DNA of 64,000 bases from Macrostomum lignano (lineage: Eukaryota), in NCBI GenBank assembly GCA_002269645.1, contig NIVC01002298.1:87970-151969 (forward strand), in the 5' to 3' direction. Of this stretch, positions 1-64,000 are shown in pieces. How positions within the stretch are numbered: position 1 is the first letter of the stretch; every line of letters begins with the position of its first letter. The position numbers and the translations under genes were made by a program. The notes beneath the pieces are model-generated. The model was not told the origin of the DNA. It ran no database searches and worked only from the letters and a program-made list of their open reading frames with translations.

Positions 1-769
1 GGCCTTCAAATTCAAACTGCGGACCATAGGCGGGATTGGGGGGGGCAATTTTCTGCAGCACGGTTACGGCGTGGGATAAAAATCCCCTCGCATCCATCCT
101 GAATCCCCCCTCCGATGTCAAGAATTCAGGAAGGGCGGGCGTGCACAGAAAAGTCTTTAGGGAAGAGAATGGGCTGAGAGTGTGGGAGGCAGAGTCTTGA
201 GTCGCTGGAGTGAGATGGCTGGGGGGGTCGGGTCGATTTTTTATTCTCCCACTCAAACCAGCCCTTCCCACTTTGAGGACGGCGCCCGGAAGTGCCTAAT
301 TGCCTTTGCCAATTCAGCGGAAGTCGCTTTTGGATTTTTTTCCTGACTCAACTTCCTAAGGGGATACGGCGCTGTCGTGTTGGGTGGCGATATTCAAGAG
401 TTCAATATCAGTGGGATACAACTCCAGTAATTCTATTTTGGCATATGAAAGCTTCAGGGAACTGTCGAATTTGGGAATCAACGGATTCGGATTTTGCAGA
501 CTAAAAGCAATGCGCGATCCTGACAGTCAGATAGAGGCACATTTGCTTGGCCGCGGTGATGTTTGAACAGGCCTTTTTAAAAGATAATATCTGCATTAGT
601 TAAGCATCTAAACAGCCTGCAGTAGATTGTTTGGATTTATCCGGCTTTTTCATGCAAACTGTTTGTTATAATTAAACAAATCGCGGCCGTGATGCGGTTG
701 CCTTGTTTATTAATCTGCTGCTTGGTGACAGTCTGGGGAGTCAATCGAGCTGCTCTGTATCCGGGCTGC

Positions 770-1218
770 GATGGGGAGAGGGGAGAGAGAGGAGAGATGG
801 GATAGAGGAGAGAGGGGAGACAGGGGAGAGAGGGAATAGAGGTAAGAGAGGAGAGAGGAGAGACGGGAGAGAGGGGAGAGAGGGAATAGAGGGAAGAGAG
901 GAGAGAGGGGAGAGAGGGGATGGGGAGAGGGGAGAGAGAAGATGGAGGGGAGAGAGGGGAGAGAGGGGAGATAGGGGATAGAGGGGATAGAGGGGAGACA
1001 GGGGAGAGAGAGTAGAGAGGAAAGAGAGGAGAGAGAGAAGAGAGAAGAGAGGAGAGAGGAGAGAGGAGAGAGGGTAGAGAGGGGATAAAGAGGGGAGGGG
1101 GGAGAGGAGAGTGGAGAGAGAGGGGATAGAGGGGGGAGGGGGATAAAGAGGGGAGAGAGGGAGAGAGGGGAGAGGGGAGACAGGGGATTGAGGGAAGAGG
1201 GGAGAGGGGAAGAGAAGG
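770..1218 (+). repeat. GA-rich polypurine low-complexity tract (GAGAG/GGGGA motifs)
   Basis: Almost only G and A on the + strand; ORF 703-981 is its artefactual translation. Confidence 0.9.
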
Positions 1219-2244
1219 TTAGCCGGGACTTTCTTAGTGCAAGAGGTGCTGACGATTCAGGATTTAATAAACTTCTCCGAGCTGAAACCTGAAAGCTGAT
1301 TTGAACTTGGAAAAAGCATAAATGGATGAGTAAATGTAGAAATGGGACTGAGGCTTGCAGTATTCAGAGCTGGAGGCATGGAGTGAAGTCGGCGAGAAGG
1401 GTGCGGAGCGCAGGAGGCAACAGCAGAAGGCTCAGGTCAGCCTGGACAAGCAAGACGTGACATTTGCTGTCAAGCTTGGCCTGAGCCTTCAAACTCAAAA
1501 TCTCAATGGCCACAATTTTTTCTTGAATGTTCAAAAAACTGGCGCAGCAATTAAGAAAGAAAATTAATTAATTGCTAATGCCTCTTTCCTGGGCTGTGCC
1601 GGTCAGGCCGAGCTGACAGCCGCGCGTGCCTGCCTGACAAAAGGGGTGCAGAGCGCAAAAAAGCATAAATAATTATGTGTATGCGTAGATGAAAATGCAA
1701 TTCAATTTTGCCTTCTGCGCGATTAATTCTATCTTTCTCTCTGGCTGTCTTTTGTATTCCAACATCAATTTCTTCCATCTGGGAGGCAGGGAGGGCTGCC
1801 CGCGATTGTTGCTGGGTATCGGCCTGGTACTCTATTCAATTGAATGTGCTCGACATTGTTTGGCAAACTCGAAACGTAATTAATTTTTTCCAAGGCAGGT
1901 GGATGCAGAGAGCGCGAAAGATTTGGCATTTTTCTCTGCTTGCTTTTTGGAGTCGAGTCATGGAAAATGGAATTGAGATTCCAGCTGGGACTCGCTGCCC
2001 CATTGGTTGCTCAGCTGGGAGAGGACCTGGGACTCATCTGAGAGAGAGTTTCTGGAAATCTTCTGGAATTCCCAACTGCTACTCAAGGTAAATTCGCTCA
2101 GCACCAGAGATTCTCCGTTGGAGATTCCCCTCCCCCCAGATTCTCCACGGGATTTACCTTTGAGATTCTCGTCCGAGACTCTTCTCTGATTCTTTCCCCA
2201 CAAAAATATCCCCCATAGAAATTCTCCCTTGTTATTAGAAATCA

Positions 2245-2500
2245 CCCCTCATAGAAACCCCCACCCATAGAAATCCCCCCATAGAAATCCCCATAGAGAC
2301 CCCCACCCATAGAAATCTCCCCATAGAAATCCCCATAGAAACCCCCACCCATAGAAATCCCCCATAGAGACCCCACTCATAGAAATTCTCCCTCATAGAA
2401 ATTCTCCCCTGCCATTAGAATTCTCCCCCCATAGAAGCCCCCCAGCCATAGAAATTTTCGCCTATAGAAATTCTCCTCCCCAGAATTCTCCCCCTGGAAT
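2245..2500 (+). repeat. Degenerate minisatellite, core ccccatagaaat(c)
   Basis: More than 10 imperfect copies of cccatagaaa are visible. Confidence 0.75.
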
Positions 2501-3339
2501 TTCCGCTTCAGGTTCTCTCTCTACATTCTCCACCGAGATTCTCCCTTACTGAGAAAAACCTCATAGATCCTCATTCCGAGGCACCAACTTGAGATTCTCT
2601 CTCCCATGAGATCTCTTAATGCAGACATTCCCCCCCCCCACTCTGAGTAGCGATAAGTTTTCGAGACTCTCCGTCGCCCACCAACCATGCATCAATCTTC
2701 TACCTGCTAATTAGCAGTAATGAGGCGGACCACAGGCAATTTAGCTAAGTAGTGGCCGGTGCCGTGTCGTCTCCAGAGTCGGATTTGAGAGCCGCGCGGC
2801 CCGGGCCAGATTTGCAATTAAAACAATTGCCTTCAACCACCCCCCCAGCCCGTGCAATCACAATCACAAAGTATATCAGCGCAGATAGGGCGGGCCGCAG
2901 CCGTGCGCATTAAATAAATTGAAGCCCCAGCCCCCATCAAGCTGAGTGAGGCAATTCTTTTTAAAACTTTTGATTTGCCGCGCGCCGCCCGTCCCCCCAT
3001 GCGAGAGGCTGCAATTTAATTAAAAATAATTAATTGTCCCACTCCGCGAGCCGGTAGGTCAGTAGTATAGTCCGGTCTAGTAGTACGAGTGGTAGAAATG
3101 TTTACAATATTCAGGGACGGTTGGATGCCTTGGATGTCTGGATTGGAAAGCGGTACAATATAAGGAGGCCTTCCAAATTGTTCAAACAAGACTACAAGAG
3201 ATACGAGCGTAGCTGGTAGCTTGCGCTCTAAAATTTGAAGACATTTAAACTTTAATTTTTTTATTCAGCTAAGCAAGGAGCGGCAGCTAAAGATATATTA
3301 AAGATCTTTAAACATCTCCTGGAGGAAAGAGGCAAAAAT

Positions 3340-3465
3340 GAAGAGGGGAGAGAGGAGAGATGAGAGGGGAGAGAGAAGAGAGGAGAGAGGAGAAAGGAAA
3401 GAGGAGAGAGTAGGGAAGAGAGACCAGAGGGGAGAGAGGAGAGTGGAGAGGAGAGAAGAGACAAG
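3340..3465 (+). repeat. GA-rich low-complexity tract
   Basis: (GA)n/(GGAGA)n-like purine run. Confidence 0.8.
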
Positions 3466-4136
3466 AGAAACGTTCGCTGACCCCAGAGCTAGAGAAGCAG
3501 CATTGTCAAGTGCCGGCTTCCAGTCCGGGTGGGCAGCAAAAGAGGTCCTGGCAAAAACTGACAGCTATAAAAAGCCAGACTCAAATAAGAACGCGTGCTG
3601 TTGTGGACAGAAAAATTTAATTAATACCCTCCTCTCCCCTTGCCGAGGCGTGTTTTGTTTTTGCATACATTGTTTGGCTTTGGGCGGGCAGCCCCCGCGC
3701 TCAACTGCCGCCCTCAGCAGCTGATTTAGCTAACTTGTCAATTATTTAGCATTTAATTTATTTAGCCGGAGGGGCGGCTTAAGCGATTTTAACTTTATTG
3801 CTGAGTCCCTCCCTGCAGGTTTCTCTACTTAATAATTTATGCACTTTAATTTCGTCAGCTGGGGGGGGGGCGGTAGGCATGGGCTGTGCTAAACCCGCCC
3901 AGCCTGATACGGCCCAATTTGACTAGCTTGGGCATATCAAAACATTTCGCCTAATTACACAGTCAGTCACTTTTTTATGCCCTGGGTTGTATAAACTGCA
4001 GAGCGGAATGATGGGGGTTACATGACCATTATTTATTAGACATCATTGCGTAATATTTGCGATTATGGCGAGCTCAGAGTTGAACTCAGTGTTTTAGATA
4101 TTGCTGTTACAGCTTACTGATTACTGCTGATCTACA

Positions 4137-6280
4137 GATCTAGAAGAAGCATGATCTAGAAATCAAGAGGAAGCATGATTTAGAGATCTAGAGGAAGCAT
4201 GATCTAGAGATCTAGAGGAAGCATGATCTAGAGATCTAGAGGAAGCATGATCTAGAGATCTAGAGGAAGCATGATCTAGAGATCTAGAGGAAGCATGATC
4301 TAGAGATCTAGAGGAAGCATGATCTAGAGATCTAGAGGAAGCATGATCTAGAGATCTAGAGGAAGCATGATCTAGAGATCTAGAGGAAGCATGATCTAGA
4401 AATCAAGAGGAAGCATGATCTAGAGATCTAGAGGAAGCATGATCTAGAGATCTAGAGGAAGCATGATCTAGAGATCTAGAGGAAGCATGATCTAGAGATC
4501 TAGAGGAAGCATGATTTAGAGATCTAGAGGAAGCATGATCTAGAAATCAAGAGGAAGCATGATCTAGAGATCTAGAGGAAGCATGATCTAGAGATCTAGA
4601 GGAAGCATGATCTAGAGATCTAGAGGAAGCATGATCTAGAGATCTAGAGGAAGCATGATTTAGAGATCTAGAGGAAGCATGATTTAGAGATCTAGACGAA
4701 GCATGATCTAGAAATCAAGAGGAAGCATGATCTAGAGATCTAGAGGAAGCATGATCTAGAGATCTAGAGGAAGCATGATTTAGAGATCTAGACGAAGCAT
4801 GATCTAGAAATCAAGAGGAAGCATGATCTAGAGATCTAGAGGAAGCATGATCTAGAGATCTAGAGGAAGCATGATCTAGAGATCTAGAGGAAGCATTATT
4901 TAGAGATCTAGAGGAAGCATGATTTAGAGATCTAGACGAAGCATGATCTAGAAATCAAGAGGAAGCATGATCTAGAAATCAAGAGGAAGCATGATCTAGA
5001 GATCTAGAGGAAGCATGATCTAGAGATCTAGAGGAAGCATGATCTAGAGATCTAGAGGAAGCATGATCTAGAGATCTAGAGGAAGCATGATTTAGAGATC
5101 TAGAGGAAGCATGATTTAGAGATCTAGACGAAGCATGATCTAGAAATCAAGAGGAAGCATGATCTAGAGATCTAGAGGAAGCATGATCTAGAGATCTAGA
5201 GGAAGCATGATCTAGAGATCTAGAGGAAGCATGATTTAGAGATCTAGACGAAGCATGATCTAGAAATCAAGAGGAAGCATGATCTAGAGATCTAGAGGAA
5301 GCATGATCTAGAGATCTAGAGGAAGCATGATCTAGAGATCTAGAGGAAGCATTATTTAGAGATCTAGACGAAGCATGATTTAGAGATCTAAAGGAAGCAT
5401 GATCTAGAAATCAAGAGGAAGCATGATTTAGAGATCTAGAGGAAGCATGATCTAGAGACCTAGAGGAAGCATGATCTAGAGATCAAGAGGAAGCATGATC
5501 TAGAGACCTAGAGGAAGCATGATCTAGAGATCTAGAGGAAGCATGATCTAGAGACCTAGAGGAAGCATGATCTAGAGATCTAGAAGAAGCATGATCTAGA
5601 GATCTAGAGGAAGCATGATCTAGAGATCTAGAAGAAGCATGATCTAGAGATCTAGAGGAAGCATGATCTAGAGATCTAGAGGAAGCATGATCTAGAGATC
5701 AAGAGGAAGCATGATCTAGAGATCAAGAGGAAGCATGATCTAGAGATCTAGAGGAAGCATGATCTAGAGATCAAGAGGAAGCATGATTTAGAGATCTAGA
5801 GGAAGCATGATTTAGAGATCTAGAGGAAGCATGATCTAGAGATCTAGAGGAAGCATGATTTAGAGATCTAGAGGAAGCATGATCTAGAGATCTAGAGGAA
5901 GCATGATCTAGAGATCAAGAGGAAGCATGATCTAGAGATCAAGAGGAAGCATGATCTAGAGATCTAGAGGAAGCATGATCTAGAGATCAAGAGGAAGCAT
6001 GATTTAGAGATCTAGAGGAAGCATGATCTAGAGATCTAGAGGAAGCATGATCTAGAGATCAAGAGGAAGCATGATCTAGAGATCAAGAGGAAGCATGATC
6101 TAGAGATCTAGAGGAAGCATGATCTAGAGATCAAGAGGAAGCATGATTTAGAGATCTAGAGGAAGCATGATTTAGAGATCTAGAGGAAGCATGATCTAGA
6201 GATCTAGAGGAAGCATGATCTAGAGATCTAGAGGAAGCATGATTTAGAGATCAAGAGCAAGTACGATCTAGAGATCTAGA
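4137..6280 (+). repeat. 24-bp tandem array (gaggaagcatgatctagagatcta), about 88 copies
   Basis: 24-bp period read directly; recurrent variants (aaatcaag, gattta, gacgaag). Confidence 0.97.
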
Positions 6281-7139
6281 CAGAAACTCGATACAGAGAT
6301 CAAGCGATCCGGTGGTTACGCAAGGGAGAAACTCAGTCTTGATCTGGAGAAATCTAGAGATCCAGATATCAAGGAAATGGACCTAGACGTCTGGAAGAAA
6401 AGGTGATCTAGAGTTGTATACAGGAGGAAAGCAGGCATCTAAAGGCCTATAACTACCAGTGCAAGGTAAACTCGATAAACTAAGGAAATCCTTACATGCA
6501 CATGGTTTTATTTGGCAAGCAGAGCAGTCGCCCCCCCCCCACTCAAATTTCAGTAAAACTCCAAGCACTGAGCTGCCTGTACCACAGGTGTGCAAGTGCC
6601 CGGCCCAGCCCGTGTGAAAGTGGAGGGTGACGCGGCTTAGCCCCGTGTAAGTAGCCCCCCCCCTCGCCCGAGCTGTTGAGGAGTTCTTGCCCGGCAAGTG
6701 AAGGCAGTCAAACAGAACTATAACAGCTGTTGATTTTGGCGAAGTGTGCTCTGGGGGGTATTGTGTGCTCACGTGCAGCTTAGGGTGGATGAGGCATGAG
6801 CTGCATAAACTCAAGAAAACAGAACAGCTGTAGAGTGCTACGAGCGTATGGGAAAACATGTGAATGGAAAATGAGAACGTGTTTTGAGAATAATGGACAG
6901 ATTTCGATTTCGATATCAACAGTTGCTTTGCGATTGTGAGATCTGCTTCGGGTTTGCGATTACAGTGACACTTAAACTGTTGTCTTGCAGGGTGGAGGCT
7001 GGGGCTCTGTCTGTTTGCTCATCTATCGGGATCAAGTGAGCTCAGCATAAAATGGAGCTTGGCAATCTAAAAAGCAAAGTCTGGATTGCTCACTTTTAAA
7101 AATTCTTTGCAGCATAGAAAAAGAAGTAATTGAAGGGAG

Positions 7140-7760
7140 TGCTAGAAAGGAGTGGTCTAGATCTCTGAATCTCTAGATCATGCTGCCTTTAGATCTCTAG
7201 ATCATGCTGCCTTTAGATCTCTGAATCTCTAGATCATGCTGCCTTTAGATCTCTAGATCATGCTTCCTTTAGATCTCTGAATCTCTAGATCATGCTTTCT
7301 ATTGATCTATAGATCATGCTTCCTCTAGATCTCTACATATAGAGAGGAGTGCTAGAAAAGAGTGCTAGAAAGAGTGCTAGAAAGAGTGCTAGAAAGAGTG
7401 CTAGAAAAGAGTGCTAGAAAGAGTGCTAGAAAAGAGTGCTAGAAAGAGTGCTAGAAAAGAGTGCTACAAAGGAGTGCTCTAGATCTCTGAATCTCTAGAT
7501 CATGCTGCCTTTAGATCTCTGAATCTCTAGATCATGCTGCCTTTAGATCTCTAGATCATGCTTCCTTTAGATCTTGAATCTCTAGATCATGCTTTCTATT
7601 GATCTATAGATCATACTTCCTCTAGATCTCAACATGTAGAAAGGAGAGCTAGAAAGAGTGCTAGAAAGAGTGCTAGAAAGAGTGCTAGAAAGAGTGCTAC
7701 AAAGAGTGCTAGAAAAGAGTGCTAGACAGAGTGCTAGAAAGAGTGCTAGAAAAGAGTGCC
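7140..7760 (-). repeat. Compound block: inverted copies of the 24-bp unit (about 7159-7335, 7479-7632) alternating with a 12-13-bp gagtgctagaaa(a) array
   Basis: agatcatgcttcctctagatctc is the reverse complement of the 4137-6280 unit; the composite block is duplicated. Confidence 0.85.
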
Positions 7761-8344
7761 ATGCTGGAGTGGGTGCCGCAGGTACCTTAACAGTATGTCA
7801 GAGCAGCAGCAGACCAGGTGAATATTTGGCTCTGCATAAATTTCAAGCGGATCGACAGGCCGTAATTCTCCCCATTAAGCGACTATAATTGAGCGAGTGT
7901 TTTATTGAAGTGTTCTCGGCGTTCTAAGTCACTCGGCTGCCTCAGCCACTTAACTCTCACTTAAAAGAACTGGCAATCAAAAGTTTGGAGTTAATTGGCA
8001 AAATTGAATGAGTGCTGAGGGCCCCCGCGTGGCGCTCTGATTTCTGTACTCGGCAATTCCGTAAAAAGGAATTAATTCATCTCAAAAGTGGATTTAATCT
8101 CTCTCAAATATGGCAAATTAATTTGGACCCAGTTGATTATTTTTCTGCCAGGGTTCAAAGCAATCACAGATATTGGGCACTCGCATTCTAATTGCTCGGA
8201 TAAATTTAATTTAGATAATTACGAGTATAGCCAGGGGTTAGCGCACGTTGGGGAGCAAAGAAATAACAGAATTACCCGTGTTCTCTACTGCCAAGTAGAG
8301 TAGTTGGAGCGTTTAGCTTATCATATAAATCTGTCATAATAAAG

Positions 8345-9545
8345 GATTGTCACTGTCGGATTGTCACTGTTGGATCGTCACTGTTGGCTTGTCACTGTTG
8401 GATTGTCACTGTTGGATTGTTGCTGTTGGATTGTCACTGTTGGATTGTCACTGTTGGATTGTCACTGTTGGATTGTCACAGAAGGATTGTCACTGTTGGA
8501 TTGTCACTGTTGGATTGTCACAGAAGGATTGTCACTGTTGGATTGTCACTGTTGGATTGTCACTGTTGGATTGTCACAGAAGGATTGTAACTGTTGGATT
8601 GTCACTGTTGGATTGTCATTGTTGGCTTGTCACTGTTGGATTGTCACTGTTGGATTGTTGCTGTTGGATTGTCACTGTTGGATTGTCACTGTTGGATTGT
8701 CACTGTTGGATTGTCACAGAAGGATTGTCACTGTTGGATTGTCACTGTTGGATTGTCACAGAAGGATTGTCACTGTTGGATTGTCACTGTTGGATTGTCA
8801 CTGTTGGATTGTCACTGATGGCTTGTCACTGATGGATTGTCAATGTTGGATTGTCACAGAAGGATTGTAACTGTTGGATTGTCACAGATGGATTGTCAAT
8901 GTTGGATTGTCATTGTTGGCTTGTCACTGTTGGATTGTCACTGTTGGATTATCACTGTTGGATTGTCACTGTTGGATTGTCACAGAAGGATTGTCACTGT
9001 TGGATTGTTGCTGTTGGATTGTCACTGTTGGATTGTCACAGAAGGATTATCACTGTTGGCTTGTCACTGTTGGATTGTCACTGTCGGCTTGTCACAGAAG
9101 GATTGTCACTGTTGGATTGTCACTGTTGGATTGTCACAGATGGATTGTCACTGTTGGATTGTCACTGTTGGATTGTCACTGTTGGATTGTCACTGTTGGA
9201 TTGTCACAGAAGGATTGTCACTGTTGGATTGTCACTGTTGGATTGTCACTGTTGGATTGTCACTGTTGGATTGTCACTGTTGGATTGTCACTGTTGGATT
9301 GTCACTGTTGGATTGTCACTGTTGGATTGTCACTGTTGGATTGTCACTGTTGGCTTGTCACTGTTGGATTGTCACTGTTGGCTTGTCACAGATGGATTGT
9401 CACTGTTGGATTGTCACTGTTGGATTGTCACTGTTGGATTATCACAGAAGGATTGTCACTGATGGATTGTCACTGTTGGATTGTCACTGATGGATTGTCA
9501 CAGATGGATTGTCACAGTTGGATTGTCACTGATGGCTTGTCACTG
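8345..9545 (+). repeat. 14-bp tandem array (ttggattgtcactg), about 85 copies
   Basis: Clear periodicity; all three frames give the same CHCWIVTVGLSLLD pseudo-peptide, as expected for a unit not divisible by 3. Confidence 0.97.
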
Positions 9546-10229
9546 CGATCAATACAGCTGAGCTAAATGTTTATTTTGGCTTTATTTTGCTTCAATCAGC
9601 TAGTGCTGGCTGTGGTCCTGCATGAAGCAGCATAATATTCCTCGAGTCGGAACATTACTGTGCGAGCCATGCCATGCCGATGTTCGGTGTATAAACATTC
9701 GCATGCATTGAAGGCGAGTTCAAGTGCAGCGTGCACTGCAGTCTGTTGGGATGCATTTGTTCCTCTGCAGATCAGCGTATTATAGCAATATTTTGTCAGC
9801 CCCCAAGCCCGTGCGGACGAAAAAGGCAATTAATTTGATTTTCTGTTTCCAGTTGCAGAAATCCGAACCGAGGCGGCCCTGCATTTGCGGGGGCGCCGGC
9901 CTCCACCTTGTGCAGTGGCTTTGCTTTCCCTTATTTTGCTTGCGCGGCATTGGCGGCGTGCGGGCGAAATCTGAAGACGACCGCGAGTTGAAGGGATAAG
10001 TGTGACAGGAGCGAATGGGATCTGGTAATGGGATAATTGTGACAGGAGCGAATGGGATCTGCTAATGGGGATATGTTTAACGATTGGTCAGAACAATTAG
10101 AGTTTCACCAAACTTTCTTGGCAGAGGGAGTGCAAAGTTGCAACGATTTTGCAAATGTACTTTCATCTTGTGTGTAAATGCAACATCTTGATTTTTTGTT
10201 GCTTTTGTTGTTTAAATGATTGGCGATGC

Positions 10230-10865
10230 GTGTCTAACAGTTGCTGAATGTCGTGTCCAACAGTTGCTTAATGTGTCTCTAACAGTTGCTTAATGTCGTG
10301 TCTAACAGTTGCTTAATGTCGTGTCTAACAGTTGCTTAATGTCGTGTCTAACAGTTGCTTTAAAGTCGTGTCTAACAGTTGCTTAATGTCGTGTCTAACA
10401 GTTGCTTTGATGTCGTGTCTAACAGTTGCTTAATGTCGTGTCTAACAGTTGCTTAATGTCGTGTCTAACAGTTGCTTAATGTCGTGTCTAACAGTTGCTT
10501 AATGTCGTGTCTAACAGTTGCTTTAAAGTCGTGTCTAACAGTTGCTTAATGTCGTGTCTAACAGTTGCTTTAATTTCGTGTCTAACAGTTGCTTAATGTC
10601 GTGTCTAACAGTTTCTTTAATTTCGTGTCTAACAGTTGCTTTAATTTCGTGTCTAACAGTTGCTTTAATGTCGTGTCTAACAGTTGCTTTGATGTCGTGT
10701 CTAACAGTTGCTTAATGTCGTGTCTAACAGTTGCTTAATGTCGTGTCTAACAGAGAATCATGGCTGTATCTAACAGCTGTTTAATATCGTGTCTAACAGG
10801 TGTTAAATGTCGTGTCTAACAGCTGTTTAATGTCGTGTCTAACAGAGGATCATGGCTGTGTCTAA
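10230..10865 (+). repeat. 23-24-bp tandem array (tctaacagttgcttaatgtcgtg)
   Basis: About 26 copies read directly. Confidence 0.95.
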
Positions 10866-11305
10866 CAGGTGATGATTTTGGTGTCTCAAAAACAGGGTAC
10901 TGCTTATGCCGAACAGGAAATGTGGGTGTCGCGTTCTGAAAGAGACGGTTGTGGCAGCTGACAGCCTTACAGCTCAGCTGCCTGCACCAACAGGTTTGAC
11001 AGTTCGAGAAAACCGACTTCACCCAACTTCCACAGAGAGTATCCAGGCTGACTCGTGAGTACAAAATGGAGTTTTCTTGTTTTCTTTGAGTAAATAGGAG
11101 GCCCTATTGTAGCGCGCTGAGCTTGAGCAGTCAATGCTGGTCTTGAGCACACTTATCCACTCCAGGATGCGGAGTGACAGTTGAGCAGAGTCAACAATTG
11201 CAATGTTTACCACATTTGCAGTTCCCAATACCGAAACAGTTAAAGATTAACCGGTATCTACCTGGCGTAACGACTAGACTAGCAATCCATCCTATTCTTG
11301 ATCTA

Positions 11306-12633
11306 CTTCGGCTGTCCGGAAAGTCGTGAGAATGTGTCAATTAAGTAAGAAAGCAGCAAGCTGTTGAGGTGGCACACAAAAATGTTCAATAATAGACTCA
11401 TATATGTCTATGGTGAAAATTCTTGTTATTCTAGTAGCAAAATTGGGGGCAGGGGCGAGCTCAGTATAAAGTGCTCAATAGCAAATGCAACGCGGTGATC
11501 AAGCTTGAAAATTTTGACAGCGAGTTCTTCAAAATGGAAGACTTCCAGGGTTATGCCTATGCTAGATACCGTCTTGGAATCTCCGCTCTCAGCTGCAATG
11601 ACGAGCTGCTCAAAGTTTATGGAGATGCTGCACCAGGTCAGTCAACGGTTTACAGATGGTATTCGAAGTTTCGTGACGATGCATTTCCCCCGGTCTCAGC
11701 TCCTCGGACTGGCCGGCCACGGTCAACAAGGACAGCGGAACTGATCGAAACCTGTCGAGCTCTTATTGAAGAGGATCCAAAAGTTAGTGTCCGAGACCTC
11801 GCTGACTTTTTGGAAGTTGGAAAAACAACAATGCACGAAATTTTGACTGAGATTTGCACCTTCGAAACGTTTCTGCTGTCTGGGTTCCGCATGCTCTATC
11901 CGAGGAGAACAAGACTGCTCGCATCAATTGTGCCAAGCAAATTCGCAGGCTTTTTTACGAGGGCATGGAAAACTTTTGTGACAAGTACGTTTTGGAGGAT
12001 GAGACATGGGTGATATACCTGAACAACACTGGCACAAAGCAAAACAACAGGTGCTGGCTTGGCCAAGGGGATCATCGGCCCCAGGTTGTCAGGCACTCAG
12101 TCGGCAATGCAAAGACAATGCTTCTGGTTGCTTTTACTCCAAACAAGCGCTTCTCCATTGAATCCACAGCCCCAAAGCAAACTGTTTATGCAAATGGCAT
12201 AGTTGAGTTCATTCGGCACACCGGAGACCTATGGCGTACTCTCAGGTCAAGGCCAATTCATCTGACAATGCGCGACCTCACGTGGCTCGTTCTGTGCAGC
12301 AGTACATGGAGTCCGTGGAGTTCAGCTGGTGTTTCAGAGTCCTTACAGCCCAGACTTCAATTTGTGCGACCGTTTTTTGTTCAGTTGGATGAAGACTGAT
12401 TTCTCCAGGCGAGTGTTCAGCGACCACAATGAAGTTCGAGAAGCTGTGTTGCAATGGGCAAGAGGCCTTGACGAAGATTGCTTGAAAAGAGAGGTTCAGC
12501 GACTCGTTGACCATTGCCAAGCTGTAATCAACGCAAGGGGAGATTACATTACCAACTAGTACAGTTATCGTGTTTTCTGATAGTTCTGACTGGTTTTTTA
12601 AATACATTCTCACGACTTTCCGGACGGACGGAG
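11306..12633 (+). mobile_element. Full-length mariner (Tc1/mariner, DD34D) DNA transposon, 1328 bp, transposase frameshifted
   Basis: Imperfect ~30-bp TIRs (cttcggctgtccggaaagtcgtgagaatgt vs revcomp of acattctcacgactttccggacggacggag) flanked by TA at 11304-5 and 12634-5. Transposase segments: HTH region, WVPHAL, EDETW, DNARPH, PYSPDF..CD, with 34 residues between the 2nd and 3rd Asp after frameshift repair. Confidence 0.95.
11471..12559 (+). pseudogene. Mariner transposase, split by frameshifts near 11854, 12263 and 12311
   Basis: ORFs 11471-12013, 11854-12399 and 12329-12559, plus an intervening frame reading DNARPHVARSVQQYMES. Confidence 0.88.
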
Positions 12634-12682
12634 TATCATTCTTCTTATTCTTCCTATTTCTTCCTTTCTTCCTAGAGTTCAT

Positions 12683-13481
12683 CTCCCCATCCACCGCAGA
12701 ACTGCACTCGGCCATAGACAATGAAGCCAGCCAGTTGGAGACTCCCCATCCGTCACAGAACTGCACTCGGCCATAGACAATGAAGCCAGCCAGTTGGAGA
12801 CTCCCCATCCGCCACAGAACTGCACTCCGCCATAGACAATGAAGCCAGCTAGTTGGAGACTCCCCATCCGCCACAGAACTGCACTCGGCCATAGACAATG
12901 AAGCCAGCCAGTTGAAGACTCCCCATCCGCCACAGAACTGCACTCGGCCATAGACAATGAAGCCAGCTAGTTGGAGACTCCCCATCCGCCACAGAACTGC
13001 ACTCGGCCATAGACAATGAAGCCAGCTAGTTGGAGACTCCCCATCCGCCACAGAACTGCACTCGGCCATAGACAATGAAGCCAGCCAGTTGGAGACTCCC
13101 CATCCGCCACAGAACTGCACTCGGCCATAGACAATGAAGCCAGCTAGTTGGAGACTCCCCATCCGCCACAGAACTGCACTCGGCCATAGACAATGAAGCC
13201 AGTCAGTTGGAGACTCCCCATCCGCCACAGAACTGCACTCGGCCATAGACAATGAAGCCAGTCAGTTGGAGACTCCCCATCCGCCACAGAACTGCACTCG
13301 GCCATAGACAATGAAGCCAGTCAGTTGGAGACTCCCCATCCGCCACAGAACTGCACTCGGCCATAGACAATGAAGCCAGCCAGTTGAAGACTCCCCATCC
13401 GCCACAGAACTGCACTCGGCCATAGACAATGAAGCCAGCCAGTTGGAGACTCCCCATCCGTCACAGAACTGCACTCGGCCA
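12683..13481 (+). repeat. 59-bp tandem array, about 13.5 copies
   Basis: Unit ccccatccgccacagaactgcactcggccatagacaatgaagccagccagttggagact; period confirmed at 12811/12870; no spacers. Confidence 0.97.
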
Positions 13482-13766
13482 CGTTTAGACGTATTTTTCT
13501 CAACTGAATTAATGCGAGTGCAGGCTATAAGTACATTTGATTCTGTCTTGCCACTGCCTTCAACGCTTGCAGGGAAAGAGGATCCAGATTTATTGTCTTA
13601 CAAGAAGTGTCAATAAGGCTGGGAAGTTATGGCTGATTTTTTGGCCTCCAAACCGCACCCCTCCAGTCACCGGAATTTCGATCTATATTGATTTATATTC
13701 ATGCCTGTGCATGCACTTTTAGCATTTGAATGAGTCTTTGGATATTTTTCTAAGTCTTTAGCATGT

Positions 13767-14071
13767 GCACCCTCTACGCCTTGGGGGTTGGCCCTCATGG
13801 CTGTGGATCGCACCCTCTGCGCCATGGGGGTTGGCCCTCATGGCTGTGGATCGCACTCTCTGCGCCTTGGGGGTTGGCCCTCATGGCTGTGGATCGCACC
13901 CTCTGCGCCGTGGGGGTTGGCCCTCATGGCTGTGGATCGCACTCTCTGCGCCTTGGGGGTTGGCCCTCATGGCTGTGGATCGCACCCTCTGCGCCTTGGG
14001 GGTTGGCCCTCATGGCTGTGGATCGCACTCTCTGCGCCTTGGGGGTTGGCCCTCATGGCTGTGGATCGCAC
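13767..14071 (+). repeat. 43-bp tandem array, about 7 copies
   Basis: Unit gcaccctctgcgccttgggggttggccctcatggctgtggatc; a single near-identical copy sits at 57191-57228. Confidence 0.95.
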
Positions 14072-16005
14072 AACAATCGCCCGACCAATTTTAGTGCACC
14101 AGACCGAAGAGTGCAGCCAGGTCCGGATGAATGGATTCGAATCAGGGGTCGTGGAGTGAGAGTCAAGCGTTTATTGCCTCTTTATGCAATTTTTATTCTT
14201 ACTGGTTAGATTAGCCAACCATGGTGCGTACTTATCCAGTGGATAGATGAGTAATCCCCTGAGTTACTGGAGCTGAGCATGGACCAGCCAGCACGGCCCT
14301 GTCAGGCCAGACGTCATTAAATTAAAATGGCACAAGCCATGAGCTCCATTTCTGCTTTTGCCAGGGGTGCAGGCCCTGCTCCTGCGATCAAACTTGGAAG
14401 TTTGGAGTGTAAAAATAGCCACCTCCGCGCTTGCAATATGCGCTAGCTGGAATTCATGCATTCCGCCATATAATTTATTGCGTCTCAATGAATAGCTGAT
14501 TTGAACTCAAGCAGCAGCCCAGCTCAGCATCAACGGTAGGGAAGGGGGTGGACCATTTAGGTCCTGAACTGCTTGCCCCGGCACACCATCACTAAAAATA
14601 GTCCTTGCCTGCATGCAGTGTCTGTAGGGATTTTTATTAAGTAACAAAACTTCGACTGACGGGGCTAAAAATACAGCCCGAGCAGTTCTCAGGGGAGCCG
14701 AAACGGGAAGAAACTCGCGGGCTTCGGGGCGTGGCAAAAAACTCCAAAATCTTCCCAAACCAAACATTGACTGAGATTGTTTCCCATATCCCCTACTCGA
14801 ACCCTTGGGGAAATTTTTTCTCGCAAGAATTTCCCGATTTCCGGAAGTGACAAAACTCCGAGGAGACGGGCTCTTTCGGGTGAGAAGGCGCGCCCAGAAA
14901 GTGCTTCCGGCTGCGGGATCGGCGAGTCCGGCAAATAACAGAAACTTTTAGGAAATTGAAAACTGCGATTATTCTGTCCAGCTACCCGGGCTTCATAAGT
15001 TAGGCGGAGTCACGCTTCATATTCTCCCGATCCCAATCTTTGCCTTTTATTGATTTGATCTCGAACTGCTCGCGTCTCGCAGTTGGCAGGCAGGAATAAG
15101 TAAATATTAAACAAGTCAGACGTCACTGAGAGCGCACGTCTGAGTACTGCTGCAGCACTCACTAAATCTGCACTAATCAATAACAGGTTGAGCTTTGTCT
15201 AACTGTTTCTTTAATTATAGTTTTTTTTAAACAAAAACTTGGATTTTCAATAATTAAAACAAAAAAGCGCTCACACAGGGATGAAGCCCCAATCGTTGTT
15301 TCTATCCGAAATTTGGAGCAGCATGTGATATCTTTCAAGAGATTTTGCATATGTGGTTTGGCTGACTACCCAGCAGGTGTCATATAGAAGTGTAGCCACC
15401 GTCTAACCCAGATTGAGTACAGATTGATTGGCTTACGTGGACTTCATTTCAGTCCCGGTGGTTTGGGCCTCGATATGTGTAGTCGAATCGCTGCTTTTAG
15501 TCAGAGGCAGATTCAGAGAGGCCGTCGCGCTATCACGTGGCTGCTTCAACAGCATCCGGTCTCCCCTCTCCTCCTCTCTGTTATCCTCCAGGGGAGAATA
15601 AGTGCAGCTCACTTCATGCCTAATAAGGCGCGAGAGCGGACACCTTGCAATGCAGCCCAGCCCCGCGGCTACAGCTCGCATTCTCCAACTCATGGCTCTC
15701 CCACCGGGTGCAAGAAGAGTGTGAGATGGATCCTGGGGGGTAGAGGGCAACTCCTTGAGCATGTGGGCCAAATCTGATTTTCGGATAACCCGAAAGTATG
15801 GAGAAGAAAGGACCCAAGAGATTGGGTATCATGCTTGAGCAGTGAGGGAGCAGAGAAGGGTTGAACCGTAATAAAAATAGGCGAAATTGGCAATGAGGGC
15901 AGCAAAGGATCCTCAGCCCGCGCTGCACTTCTGCGCCCCCCTAGAAGACAACGAAAAACTGCTGTTATTACTTTCTGTGTACAGCTTGTTGTATTGAGGG
16001 CCGTG

Positions 16006-17138
16006 CAGGGCTGGGCGAGTACTCGGTACTCGGGATACTCGGTACTCGGGATACTCGGTACTCGGGATACTCGGTACTCGGTACTCAGGATACTCAGTAC
16101 TCGGTACTCGGGATACTCGGTACTCGGGATACTCGGTACTCGGTACTCAGGATACTCAGTACTCGGTACTCGGGATACTCGGTACTCGGTACTCAGGATA
16201 CTCAGTACTCGGTACTCGGGATACTCAGTACTCGGTACTCGGGATACTCAGTACTCAGTACTCGGGATACTCAGTACTCGGTACCCGGGATACTCAGTAC
16301 TCGGGATACTCAGTACTCGGTACTCGGGATACTCAGTACTCGGTACTCGGGATACTCGGTACTCGGGATACTCGGTACTCGGGATACTCAGTACTCGGTA
16401 CTCGGGATACTCAGTACTCGGTACTCGGGATACTCAGTACTCGGTACTCGGGATACTCAGTACTCGGTACTCGGGATACTCAGTACTCGGTACTCGGATA
16501 CTCAGTACTCGGTACTCGGGATACTCAGTACTCGGTACTCGGGATACTCAGTACTCGGTACTCGGGATACTCAGTACTCGGTACTCGGGATACTCAGTAC
16601 TCGGTACTCGGGATACTCAGTACTCGGTACTCGGGATACTCAGTACTCGGTACTCGGGATACTCAGTACTCGGTACTCGGGATACTCAGTACTCGGTACT
16701 CGGGATACTCAGTACTCGGTACTCGGGATACTCAGTACTCGGTACTCGGGATACTCAGTACTCGGTACTCGGGATACTCAGTACTCGGTACTCGGATACT
16801 CAGTACTCGGTACTCGGATACTCAGTACTCGGTACTCGGGATACTCAGTACTCGGTACTCGGGATACTCAGTACTCGGTACTCGGGATACTCAGTACTCG
16901 GTACTCGGGATACTCGGTACTCGGGTTACTCAGTACTCAACAACTCGCAACTGAAGTGCCAAGTTTTAAGGTCAACGGAACTGAAACATTGAAAGCAAAA
17001 TGCACGATTTTCTTTCCTAGAAAAGACAGGAAATCAACTTTCAAAAAGTGACTTTTCTCCAGCGAAGTTGAAGATTAAAAAAAGAAGCTGCACAGCTCAG
17101 TACTCGGTGCTCGGAAGCAGCTTACTCGCCAAGCCCCG
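16006..17138. mobile_element. Probable hAT-like MITE with an internally amplified subterminal repeat
   Basis: Imperfect 16-bp TIR cagggctgggcgagta / tactcgccaagccccg (2 mismatches); tactcgg motifs near both ends. No 8-bp TSD found. Confidence 0.5.
16018..16937 (+). repeat. ~23-bp tandem array (tactcgggatactcagtactcgg) built from 7-9-bp subunits
   Basis: Read directly; ORF 15994-16992 is its translation. Confidence 0.95.
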
Positions 17139-18122
17139 GACCACATGCGCTATGTTTCAATCAGAAATGGGACTTTTTTAAAAAAGATCAAGGATGCAAC
17201 GCAAATAGGTTGGATAGATCCATAGTGACCTATTTATTAGCAGTTTTAAACAAACTGGTAACTCCTTCGTGCATTTTTCGTATGATTTCTAGTTTGAAAG
17301 TTTACTAAAACAATCTTAGCGGAAAATCAGTGAAGAAAATAAAGATTAAGGAGATTTCGTCACACCACTGAGCCCTTTAAGACCGGTTAACATTACCGTC
17401 AGATTGTTCAAATCAATGTGCAGTTGGTTCAGATTAGTCTTCGGACATCGCAGCTGCTGATAAAGTTGTTGGACTACGAGTAGGTTGAAAACTTGGAAGA
17501 CTTGGAGCTGTCTTGCATCCGGTTTCTACCATATAGAGGTCCTTGGTTGAAATTGGAACACATTTATTTATGAACCAAAAACGAACACCAATACACAAGC
17601 TAGTTAAACAAATTATGCTATGCTGGACTTGCCTCCAAGCGAGAGAAATGCGGACGTCAATGCGGATTACACTGTACATCACTGCGGCTTCAAGCGGACT
17701 TATTTACAAAGCAAGCGTTTTGGCACCAGTTTTCACCAGAATTGAGTTGCTATGCATGTTAGCGCAGTGCATCAGTTCAATAAAATATTCGACTTTGCAT
17801 TGCCTTGCAGTCTGTGTGCATAGCAGTCTGTGTGCCAGAGAAAAGTCACAGAATGGTCAGCTATGGAATTCAGCCATGGCAAATTTGGTTGATGGCGCAG
17901 TTAAGCTTGAGCAGTGTCCAGTGGAAAGCTGAATTCTATTCTTGGATAATTTCTATACATTATCCGAGCTCAAATCCCAGCTTAGGGGACAAGCAAAGGA
18001 AGCGACGAAGTGTCCATGGCGCTTGGGGTGCCAGGCGCCGTCTAAGCAGGTTCCGCTACAGACTCCGGCGCTGTGTTCTGCTGCACCCTGAAGACCAAGC
18101 CCAGTCTGACCGCTGCGGACCG

Positions 18123-18821
18123 TCAGGTCAGCCTCAGCGCCGCGCCATAGCTGGCCGACATTGACTGCCGCTTGGCCACGGCGCAGCAGACGCTGCCGGC
18201 CAGCAGCAGCCCGAAGCTGACGGCCAGGCCCACCGCCCCGCCGATCAGGAGTCCTCGGTTTGGCTGCAGCGGCGGCTGTGGCTGCGGGGTTTCCGCTGCT
18301 GCCTGTAGCTTCCGGTTCTTCGCCGCGACATCCGCAGCCGTGGCCTCGCCCAGGTAAACTGACAGGCTCAGCGATGCAGCGATGAAGCCGCACAGGCCTA
18401 AAATGAAGAGGCTGAGCGAGCCCAGGTGATACAGCCGGTGACGCAGGGGGATTTGCTGACGCTGCAGCTGTTGATGCTGTTGCGATGGGTGCCGTCTCGG
18501 CTGCTGACGCGACTGTAGCTGAAGCTGCTGCTGCGTGTGCAGCGGGCACGCCGCAGGCAGGTTTCCGTCCGGCTGCTGCATGCCGCGGAGTGCCGCCTGC
18601 CAGCCTCTCACTCGGTGCGCTTGTCCGCTGGCTCTCCGCTGCCGCAAAGATTCTGAGAACAGCTCTGGCCGGCGCTCCTGCGTCCAAAATAGGCAGAAGT
18701 GTCTGTCCGGGCCTTCTGTTCCATTCTCGGCGCGCTTTTGTCGGCGCCGGTCTGGCGCCTGCGCCATTGGCTGGACTGGGACTGGGGGCAGCAGGGGAAT
18801 TCTTAAGTGCCGAGAAGTCAT
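18123..18821 (-). CDS. Probable single-exon small membrane protein with two TM helices and a Gln-rich N-terminal half (232 aa; alternative start 18767)
   Basis: GC-rich island with high GC3 in this frame; hydrophobic helices LGSLSLFILGLCGFIAASLSLSVYL and GLLIGGAVGLAVSFGLLLAGSVCCAVA. No family recognised. Confidence 0.55.
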   Translation of the reverse strand: MTSRHLRIPLLPPVPVQPMAQAPDRRRQKRAENGTEGPDRHFCLFWTQERRPELFSESLRQRRASGQAHRVRGWQAALRGMQQPDGNLPAACPLHTQQQLQLQSRQQPRRHPSQQHQQLQRQQIPLRHRLYHLGSLSLFILGLCGFIAASLSLSVYLGEATAADVAAKNRKLQAAAETPQPQPPLQPNRGLLIGGAVGLAVSFGLLLAGSVCCAVAKRQSMSASYGAALRLT

Positions 18822-18974
18822 TGGCTGCGAAGCCTTAAGTCCATTTTGTACAGTGCGTTCATTATCAGATTGCCAATAATTTTCTAAATATGGTTTTAAT
18901 TGAATCAGTAATTACATTATGAATTATGTGTGAATGTACAGTATGCGTTTTTAGCCAGTACTGCTTATAGACAT

Positions 18975-21410
<2,436 letters not shown>

Positions 21411-21754
21411 ATGCATTGGTTTTAAGTCAGATCCGATGCCTTTTAGCCACACTTTATAACTTACGAGTGGCTTCCAACGGGCAGGCCTGCATCTTTAACC
21501 TGACACCGACTTAAAAATGCAAAAAATAAACTTATTGCGCAGTAAAAAACATGCAGCGAAGCATGCAAGCGAAACGCAAAAGCTTCCCGAGTTTCTTTGC
21601 GCGGAATCGGTCAGGTTTTACTGTGTAAACATTTGCTTAGTGCAGCTCCTTTTACAGCTGCCCTGATTTCAGCATTAATTATTCCTGCACTGCCTCTGTT
21701 GTGCTGCTTCGGAGAGCGCAGGGTGCGCTGGCTGTTGGAGGGAATTAAGGCAAA

Positions 21755-22126
<372 letters not shown>

Positions 22127-24324
22127 TCAGTTAGCAAATGCAGGTGTGAAAAGAGCTGGCGAATTCCCGTGCGGTGACTCACTGACTGGACTCATTTCGC
22201 ACTCCCGCAGCTGGTCAAAGTCCATATTTTTCTGCGGTCAACCCCCATCTGACGGCTGGGGTCGATTGCTTGATTGATGCGTGCGAACTGCCCCTTCTCG
22301 GCCTGCCGGTATGCTGCGGTGCTCAGACTGACTTCACACAGCTGCGCCACCCTTGACTTAGGAATTCCGCGGTGGGAAAAATTCGCATATTGCTTCATCG
22401 GTCTCAGTCGGCTCCCCTGTGTGAGGTCTGATTTATTGGAATTTTCGGGATCGGACGCGGCCTTTCAATTAATTTGACCTGCCCAACTTCTGCCACTTCG
22501 CGGTTGGGGAAAAAGATGGAATTAATCACCGACTTACAAGCAGGCAAGGTTTTGTTTCGGGCGAGCGATAATTCTTTGGCGGGAAAGCTGGAGCTGTTAG
22601 TTTAGCATTAGAAGTTTAAGAAAACTCCATTCTAAACTCCTAATGCGAATTTAAAAACTGGCATAAACCATGCAGTCCAATATAATATGAATCGTATTGT
22701 TAAATGTTATTGAAGTATGCTCAGTGTGACTGAGTATCTATTCGGATTGATCTTTTCTCGTAATAAAGTACTCATAAGACGATTAAGCTCAATAATTAAG
22801 TCATGTGTATCAAACTAAACGTCAGCAAATTATAGTTACATGAAGATGAAGGTGGCGAAGCCAGGATTTTTTTCAAGAGGATGTTATACAGAAATACATG
22901 TACATGTATGAAAAGCATATGAAAGTGTTCAGAAAACTGCTAAAAGAAGAAGATTGATTTTCAGTTCATGGGCTTGTGCCACTAACTATATACGGGTAGT
23001 TAAACTACAGAAAATGAGTCCTCGATCGATACATTAATAGTTGAGACTAATTAAAACTTTCGTATTTATATCAAAGTCAACAAGCTCTTCAATAGAAGAT
23101 AACAAGCAAAGTTAAGATGAAAAGTAAGACGAACTAGATTAGTTTTAAGACCGGTTTTCTAATTTTGGAACGATAAAAACTGGCAGGTTGCAGACATGCA
23201 TAGGGAAATTTTGTTGCATGATTGCTTTACAGTAATACTGATTTGAAACACTTTACATGAATCTGGCATAGAAAGTATTGAAAGAAAGTACAGAAAGCCG
23301 GTAAAAAGTATTACAATAAAATAACAATTTCTTTAAGGAACATAAAATGTCGTAAACTGAAGATTAAAACTCACTAGATATATATTGAAGAAACAGTTAA
23401 TTTTTCAAAAAGAGACAACAACTAGTAGGAAAAATAGCTATTTTTTCTTTTCAGTTTTTTCGTGTTCTTATATTTTCCAGGAAAGTAAGATTGCTACCGC
23501 GCTCATTTCCGCGCTTGGTTCTTTGTTCGACAAATCATTTGACATTTTAAAGGCCAAAACCTCTCAGGTATTGTTAGTTTTCTTCCTTTAAGTCGTCTGA
23601 AAAAAGCTGTTGCATTATATGTTCCTTTTCTTAGCTGAAGAATTCATTAGTTTTTTGTTGAATTTATTTCTTGTATTTTTGTTTAGTTATCAAAGAAACG
23701 TAATGAAAAAATAGGGTTGTAAAGGAGGGCTAGCCTTAGGCCCCTACAATTACGTGGCTACGTGCTTAATGGTATGTCACTAGGGCACAAATAGGTTAGG
23801 TTTATTATTTTTGAGTGGTAGCTAAATTGGTTTTCTGGGCGGGTAAAGCAAGCGGGCTTTAGCCGTTTTTAATGGCTGAGCAACCTGCCTCGCTGCCCCC
23901 CTTTTTTATCGCCCCGACCTTGTACTTGTGCTTGCTTTTACGCGCTGTACATATGTGCTCTGACTCAATACCCATAATCCCCAGTGTGGGACTATGTTTT
24001 AATATACATTGCTCCGCTTAACGCAAGAGGGCACTGCTGCTGCTTCAAATTTATCATTTTTGCCACAATATACTTGAAAAATGCGGGCCCTACTTGCTTT
24101 GGGGCCTGCCTTGCTGTGCTCGATTGCCCACTTGCTCATCTCTGTTCTTCCCCACCTCCACCTCTAGACATTAATTAAAAAATTCAAATTAACACTTGAC
24201 AGACTTGACCATAATTTTTAATTTCAATCAGCATTTACAAAATATTCTTTCTTAGTATGACTAAGCCAATATAGTTGTCAACTTTGGTTCATAAATTTAT
24301 TTCTTAGAACACATTATATAAGCT

Positions 24325-24668
24325 ATTGAGGTGGGGGTGGAGAAAAAATTATTATGGTGTCTTTGGCAGTTTGAACACTGGTAATAGGCTGCTAACACCA
24401 GTTAGGCAGGTAGATTTCATGTTTGAACTGCCGCCTGTGTTGTCTTGGCACTTGTTAAGCTAGAAAATTTCACAAATAGATGTGTTTTAACTTCTCCTTG
24501 ATACTCCATCTGCTGGGTCCTCAATTCTGGGGGAAGGTAGTTGTAATTGCAGTTGAATAGTCTTTTAGTGGCACAGTCATTCCAAATTGGTCCTCAGACA
24601 CTGTAAAATTTGTGATCTGTTGATATGCTCAGTTTGTTACTCTTAGTAGCAAAGTAGCATTGCCACCA
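24325..24668 (-). mobile_element. Old CpG-depleted fragment homologous to 28775-29090
   Basis: Manual alignment: about 90% identity outside CpG sites; the CpGs of the other copy are converted to TG/CA/TA. Confidence 0.8.
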
Positions 24669-27638
24669 GCATAATTTCGTATTATGGAATGATAGAGGTC
24701 TCAGAGCTTTCTTTGAGTTGAGACTAATTGGTTATTCTATACCCCATGGGCAAATGACTCAATAGAGACTAAAAGGCTTTGATTAGGAACAACTGAATAA
24801 ATGAATAAATTTTGGCCGTAGCTTATTGTTATTATTATTTGCGCAATATAAACAAATAATAATACCTGGTAATAATGAAAATTACTTCCTTAGCTCCTAT
24901 ATTGTATACTAATATATGCTATTAGACTTTTATTACAAATGAAAATAAATATGCCAAATAAAAGATAAAAAATGACAATCAATATTTTAGGCTCATAATA
25001 TTTTAATCTTTTTAAAAAAGATAATTAAAAATTATTAATATTTACTTAACTATGACTTTAGTCAGAATCAATTTATTTTAATTACATGTATTTTAGATTA
25101 TAGAATTATATTATTAGAAAAGTTAAACACAATTTCTTTTTGATATTTTTTTATTTTTGATCAAAATTTAGTTATTCTATCTATGCACATAGTCAGATAG
25201 ACTACCCCATAGTTTGGAAGGCAACATGTATATCATGAAATCGTGGTATACAACAAGGGTACTTGCTATTTTTCAGTGTACATCAGCATACATCTCAATG
25301 TATATAATAATAGAAAATTTTTGGCTTATATCTGTGGCATAGCTACATGCATGTTAGAATCAATTAAAGTGACTTTATGTAAATTAAGCTACACGCAACA
25401 CTATCAACATGGAACACAGAATAATGAAAAAATTTAAACTTTTTGCCATAAAAAACCTTTTTTCTCTCCTATTTTTAGCAAATAAAAAGTATTTTATTTT
25501 ATAATTGTCTTTTCTCCATGCACATTGCAAAAGTGTATAATTTTAAGTTTGTTAATCTACATAAATAATGAATTCAAAGAAGGAAAAATGTGTACAACTT
25601 AGGTATACATAGTTGAAAACATTTTTGTCCCAATGTACAAATGTGGTCATATAGGCTATTTTTCTTCTACTAGTCCTGGCATACACTAATACACAATCCA
25701 AACTATGGAGACTACCAAGCTTGAACTTATTCATTTTTTGTACACTAACTATGTACATTGATAAGGACTTGGAACTTGGTCTACCTACTATTTATATGCC
25801 AAGCAGCCAAACTATATACCAATAAGTTTGCCAAGCCTTTTTGTACACCAATTTTTGTATATCAATTTGTATATATTTGTATATATTAGATCTCTCTAAG
25901 TCTCTATATGCTGATATCAAAGCTTTCCACGGCAGACGGGATAAGTTGGCAAGGTCATTGGAGTTGTTGAAGTCAACAACACAGCATCTAGGGTTGTCAG
26001 CAATGGCCTTCTGTATAAAACGAAGTCATGTATTATTGCTTTGGTTTAGAATCAACTTCCATACAACTACATGTACCATAATTCAACTGAATATCAATAA
26101 AATCAGCATGAATTAGGGAACATTGTGTCGCCTTTTGTGTTCTCACTAAGCCGGGAAATCTTTAAAGGTAGCTCCAATCTTCCCAGTCCTCAAAGTCAAG
26201 CTGCTCTTCAAATTCACAAAGCCATTTCATCTTTCTCTGGTGCATGCTGCTTTTAAAATGTATTTTGGAAAAGCAGGAAAGCTGAAACTGAACAGAATTA
26301 GAAATAATTTTTAGTATATAGGATGTTAGTTAAAAATGGCAGTAAAGCAATGTTTGGCAGTAAAAGTCGCACAACTTAGCCTATCTTTCCTAAAGAGTTC
26401 GAAAAGCCTTTTTTTCAACTAAAGAGAAAGAGAAGAAAAGTGAGATCTTAGGCATATGTAGTTATAAAAACAACTATAAGAGTACACACTCTAGAAATAC
26501 ACACTCTAGAAATATATACTAAGAGATTGTAGGAGTATAGCTATAAATTTAATAGAAATGAAATGAAGCAGAAAAGTACAAAGTAATTGTATATAGCATT
26601 ATTAAACATGCACAAAGCACCACAACGTTCTTAAAAATGAAGTAATAAATGGACTTCTCGTATTAAAAAATGCATTAATATACACTTGAGTATAGCTTAC
26701 TAATAGTAAAACATAGTTTTCAAAGGACGAGCAAATTGGCAGGTTAGAGGGGACAGAGCAGGTTCGAGGGGACAACAAAGAATGGACAAATAGACAAATA
26801 TGAGTAAATAGACAAACCCGAAAACACAAAGCAGCGAATTATATGATGACAGAAAAGTCAGCACACATGGCTGGGACAAGTCAGACTCATTAAATTCCCA
26901 AAGTGAAGATATTCACAAATTCACAATGGAATGTCACGACAAGTAAAGAAATGAAGTGACACGATGGAAGTTAAGCACAACTGTGGTCGATAGATTATTT
27001 CTTGGCACGCTTGAAATGACTCTTCCACATATTGATGAAGCTGTTCATTTGGTCGTTGACTTCGCGTCGCTGTTCTGCGGTAAATCCTCTCAGGGTCGCG
27101 TGAGTTTTCACATGCGATGAGTAAGCCCGCTTACTTGGCTTAACTGGGCTCCTGCTCTTTGGTCCGTTGTTTGTCAACAGCTCTTTGATTATCAAATTGA
27201 TTTTTTGCCCAATGCTCGAGTCCATCTTCCCAATGGATGCCCTCCGCCTTTTTTAGAATTTCTTCACTTTGGGAATTGCCGCATGTCCGAAGGACTACGC
27301 TGACTAGGCTGGCTTTTTCTTTGCTAGATTAGCCACGTCGGCATCTGACCTGCGGCTGTCGTCAGCACTCCGTCGTCGGGAATTACCACGTGCTGGAGAG
27401 GTAAAGCTGACCGTGCTTACTCTTTTGTGTGCTGGACTAGCCACATCGTCATCTGAGCCGCCGCACTCGTCAGCACTCGTCGTCGGAGCAGACCGGGCTC
27501 TCGTTGGGATCAGCAATTACGGCGGATTTGCCTTTAGAAAAAGAAGAACGTGGCTTTGCCTCGAAGGACGCACTGCTCGATTCTCTTACAGCAGTTTTTT
27601 GGCCTTCATGGATGAGACAGAACTTTGAAACACGTTCA

Positions 27639-28011
27639 CAGCCGCATCGCGTCGAGGCTTGTCTTGTACTGTTGGCGACAAGCGGCGAGAACTTGAGGAA
27701 GCGACGTTAGCAGCCGCATCGCGTCGAGGCTTGTCTTGTACTGTTGGCGACAAGCGGCGAGAACCTGAAGAAACGACGTCATCAGCCGCATCGCGTCGAG
27801 GCTTGTCTTGTACTGTTGGCGACAAGCGGCGAGAACCTGAAGAAACGACGTTAGCAGCCGCATCGCATCGCGTCGAGGCTTGTCTTGTACTGTTGGCGAC
27901 AAGCGGCGAGAACCTGAAGAAACGACGTTAGCAGCCGCATCGCATCGCGTCGAGGCTTGTCTTGTACTGTTGGCGACAAGCGGCGAGAACCTGAAGAAAC
28001 GACGTTAGCAG
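27639..28011 (-). repeat. 72-bp tandem array (5 copies) encoding 24-aa repeats on the minus strand
   Basis: Period 72 at 27639/27711/27783/27855; the last two copies carry a 5-bp gcatc duplication; peptide SPTVQDKPRRDAAANVASSSSRRL. Confidence 0.93.
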
Positions 28012-28218
28012 CGTTGAGTGGATACTCCGTTGGAAGAATTGTTGACGCTGGCCTGAATGAGCCGTCAGAAATAAATTCACTGTCGTGTTGACCCTTAATC
28101 TCCGCCCTGGAAAACGAATAATGAAGTACAAAGCAAAAGATAAAAGAATCAGAAGACAGAAAAGGCAAGTGAAGTACAGGTGTCTAGTTGGTCTGGAGAT
28201 GGCCTGGTAGGTCTTGAA

Positions 28219-28236
28219 ATCCCACCGCTGCCACCA
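28219..28236 (-). promoter_or_regulatory. Primer-binding site complementary to the 3' end of tRNA-Leu
   Basis: Plus strand atcccaccgctgccacca equals the 3' 18 nt (including CCA) of metazoan tRNA-Leu(AAG/TAG type) as I recall it. Confidence 0.8.
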
Positions 28237-30180
28237 GTGAAGTACTTGCTCTTGCCTGTGGTTCTTGACTAGAAGCTTCCGATCCGATAGAGGCGCTGCC
28301 ACCAATGGAGTGCTGAGGGCCGTCTCGGGTTGTCTCGGGATGGTCTGGCTGATCTCCTAGCGCTGGGCGATGACCTCTGGTCGGTGGTTTCTTAGTTCTC
28401 GTAGCGTAGGTAGTGCTGCCACCAGCTTCGCAGAGTCGCAGCCTTCGGTGAGGTGCTGAGCTCGTATAAGCAAATAACTAAGACGAGAGAGACAGACTCG
28501 CACTTCGTGCAGATTTAGCAGTTCTTGAGCAGAGGTGTCCGCAGTCAGCAGTCCCTGCCGGGCTAGTGCGGGGTTAGAGCGATGGTGCTAGCTTCGGGCG
28601 ATCTAAGCTGGCCTGCTAATTCATAGCAGGAGCAAAGATCAAACCTGCACACAACTGAGAGCCTTGGGCTGAAGGGAATCTCGGAGACTGGTTGAAATAG
28701 AGAGGCAGATAAACGCTTGTCTGAGCCAAGCCATGAGAGGGGCTGCATCTATAGGGAGAATCGTTTGCACCATAGTGAGGTAGGGGCGGAGAAGAAAATA
28801 AACTTTGAAATCGGTCAGTTGCTGACACCAATGAGATGGGGCGGTTAAACTTTAAATTGCTGCCTGTGTTGTCTCGGCACTCGTAAAGCCGGAAAATTTC
28901 ACGAACTGATGCGTTTAGCTTCTCCTTTGATACTCCGTCTGCCGGGTCCTCAATTCCTGGGGAGGGTAGTCGTAATTCGCAGTCGAGCAGTCTTTTAACG
29001 GCACGGTCGTTCAATTGGGTCCTCAGACGCCGTAAATTTCGTAAACTGTCGATATGCTCGGTTTGTTACTATCAGTAGTAAAGTAGCGAACACATGGAAA
29101 CGACAAGCATGAGAGCAAAATTGGTTAAAACAAACGTATAAATAGTATTGGACACGACTAATCCCAGGGGGTGGGGCACCGAGTGGGACAGAGAAAGGAG
29201 CACCCAAAGGAAAAGGGGAAAAACCGGCCGCTGGACACAGTAAAACAGACAAGGGATGGGCAGCGATTGGAGCAAACAGGGAAGCAACGGACGGGACAAC
29301 CAGGGGAACAGTCAAGGGAACAACCGATGAAAACAATGACGTCAGTCCGTCAGTAGATGGAAAACCGCCTTGTTCGCGCTAGCGACCGCTGTCGTCCTCC
29401 GAGTGGTAGACCGGCCTACCACAATAGCACGAAAGACCCCGCGGAGAGTCATGGGTGACTCTGTTGCTATTTTTAGCAACAAGCGAGCGGGTTCTGCCTC
29501 AGGAGGCAGGGGTCCTGGCGCACGTGATGTCCCATAAACACAAGCCCAGCGTACAATGATAAATCATTGCACTTTGGACTAAAGAAGGAAGCAGGCCCTG
29601 TCATGTGACTGGCTCACATGACAGGGGGGAAAGGGCCCACAAGTGAAGGCACTCGTGACCTTGGGACCGGAAAACAGGACAGCACTCCAAATTTGGAGAT
29701 GCCAAACAGAGAACGAAACAGAGGCAGGCCAGACCAAGCTGTCTGGGCACTGCAAAACGAAAACACGAGACAAAAAGGGGCAAACGAGGACAAACAGACA
29801 GACAGGCAAACGGGCAAGGGACAGGCAACTGCCCAGCGGCAGACAGAAACCTGGGGCGAGGGCGAGGGAAACAGCTGACTAGTGCGGCGCCTAACTAAAC
29901 TATCGACTCACTACACAAGTGTTTTGCGCAAGAAATTCATATGACACAATATCTGGCAATACGGAGAGAGAATAGGGTTGGCATAATTTGTTAACAGAAA
30001 TCACCACAAAATTACCCGAACAACAGTAAAAATTCTTCATGTTGACTAAGTGGTAGGAATCTAATCTGTACTACCCAAGATCACTACCCAATGTCTGAAG
30101 TTCTGCTAGAAGAGTGTTTTCAAATGCCTCAGTTTACATGAGTGACGCAAGGCCGACAGGTAGATGCCCAGATACAGATG

Positions 30181-32612
30181 ATGAAAGCCGAAATGTGTCC
30201 ACAGAAATCACCACAAATGATCTGGATGCTATCATGCATTTGGAGTACTTGCAAAGAAGCCGATCTGAACACCCAAAAGTCCATTTAACTCTGCCATTTC
30301 TGTTAAAAGTGCCTTTTATCTACGTAACTGGACATATATACATGACTCAAATATGGCAGGTGGGTGCCCAGACTCAGTTAGTGAAAGCCGAAATGTGTCC
30401 ACAGAAATCACCATAAATGATCTGGATGCTATCATGCATTTGGAGTACTTGCAAAGAAGCCGATCTGAACACCCAAAAGTCCATTTAACTCTGCCATTTC
30501 TGTTAAAAGTGCCTTTTATCTACGTAACTGGACATATATACATGACTCAAATATGGCAGGTGGGTGCCCAGACTCAGTTAGTGAAAGCCGAAATGTGTCC
30601 ACAGAAATCACCACAAATGATCTGGATGCTATCATGCATTTGGAGTACTTGCAAAGAAGCCGATCTGAACACCCAAAAGTCCATTTAACTCTGCCATTTC
30701 TGTTAAAAGTGCCTTTTATCTACGTAACTGGACATATATACATGACTCAAATATGGCAGGTGGGTGCCCAGACTCAGTTAGTGAAAGCCGAAATGTGTCC
30801 ACAGAAATCACCACAAATGATCTGGATGCTATCATGCATTTGGAGTACTTGCAAAGAAGCCGATCTGAACACCCAAAAGTCCATTTAACTCTGCCATTTC
30901 TGTTAAAAGTGCCTTTTATCTACGTAACTGGACATATATACATGACTCAAATATGGCAGGTGGGTGCCCAGACTCAGTTAGTGAAAGCCGAAATGTGTCC
31001 ACAGAAATCACCACAAATGATCTGGATGCTATCATGCATTTGGAGTACTTGCAAAGAAGCCGATCTGAACACCCAAAAGTCCATTTAACTCTGCCATTTC
31101 TGTTAAAAGTGCCTTTTATCTACGTAACTGGACATATATACATGACTCAAATATGGCAGGTGGGTGCCCAGACTCAGTTAGTGAAAGCCGAAATGTGTCC
31201 ACAGAAATCACCACAAATGATCTGGATGCTATCATGCATTTGGAGTACTTGCAAAGAAGCCGATCTGAACACCCAAAAGTCCATTTAACTCTGCCATTTC
31301 TGTTAAAAGTGCCTTTTATCTACGTAACTGGACATATATACATGACTCAAATATGGCAGGTGGGTGCCCAGACTCAGTTAGTGAAAGCCGAAATGTGTCC
31401 ACAGAAATCACCACAAATGATCTGGATGCTATCATGCATTTGGAGTACTTGCAAAGAAGCCGATCTGAACACCCAAAAGTCCATTTAACTCTGCCATTTC
31501 TGTTAAAAGTGCCTTTTATCTACGTAACTGGACATATATACATGACTCAAATATGGCAGGTGGGTGCCCAGACTCAGTTAGTGAAAGCCGAAATGTGTCC
31601 ACAGAAATCACCACAAATGATCTGGATGCTATCATGCATTTGGAGTACTTGCAAAGAAGCCGATCTGAACACCCAAAAGTCCATTTAACTCTGCCATTTC
31701 TGTTAAAAGTGCCTTTTATCTACGTAACTGGACATATATACATGACTCAAATATAGCAGGTGGGTGCCCAGACTCAGTTAGTGAAAGCCGAAATGTGTCC
31801 ACAGAAATCACCACAAATGATCTGGATGCTATCATGCATTTGGAGTACTTGCAAAGAAGCCGATCTGAACACCCAAAAGTCCATTTAACTCTGCCATTTC
31901 TGTTAAAAGTGCCTTTTATCTACGTAACTGGACATATATACATGACTCAAATATGGCAGGTGGGTGCCCAGACTCAGTTAGTGAAAGCCGAAATGTGTCC
32001 ACAGAAATCACCACAAATGATCTGGATGCTATCATGCATTTGGAGTACTTGCAAAGAAGCCGATCTGAACACCCAAAAGTCCATTTAACTCTGCCATTTC
32101 TGTTAAAAGTGCCTTTTATCTACGTAACTGGACATATATACATGACTCAAATATGGCAGGTGGGTGCCCAGACTCAGTTAGTGAAAGCCGAAATGTGTCC
32201 ACAGAAATCACCACAAATGATCTGGATGCTATCATGCATTTGGAGTACTTGCAAAGAAGCCGATCTGAACACCCAAAAGTCCATTTAACTCTGCCATTTC
32301 TGTTAAAAGTGCCTTTTATCTACGTAACTGGACATATATACATGACTCAAATATAGCAGGTGGGTGCCCAGACTCAGTTAGTGAAAGCCGAAATGTGTCC
32401 ACAGAAATCACCACAAATGATCTGGATGCTATCATGCATTTGGAGTACTTGCAAAGAAGCCGATCTGAACACCCAAAAGTCCATTTAACTCTGCCATTTC
32501 TGTTAAAAGTGCCTTTTATCTACGTAACTGGACATATATACATGACTCAAATATGGCAGGTGGGTGCCCAGACTCAGTTAGTGAAAGCCGAAATGTGTCT
32601 ACAGAAATCACC
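30181..32612 (+). repeat. 200-bp satellite, about 12 near-identical copies, flanked by diverged ancestral units (29994-30180, 32600-32670)
   Basis: Exact 200-bp register (gtgaaagccg at 30381, 30581 ... 32581); only a few SNPs. Confidence 0.98.
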
Positions 32613-32915
32613 ACAAAATTATCTGAACAACAGTAAACATTCTTCATGTTGACTGAGTGGTAAAAATCCAATAAGTCTGTAAGACCGATGGGTTTAACTT
32701 CATTACTTAAAGTTATTATGCTATAGATAAAATTTGCATATTTTTATTATATTCATTAGTTATATGTGTCAAGTTTTTAAATAACCATGTAAAAATTTTA
32801 ATCAACCTTCATTATGACCATAGTAGAAACTATGGTTAATAGTTGCTTGTTTTACAACAAATAGTTACATTTACTTTCTATCTGCAGCTTTTTAGACCAC
32901 CATCAGCTGCTCATC

Positions 32916-35900
32916 ATGTTCTCCTTCCTGCGCAAACAAGAAGATCATGACTCTGAAACCTTTGACTCTGTGGCCAGTGGCATGAGGAAGATCTATAAAA
33001 ACAAATTGTTGCCACTTGAGGAAGCCTACAAGTTCCATGAGTTTCACCAGCCAGCACTGGAGGATGCTGACTTTTACAGGTGAGTCTTTTGGCCGCAGTG
33101 CCTGAGTGATTTTAATTAGACAGATTTTTGGACTGGCCAATTTTAATATTTTTACTCCTATTCTCAAGGAGGGGATTTTGAGATTTCAAGTTTGAGTTGA
33201 ATTGGTGAGATTTGGGGTTCTGATTCTCAAAGGGACATTCGGGTGACTTTTCTAATCTCACATTGAGATTTTTGGGATTCATAACCTCAAATGGAAGATT
33301 TTTGGGATTCATTATCTTATTGAGGAGATTTTTGGGATTCATGATCTCAAATGGAAGATTTTTGGGATTCATTATCTTATTGAGGAGATTTTTGGGATTC
33401 ATGATCTCAAAAGAGACTTTTTGGGATTCATGATCTCAAATGAGAGATTTTTGGGATTCATTATCTTATTGAGAAGATTTTTGGGATTCATGATCTCAAA
33501 AGAGACTTTTTGGGATTCATGATCTCAAATGGGAGATTTTTGGGATTCATTATCTTATTGAGGAGATTTTTGGGATTCATGATCTCAAAAGAGACTTTTT
33601 GGGATTCATGATCTCAAATGGGCGATTTTTGGGATTCATGATCTCAAATGGGAGATTTTGGAAGTCATAATCTCAAATAGGAGATTTTGGGATTCACGAT
33701 CTCAATGGGGAGATTTTGGGATTCATGATCGTAAAAGAAGTCCTTGATTCCTAAAACCAACGTGGATGTTTACTGCGAGCTGGGTTTCTTGTTGTGAAAG
33801 ACTTGCTTTTATATTTTAAATCACCTGTGGAGGTAGATTTCTGCAGTCTTACTAAATATCTCTCCCATTAATCTGTTGCAGCAAGCCAATGATCCTGCTG
33901 GTTGGTCAGTACTCAACAGGCAAGACCACCTTCATCAAATACCTGCTTGAGACCGATTTCCCCGGCATTCGGATTGGCCCGGAGCCAACTACAGATCGCT
34001 TCATTGCCGTGATGCACGATGAGCACGAGGGAGTTGTGCCCGGCAACGCCCTGGTGGTGGACACCCAGAAGCCCTTCCGGCCGCTGTCTCGGTTCGGCAA
34101 CGCCTTTCTGAACCGCTTCCAGTGCTCAACTCTCAATAACGAAGTGCTCAAGTCAATTTCTATTATTGATACTCCCGGGATCTTGTCTGGTAAGTCACTG
34201 CTGAAGGAGAAGGGCTTGGGAACTGCTTCATGGATCACTGCATGACCGAGTGTATGACCTGCTTCATGGATCACTGCATGACCCAGTGTATGACCTGCTT
34301 CATGGATCACTGCATGACCCAGTGTATGACCTTCATAGATCACTGCATGACCCAGTGTATGACCTTCATAGATCACTGCATGACCCAGTGTATACCTGCT
34401 TCATGGATCACTGCATGACCCAGTGTATTACCTGCTCCATGGATCACTGTATGACCCAGTGTATACCTGCTTCATGGATCACTGCATGACCCAGTGTATT
34501 ACCTGCTCCATGGATCACTGTATGACCCAGTGTATTACCTGCTCCATGGATCACTGTATGACCCAGTGTATGACCTTCATAGATCACTGCATGACCCAGT
34601 GTATACCTGCTTCATGGATCACTGTATGACCCAGTGTATTACATGCTTCATGGATCACTGCATGACCCAGTGTATTACCTGCTCCATGGATCACTGTATG
34701 ACCCAGTGTATACCTGCTCCATGGACCACTGTATGACCCAGTGTATGACCTGCTCCATGGATCACTGTATGACCCAGTGTATTACCTGCTCCATGGATCA
34801 CTGTATGACCCAGTGTATGACCTTCATAGATCACTGCATGACCCAGTGTATACCTGCTTCATGGATCACTGTATGACCCAGTGTATTACATGCTTCATGG
34901 ATCACTGCATGACCCAGTGTATTACCTGCTCCATGGATCACTGTATGACCCAGTGTATACCTGCTCCATGGACCACTGTATGACCCAGTGTATGACCTGC
35001 TCCATGGATCACTGTATAACCCAGTGAATGACCTGCTTCATGGACTACTATTAAACCGGCACACCTTAGGCGAGAAGCAGCGGGTGGACCGCGGCTACTC
35101 CATGAACGAGGTGATCGAATGGTTCGCCGCCCGGGTTGACCGGATCGTCCTGCTGTTCGACGCGCACAAGCTGGACATCTCTGACGAGTTCAAGGCCGTC
35201 ATCGAGAGCATGAAGGGCTACGAGGATAAGATTCGGATTGTGCTCAACAAAGCCGATATGATAGACTCGCAACAGCTCATGCGGGTGTACGGAGCGCTCA
35301 TGTGGAGCTTAGGTAGGCTTGATCCCTGTTGCGAATTGTAATTTAATCATTCCAAGCCTGCTCATATCTTTGATTCCAGGCCTTTAATGCTATGAGTCTC
35401 ATTAGACCTCTAATCCTTATTAGGTCTCTAATCCTCTGCTCCCCATGCATCTCTAATCCTCTGATCCCCATGGCTCTCTAATCCTCTGATCCCCATGCCT
35501 CTCTAATCCTCTGATCCCCATGGCTCTCTAATCCTCTGATCCCCATGGCTCTCTAATCCTCTGATCCCCATGCCTCTCTAATCCTCTGATCCCCATGGCT
35601 CTCTAATCCTCTGATCCCCATGGCTCTCAAATCCTCTGATCCCCATGGCTCTCAAATCCTCTGATCCCCATGCCTCCATAATCCTCTGATCCCCATGGCT
35701 CTCTAATCCTCTGATCCCCATGCCTCTATAATCCTCTGATCCCCATGGCTCTCAAATCCTCTGATCCCCATGCCTCTCAAATCCTCTCATCCCCATGCCT
35801 CTCAAATCCTCTGATCCCCATGCCTCTCAAATCCTCTGATCCCCATGCCTCTCAAATCCTCTCATCCCCATGCCTCTCAAATCCTCTGATCCCCATGGCT

Positions 35901-38900
35901 CTCAAATCCTCTCATCCCCATGGCTCTCTAATCCTCTGATCCCCGTGGCTCTATAATCCTCTGATCCCCATGCCTCTCTAATCCTCTGATCCCCATGGCT
36001 CTCTAATCCTCTGATCCCCATGGCTCTCAAATCCTCTGATCCCCATGGCTCTCAAATCCTCTGATCCCCATGCCTCTCAAATCCTCTGATCCCCATGGCT
36101 CTCTAATCCTCTGATCCCCATGCCTCTATAATCCTCTGATCCCCATGGCTCTCAAATCCTCTGATCCCCATGCCTCTCAAATCCTCTCATCCCCATGCCT
36201 CTCAAATCCTCTGATCCCCATGCCTCTCAAATCCTCTGATCCCCATGCCTCTCAAATCCTCTCATCCCCATGCCTCTCAAATCCTCTGATCCCCATGGCT
36301 CTCAAATCCTCTCATCCCCATGGCTCTCTAATCCTCTGATCCCCGTGGCTCTATAATCCTCTGATCCCCATGGCTCTCAAATCCTCTGATCCCCATGCCT
36401 CTCAAATCCTCTGATCCCCATGGCTCTCAAATCCTCTGATCCCCATGGCTCTCAAATCCTCTGATCCCCATGGCTCTAATCCTCTGATCCCCATGCCTCT
36501 CTAATCCTCTGATCCCCATGCCTCTCTAATCCTCTGATCCCGATGCCTCTCAAATCCTCTGATCCCCATGCCTCTAATCCTCTGATCCCCATGGCTCTCA
36601 AATCCTCTGATCCCCATGGCTCTCAAATCCTCTGATCCCCATGGCTCTCAAATCCTCTGATCCTCATGCCTCTCAAATCCTCTGATCCCCATGGCTCTCA
36701 AATCCTCTGATCCCCATGGCACTAATCCTCTGATCCCCATGGCTCTAATCCTCTGATCCCCATGGCTCTATAATCCTCTGATCCCCATGGCTCTCAAATC
36801 CTCTGATCCCCATGCCTCTCAAATCCTCTGATCCTCATGCCTCTCAAATCCTCTGATCCCCATGCCTCTCAAATCCTCTGATCCCCATGCCTCTAATCCT
36901 CTGATCCCCATGGCTCTCAAATCCTCTGATCCCCATGGCTCTATAATCCTCTGATCCCCATGGCTCTCAAATCCTCTGATCCCCATGGCTCTATAATCCT
37001 CTGATCCCCATGGCTCTCAAATCCTCTGATCCCCATGGCTCTATAATCCTCTGATCCCCATGGCTCTCAAATCCTCTGATCCCCATGGCTCTCAAATCCT
37101 CTGATCCTCATGCCTCTCAAATCCTCTGATCCCCATGGCTCTCAAATCCTCTGATCCCCATGCCTCTAATCCTCTGATCCCCATGGCTCTCAAATCCTCT
37201 GATCCCCATGGCTCTATAATCCTCTGATCCCCATGGCTCTAATCCTCTGATCCCCATGGCTCTCAAATCCTCTGATCCCCATGGCTCTATAATCCTCTGA
37301 TCCCCATGGCTCTAATCCTCTGATCCCCATGGCTCTAATCCTCTGATCCTCATGCCTCTCTAATCCTCTGATCCCCATGGCTCTCAAATCCTCTGATCCC
37401 CATGCCTCTCCAATCCTCTGATCTCCATGGCTCCCTAATCCTCTGATCCCCATGCCTCTCCCGCAGGCAAGGTGCTGTACACCCCCGAGGTGGCCCGGGT
37501 GTACATCGGCAGTTTCTGGAACGAGCCGCTGAAGTTCGAGACCAACAAGCGCCTGTTCGAGCTGGAGGCGCAGGACCTGTTCCGCGACCTGCAGTCGCTG
37601 CCGCGCAACGCCACGCTGCGCAAGCTCAACGACCTGATCAAGCGGGCCCGGCTGGCCAAGACCCACGCCTACATCATCGCCGCACTGCGCAAGGAGATGC
37701 CCTCAGTGTTCGGCAAGGACAACAAGAAGAAGCAGCTGATCCGGGACCTGCAGCAGATCTACACCAACGTGGCCAGGGAGCACAACATCAGCCTGGGGGA
37801 CCTGCCCAACCTGGCCAGAATGCAGCAGGCTCTTGAGCACGCCGACTTCTCCAAGTTTCAGCCGTTAAAGGAGCGGCTGATCAACACTGTGGACGCCATG
37901 CTTAGCGACGATATCGCTAAGCTGATGCAGCAGATTCCGCAGGTGGGCAGGCAGCTTCACTGAGCTTGATTTGCATCCTTATATCCCGTATCCCATTAGA
38001 TCTCATTGAAATCCCACTTCTCCCTGAGAAATCCCATATCCCACCTGTCCATTTGAGAAATCCCATATTGAAATCCCACCTGTCTCTCTGAGAAATCCCA
38101 TATTCCCATATTAAAATTCTACCTGTCTCTCTGAGATCCCATTAAAATTCCACCTGTGTCTTTGAGAAATCCCATATTAAAATTCTACCTGTCTCTCTGA
38201 GATCCCATTAAAATTCCACCTGTCTTTGAGAAATCCCATATTGAAATCCCACCTGTGTCTTTGAGAAATCCCATATTAAAATTCTACCTGTCTCTCTGAG
38301 ATCCCATTAAAATTCCACCTGTCTTTGAGAAATCCCATATTGAAATCCCACTTGTGTCTTTGAGAAATCCCATACTGAAATCCCACCTGTGTCTTTGAGA
38401 AATTCTACCTGTCCCACTGAGATCCCATTAAAATTTCACCTGTCTCTTTACATAATCACATATTAAAATTCCACCTGTACCTCTGAGATCGTATTACCAG
38501 GGTAAAGTCTCACTTGTCTCCCTGTGAAATCCCATAATGAAATCCCACCTGTCTTAGGGATCTCATATTGAAATCCCATAAGATCCCAAATTAAAATCCC
38601 ATATATCTTCCTACCTGGTATGTATCTGAAAATTCCATGTATCCTAAATTAAAATCTCACCGTCTCTTTGGGAGATCCGATATTGAAATCCCAAAACATC
38701 GCAGAGATCCCATATTGAAATCCCAAAACATCGCAGAGATCCCATATTGAAATCCCAAAACATCGCAGAGATCCCATATTGAAATCCCAAAACATCGCAG
38801 AGATCCCATATTGAAATCCCAAAACATCACAGAGATCCCATATTGAAATCCTAAAACATCGCAGAGATCCCATATTGAAATCCCAAAACATCGCAGAGAT

Positions 38901-39793
38901 CCCATATTGAAATCCTAAAACATCGCAGAGATCCCATATTTAAATCCTAAAACATCGCAGAGATCCCATATTGAAATCCCAAAACATCGCAGAGATCCCA
39001 TATTGAAATCCCAAAACATCGCAGAGATCCCATATTGAAATCCCAAAACATCACAGAGATCCCATATTGAAATCCTAAAACATCGCAGAGATCCCATATT
39101 GAAATCCCAAAACATCGCAGAGATCCCATATTGAAATCCTAAAACATCGCAGAGATCCCATATTTAAATCCTAAAACATCGCAGAGATCCCATATTGAAA
39201 TCCCAAAACATCGCAGAGATCCCATATTGAAATCCCAAAACATCGCAGAGATCCCATATTGAAATCCCAAAACATCGCAGAGATCCCATATTGAAATCCC
39301 AAAACATCGCAGAGATCCCATATTGAAATCCCAAAACATCGCAGAGATCCCATATTAGCTGATGCGATCCGCCCGCCTCCCGCAGGAGTCCTCCACCCAG
39401 ACCAAGGAATGGGGCGCCATCGAGGGCGGCGCCTTCAACCAGGCCGGGGACGACAATCCGTTCGCCTTCAGCGACAACCTTGGCCTGGCGGCGGGCAAGT
39501 TCGACCACGACTGGATCGTGAACCGGTTCCGCGAGGAGTACGACTCCGCCTTCTACGCCATGGGGCCGGTGGACGGCAAAATCACCGGCGCCCAGGCCAA
39601 GGACGAGATGAGCCGCTCCAAGCTGCCCTTCCAGCAGCTCGGCAAGATCTGGAAGCTGGCCGACATCGACCAGGATGGCATGCTGGACATTGACGAGTTC
39701 GCGCTGGCCAAGTACCTCATCAGGCTGAGGCTGGACGGCCACGAGCTGCCGAACCAGCTGCCAGACCACCTCATGCCGCCCAGCAAGAAGTGA
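32916..39793 (+). CDS. EHD1: EH domain-containing protein (EHD1-4/RME-1/Past1 family), 532 aa; exons 32916-33079, 33882-34189, 35070-35312, 37467-37942, 39386-39793
   Basis: Motifs KLLPLEEAYKFHEF, P-loop GQYSTGKT, IGPEPTTDRF, DTPGILSGEKQ, NKAD, RVYIGSFW and a C-terminal EH domain (LGKIWKLADIDQDGMLDIDEFALA). All introns GT-AG with consistent phases 2,1,1,0; total 1599 nt. Confidence 0.97.
33200..33730 (+). repeat. ~30-33-bp minisatellite in EHD intron 1 (gagatttttgggattcatgatctcaaatgg)
   Basis: About 14 copies in two subtypes. Confidence 0.9.
34222..35046 (+). repeat. ~35-36-bp minisatellite in EHD intron 2 (atggatcactgcatgacccagtgtatgacctgcttc)
   Basis: About 23 copies filling the intron. 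Confidence 0.95.
35420..37460 (+). repeat. 23-25-bp minisatellite in EHD intron 3 (atcctctgatccccatggctctca)
   Basis: About 80 copies; the last unit runs into the splice acceptor. Confidence 0.96.
38000..39356 (+). repeat. Minisatellites in EHD intron 4: degenerate block, then a 32-bp array (gagatcccatattgaaatcccaaaacatcgca)
   Basis: Homogeneous from about 38670 to 39356. Confidence 0.93.
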
Positions 39794-40059
39794 TTGGGGA
39801 GCTCGGACTGCGGCGATGGACAGCTGCTGGTGATCAAGCCTGCTTTGGCGAATGAAGAGGATTTTAATTAAAAATTCAGTGATTTGTTTCAATTCTATCC
39901 TGAATTAATGGCCAGTTTTTTATATTTATTATTGATAAGGTTTTTAAGATCGATATTTGTATTTAATCAGTTACTGAAAATCGATGTTTTTATTCTAATT
40001 GATCAGTTATTAAATTTAGATATTTTAAATTGACCAGGTAATAAAATATCGTTATAAAT

Positions 40060-40345
40060 AATTTATCATTAATTGAATATCGATATAAATAATAATTCAG
40101 GTATTAAATATCGATATTTATAATTAATCAGGTATTGAATCAGGTATTGAATATCGATATTTATAATTGATCGGTTATTTAATATCGATATTTATAATTA
40201 ATCAGGTATTGAATATCGATATTTATAATTAATCAGGTATTGAATATCGATATTTATAATTAATCAGGTATTGAATATCGATATTTATAATTAATCAGGT
40301 ATTGAATATCGATATTTATAATTAATCAGATATTCAATATCGAGA
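40060..40345 (+). repeat. 31-bp array containing the palindrome aatatcgatatt, downstream of the EHD stop codon
   Basis: Period 31 at 40201/40232; AATAAA at 40477-40482 may be the EHD poly(A) signal. Confidence 0.85.
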
Positions 40346-41738
40346 TTTATGATTGGATATAGATATCAGTGCTTCAACTTTATTACAATTTGTTTATGAT
40401 ATTTATAATTAAGTTTGAATATCGGTCTGATATTAATCATATTTCATTATCGATAATCACTGTATTGAGTACACACAATAAATGGATAGCTATAATTTGC
40501 AATATCGGTCAGTGTAAATTTGTCACCGAGTAGACTGGTTGATCAACAAACCGCACTGGGGCTGCTGGAAGCTGCTGGAAGCTGCACAATCGCTGCAATC
40601 TTTGTCTGCTTTCGTTCAATGCGCGTTTTTCCTTTCCTCTGAGCCTGCGGCCACTGACGCGCCCGCGGGCCGCGGCTCTCGCGGCAGAGACCCAATATAA
40701 CCTGCCAACTCATTTTTAATAAGCTTATTTTGCCATTCGCGAACTTGTTTTGTTTTTGATTTGTTTTACTAAATTAGCTAATAATCGTCCTGAAGGTGGA
40801 GTCCCAGTTTGGCTTGTGTAGAAACACTACTCATTTGCTTTGTTATCGGTTGGACCAAAGTCATTCTGTGGACAAAGCTTTATTTATGTTTTTGATTAGT
40901 CAAAATATTTTAATTATATAGTTTGTAAACTTTACGTTTGTATTAGCAAAAATATTTGCTAAGCCTGCGTCTGGCTACTTACTCGCTAGTAGTATCATTT
41001 GCGCATCAATATATATTTAGATTATATATACAAAATGCATGCGCTAATGCTTAGTTTGGAAAGTGTTTTCTTACTTTTGTTAAAATCTGAATGATTTATT
41101 GCTTATTTATTCGTTTATTGAAATGCTATTACTGGCTTTATGCAGGTTGTGCCATTGCGCTTATCCAGAGATGATTATTTAATTAATAAATATATTGAAT
41201 TTCGCTACACCAAATCCCACTCTACCCACTCTCTCTTTATTCTCTTCTGCTTTCTGTTTTCTACACTGACTGAACTGCAAGAAAGTCAACTACAGTAAAT
41301 GAACTCAAGCAGCAGGTTTAAGGCCTGCTCTGTTTTGCCTGTGTTGCAAACAAATATACAATAAAAACAAACCAAATTGGAATTTCTTTTTTTGTCCCGG
41401 TAAAAAATGCGAGTTTTTGTTGCACATGTTTATTTCATATTTTCAAAAACAGTAAAAATCTGAGATGCAGAAATTCTTGTTTCTCCTTTGTTCAAAACCG
41501 GCATTCGTTCTCTCAATTTCTTAGAAACGAATTCCTGTTGAATTTCCACTTTTACTTTTGCTTCTCTATCAGTGTACTTTTAGTTGTCTTTGTCTTCTGT
41601 GTTAAAGCAATTTAGGGAGTCATCGAGGTGAGGTCAGGGGGTCATTTTTCCTGCAAAATCTTGGCCTCAAAAGATTGAAACTTTTGGCGGTTCATCCTCG
41701 CAGCTGCACCTCGCAAACACTCGCGCTGCTCTGTTGCC

Positions 41739-44045
41739 ATGGCTACTAGCGACTCGGCCAGTAGTCTGGAGGCCTGGCTGTCCTTGATTGTGGACGCGTT
41801 CACTGTGGTCATCGGGCTGATGGCGAGCCTGGAGCTGCTGAGCCCCACACGGCTGCCGCAGCTGCTCCGAGATGCCCTGCAGTTCGGCAAAGTTCGGCCG
41901 GCCGGCCGGGCCTGGACTGCCGTGCAGCTGCTGGAGCTGCCGAAGCAGCACTTCTGGCATTTCTACCTGGCCGGCCTGGCCTGCTGCGCCTGCCTGCTCT
42001 GGGCCGCCAGCTGGCCTGCGGGCTGGCTGGGTGGCTGCCTGGCCGCACCGCTGGGCCTGCCGGATGGTGCGTGTCTGGGGTGGGATTGAGGTGAGATGGC
42101 ATGAGATTTGGGGTGAGATTAAGGTGAGATGAGGTGGGATGTGGCGAAATTGGGGTGAGAGTGAGATGAGTGAGAGTGAGATTGGTGAGAGTAGCAGTGG
42201 TGAGAGTGGCAGGGGTGAGAGTGAGATGGGTGAGAATGGCAGGGCTGAGAGTGAGATGGGTGAGAGTGATACAGATGCTGGTTTAGCAGGAGTAGCCATG
42301 AGTCATCAGCTGCTCCAGCAACTACCTGCCGAACTCCGCAGTGTCCGCGGCACCCTGGCTGAGCTTCACCCCGCTGGTCCTGCAAGCCTGCCAGATGCTT
42401 CGCCGCCTGCTGGAGTGCCGGCTGGTGTTGGTCTACTCTAGCGGCAGCATCAACCTGCTGCACTACGGGCTGGGCTACGGATTCTACTGCTGCGTTGTCT
42501 GGTCGCTGCTGCTCCGGCTGCCAGGCGAGTCAATTTGCCGATATGTTGCGTAGATATCTTTATAAGAATGAAAATTTCATCGAGTATTTGAATTGCCGAT
42601 GGCAGAGTACAGGATCAGCTTGGCGCAAGCTATCGCTCACTCTGCCGTTCACGCACTGCTGGCCTGGGGTCAGTTTAAGGCAGCCCAGACTCTCGCCGCG
42701 TTGAGGAAGGACGGAAAAGGTGGGAGATTTCTGGTGCTTCTGCTTGACTGTGTGGCCTGTGCAGTGCGTTCTCTTCTGTCCGATCTCAATGCCGGAGCAG
42801 CTGTTCTCTAATTTCCCTAATCTGTTTTTCTTCCAAAATCCCCATTTCCCTAATCTGTTTTTTCTTCCCAAATCCCCATTTCCCCAACCTGTTTTTCTTT
42901 TCAAATCCCCATTTCCCTAATCTGTTTATCTTCCCAAATCCCCATTTCCCTAATCTGTTTATATTCCCAAATCCCCATTTCCCTAACCTGTTTTTCTTTT
43001 CAAATCCCCATTTCCCTAATCTGTTTATCTTCTTAAATCCCCATTTCCCTAATCTGTTCAGTTTATCTTCTCAGATCCCCATTTCCCTAATCTGTTTATC
43101 TTCCCAAATCCCCATTTTCCTAAGCTGTTTATCTTTCCAAATCCCCATTTCCCTAATCTGTTTATATTCATAAATTCCCATTTCCCTAAACTGTTTATCT
43201 TCCCAAATCCCCATTTCCCAAATCTTTTTATCTTCCCGAATCCCCATTTTCCTAATCTGTTTATCTTCCCAAATCCCCATTTTCCTAATCTGTTTATCTT
43301 CCCGAATCCCCATTTCCCTAATCAGTTTATATTCCTAAATCCCCATTTCCCTAATCTGTTTATATTCCCAAAATTCCTATTTCCCTAATCTGTTTTTCTT
43401 CCCAAATCCCCATTTCCCTAATCTGTTTATCTTCTCAGATCCCCATTTCCCTAATCTGTTTATCTTCCCAAATCCCCATTTCCCTAATCTGTTTATCTTC
43501 CCAAATCCCCATTTCCCTAATCTGTTTATATTCATAAATTCCCATTTCCCTAAACTGTTTATCTTCCCAAATCCCCATTTCCCTAATCTTTTTATCTTCC
43601 CGAATCCCCATTTTCCTAATCTGTTTATCTTCCCAAATCCCCATTTTCCTAATCTGTTTATCTTCCCGAATCCCCATTTCCCTAATCTGTTTATATTCCC
43701 AAATCCTCATTTCATTAAGCTTCTTGTCTTCTTAAAACTCGGTTTTAATGCTTGTAATTTTTTCCTCTAGGCGCGGTGATTCACCGCAAGCATCTGCTGC
43801 CGCAGGGTCACCTGTTCCGCTACCTGTCGTCGCCCCATTACAACCTGGAGATGCTTATCTACCTGAATTTGTTTTGCCTCGTCAGCGGCGGCGGCGGCGG
43901 GGGTGGCGGGCTGCTGTTTCACCTGCTGCTGTTTGTCCTGGTGAACCAGTCGGCCAGCGCCCTGCTCTCGCACGCGTGGTACAGGCAACAGTTTGGCAGC
44001 AGCTTCCCTGCTGACAGACGGGCCCTTATACCGTTTGTGCTCTGA
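41739..44045 (+). CDS. SRD5A3: Polyprenol reductase (steroid 5-alpha reductase 3 family), about 299 aa; exons 41739-42066, 42342-42524, 42606-42719, 43771-44045
   Basis: Motifs QFGK, PKQHFWHFY, RRLLEC, INLLHYGLGYGFY, PQGHLFRYLSSPHYNLEMLIY, NQSASALLSHAWY...FP..RRALIPF. Consistent phase-1 introns if intron 2 uses a GC donor; the exon 2/3 junction is the least certain. Confidence 0.9.
42830..43715 (+). repeat. 33-bp minisatellite in SRD5A3 intron 3 (ccccatttccctaatctgtttatcttcccaaat)
   Basis: Period 33 at 43441/43474; about 26 copies. Confidence 0.95.
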
Positions 44046-46321
44046 GCTTTGGGCTGCAATGTTGTACATTAACGCTGCTGTGCGAATAATATGCCACTGT
44101 TACATTTATATGCTCCTGCTGAAAATATAAATGCGTCCTTTGTTTACTCTTTCTACATGCCTACATGAATGCGTAACATTACGCATGTGATTGTTTCATT
44201 ACTGATGGCTACGTTAGAAAAGAAAAGAAAACATGTACCTAGGATATAAAATTAACATAGAATCATACTTTTATAGATGAAAAACTTTATGAAGATCAAT
44301 AGAGCGATAGGGAAGGCAACACATCAAAAATAAGCATAGGGTCTGTCTCCCATCAAAAACCAAAAATTTTCTGTTTAAAAAAGAAAACCTATCTCCATAA
44401 TGTATTTTTAGGTAAAAACTGCCTCCTAAAATTTTCAAGAAACGTAATTTCCTGTCATTCTACTAGAGTAGTCCTTGGATGCTACATGTAAATATAAATG
44501 CATGCATGTTACTCGTACTTTATGCACGTGAATATCGTAAGTTTTGGCTGAACTGGACTATAGTAATTGAATCCCAGAAGAAAAAACTGGATTACTTTGA
44601 TAATTAGAACTATAAAAATATTTATTTGCACATTAACAGTATGGGGCCTCTTCATAGTGCTTGTTCTGGTTCTAGAACCAGATCCAATTTGTGAAGTACA
44701 ACTTTTTTCTCCTAAACTAGAAGGATATATACGTGCTGTAAAGTTGTAATTATTGAATGGGAATAGCCAAGAAAGTAAATAATTGTGCAAAGTGAGCCTG
44801 ATAACGCAGTCAAACATTTAACAAATTAAAACAGTTATACGGTTTTTTTCTACAAAGATCCGATCCGAACTGACTCTGGTTCTTAAATTGATGTGAAAAG
44901 CGGTGGAAAAGCAGCTAATCCTTGAATGCTCAAACAAAATGCTGACTTCTGGAATTACGAGTAATAAAATAGTTTTGTAATTGCAACACTAGCTACTCGC
45001 TAGAGAAGTATGGGACTCACCAGTCTAAAATAACATTACTCCTGCGGATAGGCCTAGAATTTGTTTCTTTTCACTTATGTTTCTTGGAATCTCAGCCTCC
45101 GTTTCGAATTCGGAAGTCTAAGTTGCGCGATGTACATAAATCATGATGTATACTAACTACTGAATTTTTGATTTGCTTTGACTTGCTTTGATTTAGTAGC
45201 GATCTAGATAATTTAAATTACAAAGTTTAAGTTCCAGCAATGCAATGTCAATGAGCAATAGGCCTACAATTGAAAAGTTGCACAGTTACGTGCAATTTTA
45301 GAACTAGTAGTGTGCGCCACACAAAAATTACAATAGACTTAAAAAATACTTCAGAAAAATCCAGATTTTTTATGCATAATTTGTCTGGCTCTCTGCAGTC
45401 GTGGAATCTGAAGTTTTATGAGAGGGGTGGCACACGCAGCACAATAAAATTATATAACTTGCCTATTTTCTATGGAAGTACATTAGCAGGGGCGGCGGAG
45501 CCTAATATTTGAGGGGGGCACCAGGCACAGGGCAAGGGGGGCACAGGTACCTTTATAAGCTGCTAATTAGGACCTAAAATCTGAAAAAAACATAAAAAAT
45601 TACCACGTGGACTCATTTTCTGGGGGGCACATGCCCCTGGTGCTGCAAGCTCCGTTAGCTCCCACTGCGGCACTGCCCATGTATGATGTACATTAGTATA
45701 TTGTAATACTGGCAATCTGACATTAAATGGAATCTTATATCTGTAATGTGCAATTCTGATGGGTGTGCACTCTCTGCCCTCAGCTCATCCTAGATCTGCC
45801 CCTGTGTCTTTAGTCTTGAATCTTAGTCATCTTAAAAGATAATATCCAGCTAATATCAAACACCTTTGACTCAGTTTGAGTATAAATTAATTAATCTTTT
45901 TATTAGCACATAAAATGCATTTAAATGCAAGACCTCTTTAATTAGTTTTTTAAAATATATTGTTTTATATTGTTTTCCATTCCAAATGCATTATATTTAT
46001 AATATCTAACTAAAACTAGGCCTAAGTGGTTTGACTAGCCAGGTTTAATGTGTATCTCTTCCTAGAATCCTAGTTGGCTGCTAATTTATATATGGGACTT
46101 ATGTATATTATTGCAAAATTTCCTATGCAACTGTTACAGGGGTAACTTCTGTCCCCACAAATGATCCCACCGCTGGTACCAAAGTTGTCCTAGGGGTTAC
46201 TTCTGCCTCTATTAATAATCTCACAATGCCACCAAAAGCTGTCGTAGGGCTCTTAATTAATCCTTTGTCTAGCCTTACTTGCTGCCACAAAGCTATTTCT
46301 TCTTAACAATTCTACTGGTTA

Positions 46322-46445
46322 TTAATTGTCTTTCTACTGGTAGCGTATGAACTTCTATTGGTAGCGTATATACTTCTATTGGTAGCGTATGAACTTCTAT
46401 TGGTAGCGTATATACTTCTATTGGTAGCGTATGAACTTCTATTGT
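46322..46445 (+). repeat. 21-bp tandem array (ttctattggtagcgtatgaac / ...tatac)
   Basis: About 6 copies with two alternating variants. Confidence 0.9.
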
Positions 46446-47100
46446 ACTTTTCTGGCCTGAGCAGTCTATCGACACTGTCTATTCTATTCCTATGCTTCCC
46501 CTAATATTATTCTCTCAGTCCTGGGCGTTCCCTGGATCAGAGGGTCACAGCTCTAAGCGAAGTCTCTGCCCTGAGGCGGTCTTTCCCTCGCTCTGAGGCG
46601 GTTCTCCTGTCCTGAGGCGAATTTACTATTACTGCCCTGAGGCGATCTCTCGCTGTTAGCGATCTTCTCCCAATTTGAGGGGTAATTCTTATAGAAATGA
46701 ACAATCCAAATAAGAATGCTTTAAAGACTTCTTATTGAGTGAACTTATTGCTTCAATATTATTCGAACAAGCGAATGAAGCGAGCAAGTTGCTCTTCTTG
46801 GCCCCATCTGGGCTCCTATTTATACCATTTCGTATATATATTTAAAACAAACTTTGATTTTCTACAATATTATTTGCGCATACAACGTTAAAACAAAAAT
46901 ATTACTTTTTGGCGGAAATTTGAATATGGTAATTTCTAAGAAAGCAATTGTTCGCGTAGACTAAAAATAAAGCCATATTTCATACTGTAAAGCAGATATA
47001 TTACACTGCCTCACAACAAATAGGCCCCCTGCCCTAGGCTATTTTAATGTTGAAAAAATATTGTCATAGATCAATATCAAGACAATGATATGATATATTA

Positions 47101-48419
47101 CAAGGGGTGATCAAAAAGTTCTGCAACCTTTTGTTATAGCTTTTAGTTATAGAATCAGCAAAAGCCGAAAACTTACACATATGCGGCTATATCTGTTTGC
47201 TATATTTATATGCATTTTTGGCTTCCAAATGTGCCCCAGTAAAATTTCACAGCCATATATTTTCCATGTGTTTTCAGTAGCTGATGGAAACATCAAAAGA
47301 CAGTGTTCGCTTCTATATCTTTATGTGCATGCAACTTGGTTGCAAAGTGACTGATATTCACACCATGTTTTGTGAATGTTTTAGCTGACTTTGCTCCATC
47401 ATTTGACACAGTTGCCCGCTGGCTGCGCCATTTCTTGGAAGGCTGGGACAGCTTCAACGATGAACCGAGGTCTGGCTGACCCCGGACATCCGTGACCGAA
47501 GATGTCGTGGCCCATGCCGATGCAATAATTCGTGAGGATTGGAGCATTATGCTGAGGTTCCTTGCCTATGAGCTTGGTGTCAGCTATGGAAGTGCTCATA
47601 ACATCATGCATGAGCAACTGGGCCGCACAAAGACTTGCGCTCGGTGGGTACCCCATCTTCTCACTCCGGAGCAGCAAGCAGAGAGGGTGCGCATCTGTCG
47701 CTTGTGGCTGCAAATTTTTGAGCCCCACGGCCCACAACAACTGTTGGATGTCATCACAGGAGACGAATGTTGGATCTCCTTCTTTTACCATGAAGGATAA
47801 GCAGTCTGACATGGTCTGGCTGGCAGAAGATGAGCCAAGGCCTGAGGTGCTGAAGACTAGATTCTGCAGTTGGAAGTGGATGTTCACCATTTTTTCAACT
47901 CTCAGGGTGTTGTATCGGTAAACATCCTTCCAGCGGGTGCCACAGTGACTGCCAGGTACTACACAGACACTGTTCTGCCAGGCGTGCTGCAGGAGCGGCA
48001 GGAACGTGCGCAAACCAGGCATGGACCTCGACTCCTGCTGCACCATGACAATGTGGCACCGCACAGGGCGGCATCAACCATGGCGTACCTGGAGCAGCAG
48101 GGGGTCCGGCTGCTGCCCCATCCACCCTACTCTCTAGACCTAGCACCTTCCGACTTTTGGCTGTTCCTGAGGATCAAATCCGTCGTTTCTGGGAGGCCGT
48201 TTTCACGCATGCAAGACTTTGCCCAAGCGGTACATTCAGCTCTACAGGGTATACCAACTCTGGAGTACCATGACTGCTTTCAGACATGGTGCACACGCAT
48301 GCGACGGTGCATAGATAGTGGTGGAAAGTACTTTAAGGGAATGTGACACTGATTAGACGCCTCGGCTGCTGTAGCACTGAGTTGTGAGGTCACTTGCAGA
48401 ACTTTTTGATCACCCCTCG
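47101..48419 (+). mobile_element. Full-length decayed mariner (DD34D; TIR resembles irritans/Hsmar2 type), 1319 bp
   Basis: 26-bp TIR caaggggtgatcaaaaagttctgcaa with 1 mismatch; TA at 47099-47100 and 48420-48421. Transposase motifs WVPHLL, TGDECW, HHDNVAPH, PYSLDLAPSD (34 residues); in-frame stops and frameshifts. Subfamily call is from memory of TIR sequence. Confidence 0.94.
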
Positions 48420-48599
48420 TATTAATAAAGGTAATGTAGGCCTATAGTAAGATAAAATTATTGGAGCTATTTTTAATTAATATATATTAATATATATTAT
48501 TTCATTAGGGCCTAATTTTTAATCAATTTTATTTTATGAATATTGGATTAATAATATAAAAGTATAATAGTATAATAAAATATAGATTATATAAGTTAT

Positions 48600-49830
48600 A
48601 TATATATAAGGACGCAAAGATATTATGGTGGGCGTCTTGCGCGCACGCGCTCGCAGAAGAGACGAGAAGGACAGTTTGTTGCAGATTGTGGGGTCAGGTT
48701 AATGGCTTGAAGGTCAGACTCAAGCGTGGCGGTCAGCGTGACAGTCTGGCCTTGGCCCCAGTGGTGTGATTCAGGCGCGAATTCGCGCCAGGCGCAAAAA
48801 TGGCGCGAATGCGCGAATCCTGGGGGTCTGGCGCGAAATTTTGTGGAACCATGGGCGCGAAAATTGCATTCTTATTTTCTGCTTTTTACACTTATTCTCT
48901 TGTCAGACAGTATGAAATACAAGAATGTCATAGCTTAGGAGATTAATCTAACAAACTGAGTTCAATCTCAGGCGTCAGCAGCAGAAGAAGAAACAGAAGG
49001 AGGCAGAGAAGCTAGCTGAGCTCGTCTTAAAGCGCAAGGCTGCTGAGCTGCTGTCAACGTCATCAATCACCAGCACGAGCAGTCGTCTGCCTGCAGACAT
49101 CGCCAACAAGAAGTTCAGGGGGGACACGGCTGTGACTTAAGAGATATGCTAATTGGTAACCAGACGCATCTTCAAAAGTGTCATCAATTGACTTATTTGG
49201 CTGTCAGTAGAATATTATTGGCATGGCGCGAAAATTTTCAGTCGGCGCGAAATTTGGCAAACTTTCCAATCACACCACTGCTTGGCCCCGTCGGAGACGC
49301 TCGGTTGGCTGATGCAGCAGGGTTAGCGCCAGCAGGTTTTGCTCTCCTCTGCCATAGCTGCGGAGGCAGTGGCTGACGAGCATTAGCCAGTGCCGCTGGA
49401 GAGTGGCACTGAGCTGAGGCACACGGGCTCTCGCCATCAGCTGGTCCGTCGGCAGCCGCTCTGGATAATGGATGCCAAGGGCGAACCGCAGCAGCAATCG
49501 GTAGGCAGCGTCCAGGGCTCGGGACCTCGAGTCGGTCATTGGCACTGCCTCCAGTCTGTACAGGAAGATTGGCTCTACGGCAGCGCGGAACAGGCGCATC
49601 TTCAGGTCGTCGTTGGCAGCTGAGCTGAAGACCTCCCTAAGGAGATGAGCCGCGCGCCAGGCCTGTGACCTCTGGTCGGCGATGATGGAGTCAGGGCTCA
49701 TCACGAGGGAGCCCAGGTACCGGAAGTCTCTGCAGGCTGAAATGATTTGTCCATCTGGTAGGGTCAGGATTGGTGCTGCATTGGTGCCCACGTGCAGCAC
49801 TTCCGTCTTGCGTGCGTTGATTTGCAGAAG
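48600..49830 (-). mobile_element. 5'-truncated RTE-like non-LTR retrotransposon (3' end of RT ORF plus TA-rich tail), interrupted by a hAT MITE
   Basis: Minus-strand peptide LQINARKTEVLHVG...FRYLGS...KMRLFRAAVEPIFLY...HCLR; after removing 48759-49288 the ORF continues GQTVTLTATLESDLQAINL...RRPP to TAA at 48625-48623, followed by a (TA)-rich tail. Confidence 0.85.
48759..49280. mobile_element. Non-autonomous hAT element (MITE), 522 bp
   Basis: Perfect 13-bp TIR cagtggtgtgatt / aatcacaccactg; perfect 8-bp TSD cttggccc (48751-58 and 49281-88); subterminal ggcgcgaa repeats at both ends. Confidence 0.93.
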
Positions 49831-50864
49831 CTTGCAGATTACAGATTGTAATATAAGTTACAATCCTATAAAGGTTATAATAGGAAAAGGAAAATTTACT
49901 TATTATACCATGTTTGGAAAAAATGAAATAAACAATTAATAGGCCTAAATATCTAGCATATCCTAGATTTTATACTATAGTCTAATTCTTTAAAGTTTTA
50001 ATTAGTTTAGATTAGCTTAAGATTAGTGATTAGCTAATCTTGGGATCAAAAAAAGATTTTTAAGCTTCTGAATCAAAATTTTAAAGCTTAGTAAAAGCTA
50101 TACCTAACCGAAGTATTTTTTTCTTAGAATTATGAAATACAAATATATCAGCTTTTAGCTTTTAATTAATCTACAATTTAAAATCTTATGATGAGTTTGT
50201 CAATTTCTATATTTCTATGGTCTTACAATTACAATTTTGGCAATAATATTTGTTTTGAAATAGCTTTTTTGTCCTAATAATTTATTAATTTATAGTCCAA
50301 CCTATAAATACATAAAGAAATCAGTGGTAGCAAGACAATTTATAGAGTTTAGCAGAGTATTAAGCATTAATGAAGCATATAGAATATAGGAAATAAAATG
50401 ATATATGAATTCAGTTTTTTGCATTTGTTATGGAAGAAACATAGTTTTGTCTTGGGATTTATGAGCTTAAATATGGATTTAAGAGCCCAGTCCTATAATC
50501 ATTTGATTGCAATCCCTAATTGCAACCTCTTCATATAACTTTTTAAAATGAAAAATGCAGTATATAAAAGGCTCTTATTGCTCTGATAGCCTCTTCTGCT
50601 TATTTCCATTCTGTTGTCTTTTTGTGCTTTTAGGAGTGGCTTCATTTTTATAACTTATTTTGCTATTTGCTTCTTATCATGTATAGCTTTTGGCCATAGA
50701 ATTTTATTGTTACAAAATGGCTAAAATTATGTTCCATAGTAAATCATTCAAGCAAATAGTTCTTTATTGGAAAGCAAACTAAGCCGCCTGATTGTGGCGC
50801 AAGAGGCCCTTGGTAACTGACTAGAATAGTTTGGGATCGGGCAAGATTCTTCCCAAATCCCCAG

Positions 50865-53648
50865 TCTGCCGAACTCGATCCACTCCAGGCCAGCCGCCAC
50901 CGCGAACTCGACGACACGGACCGGCGGCCGAGGCGACGCGGCGACTCCGACAGCCACCACCACCGCCGCCACCAGCATCGGCCTGACGATGCTGTCGACC
51001 AACGCGACGCTGATCGGGTTCAGCGGGACCATCGGGACCGGGATGCCCGACGCCGCGAGCACCATCGGCACAGTCAGCAGCGCGACGAAGACCAGCCGCG
51101 ACGAAGGGAGCGATCGCGCTCTCGGTCTGCTGACCGCTTTGACACCCGTCGGGAGCGCGGGGGCGGCGGTGGCGGTGGCAGAGGCCGCGGCCGTCGCGAG
51201 CATCGCCAGCAGCAGCAGCGGTTCGAGTGGGGCCGCCCGGACCAGCAGCGAGTGAAATCTGAAACCGGCGAAGAGCCCGACGAGAAAAAGCCGCCGCCGC
51301 CACCCAAGCAGATGGCCAACATGGGGCTCTCCGGCAAGCTGGCCGAGGACACCAACATGTACAAGGGTGTGCTCATCAAGTACAGCGAGCCCGCCAACGC
51401 CCGCATGCCCAAGAAGCGCTGGCGACTCTATCCGTTCAAGGTGAGGGCTTCTGGGGTGCACTGGGACTCCCACATCCCCAGTTGCTGGCCCCAGCCTCCC
51501 AGATCCTCAGTTGCTGGGCCAGCCTCCCAGATCCTCAGTTGCTGGGCCAGCCTCCCAGATCCTCAGTTGCTGGGCCAGCCTCCCATATCCTCAGTTGCTG
51601 GGCCCAGCCTCCCAGATCCTCAGTTGCTGGGCCCAGCCTCCCAGATCCTCAGTTGCTGGGCCAGCCTCCCAGATCCCCAGTTGCTGGGCCCAGCCTCCCA
51701 AATCCTCAGTTGCTGGGCCAGCCTCCCATATCCTCAGTTGCTGAACCAGCCTCCCAGATCCCCAGTTGCTGGGCCAGCCTCCCAGATCCCCAGTTGCTGG
51801 CCCAGCCTCCCAGATCCTCAGTTGCTGGGCCAGCCTCCCAGATCCTCAGTTGCTGAACCAGCCTCCCAGATCCTCAGGTGCTGGGCCAGCCTCCCAGAGT
51901 GTCAGTTGCTGGGCCAGCCTCCCAGATCCTCAGTTGCTGGGCCAGCCCCCATATCCTCAGTTGCTGGGCCAGCCTCCCAGATCCCCAGTTGCTGGGCCAG
52001 CCTCCCATATCCTCAGTTGCTGGGCCAGCCTCCCAGATCCCCAGTTGCTGGGCCCAGCCTCCCAGATCCTCAGTTGCTGGCCCAGCCTCCCAGATCCTCA
52101 GTTGCTGGGCCCAGCCTCCTAGATCCCCAGTTGCTGGGCCCAGCCTCCCAGATCCTCAGTTGCTGGGCCCAGCCTCCCAGATCCTCAGTTGCTGGGCCAG
52201 CCTCCCAGATCCTCAGTTGCTGGCCCCAGCCTCCCATATCCTCAGTTGCTGGGCCAGCCTCCCAAATCCCCAGTTGCTGAACCAGCCTCCCATATCCTCA
52301 GTTGCTGGGCCAGCCTCCCAGATCCCCAGTTGCTGGGCCCAGCCTCCCAGATCCTCAGTTGCTGGGCCCAGCCTCCCAGATCCCCAGTTGCTGAACCAGC
52401 CTCCCAGATCCCCAGTTGCTGAACCAGCCTCCCAGATCCCCAGTTGCTGGGCCCAGCCTCCCAAATCCTCAGTTGCTGGGCCAGCCTCCCAGATCCTCAG
52501 GTGCTGGGCCAGCCTCACAGATCCTCAGTTGCTGGGCCAGCCTCCCATATCCTCAGTTGCTGGGCCCAGCCTCCCAGATCCTCAGTTGCTGGGCCCAGCC
52601 TCCCAGATCCTCAGTTGCTGGGCCCAGCCTTCCAGATCCCCAGTTGCTGGGCCAGCCTCCCAGATCCTCAGTTGCTGGCCCCAGCCTCCCATATCCTCAG
52701 TTGCTGGGCCAGCCTCCCAGATCCCCAGTTGCTGGGCCAGCCTCCCAGATCCCCAGTTGCTGGCCCAGCCTCCCAGATCCTCAGTTGCTGGGCCAGCCTC
52801 CCAGATCCTCAGTTGCTGGGCCAGCCTCCCAGATCCCCAGTTGCTGAACCAGCCTCCCATATCCTCAGTTGCTGAGCCAGCCTCCTAGCGGAATGGGCGA
52901 TGCTCGCCTCCCCGCTGCGTCTTCGGACCGCCCTGCAGCTAAGTGGGCCAGCCTCCCAGTTCCTCAGTTGCTGAACCAGCCTCCCAGATCCTCAGGTGCT
53001 GAGCCAGCCTCCCAGAGTGTCAGTTGCTGTTCCAGCCTCCCAGATCCCCAGTTGCTGGGCCAGCCTCCCTGATCCTCAGGCCAGAAAATTGAAACCTTTC
53101 AGATCATCAATAGAGATAATATAAGCCAACATATTCCTAAACCAAAACCCGGATCATCCCAGATCCTCACTAAATTCCCCTTTCCCCACCCACCTCAGGG
53201 CGAGGAGGCCATGAAGCCGCTGTACGTGCACCGGCAGAGCGGCTACCTGATCGGCAAGGACCGCAAGGTGGCCGACATCCCGATGGACCACCCGTCCATC
53301 TCCAAGCAGCACGCGGCCCTGCAGTACCGGCTGGTGGAGTTGGAGCAGCCGGACGGCAGCAAGTCGCGGCTGGTGAAGCCGTACATCATCGACCTGGAGT
53401 CCGCCAACGGCACCTACCTCAACGGCGAGCGCGTCGAAGCTCGGCGTTATATTGAATTAAAAGAACGCGACGTACTTAAATTCGGCTACAGTTCGCGCGA
53501 ATATGTTGTACTGAGCGAGAACGCCGGAGAAGGCGAGGACAGAGCTGCCGCCGCAGGCGGTGACGACCGAGTGCCACCCAGCGACAGCGACGACTCCGAC
53601 ATTGAACCCATGGCTGCGGCAGCGTCTTCCCGGCACAGGCAAAGATGA
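50865..53648 (+). CDS. SNIP1: Smad nuclear-interacting protein 1 (FHA domain; Pml1 homologue of the RES complex); exons about 50865 (or 50889)-51440 and 53199-53648; start codon not found in genomic sequence
   Basis: R/D/H-rich N-terminus then NMGLSGKLAEDTNMYKGVLIKYSEPANARMPKKRWRLYPFK, and FHA region YLIGKDRKVADIPMDHPSISKQHAALQYR...YIIDLESANGTYLNGERVEARRYIELKERDVLKFGYSSREYV; phase-0 GT-AG intron 51441-53198. Confidence 0.93.
51478..53080 (+). repeat. 27-29-bp minisatellite filling the SNIP1 intron (cagttgctgggccagcctcccagatcct)
   Basis: About 55 copies; source of the many overlapping PQLLGQPP/ASQILSCW ORFs. Confidence 0.96.
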
Positions 53649-53704
53649 TTGGGATCTCAATTTGTCAGGACTTCAATGTATAAAAAATGCCCTAGTGTTT
53701 GGCG

Positions 53705-53885
53705 ATCTGTATTCATGGGGATTCGGGATCTGTGTTCATGGGGATTTGGGATCTGTGTTCATGGGGATTTGGGATCTGTGTTCATGGGGATTTGGGATCT
53801 GAATTCATGGGGATTTGGGATCTGTATTCATGGGGATTTGAGATCTGTATTCTTGGGGATTTGGGATCTGTATTGATGAATTCAT
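53705..53885 (+). repeat. 23-bp array (gggatttgggatctgtgttcatg) just 3' of the SNIP1 stop codon
   Basis: About 7-8 copies. Confidence 0.9.
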
Positions 53886-54271
53886 GAGGATTTGGGGCTT
53901 AAATCTCTTTAAAATTCGAATACTTAATTCGTTTTATAGTCGACCAATGCAGGTAAACTTTTAATACTACTTCTGTAGCCTCGACTTATAAGTAGTTTGA
54001 CGTGAAAGTAGCTGCCAGTTTATTTTTTCCGTTGCTCTTTCCGATATTTAATGCACGAGATGCTTTGCAACCAGTGCGATGTACAGTTGGCTCACAACAG
54101 TGAATCATCGGCGCTTTAACAATATTTGAAGTTGCTTTCTCAGGCAGCTCTTTGCGTACTCAAATAAATTGTATCTACTGACTTGCTCTAACTTTAACGT
54201 GGCTGTCTATAAATGTCTAAAGTTTTGATAATCTTTCAGACTTTATCTTTTTTCTGATTTGTTTAGAATAC

Positions 54272-54506
54272 AACCCTGCACTCCCTGCAACCCTGCACTC
54301 CCTGCACTCCCTGCATCCCTGCACTCCCTGCATCCCTGCACTCCCGCAACCCTGCACTCCCTGCACTCCCTGCACTCCCGCAACCCTGCACTCCCGCAAC
54401 CCTGCACTCCCTGCATCCCTGCACTCCCTGCACTCCCTGCAACCCTGCACTCCCTACAACCCTGCACTCCCTGCAACCCTGCACTCCCTGCAACCCTGCA
54501 CTCCCT
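54272..54506 (+). repeat. 8-9-bp ccctgcact/ccctgcaa array
   Basis: Read directly. Confidence 0.9.
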
Positions 54507-54982
54507 ACGACGTGCACTCTTCACACGCCTAAAATCTACAATTCTCTAAGCTCGTCAGTCCCGTTACCGAATATTGACTCCCGCAGCAGCAACAGCAGCA
54601 CTGAATAACCCTTCGTGCTTTTGCTCCGGCCCCCAAAAGGGCACCGGCAGAGTTGGTGGGTAAATAAACAAGCGGCCGCTGCTGTGGGCCGCCATATCCG
54701 ATTTCTTAATCCTCTTATCAACAGGCAGCAAAAGTGCGCTGGCAGCTTTTATCCCGATGGGCAGTTCGAGGACTGGAAGTTGGAACTGCATTCGATTGTC
54801 GCGCCTGCACTGCACTGATTTCTGTTGAGAGATCGGCTTCCTGAAGTCCTTTGGTCAGGCGACTGAGGGGGGGGGGTTGTCCATTTCGAATTCGGACTCG
54901 AACTGCGGTGTTTGCCTCTGCCACCCTGATCTGATCACTGGCTTCTCCGGCTCTGCCTGCACTGCTTCTGTGCTCTGATGTC

Positions 54983-55170
54983 CTCTGTCTGAATGTCTGT
55001 GTGTCTGTGCCATCCGTCTGTCTGTGTGTCTGTCTGTGTCTGTGCCATCCGTCTGTGTGTCCGTCTGTGTGTCTGTCTGTGTGTCTGTGCCATCCGTCTG
55101 TGTGTCTGTCTGTGTGTCTGTCTGTGTGTCTGTGCCATCCGTCTGTCTGTCTGTGTGTCTGTCTGTCTGT

Positions 55171-55229
<59 letters not shown>

Positions 55230-55282
55230 CCCATCTATCTATCTATCTATCTATCTGTCTATCTATCTATCTATCTATCTAC
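54983..55282 (+). repeat. Compound microsatellite: (TGTC/TG)n, (TGCC)n, (TCTA)n
   Basis: Read directly. Confidence 0.92.
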
Positions 55283-55965
55283 CTATTATAAATCAAAAGT
55301 CAATTTGTCAACCAAATCTCTATCCAAAATCTCAGTTCATCTGAGTTCAGCTCCCTGTGCATCTCCTCCGCAAAGTGCTTCAGTCACAGACTTGAAAACG
55401 CCCGAAGTTGGCCGCAGTGTTCAGCACTGATAAACCCGAGATGACTGGGGTGGGGGGTGGGGGTGCTGGCACACTGCAGCTGCTGGGGCCTCGCTGCATT
55501 CAGGCCGGTGTTTGCGGCGCCTCCGCCGGCTCCTCCTTCCCCGCCGCGACCCCCTGCCGGGTGCCATAAATCAGGCCCCGCATGTCAGCCAGTTCCTTGG
55601 TTGCAGCAAGTTGCCGCAGCCAATTATCGGGACTGCGTCTGACGACATCTGCAGATTCTGGGCTGGAAGGTTCAAGAAGGCAAGAAATTATACAGACACC
55701 GACAGATACTGGCTCGCTGGGATCTGCCTTGGCTGTTTGTGTGTTCTGCTGCTTCTGTTGCGGTTACCGCCGCTAATTGTGCTGCTGCTGCTGCTGCTGC
55801 TGCTGCCTCCCTGACCCCTGGTTCGATTCCGCGTACGCGGCCACAATAATTTGGGGCTTGTTCGAGAAAATTGGCCAGTGGGTTGTTGTTGTGCAATTCA
55901 CCAGCCACAGAGGCACAAGAGAGTGAGCATGCCTGATGATTAGAAGGTTTATTAGGGCCGTTGTG

Positions 55966-56082
55966 CTAACTACTACTACTATTACTATTATCTAGATACT
56001 ACTACTACTACTACTGCTACTACTACTACTACTACTGCTGCTGCTAATACTACTGCGACTACTGTTACTACTACTACTACTA
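55966..56082 (+). repeat. (TAC)n/(CTG)n trinucleotide tract
   Basis: Read directly; another (CTG)n run at about 55780-55806. Confidence 0.9.
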
Positions 56083-56820
56083 ATTGCTTTCATTGCTTCA
56101 AATATAGTATTCTCTAAGCTTGGCCGCACTTGGCGGGGCTCTTTAGGAATGCATTCGCGGGCATCTGATTCAGTTTGACAAGTTGTGACCCTCACGCGCT
56201 TGCTGACAGCCTGTCAGTCTGGAGCAGTACTTGCTATGCAGTGTTTGATTTACCTGGTACTAACCACCTACTCAGCCTCTTCTCAAAGCTCCATAATGCA
56301 TCTGCGCTTGTAGTTGCAGATTCTCAGCTGTAGACAAAAAGCAAAGTATTGAGCAGTTCATGAGAAACCAGCAGCCACTTGAATAGCACTCGAGAAATTT
56401 ACCTTGCCGAGCTGAAACCTGCCGCAGGTGACCTGTAATTTAGTGGCGACCGCCACCTCACCCCAGTTCCTTCACCCACGCAGCTCGCCGGCCAGTACAG
56501 ATAAAACTGTAAACTCAGAGGCGAAGGTATCAGCAAAATTACAGACAATATTTTCAATTTCGCTACGCACCTGCAGCATCTGAGCACTGATGCCGGCCCC
56601 ACAGCAGCCGAGGCCAACCAGCCAGTGAGTGTTCTTGGGCTCCTTTAAACAGGTTATAACAGTCTGATAGAAACTCTCCAAAGCACCCCTGTCCCAGCTC
56701 AAGTTCGGAAGGCATAGAGAGGGAAGATGGATAAATCAAGGTCAAATTCGCAGCTTCCAGCCTCGGCCAGATGCTGTTAAATTGTGTTTTTTGTATCTTG
56801 CCCATCCCGCTGACTCCTCA

Positions 56821-57170
56821 GCACTCATGCTCATGCAGGGTGTACAGGGGCACTCATGCTCATGCAGGGCGTACAGGGGCACTCATGCTCATGCAGGGTG
56901 TACAGGGGCACTCATGCTCATGCAGGGTGTACAGGGGCACTCATGCTCATGCAGGGTGTACAGGGGCACTCATGCTCATGCAGGGTGTACAGGGGCACTC
57001 ATGCTCATGCAGGGTGTACAGGGGCACTCATGCTCATGCAGGGTGTACAGTGGCACTCATGCTCATGCAGGGTGTACAGTGGCACTCATGCTCATGCAGG
57101 GTGTGCAGGGGCACTCCTGCTCATGCAGGGTGTACAGGGCACTCATGCTCATGCAGGGTGTACAGGGGCC
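56821..57170 (+). repeat. 29-bp tandem array (gcactcatgctcatgcagggtgtacaggg), about 12 copies
   Basis: Period 29 at 56851/56880. Confidence 0.95.
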
Positions 57171-57174
57171 CTGA

Positions 57175-57345
57175 CTTTCTAATCGTCAGGCACTTTCTGT
57201 GCCTTGGGGGTTGGCCCTCATGGCTGTGAACTTCACGACCCCCCCCCCCAAGACACTGTCCGTACACAAAGCCTGTGAGGAATCGAACCCCTAGATCTCT
57301 GGCGCAAAATTCGGACGCTCGTGCCGCAATCGGCCCCAAAAGTGA
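57175..57345 (-). mobile_element. Probable tRNA-derived SINE
   Basis: Minus strand gggccgattgcgg (A-box-like)...gagcgtccgaattttgcgccagagatctaggGGTTCGATTCC (B box at 57289-57279), then a tRNA-unrelated tail sharing 36/38 nt with the 43-bp array at 13.8 kb. Confidence 0.5.
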
Positions 57346-57375
57346 CATTCTGAAATCTTAAAACTCCTCCACCAG

Positions 57376-59128
57376 GAAGCCTCCAGCGGCAGCCGCCGCC
57401 GCGGCAGCTGAGAGGCTCCGCAAACGCCGCCAGCTCGCCCCGTTCGTCGCCGCCTGCGTGACGTCATCAGCCATCGGCCTGTCGCTGAACCTGGCGGCCC
57501 TCAATCTGCCGAGCTGGTGGCTGCTGGTGGCGAACGGCACCTCGGGCGCATCGATGCGCGGCATCTTGACCGGCTGCGACTCGAACTCGCGCTGTCAGCC
57601 GCTCGATTTCGGACAGTCAACGATGCTGGATTCTTCATCAACATTTCAACGCCAGTGGCGTCTCGCCGTGCTGGCGCTGCACCTTGGCGCCGCCGTGATG
57701 CACCTCCTGGCTGCCTGCGTCACCGCCGTGGCGCTGTTCGCCTCCGGCCAGGCCGCCCGCCGCAGGTTCCTCGGGGTCGCCCAGGCCGCCGCATTCGTCG
57801 CCTTCGCCTGCCAGGCCGCCGCGTTTCTGGCCTGCCAGGTCAGCGACTGACCCCATTGACCTCGGCTGACCCCATTGACCCCGGCTGACCCCACTGACCC
57901 CGGCTGACCTTGACGGACCCCCCACTGATCTGATTGACCCCGGCTAACCTCGCTGGACTCCCCGACTGACCTGATTGACCCCGGCTGATCCCACTGACCC
58001 AGGCTGACCTCGACGGACCCCCGACTGACCCTGATTGACCCCGGCTGACCTTGACGGACCCTTGACCGACCCTGATTGACCCCGGCTGACCCCACTGACC
58101 CAGGCTGACCTCGACAAACCCCCCGACTGACCCTGATTGACCCCGGCTGACCTTGACGGACCCCTTGACTGACACTGATTGACCCCGGCTGATTCCACTC
58201 ACCCGAAAGACTTCCGGCCGATCCTCACTGGCCCCGGCTGATCCACTGACCCCATTTCTGACCCAAAATGACCCCTCCTAATTCCCACTGACCCAGACTG
58301 ACAGCAGCTGACACAGATAACTGCCACCGTCACTCGCAGATGTCAGCCACTCTTGATTGGCTGTCCGATTCAACGATGACGTCATCGTCCATGGAGCCGG
58401 GGCTGGCGCACTGGCTGGGCCTGTCCGGCTGCCTGGCGGCCTGGCTGGCGGCCGGACTGCAGCTGCTGCTGGCCTGGGCGGCTCGGCCGCCAGAGGAGGC
58501 GACAGCGGCTCCCGAAGCGGCGCCGCCGGAAGTCGCTCCTTCCGGAGTGACGCTCAAGGTGGCACCGGGAGCGGCACCGGAAGTGGCACCGGGAGCGGCA
58601 CTGGGAGCGGCACCGGGAGCGGCACTGGGAGCGGCACCGGGAGTGGCCCGGGGAGCGGCACCGGGAGCGGCACTGGGAGCGGCACCGGGAGCGGCACCAA
58701 AATCGACAGCGGCCCCGGCGGTCGGCCCGCCAGCTGTCAGAGCGGCGCCAGGCGTGCCGACAACCGGCCTGGCACCGGGACTGATGATGCAGGGCCTTGT
58801 GCCGGTGTTCATTCCCGTGTCGACGCCGCTGTTTATGATGGTCGGCGGCGGTGTCGGCGGTGGCGGCGGCGTTCCGATGCCCGGCCTGCTGCCTGGCACC
58901 TTGCCAACTGGATTGGCACCGGGAATGGCACCAGGAATGGCACCGGGAATGGCACCAGGAATGGCACCGGGAATGGCAGGTCCGGGCGAGCAGCGGTTCC
59001 GCTCCGCCGTCGAGCTGCACAGCGGAGCAGCGGCGGCATCAACAGCCGCCGAGGCCGGTTCGCCTCGTCAGTCGGTGGATGACAGTCTGGCGTCCACTCG
59101 CAGGCTCGTCCGTCAGCGCATTGATTGA
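57376..59128 (+). CDS. Claudin/PMP22-superfamily-like 4-TM protein with a long Ala/Pro/Gly/Met-rich C-terminal tail; exons about 57376-57838 and 58340-59128; start unresolved
   Basis: TM1 FVAACVTSSAIGLSLNLAAL followed by WW, then G-ILTGC-x5-C in loop 1; TM2 and TM3 in exon 1; CAG|gtcagc donor at 57838 and cgcag|ATG acceptor at 58339 in phase 0; TM4 GLAHWLGLSGCLAAWLAAGLQLLL. In-frame TAA at 57359 with no ATG before TM1. Confidence 0.7.
57845..58305 (+). repeat. Degenerate ctgacccc/attgaccccggctgacc minisatellite filling the claudin-like intron
   Basis: Read directly. Confidence 0.85.
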
Positions 59129-59314
59129 AACTTTGCAGACACTGGGGGGAGGACGCAGCTCTAGTCTTGATCCGGCAAACGTTGGGGACAATTCAATGCT
59201 AATAAATTATGCTCTTGGTTATCGCTTGCAACTTCGAAATTAGTTAAATTCGAAATTTGGAAACTCATTCAATAACCAGACAGCCGGAAAACAGGAAAAT
59301 CTGTCAGAGTCAAA

Positions 59315-60222
59315 TGATCAGATAGTGAGAGAGTCAGATAGTGAGAGAGTCAGATAGTGAGAGAGTCAGATAGTGAGAGAGTAAGATAGTGAGAGAGTAA
59401 GATAGTGAGAGAGTAAGATAGTGAGAGAGTAAGATAGTGAGAGAGTCAGATAGTGAGAGAGTAAGATAGTGAGAGAGTAAGATAGTGAGAGAGTCAGATA
59501 GTGAGAGAGTAAGATAGTGAGAGAGTCAGATAGTGAGAGAGTCAGAGAATCAGAGAGTCAGAGAATCAGAGAGTCAGAGAATCAGAAAATCAGAGAATCA
59601 GAGAGTCAGAGAGTCAGAGAATCAGAGAGTCAGAGAATCAGAGAGTCAGAGAGTCAGAGAATCAGACAGTCAGAGAGTCAGAGAGTCAGAGAATCAGATA
59701 ATCAGATAATCAGACAGTCAGAGAGTCAGAGAGTCAGAGAGTCAGAGAATCAGAGTCAGAGAATCAGAGAATCGGAGTCAGAGAATCAGACAGTCAGAGA
59801 GTCAGAGAATCAGACAGTCAGAGAGTCAGAGAATCAGACAGTCAGAGAGTCAGAGAATCAGAGAGTCAAAGGGCCAGAGAATCAGAGAGTCAGAGTCAGA
59901 GAATCAGAGAATCAGAGTCAGAGAATCAGAGAATCAGAGTCAGAGAATCAGACAGTCAGAGAGTCAGAGAATCAGAATCAGAGAATCATAGAGCCCGAGA
60001 GTCAGATAGTGAGAGAATCAAAGAATCAGAGTCAGAGAATCAGACAGTCAGAGAGTCAGAGAATCAGAGAGTAAGATAGTGAGAGAGTGAGAGAGTCAGA
60101 GAATCAGAGTCAGAGAATCAGAGAATCAGAGTCAGAGAATCAGAGAATCAGAGTCAGAGAATCAGAGAGTCAGAGAGTCAGAGAATCAGACAGTCAGAGA
60201 GTCAGAGAATCAGAGAGTCAGA
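59315..60222 (+). repeat. 14-bp gagagtcagatagt array grading into an 8-bp cagagagt/cagagaat array
   Basis: Read directly; the RESESQ ORFs are artefacts. Confidence 0.93.
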
Positions 60223-60999
60223 GGCAGTCCCTGCCTGAAGCCAGTGTCCTGAACTCGAGTCCGTCCATTCTTTTTCTTATCCTCTTGACCGTCCATTTCC
60301 TGCGCTGCTTTCAGAAGAAACTCTCCAATTTCTCGCTGTCCCCGCGCACTGCCTGGAATAAAGCAAAGCCTGCGGTGCTGCATTGCGCAACCCCGGCGGC
60401 CACAAGCCGCTGTCAGCGACAAGTGGCTGCACCGGGGGGATGGAGGTAATTAGCAGCAGGTTGATGGGGAACTGATTCCTAATGGCGGAGGATGGGGCGT
60501 GGAGGATTCTGGGCCAATCCGGTGTGGGCTTCTGCAGATTCTTTAAAGCACTGGCTTCTGAAATCGCCTTTGGTCTGAACTCGCCAGCTGGTCAGCAGAG
60601 TCAGGGAGTGATGTTGCTTGGCGGAGGCTGGAGGCTGCTGTTCTCAGGGTCGGTCAGCTCCTTGTCGTCGGCGTCCACCGCCACCACGTCGACTCACAAG
60701 CTGGCGCAGCCCGCCCGGCTGCCAGAAGCGCCGGTCAGGCACCGCGGCACCGCCACAGTGGCGTGGCCTTCCGGCCTGCCCAGCTGCCCGACTGTACACA
60801 GCCCACAGCCGCTCAGCTGCCGCCGCTGCGGCCGGCCCGGACTCCGACTGAGGCGAACGCTGATGATGATGAGGCAGCTGGGGCCAGGCTGACTGCCGAG
60901 GCTGCTGGAGTGACTGCGCTGAAATCTGGTGAGTGTTCAGTGCGGTAGCAGTGTCATGGACTGCTAATCTCTAGCTAGTGTCATGGACTGCTAATTAAG

Positions 61000-61412
61000 C
61001 TAGTCAACATCAAGAATGAGAAGTATAGAATGGATTGCTAATCTAGTCAACATCAAGAATGAGAAGTATAGAATGGATTGCTAATCTAGTCAACATCAAG
61101 AATGAGAAGTATAGAATGGATTTCAACATCAAGAATGAGAAGTATAGAATGGATTTCAACATCAAGAATGAGAAGTATAGAATGGATTTCAACATCAAGA
61201 ATGAGAAGTATAGAATGGATTTCAACATCAAGAATGAGAAGTATAGAATGGATTTCAACATCAAGAATGAGAAGTATAGAATGGATTTCAACATCAAGAA
61301 TGAGAAGTATAGAATGGATTTCAACATCAAGAATGAGAAGTATAGAATGGATTGCTAATCTAGCTAGTCAACATCAAGAATGAGAAGTATAGAATGGATT
61401 GCTAATCTAGCC
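61000..61412 (+). repeat. 33-bp array (caacatcaagaatgagaagtatagaatggattt) with ~43-bp variants at its edges
   Basis: About 11 copies. Confidence 0.95.
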
Positions 61413-62074
61413 TAAATCAAACACGGCTGAACTTTCTTCTGAAATACGAAAATATACGTAAATAATTTCAAATTCACCTCTCGCGCGCCAGCAAAAAGCA
61501 GAACCCAGTCGGTCTGAAAGGCAGTTATCAGCGGTCCAGAGGTCAAGTGTCAGTGCCAGATGTACTTTTATTAGTCCAGCAGGCCAGCGAGAAAGCGATG
61601 GCGGTTATTTGAATAAACGGAGAATCGCTGATGCGAGAGACTTTCTGCCTTCTGGGTTCGCAGTCTGGGTTCCATACCGGATTGAATGCTTGCAACATCC
61701 CCACTCTTTCTATGAAAGTTATTTCGCTTCCCAATATTCTGCTGGCTCGCAAGGGACTTGCGGTGACAACAAGAAAAGTTGGAATCTGCTCGGCACAAAT
61801 TGCTTCATCTCTCTTCTAATCTTGATGGGGAATTGCGGAACGCAAGCGGCCGGCGTGCCGCCCCCAATTCAATTTCGTGTCGACCATTTTGGCCGCCAGC
61901 GACTTTTATGCGGCTTCGCCCCGGGGGGACCCGCGTGGGAAGTTTTCCCCATCTGATTAAGTGAGAACACTCGTGAGGACACTCACTTGAGCAGAGTGTC
62001 GTCTGGGTTCGGGGGAATTCGGATTTTTATAATAGCTCTTCGAGTGCTGCTTGCAACTTGCAAACAGGGTGTTG

Positions 62075-64000
62075 TTTAGGGGGTGCTGTTTTGAGGTGGG
62101 TGCTTTTTAGGGGTGGCTGTTTAGGGGTGGCTGTTTAGGGGTGGCTGTTTAGGGGTGCCTTTTTAGGGGTGGCTGTTTAGGGTGGCTGTTTAGGGTGCTG
62201 TTTAGGGGTGGCTGTTTAGGGGTGGCTGTTTAGGGGTGGCTGTTTAGGGGTGGCTGTTTAGGGGTGGCTGTTTAGGGGTGGCTGTTTAGGGTGCTGTTTA
62301 GGGGTGGCTGTTTAGGGGTGGCTGTTTAGGGGTGGCTGTTTAGGGGTGGCTGTTTAGGGGTGGCTGTTTAGGGGTGGCTGTTTAGGGGTGGCTGTTTAGG
62401 GTGCTGTTTAGGGGTGGCTGTTTAGGGGTGGCTGTTCAGGGGTGGCTTTTTAGGGTGGCTGTTTAGGGGTGGCTGTTTACGGGTGGCTGTTTAGGGTGCT
62501 GTTTAGGGGTGGCTGTTTAGGGTGCTGTTTAGGGGTGGCTTTTTAGGGGTGGCTGTTTAGGGGTGGCTGTTTAGGGGTGCCTTTTTAGGGATGGCTGTTT
62601 AGGGTGCTGTTTAGGGTGCTGTTTAGGGGTGGCTGTTTAGGGTGCTGTTTAGGGGTGGCTTTTTAGGGGTGGCTGTTTAGGGGTGGCTGTTTAGGGGTGG
62701 CTGTTTTGGGGTGGCTATTTAGGGGTGGCTGTTTAGGGGTGGCTTTTTAGGGGTGGCTGTTTAGGGGTGGCTGTTTAGGGTGGCTGTTTAGGGGTGGCTG
62801 TTTAGGGGTGGCTGTTTAGGGGTGGCTGCTTAGGGGTGGCTGTTTTAGGGTGGCTGTTTAGGGGTGGCTGTTTAGGGGTGGCTGTTTAGGGGTGGCTGTT
62901 TAGGGGTGGCTGTTTAGGGGTGGCTGTTTAGGGGTGGCTGTTTAGGGGTGGCTGTTTAGGGTGGCTGTTTAGGGGTGGCTGTTTAGGGGTGGCTGTTTAG
63001 GGGTGGCTGTTTAGGGGTGGCTGTTTAGGGGTGGCTGTTTAGGGGTGCCTTTTTAGGGATGGCTGTTTAGGGTGCTGTTTAGGGGTGGCTGTTTAGATGC
63101 TGTTTAGGGGTGGCTGTTTAGGGTGCTGTTTAGGGGTGGCTTTTTAGGGGTGGCTGTTTAGGGGTGGCTGTTTAGGGGTGGCTGTTTAGGGGTGGCTTTT
63201 TAGGGTACTGTTTAGGGGTGGCTGTTTAGGGGTGGCTTTTTAGGGGTGGCTGTTTAGGGGTGGCTGTTTAGGGTGGCTGTTTAGGGTGGTGTTTAGGGGT
63301 GGCTGTTTAGGGTGGTGTTTAGGGGTGGCTGTTTAGGGGTGGCTGTTTAGGGGTGGCTATTTAGGGGTGGCTGTTTAGGGTGGCTGTTTAGGGTGGCTGT
63401 TTAGGGGTGGCTGTTTAGGGGTGGCTGTTTAGGGTGCTGTTTAGGGGTGGCTGTTTAGGGGTGGCTGTTTAGGGGTGCTTTTTTAGGGGTGGCTGTTTAG
63501 GGGTGGCTGTTTAGGGTGTGTTTAGGGGTGGCTGTTTAGGGGTGGCTGTTTAGGGGTGGCTGTTTAGGGGTGGCTGTTTAGGGGTGGCTGTTTAGGGGTG
63601 GCTGTTTAGGGTGGCTGTTTAGGGGTGGCTGTTTAGGGGTGGCTGTTTAGGGGTGGCTGTTTAGGGTGCTGTTTAGGGGTGGCTGTTTAGGGGTGGCTGT
63701 TTAGGGGTGCCTTTTTAGGGGTGGCTGTTTAGGGGTGGCTGTTTAGGGGTGCCTTTTTAGGGATGGCTGTTTAGGGTGCTTTTTAGGGGTGGCTGTTTAG
63801 GGTGGCTGTTTAGGGGTGGCTGTTCAGGGTGGCTGTTTAGGGTGCTGTTTAGGGGTGCTGTTTAAGGTGCTATTTAGGGTGCTTTTTAGGGGTGCTGTAT
63901 AGGGTGGCTGTTCAGGGTGGCTGTTTAGGGGTGGCTGTTCAAGGTGCGGTGCTATTTAGGGTGGCTGTTTAGGGTGCTGTTTAGGGATGGCTGTTCAGGG
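62075..64000 (+). repeat. 14-bp G-rich array (tttaggggtggctg), about 135 copies, running off the window; each unit contains TTAGGG
   Basis: Read directly. Confidence 0.97.

What the first reader, a model, noticed from the sequence alone, without database searches (positions are those of the whole stretch)
28219..28424. Cluster of three tRNA-Leu primer-binding-site motifs in an LTR-like element
Seen: the minus strand carries a perfect 18-nt PBS TGGTGGCAGCGGTGGGAT (28236-28219) and two shorter copies, TGGTGGCAGCG (28304-28294) and TGGTGGCAGC (28424-28415), 68 and 120 bp apart. The two longer copies are preceded by similar LTR-end-like sequence (gtacttCAc, gcactcCAt). A given 10-mer is expected about 2e-4 times in 200 bp, so two extra copies are not chance. 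Established: LTR elements normally carry one PBS directly after the LTR-terminal CA. Inference: a multi-PBS array formed by repeated duplication of the U5-end/PBS junction (progressive LTR extension or spacer-like accretion), or an array of 3'-tRF-Leu target sites. I recall multi-PBS structures being reported in a few animal LTR lineages, so novelty needs a literature check.
Basis: partly seen in the sequence, partly recalled or inferred. Interest (0 to 1): 0.78.

Follow-up and report, generated by a model that had tools for sequence, protein, structure and literature searches.

The report
Retrotransposon ends with stacked primer sites
A group of jumping genes in this animal genome carries zero to three extra copies of its tRNA primer site inside both terminal repeats, and elements whose two ends differ by one copy suggest that the stack likely grows and shrinks by slips during reverse transcription.

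Summary
The three motifs are real. They lie inside a solo LTR (29915-28170, minus strand, 4-bp TSD CTTG) of a young Ty3/gypsy group, not behind it. The 18-mer matches host tRNA-Leu(AAG/TAG) at 18 of 18 bases. Full-length relatives carry 0-3 [CA end + PBS + 30-70-nt spacer] units in both LTRs, and the outermost PBS normally primes. Four elements with intact TSDs differ by one unit between their LTRs (three 5'>3', one 3'>5'). The outer PBS carries a 2-nt insertion in 37 of 67 junctions. In the inner context the perfect form has 323 matches and the inserted form 0. The same design occurs in families with 51-75% RT identity, including an LTR nested in the window's own. Best reading: out-of-register strand transfer between two packaged RNAs adds and removes units. 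Function is unproven; a predicted PBS-masking hairpin failed a context test. Motif 1 is a fixed LTR motif with no CA before it. Ten literature searches found no description. The scan noted similar arrays in three other genomes. Verdict: new variant of a known kind.

The parts
28170..29915 (-). Solo LTR of Ty3/gypsy family 'A' (TGTAGTG...ACTTCA); about 1.09 kb without the nested insertion
   Evidence: Ends and TSD read directly. 85-87% identical over its 5' 500 nt to 5' LTRs of elements with an internal region (L023, L025, L026).
29916..29919 (-). Left target-site duplication CTTG
28166..28169 (-). Right target-site duplication CTTG
28409..28424 (-). Motif 1: fixed 10-nt PBS-like LTR motif plus ACTACC, predicted to form a 5-bp hairpin; not preceded by CA
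   Evidence: Present at the same place in families A, B, C, D (variant) and F; fold (z -1.16, not significant)
28306..28408 (-). First U5 segment, ending in an inner CA end (CACTCCA)
   Evidence: Related solo and 3' LTRs end at the equivalent position (L030)
28238..28305 (-). Inner unit of the short type: 1-nt gap, 11-nt PBS (motif 2, 28304-28294), spacer, inner CA end (GTACTTCA)
   Evidence: Many family A LTRs end here, with a TSD (L011, L021)
28170..28237 (-). Inner unit of the full type: 1-nt gap, perfect 18-nt tRNA-Leu PBS (motif 3, 28236-28219), 49-nt spacer, true LTR end
   Evidence: the same unit head in families A-E
28198..28211 (-). Two 6-nt arms (CCTACC, GCCATC) complementary to motif 3; predicted hairpin that pairs 12 of the 18 PBS bases
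   Evidence: not more closed than outer PBSs in wider context
28776..29423 (-). Nested 648-bp solo LTR of a second gypsy family ('G'), TSD CTAT
   Evidence: Relatives lack it; many copies; a full element with paired LTRs and RT 54% identical to family A
28821..28830 (-). Inner PBS-like 10-mer of the nested LTR, after a duplicated CA end; first 9 nt fit host tRNA-Leu(CAG)

Best explanation
The motifs are inner copies of the tRNA-Leu primer site in the U5 end of a Ty3/gypsy LTR, in a variable array of [CA end + PBS + spacer] units that is likely lengthened and shortened by out-of-register strand transfer or template switching between two packaged RNAs during reverse transcription. SHOWN: units sit in both LTRs; their number is 0-3; the 3' LTR normally ends at the outermost CA end; four elements differ by one unit between their LTRs; inner PBSs are mostly perfect while the outer PBS often has an insertion. 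INFERRED: (1) tRNA-Leu normally primes at the outermost PBS, so all inner units are copied into both LTRs. (2) The outer PBS is mostly inherited from the RNA and not from the tRNA, as in Ty1 and Ty3, which lets the inserted form persist. (3) Because each unit repeats the end-plus-PBS junction, a nascent strand can anneal one unit out of register, or the two LTR ends can come from different packaged RNAs; this adds, drops or shuffles units, also between families. (4) Priming at an inner PBS could occasionally trim the 3' LTR. (5) The first unit of a lineage probably arose when a tRNA-tailed plus-strand strong-stop DNA was rescued by jumping back into U5. The array is probably a tolerated, self-renewing by-product that also supplies spare priming sites. 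The window copy is a dead solo LTR.
For: 70 of 73 5'/3' pairs have equal unit counts, and the 3' LTR ends at the last CA end. C163 and C2478 (LTRs 99.9% and 100% identical, TSD TAAT and ATTA) have one unit more at the 5' end, as does C440 (TSD ACTA). C206 (TSD GTTA) has one more at the 3' end, an exact copy with a perfect PBS, although its outer PBS has an insertion. C199 and C511 have different U5 tips in their two LTRs (8 and 7 mismatches in 120-180 nt, against 2 and 1 in the 600 nt upstream), which points to two templates. Inner context: 323 perfect against 0 inserted matches. All 14 inserted family A PBSs are outer. Outer PBS: 37 inserted, 28 perfect and 2 other of 67 junctions found in 78 loci not chosen by PBS form. 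No host tRNA fits the two commonest inserted forms. The same unit head occurs in LTR families whose upstream 750 nt do not align. Unit tips share a slightly longer suffix with their own LTR's first end than shuffled pairs do (5.4 against 4.3 nt; 31 of 5000 shuffles; n=29). Non-inheritance of the primer sequence in Ty1 and Ty3: PMC5371799 and PMC7472051, passages.
Against: No reverse-transcription intermediate was seen; the mechanism rests on 4 asymmetric and 2 chimeric elements. C206 was hand-picked from a hit list because it looked asymmetric, and C440 came from a list chosen by PBS form; only C163 and C2478 come from unselected sets. Post-insertion gene conversion, unequal recombination or assembly error could give the same pictures, and the asymmetric junctions were not confirmed in reads. 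The 323 against 0 contrast is not 323 independent events, since most units share one head (80 of 146 raw hits). It also follows if units are only ever copied from older inner units, so it does not prove tRNA copying. 28 of 67 outer PBSs are perfect, so some tRNA inheritance may occur. Inner PBS and head are conserved (31 and 30 of 37 units identical) while the next 24 nt give 26 variants (partly inflated by flank bases), which a purely neutral array does not obviously predict.
Confidence: 0.6

Rival explanations
1. The inner PBSs are kept by selection as decoys or loading sites: perfect, hairpin-held copies bind 3'-tRF-Leu or recruit tRNA-Leu, while the working PBS takes a bulge to evade silencing.
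For: Inner PBS and head are conserved while tips vary. The design is shared across families with 62-75% RT identity and recurs in family G at 51-56%. Outer PBSs have different insertions in families A, B, D, F and G, costing 6-13 kcal/mol of predicted tRNA pairing. Mouse ERVs favour mismatched PBSs, which the authors attribute to tRF evasion (PMC7472051, passages). 24 of 43 inner 50-mers, against 0 of 28 outer, fold at z<-2 with the downstream part shuffled.
Against: 33 of 73 pairs have no inner unit at all, many with identical LTRs, so units are dispensable. Decayed inner units are fixed in some subfamilies. In +/-60-nt context the inner PBS is harder to open than the outer in 5 of 11 elements, easier in 5 and mixed in 1. 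Whole-sequence shuffles give z -0.40 for the window unit and +1.74 for its U5. 5 of 12 stem substitutions break a pair. No small-RNA data were examined.
Confidence: 0.2
2. The array is ordinary DNA-level tandem duplication and unequal recombination in the chromosome, unrelated to reverse transcription; the PBS is simply part of the repeated unit.
For: Some arrays have exact tandem units (C723, 86 nt; C910, 78 nt). The genome is rich in tandem repeats, and tandem LTR-internal-LTR arrays exist.
Against: Unit boundaries coincide with the CA end plus PBS in every family. The inserted outer PBS is not captured. The asymmetric elements C163 and C2478 have LTRs 99.9-100% identical, so little time has passed since insertion. 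Units differ in sequence within one array.
Confidence: 0.12
3. Every inner PBS is a routinely used alternative priming site (a true multi-PBS element).
For: Each inner PBS has its own CA end and 1-nt gap. Three elements have a 3' LTR that ends at an inner end. Solo LTRs end after different units.
Against: 37 of 40 pairs with at least one inner unit end at the outermost CA end, even when the outer PBS is the weaker, inserted form. The 3'>5' case (C206) cannot arise from inner priming.
Confidence: 0.08

Closest known systems
Canonical Ty3/gypsy (Metaviridae) LTR-PBS junction
   Same: TG...CA LTRs, 4-bp TSD, PBS 1 nt after the 5' LTR, PPT before the 3' LTR, gag zinc knuckle and RT-RNaseH-integrase order.
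   Different: A single PBS outside the LTR is the norm (established knowledge). Here 0-3 further end-plus-PBS units are inside both LTRs.
Yeast Ty1 and Ty3 reverse transcription (PMC5371799, passages)
   Same: The PBS is not inherited from the primer tRNA; plus-strand transfer uses R-U5 homology; tRNA-tailed strong-stop DNA is a dead end; the Ty1 PBS is interrupted by an internal loop. This would explain a persistent inserted PBS and LTR ends from two templates.
   Different: No U5 array of PBS copies is described in the passages seen. The primer is tRNA-iMet. That our elements use this route is inferred, not shown.
Drosophila gypsy, two tRNA-Lys2 binding sites (PMC1635307, abstract)
   Same: An extra primer-binding site that is dispensable for cDNA synthesis.
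   Different: One fixed extra site at the RNA 3' end, not a variable array of end-plus-PBS units in U5.
HIV-1 MAL-type partial PBS duplication (PMC3185550, passages)
   Same: A natural duplication of PBS sequence next to the working PBS, polymorphic among isolates.
   Different: A single 23-nt insertion downstream of the PBS, outside the LTR, with no repeated integration end.
Culex cqgypsy_1 (PMC3286476, passages and section 13)
   Same: A gypsy element with a 26-nt duplicated LTR end around tRNA-derived sequence at the PBS.
   Different: A single element with an inserted tRNA dimer; not a family-wide variable array.
Mouse ERVs with mismatched PBSs under 3'-tRF pressure (PMC7472051, passages)
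   Same: The commonest working PBS departs from the perfect tRNA complement, and perfect and imperfect forms coexist.
   Different: Substitutions rather than 2-nt insertions; no perfect copies stacked in the LTR are mentioned in the passages seen.

Membership tests
Ty3/gypsy LTR retrotransposon | Paired LTRs with TG...CA ends and a target-site duplication | tested here: met
   Window solo LTR with TSD CTTG; paired LTRs with 4-bp TSDs in relatives
Ty3/gypsy LTR retrotransposon | PBS after the 5' LTR and PPT before the 3' LTR | tested here: met
   86 PPT-LTR junctions
Ty3/gypsy LTR retrotransposon | pol order RT-RNaseH-integrase | tested here: met
   Pfam RVT_1, RT_RNaseH, then Integrase_H2C2 and rve in a family B element. 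Its RT is 99% identical to family A RT. The window copy itself has no internal region.
Ty3/gypsy LTR retrotransposon | Aspartic protease between gag and RT | tested here: inconclusive
   The 289-aa frame between gag and RT had no Pfam hit
Named gypsy clade (Mag, Osvaldo, 412/mdg1, CsRN1 and others) | RT phylogeny with reference elements | not testable with these tools
   No reference set is held. One search gave unclassified relatives (57% to two proteins named from Macrostomum lignano, otherwise 31-48%).
TRIM / non-autonomous tandem LTR element | Short, non-coding internal region | tested here: not met
   Relatives are 9-10.5 kb and code for gag and pol domains
Ty1/Ty3-type plus-strand transfer | [quoted passage not shown] | tested here: inconclusive
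   The inserted PBS persists across many U5 variants and has no matching tRNA, but 28 of 67 outer PBSs are perfect
CRISPR-like acquisition array | Spacers taken from foreign sequence | tested here: not met
   Spacers resemble each other and the element's own U5
CRISPR-like acquisition array | Polar growth at one end | tested here: inconclusive
   The poorer unit is inside in 9 insertions and outside in 1 (read); not tested on a tree
3'-tRF target or decoy array | Binding of tRF-Leu in vivo | not testable with these tools
   No small-RNA raw reads were offered

The most novel reading that the evidence does not exclude
These retrotransposons have split the two roles of the PBS. The working site is repeatedly bulged to slip past tRNA-fragment silencing. 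Perfect copies, written from the primer tRNA itself during failed plus-strand transfers and held in self-made hairpins, are stacked in U5 as a renewable decoy or tRNA-loading array. This would be a recurrent, so far undescribed counter-defence module of LTR elements, and each array would record past reverse-transcription errors.
Probability: 0.2. Interest if true: 0.82.

Novelty: new variant of a known kind. Interest (0 to 1): 0.62.

Why it matters
It breaks the rule that the PBS lies once, outside the LTR. It gives hundreds of natural copies in which LTR ends lengthen, shorten and swap, with single events caught between the two LTRs of one element. That makes open questions testable in an animal: whether metazoan gypsy elements inherit their PBS from the tRNA or from the RNA, whether the two LTRs come from one or two templates, and whether tRNA fragments shape PBS sequence. 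In practice, LTR boundaries and PBS calls will be wrong for such families, since a solo LTR looks like a 5' LTR with a PBS, and LTR-pair dating is disturbed when U5 tips come from different templates.

Tried and rejected
Codon explanation (LVAA): rejected; spacings are not in frame, although a 142-aa stop-to-stop frame overlaps motifs 2-3. Element truncated after a real PBS: rejected; the TSD follows the last spacer. A variant host tRNA matching the inserted PBS: 0 matches with up to 1 mismatch. Hairpin masking as the reason why inner PBSs are unused: not supported in context; stem conservation is a weak test because any transition on the C-rich arm keeps a pair. One of the 43 'inner' sequences (L062) is really an outer junction. 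A Fisher test printed is not used, because copies are not independent. Clade assignment by homologue names: uninformative. Expression: no RNA holder listed; contigs cannot give ends, strand or level. A read check of an asymmetric junction gave no result. Pairs not obtained: 3 of 40 had no 3' LTR in the stretch fetched and 5 had a cut or interrupted one (one of these, C423, was recovered); of 48 loci, 30 were paired. One search includes duplicate insertions (at least 5 pairs share a TSD or flank), 2 tandem arrays with a shared LTR (L200, L210) and one mis-parsed row (L207, 5' side cut). Literature searches with no description of such arrays. Two primary Ty1 papers were not held, so I rely on reviews.

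Full report
OBSERVATION. They are the only exact TGGTGGCAGC matches in 64 kb. The genome G000 has 12 places with the complementary tRNA end; 6 of 6 tested are tRNA-Leu AAG or TAG, and the 18-mer is their exact complement once CCA is added. Public contigs reproduce 28219-28422 and 28104-28247 without differences. Earlier notes call the host a flatworm, and the closest named RT relatives by identity, at 57%, are from Macrostomum lignano. I cite the genome only as G000.

ANATOMY. The element starts TGTAGTG at 29915 and ends ACTTCA at 28170, with CTTG on both sides. It is a solo LTR, and all three motifs are inside it. A second solo LTR (29423-28776, TSD CTAT) is nested in it. The U5 end reads: motif 1 (10 nt, no CA before it); a first segment ending in CA; a short unit (1 nt, 11-nt PBS, spacer, CA); and a full unit (1 nt, 18-nt PBS, 49-nt spacer, CA = true end). 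A DNA search scored 40 of 849 candidates and returned 44 matches. The 30 loci inspected end after different units, several with a TSD.

FULL-LENGTH RELATIVES. Relatives are 9-10.5 kb with LTR pairs often 99-100% identical, 4-bp TSDs and a PPT. Pfam finds a zinc knuckle, RT, RNase H and integrase in gypsy order. That element's RT is 99% identical to family A's. Inner units are present in both LTRs. In 73 5'/3' pairs the counts were 0/0 in 33, 1/1 in 28, 2/2 in 8, 3/3 in 1, 1/0 in 2 and 2/1 in 1 (this set includes duplicates, two tandem arrays and one mis-parsed row). The 3' LTR therefore normally ends at the outermost CA end. By the established mechanism, that means the outermost PBS primed.

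EVENTS CAUGHT BETWEEN TWO LTRS. C163 and C2478, from a set anchored on the 5' UTR, have one more unit at the 5' end, LTRs 99.9-100% identical and intact TSDs. C440 is similar. In six further pairs picked from the hit list, C206 has one more unit in its 3' LTR: an exact copy with a perfect PBS, while its outer PBS has an insertion. It was chosen because it looked asymmetric. C199 and C511 have different U5 tips in their two LTRs despite near identity upstream. Inner priming can explain 5'>3' only. Use of two packaged RNAs, or out-of-register annealing, explains both directions and the chimeric tips. None of these junctions was confirmed in reads.

INNER VERSUS OUTER PBS. In 78 loci not chosen by PBS form, 67 outer junctions were found: 37 with a 2-nt insertion, 28 perfect and 2 other (the two anchor sets overlap slightly, and the 5' UTR anchor excludes one form). 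All 14 genome-wide matches to the family A inserted form are outer. In the inner context there are 323 perfect and 0 inserted matches. No host tRNA fits the inserted forms tested. So the units are not duplicates of today's junction in those lineages. The contrast is not independent evidence 323 times over, and copying of older inner units explains it as well as copying of tRNA. Persistence of an inserted PBS fits the Ty1/Ty3 route, in which the primer sequence is not inherited (PMC5371799 and PMC7472051, passages).

DEPTH OF THE PATTERN. Six LTR families have inner 18-nt units. A, B and C share RT at 99-100%; D is at 75%; E and F are at 69-70% to A and 62% to each other. The upstream LTR sequence of D, E and F does not align with the others. 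Family G, nested in the window, has RT at 51-56%, an inner CA end plus 9-10 nt that fit tRNA-Leu(CAG) in both LTRs, and an outer PBS with insertions. In 37 distinct full units from unselected loci the PBS is perfect in 31 and the head identical in 30, while the next 24 nt give 26 variants.

STRUCTURE. The unit head contains two arms complementary to the PBS, and the same hairpin is predicted in most units: 24 of 43 inner against 0 of 28 outer sequences reach z<-2. Against this, whole-sequence shuffles give z -0.40 for the window unit; in +/-60-nt context inner sites are not consistently harder to open (5 harder, 5 easier, 1 mixed); and 5 of 12 stem changes break a pair. I keep the hairpin as a conserved prediction, not as a shown mask.

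MECHANISM. Shown: position, number variation, outermost end used, asymmetric and chimeric pairs, and the inner-perfect/outer-inserted contrast. Inferred: unit gain, loss and exchange by out-of-register transfer between two RNAs; PBS inherited from the RNA; first units seeded by rescued tRNA-tailed plus strong-stop DNA (the least certain step); occasional inner priming. Confidence 0.6. Rivals: selected decoy or tRNA-loading array 0.2; chromosomal tandem duplication 0.12; routine multi-site priming 0.08. Units are dispensable, since 33 of 73 pairs have none.

LITERATURE. Ten searches found no description of variable end-plus-PBS arrays inside both LTRs. What I saw: PMC10886601 passages (TRIMs, not this); PMC3286476 passages and section 13; PMC5371799 and PMC7472051 passages; PMC1635307 abstract and outline; PMC3212995 passages ('two PBSs' there appears to mean two PBS types among copies); PMC3185550 passages; PMC5730564 listing and passages on repeat annotation (nothing on PBS arrays, not used). 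All others were search listings only. No supplements were opened; consensus files or PBS tables in them could show such units. Gypsy clade names used here are recalled. The scan's own notes report similar arrays in three other genomes; they are unchecked leads.

VERDICT. A real, family-wide and recurrent departure from the standard LTR/PBS layout, well documented in DNA, with a plausible but unproven mechanism and no shown function. New variant of a known kind; interest 0.62.

Noticed in passing
window 28776-29423 (-); G000 C77 (L266-L268): The nested LTR belongs to a distant family (RT 51-56%) that has its own inner CA end plus a 9-10-nt tRNA-Leu(CAG) PBS piece in both LTRs, and an outer PBS with insertions.
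   Followed up: yes
L042, L046, L058, L222, L224, just after the outer PBS: The 5' UTR starts with a variable number of tandem repeats that each contain GGATTCGA, complementary to the T-loop side of tRNA-Leu; possibly extended primer pairing.
   Followed up: no
family B LTR tips, e.g. L052-L059, L102-L130: The last 12 nt of U5 ends are a patchwork: 21 distinct unit ends in 29 LTRs, and 18 variants in 43 first ends against 8-11 in upstream 12-nt windows.
   Followed up: partly
L082, L083, L089: Families A, B and C share an RT 99-100% identical in protein but have LTRs that align only in short 70-77% stretches, suggesting LTR swapping or very fast LTR change.
   Followed up: partly
L094:1266-3050: A 595-aa open frame after pol in a family A element has no Pfam hit. 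Earlier notes on this genome describe J-domain third ORFs in gypsy elements; not compared.
   Followed up: no
G000 C255, C2137, C3668, C4250: Tandem LTR-internal-LTR-internal-LTR arrays; in C2137 the middle and last LTR differ in unit number.
   Followed up: no
window 28748-28753 (-): The TATA-like box reads TATAGA, whereas four relatives read TATAAA, and the nested LTR sits about 20 nt upstream; the solo LTR's promoter is probably damaged.
   Followed up: no
window 24422-24658 (+ coordinates): A decayed (82%) piece of the nested LTR family.
   Followed up: no
window 27641-28012 and 30182-32617: The LTR is flanked by a 75-77-bp tandem repeat and a 200-bp repeat with 99% identical copies; the window is dense in unrelated satellites.
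   Followed up: no
G000 C2298, C326, C1081: The same insertion with the same flanks occurs three times at 99-100% identity, so copy counts in this assembly are inflated by duplicated regions.
   Followed up: partly
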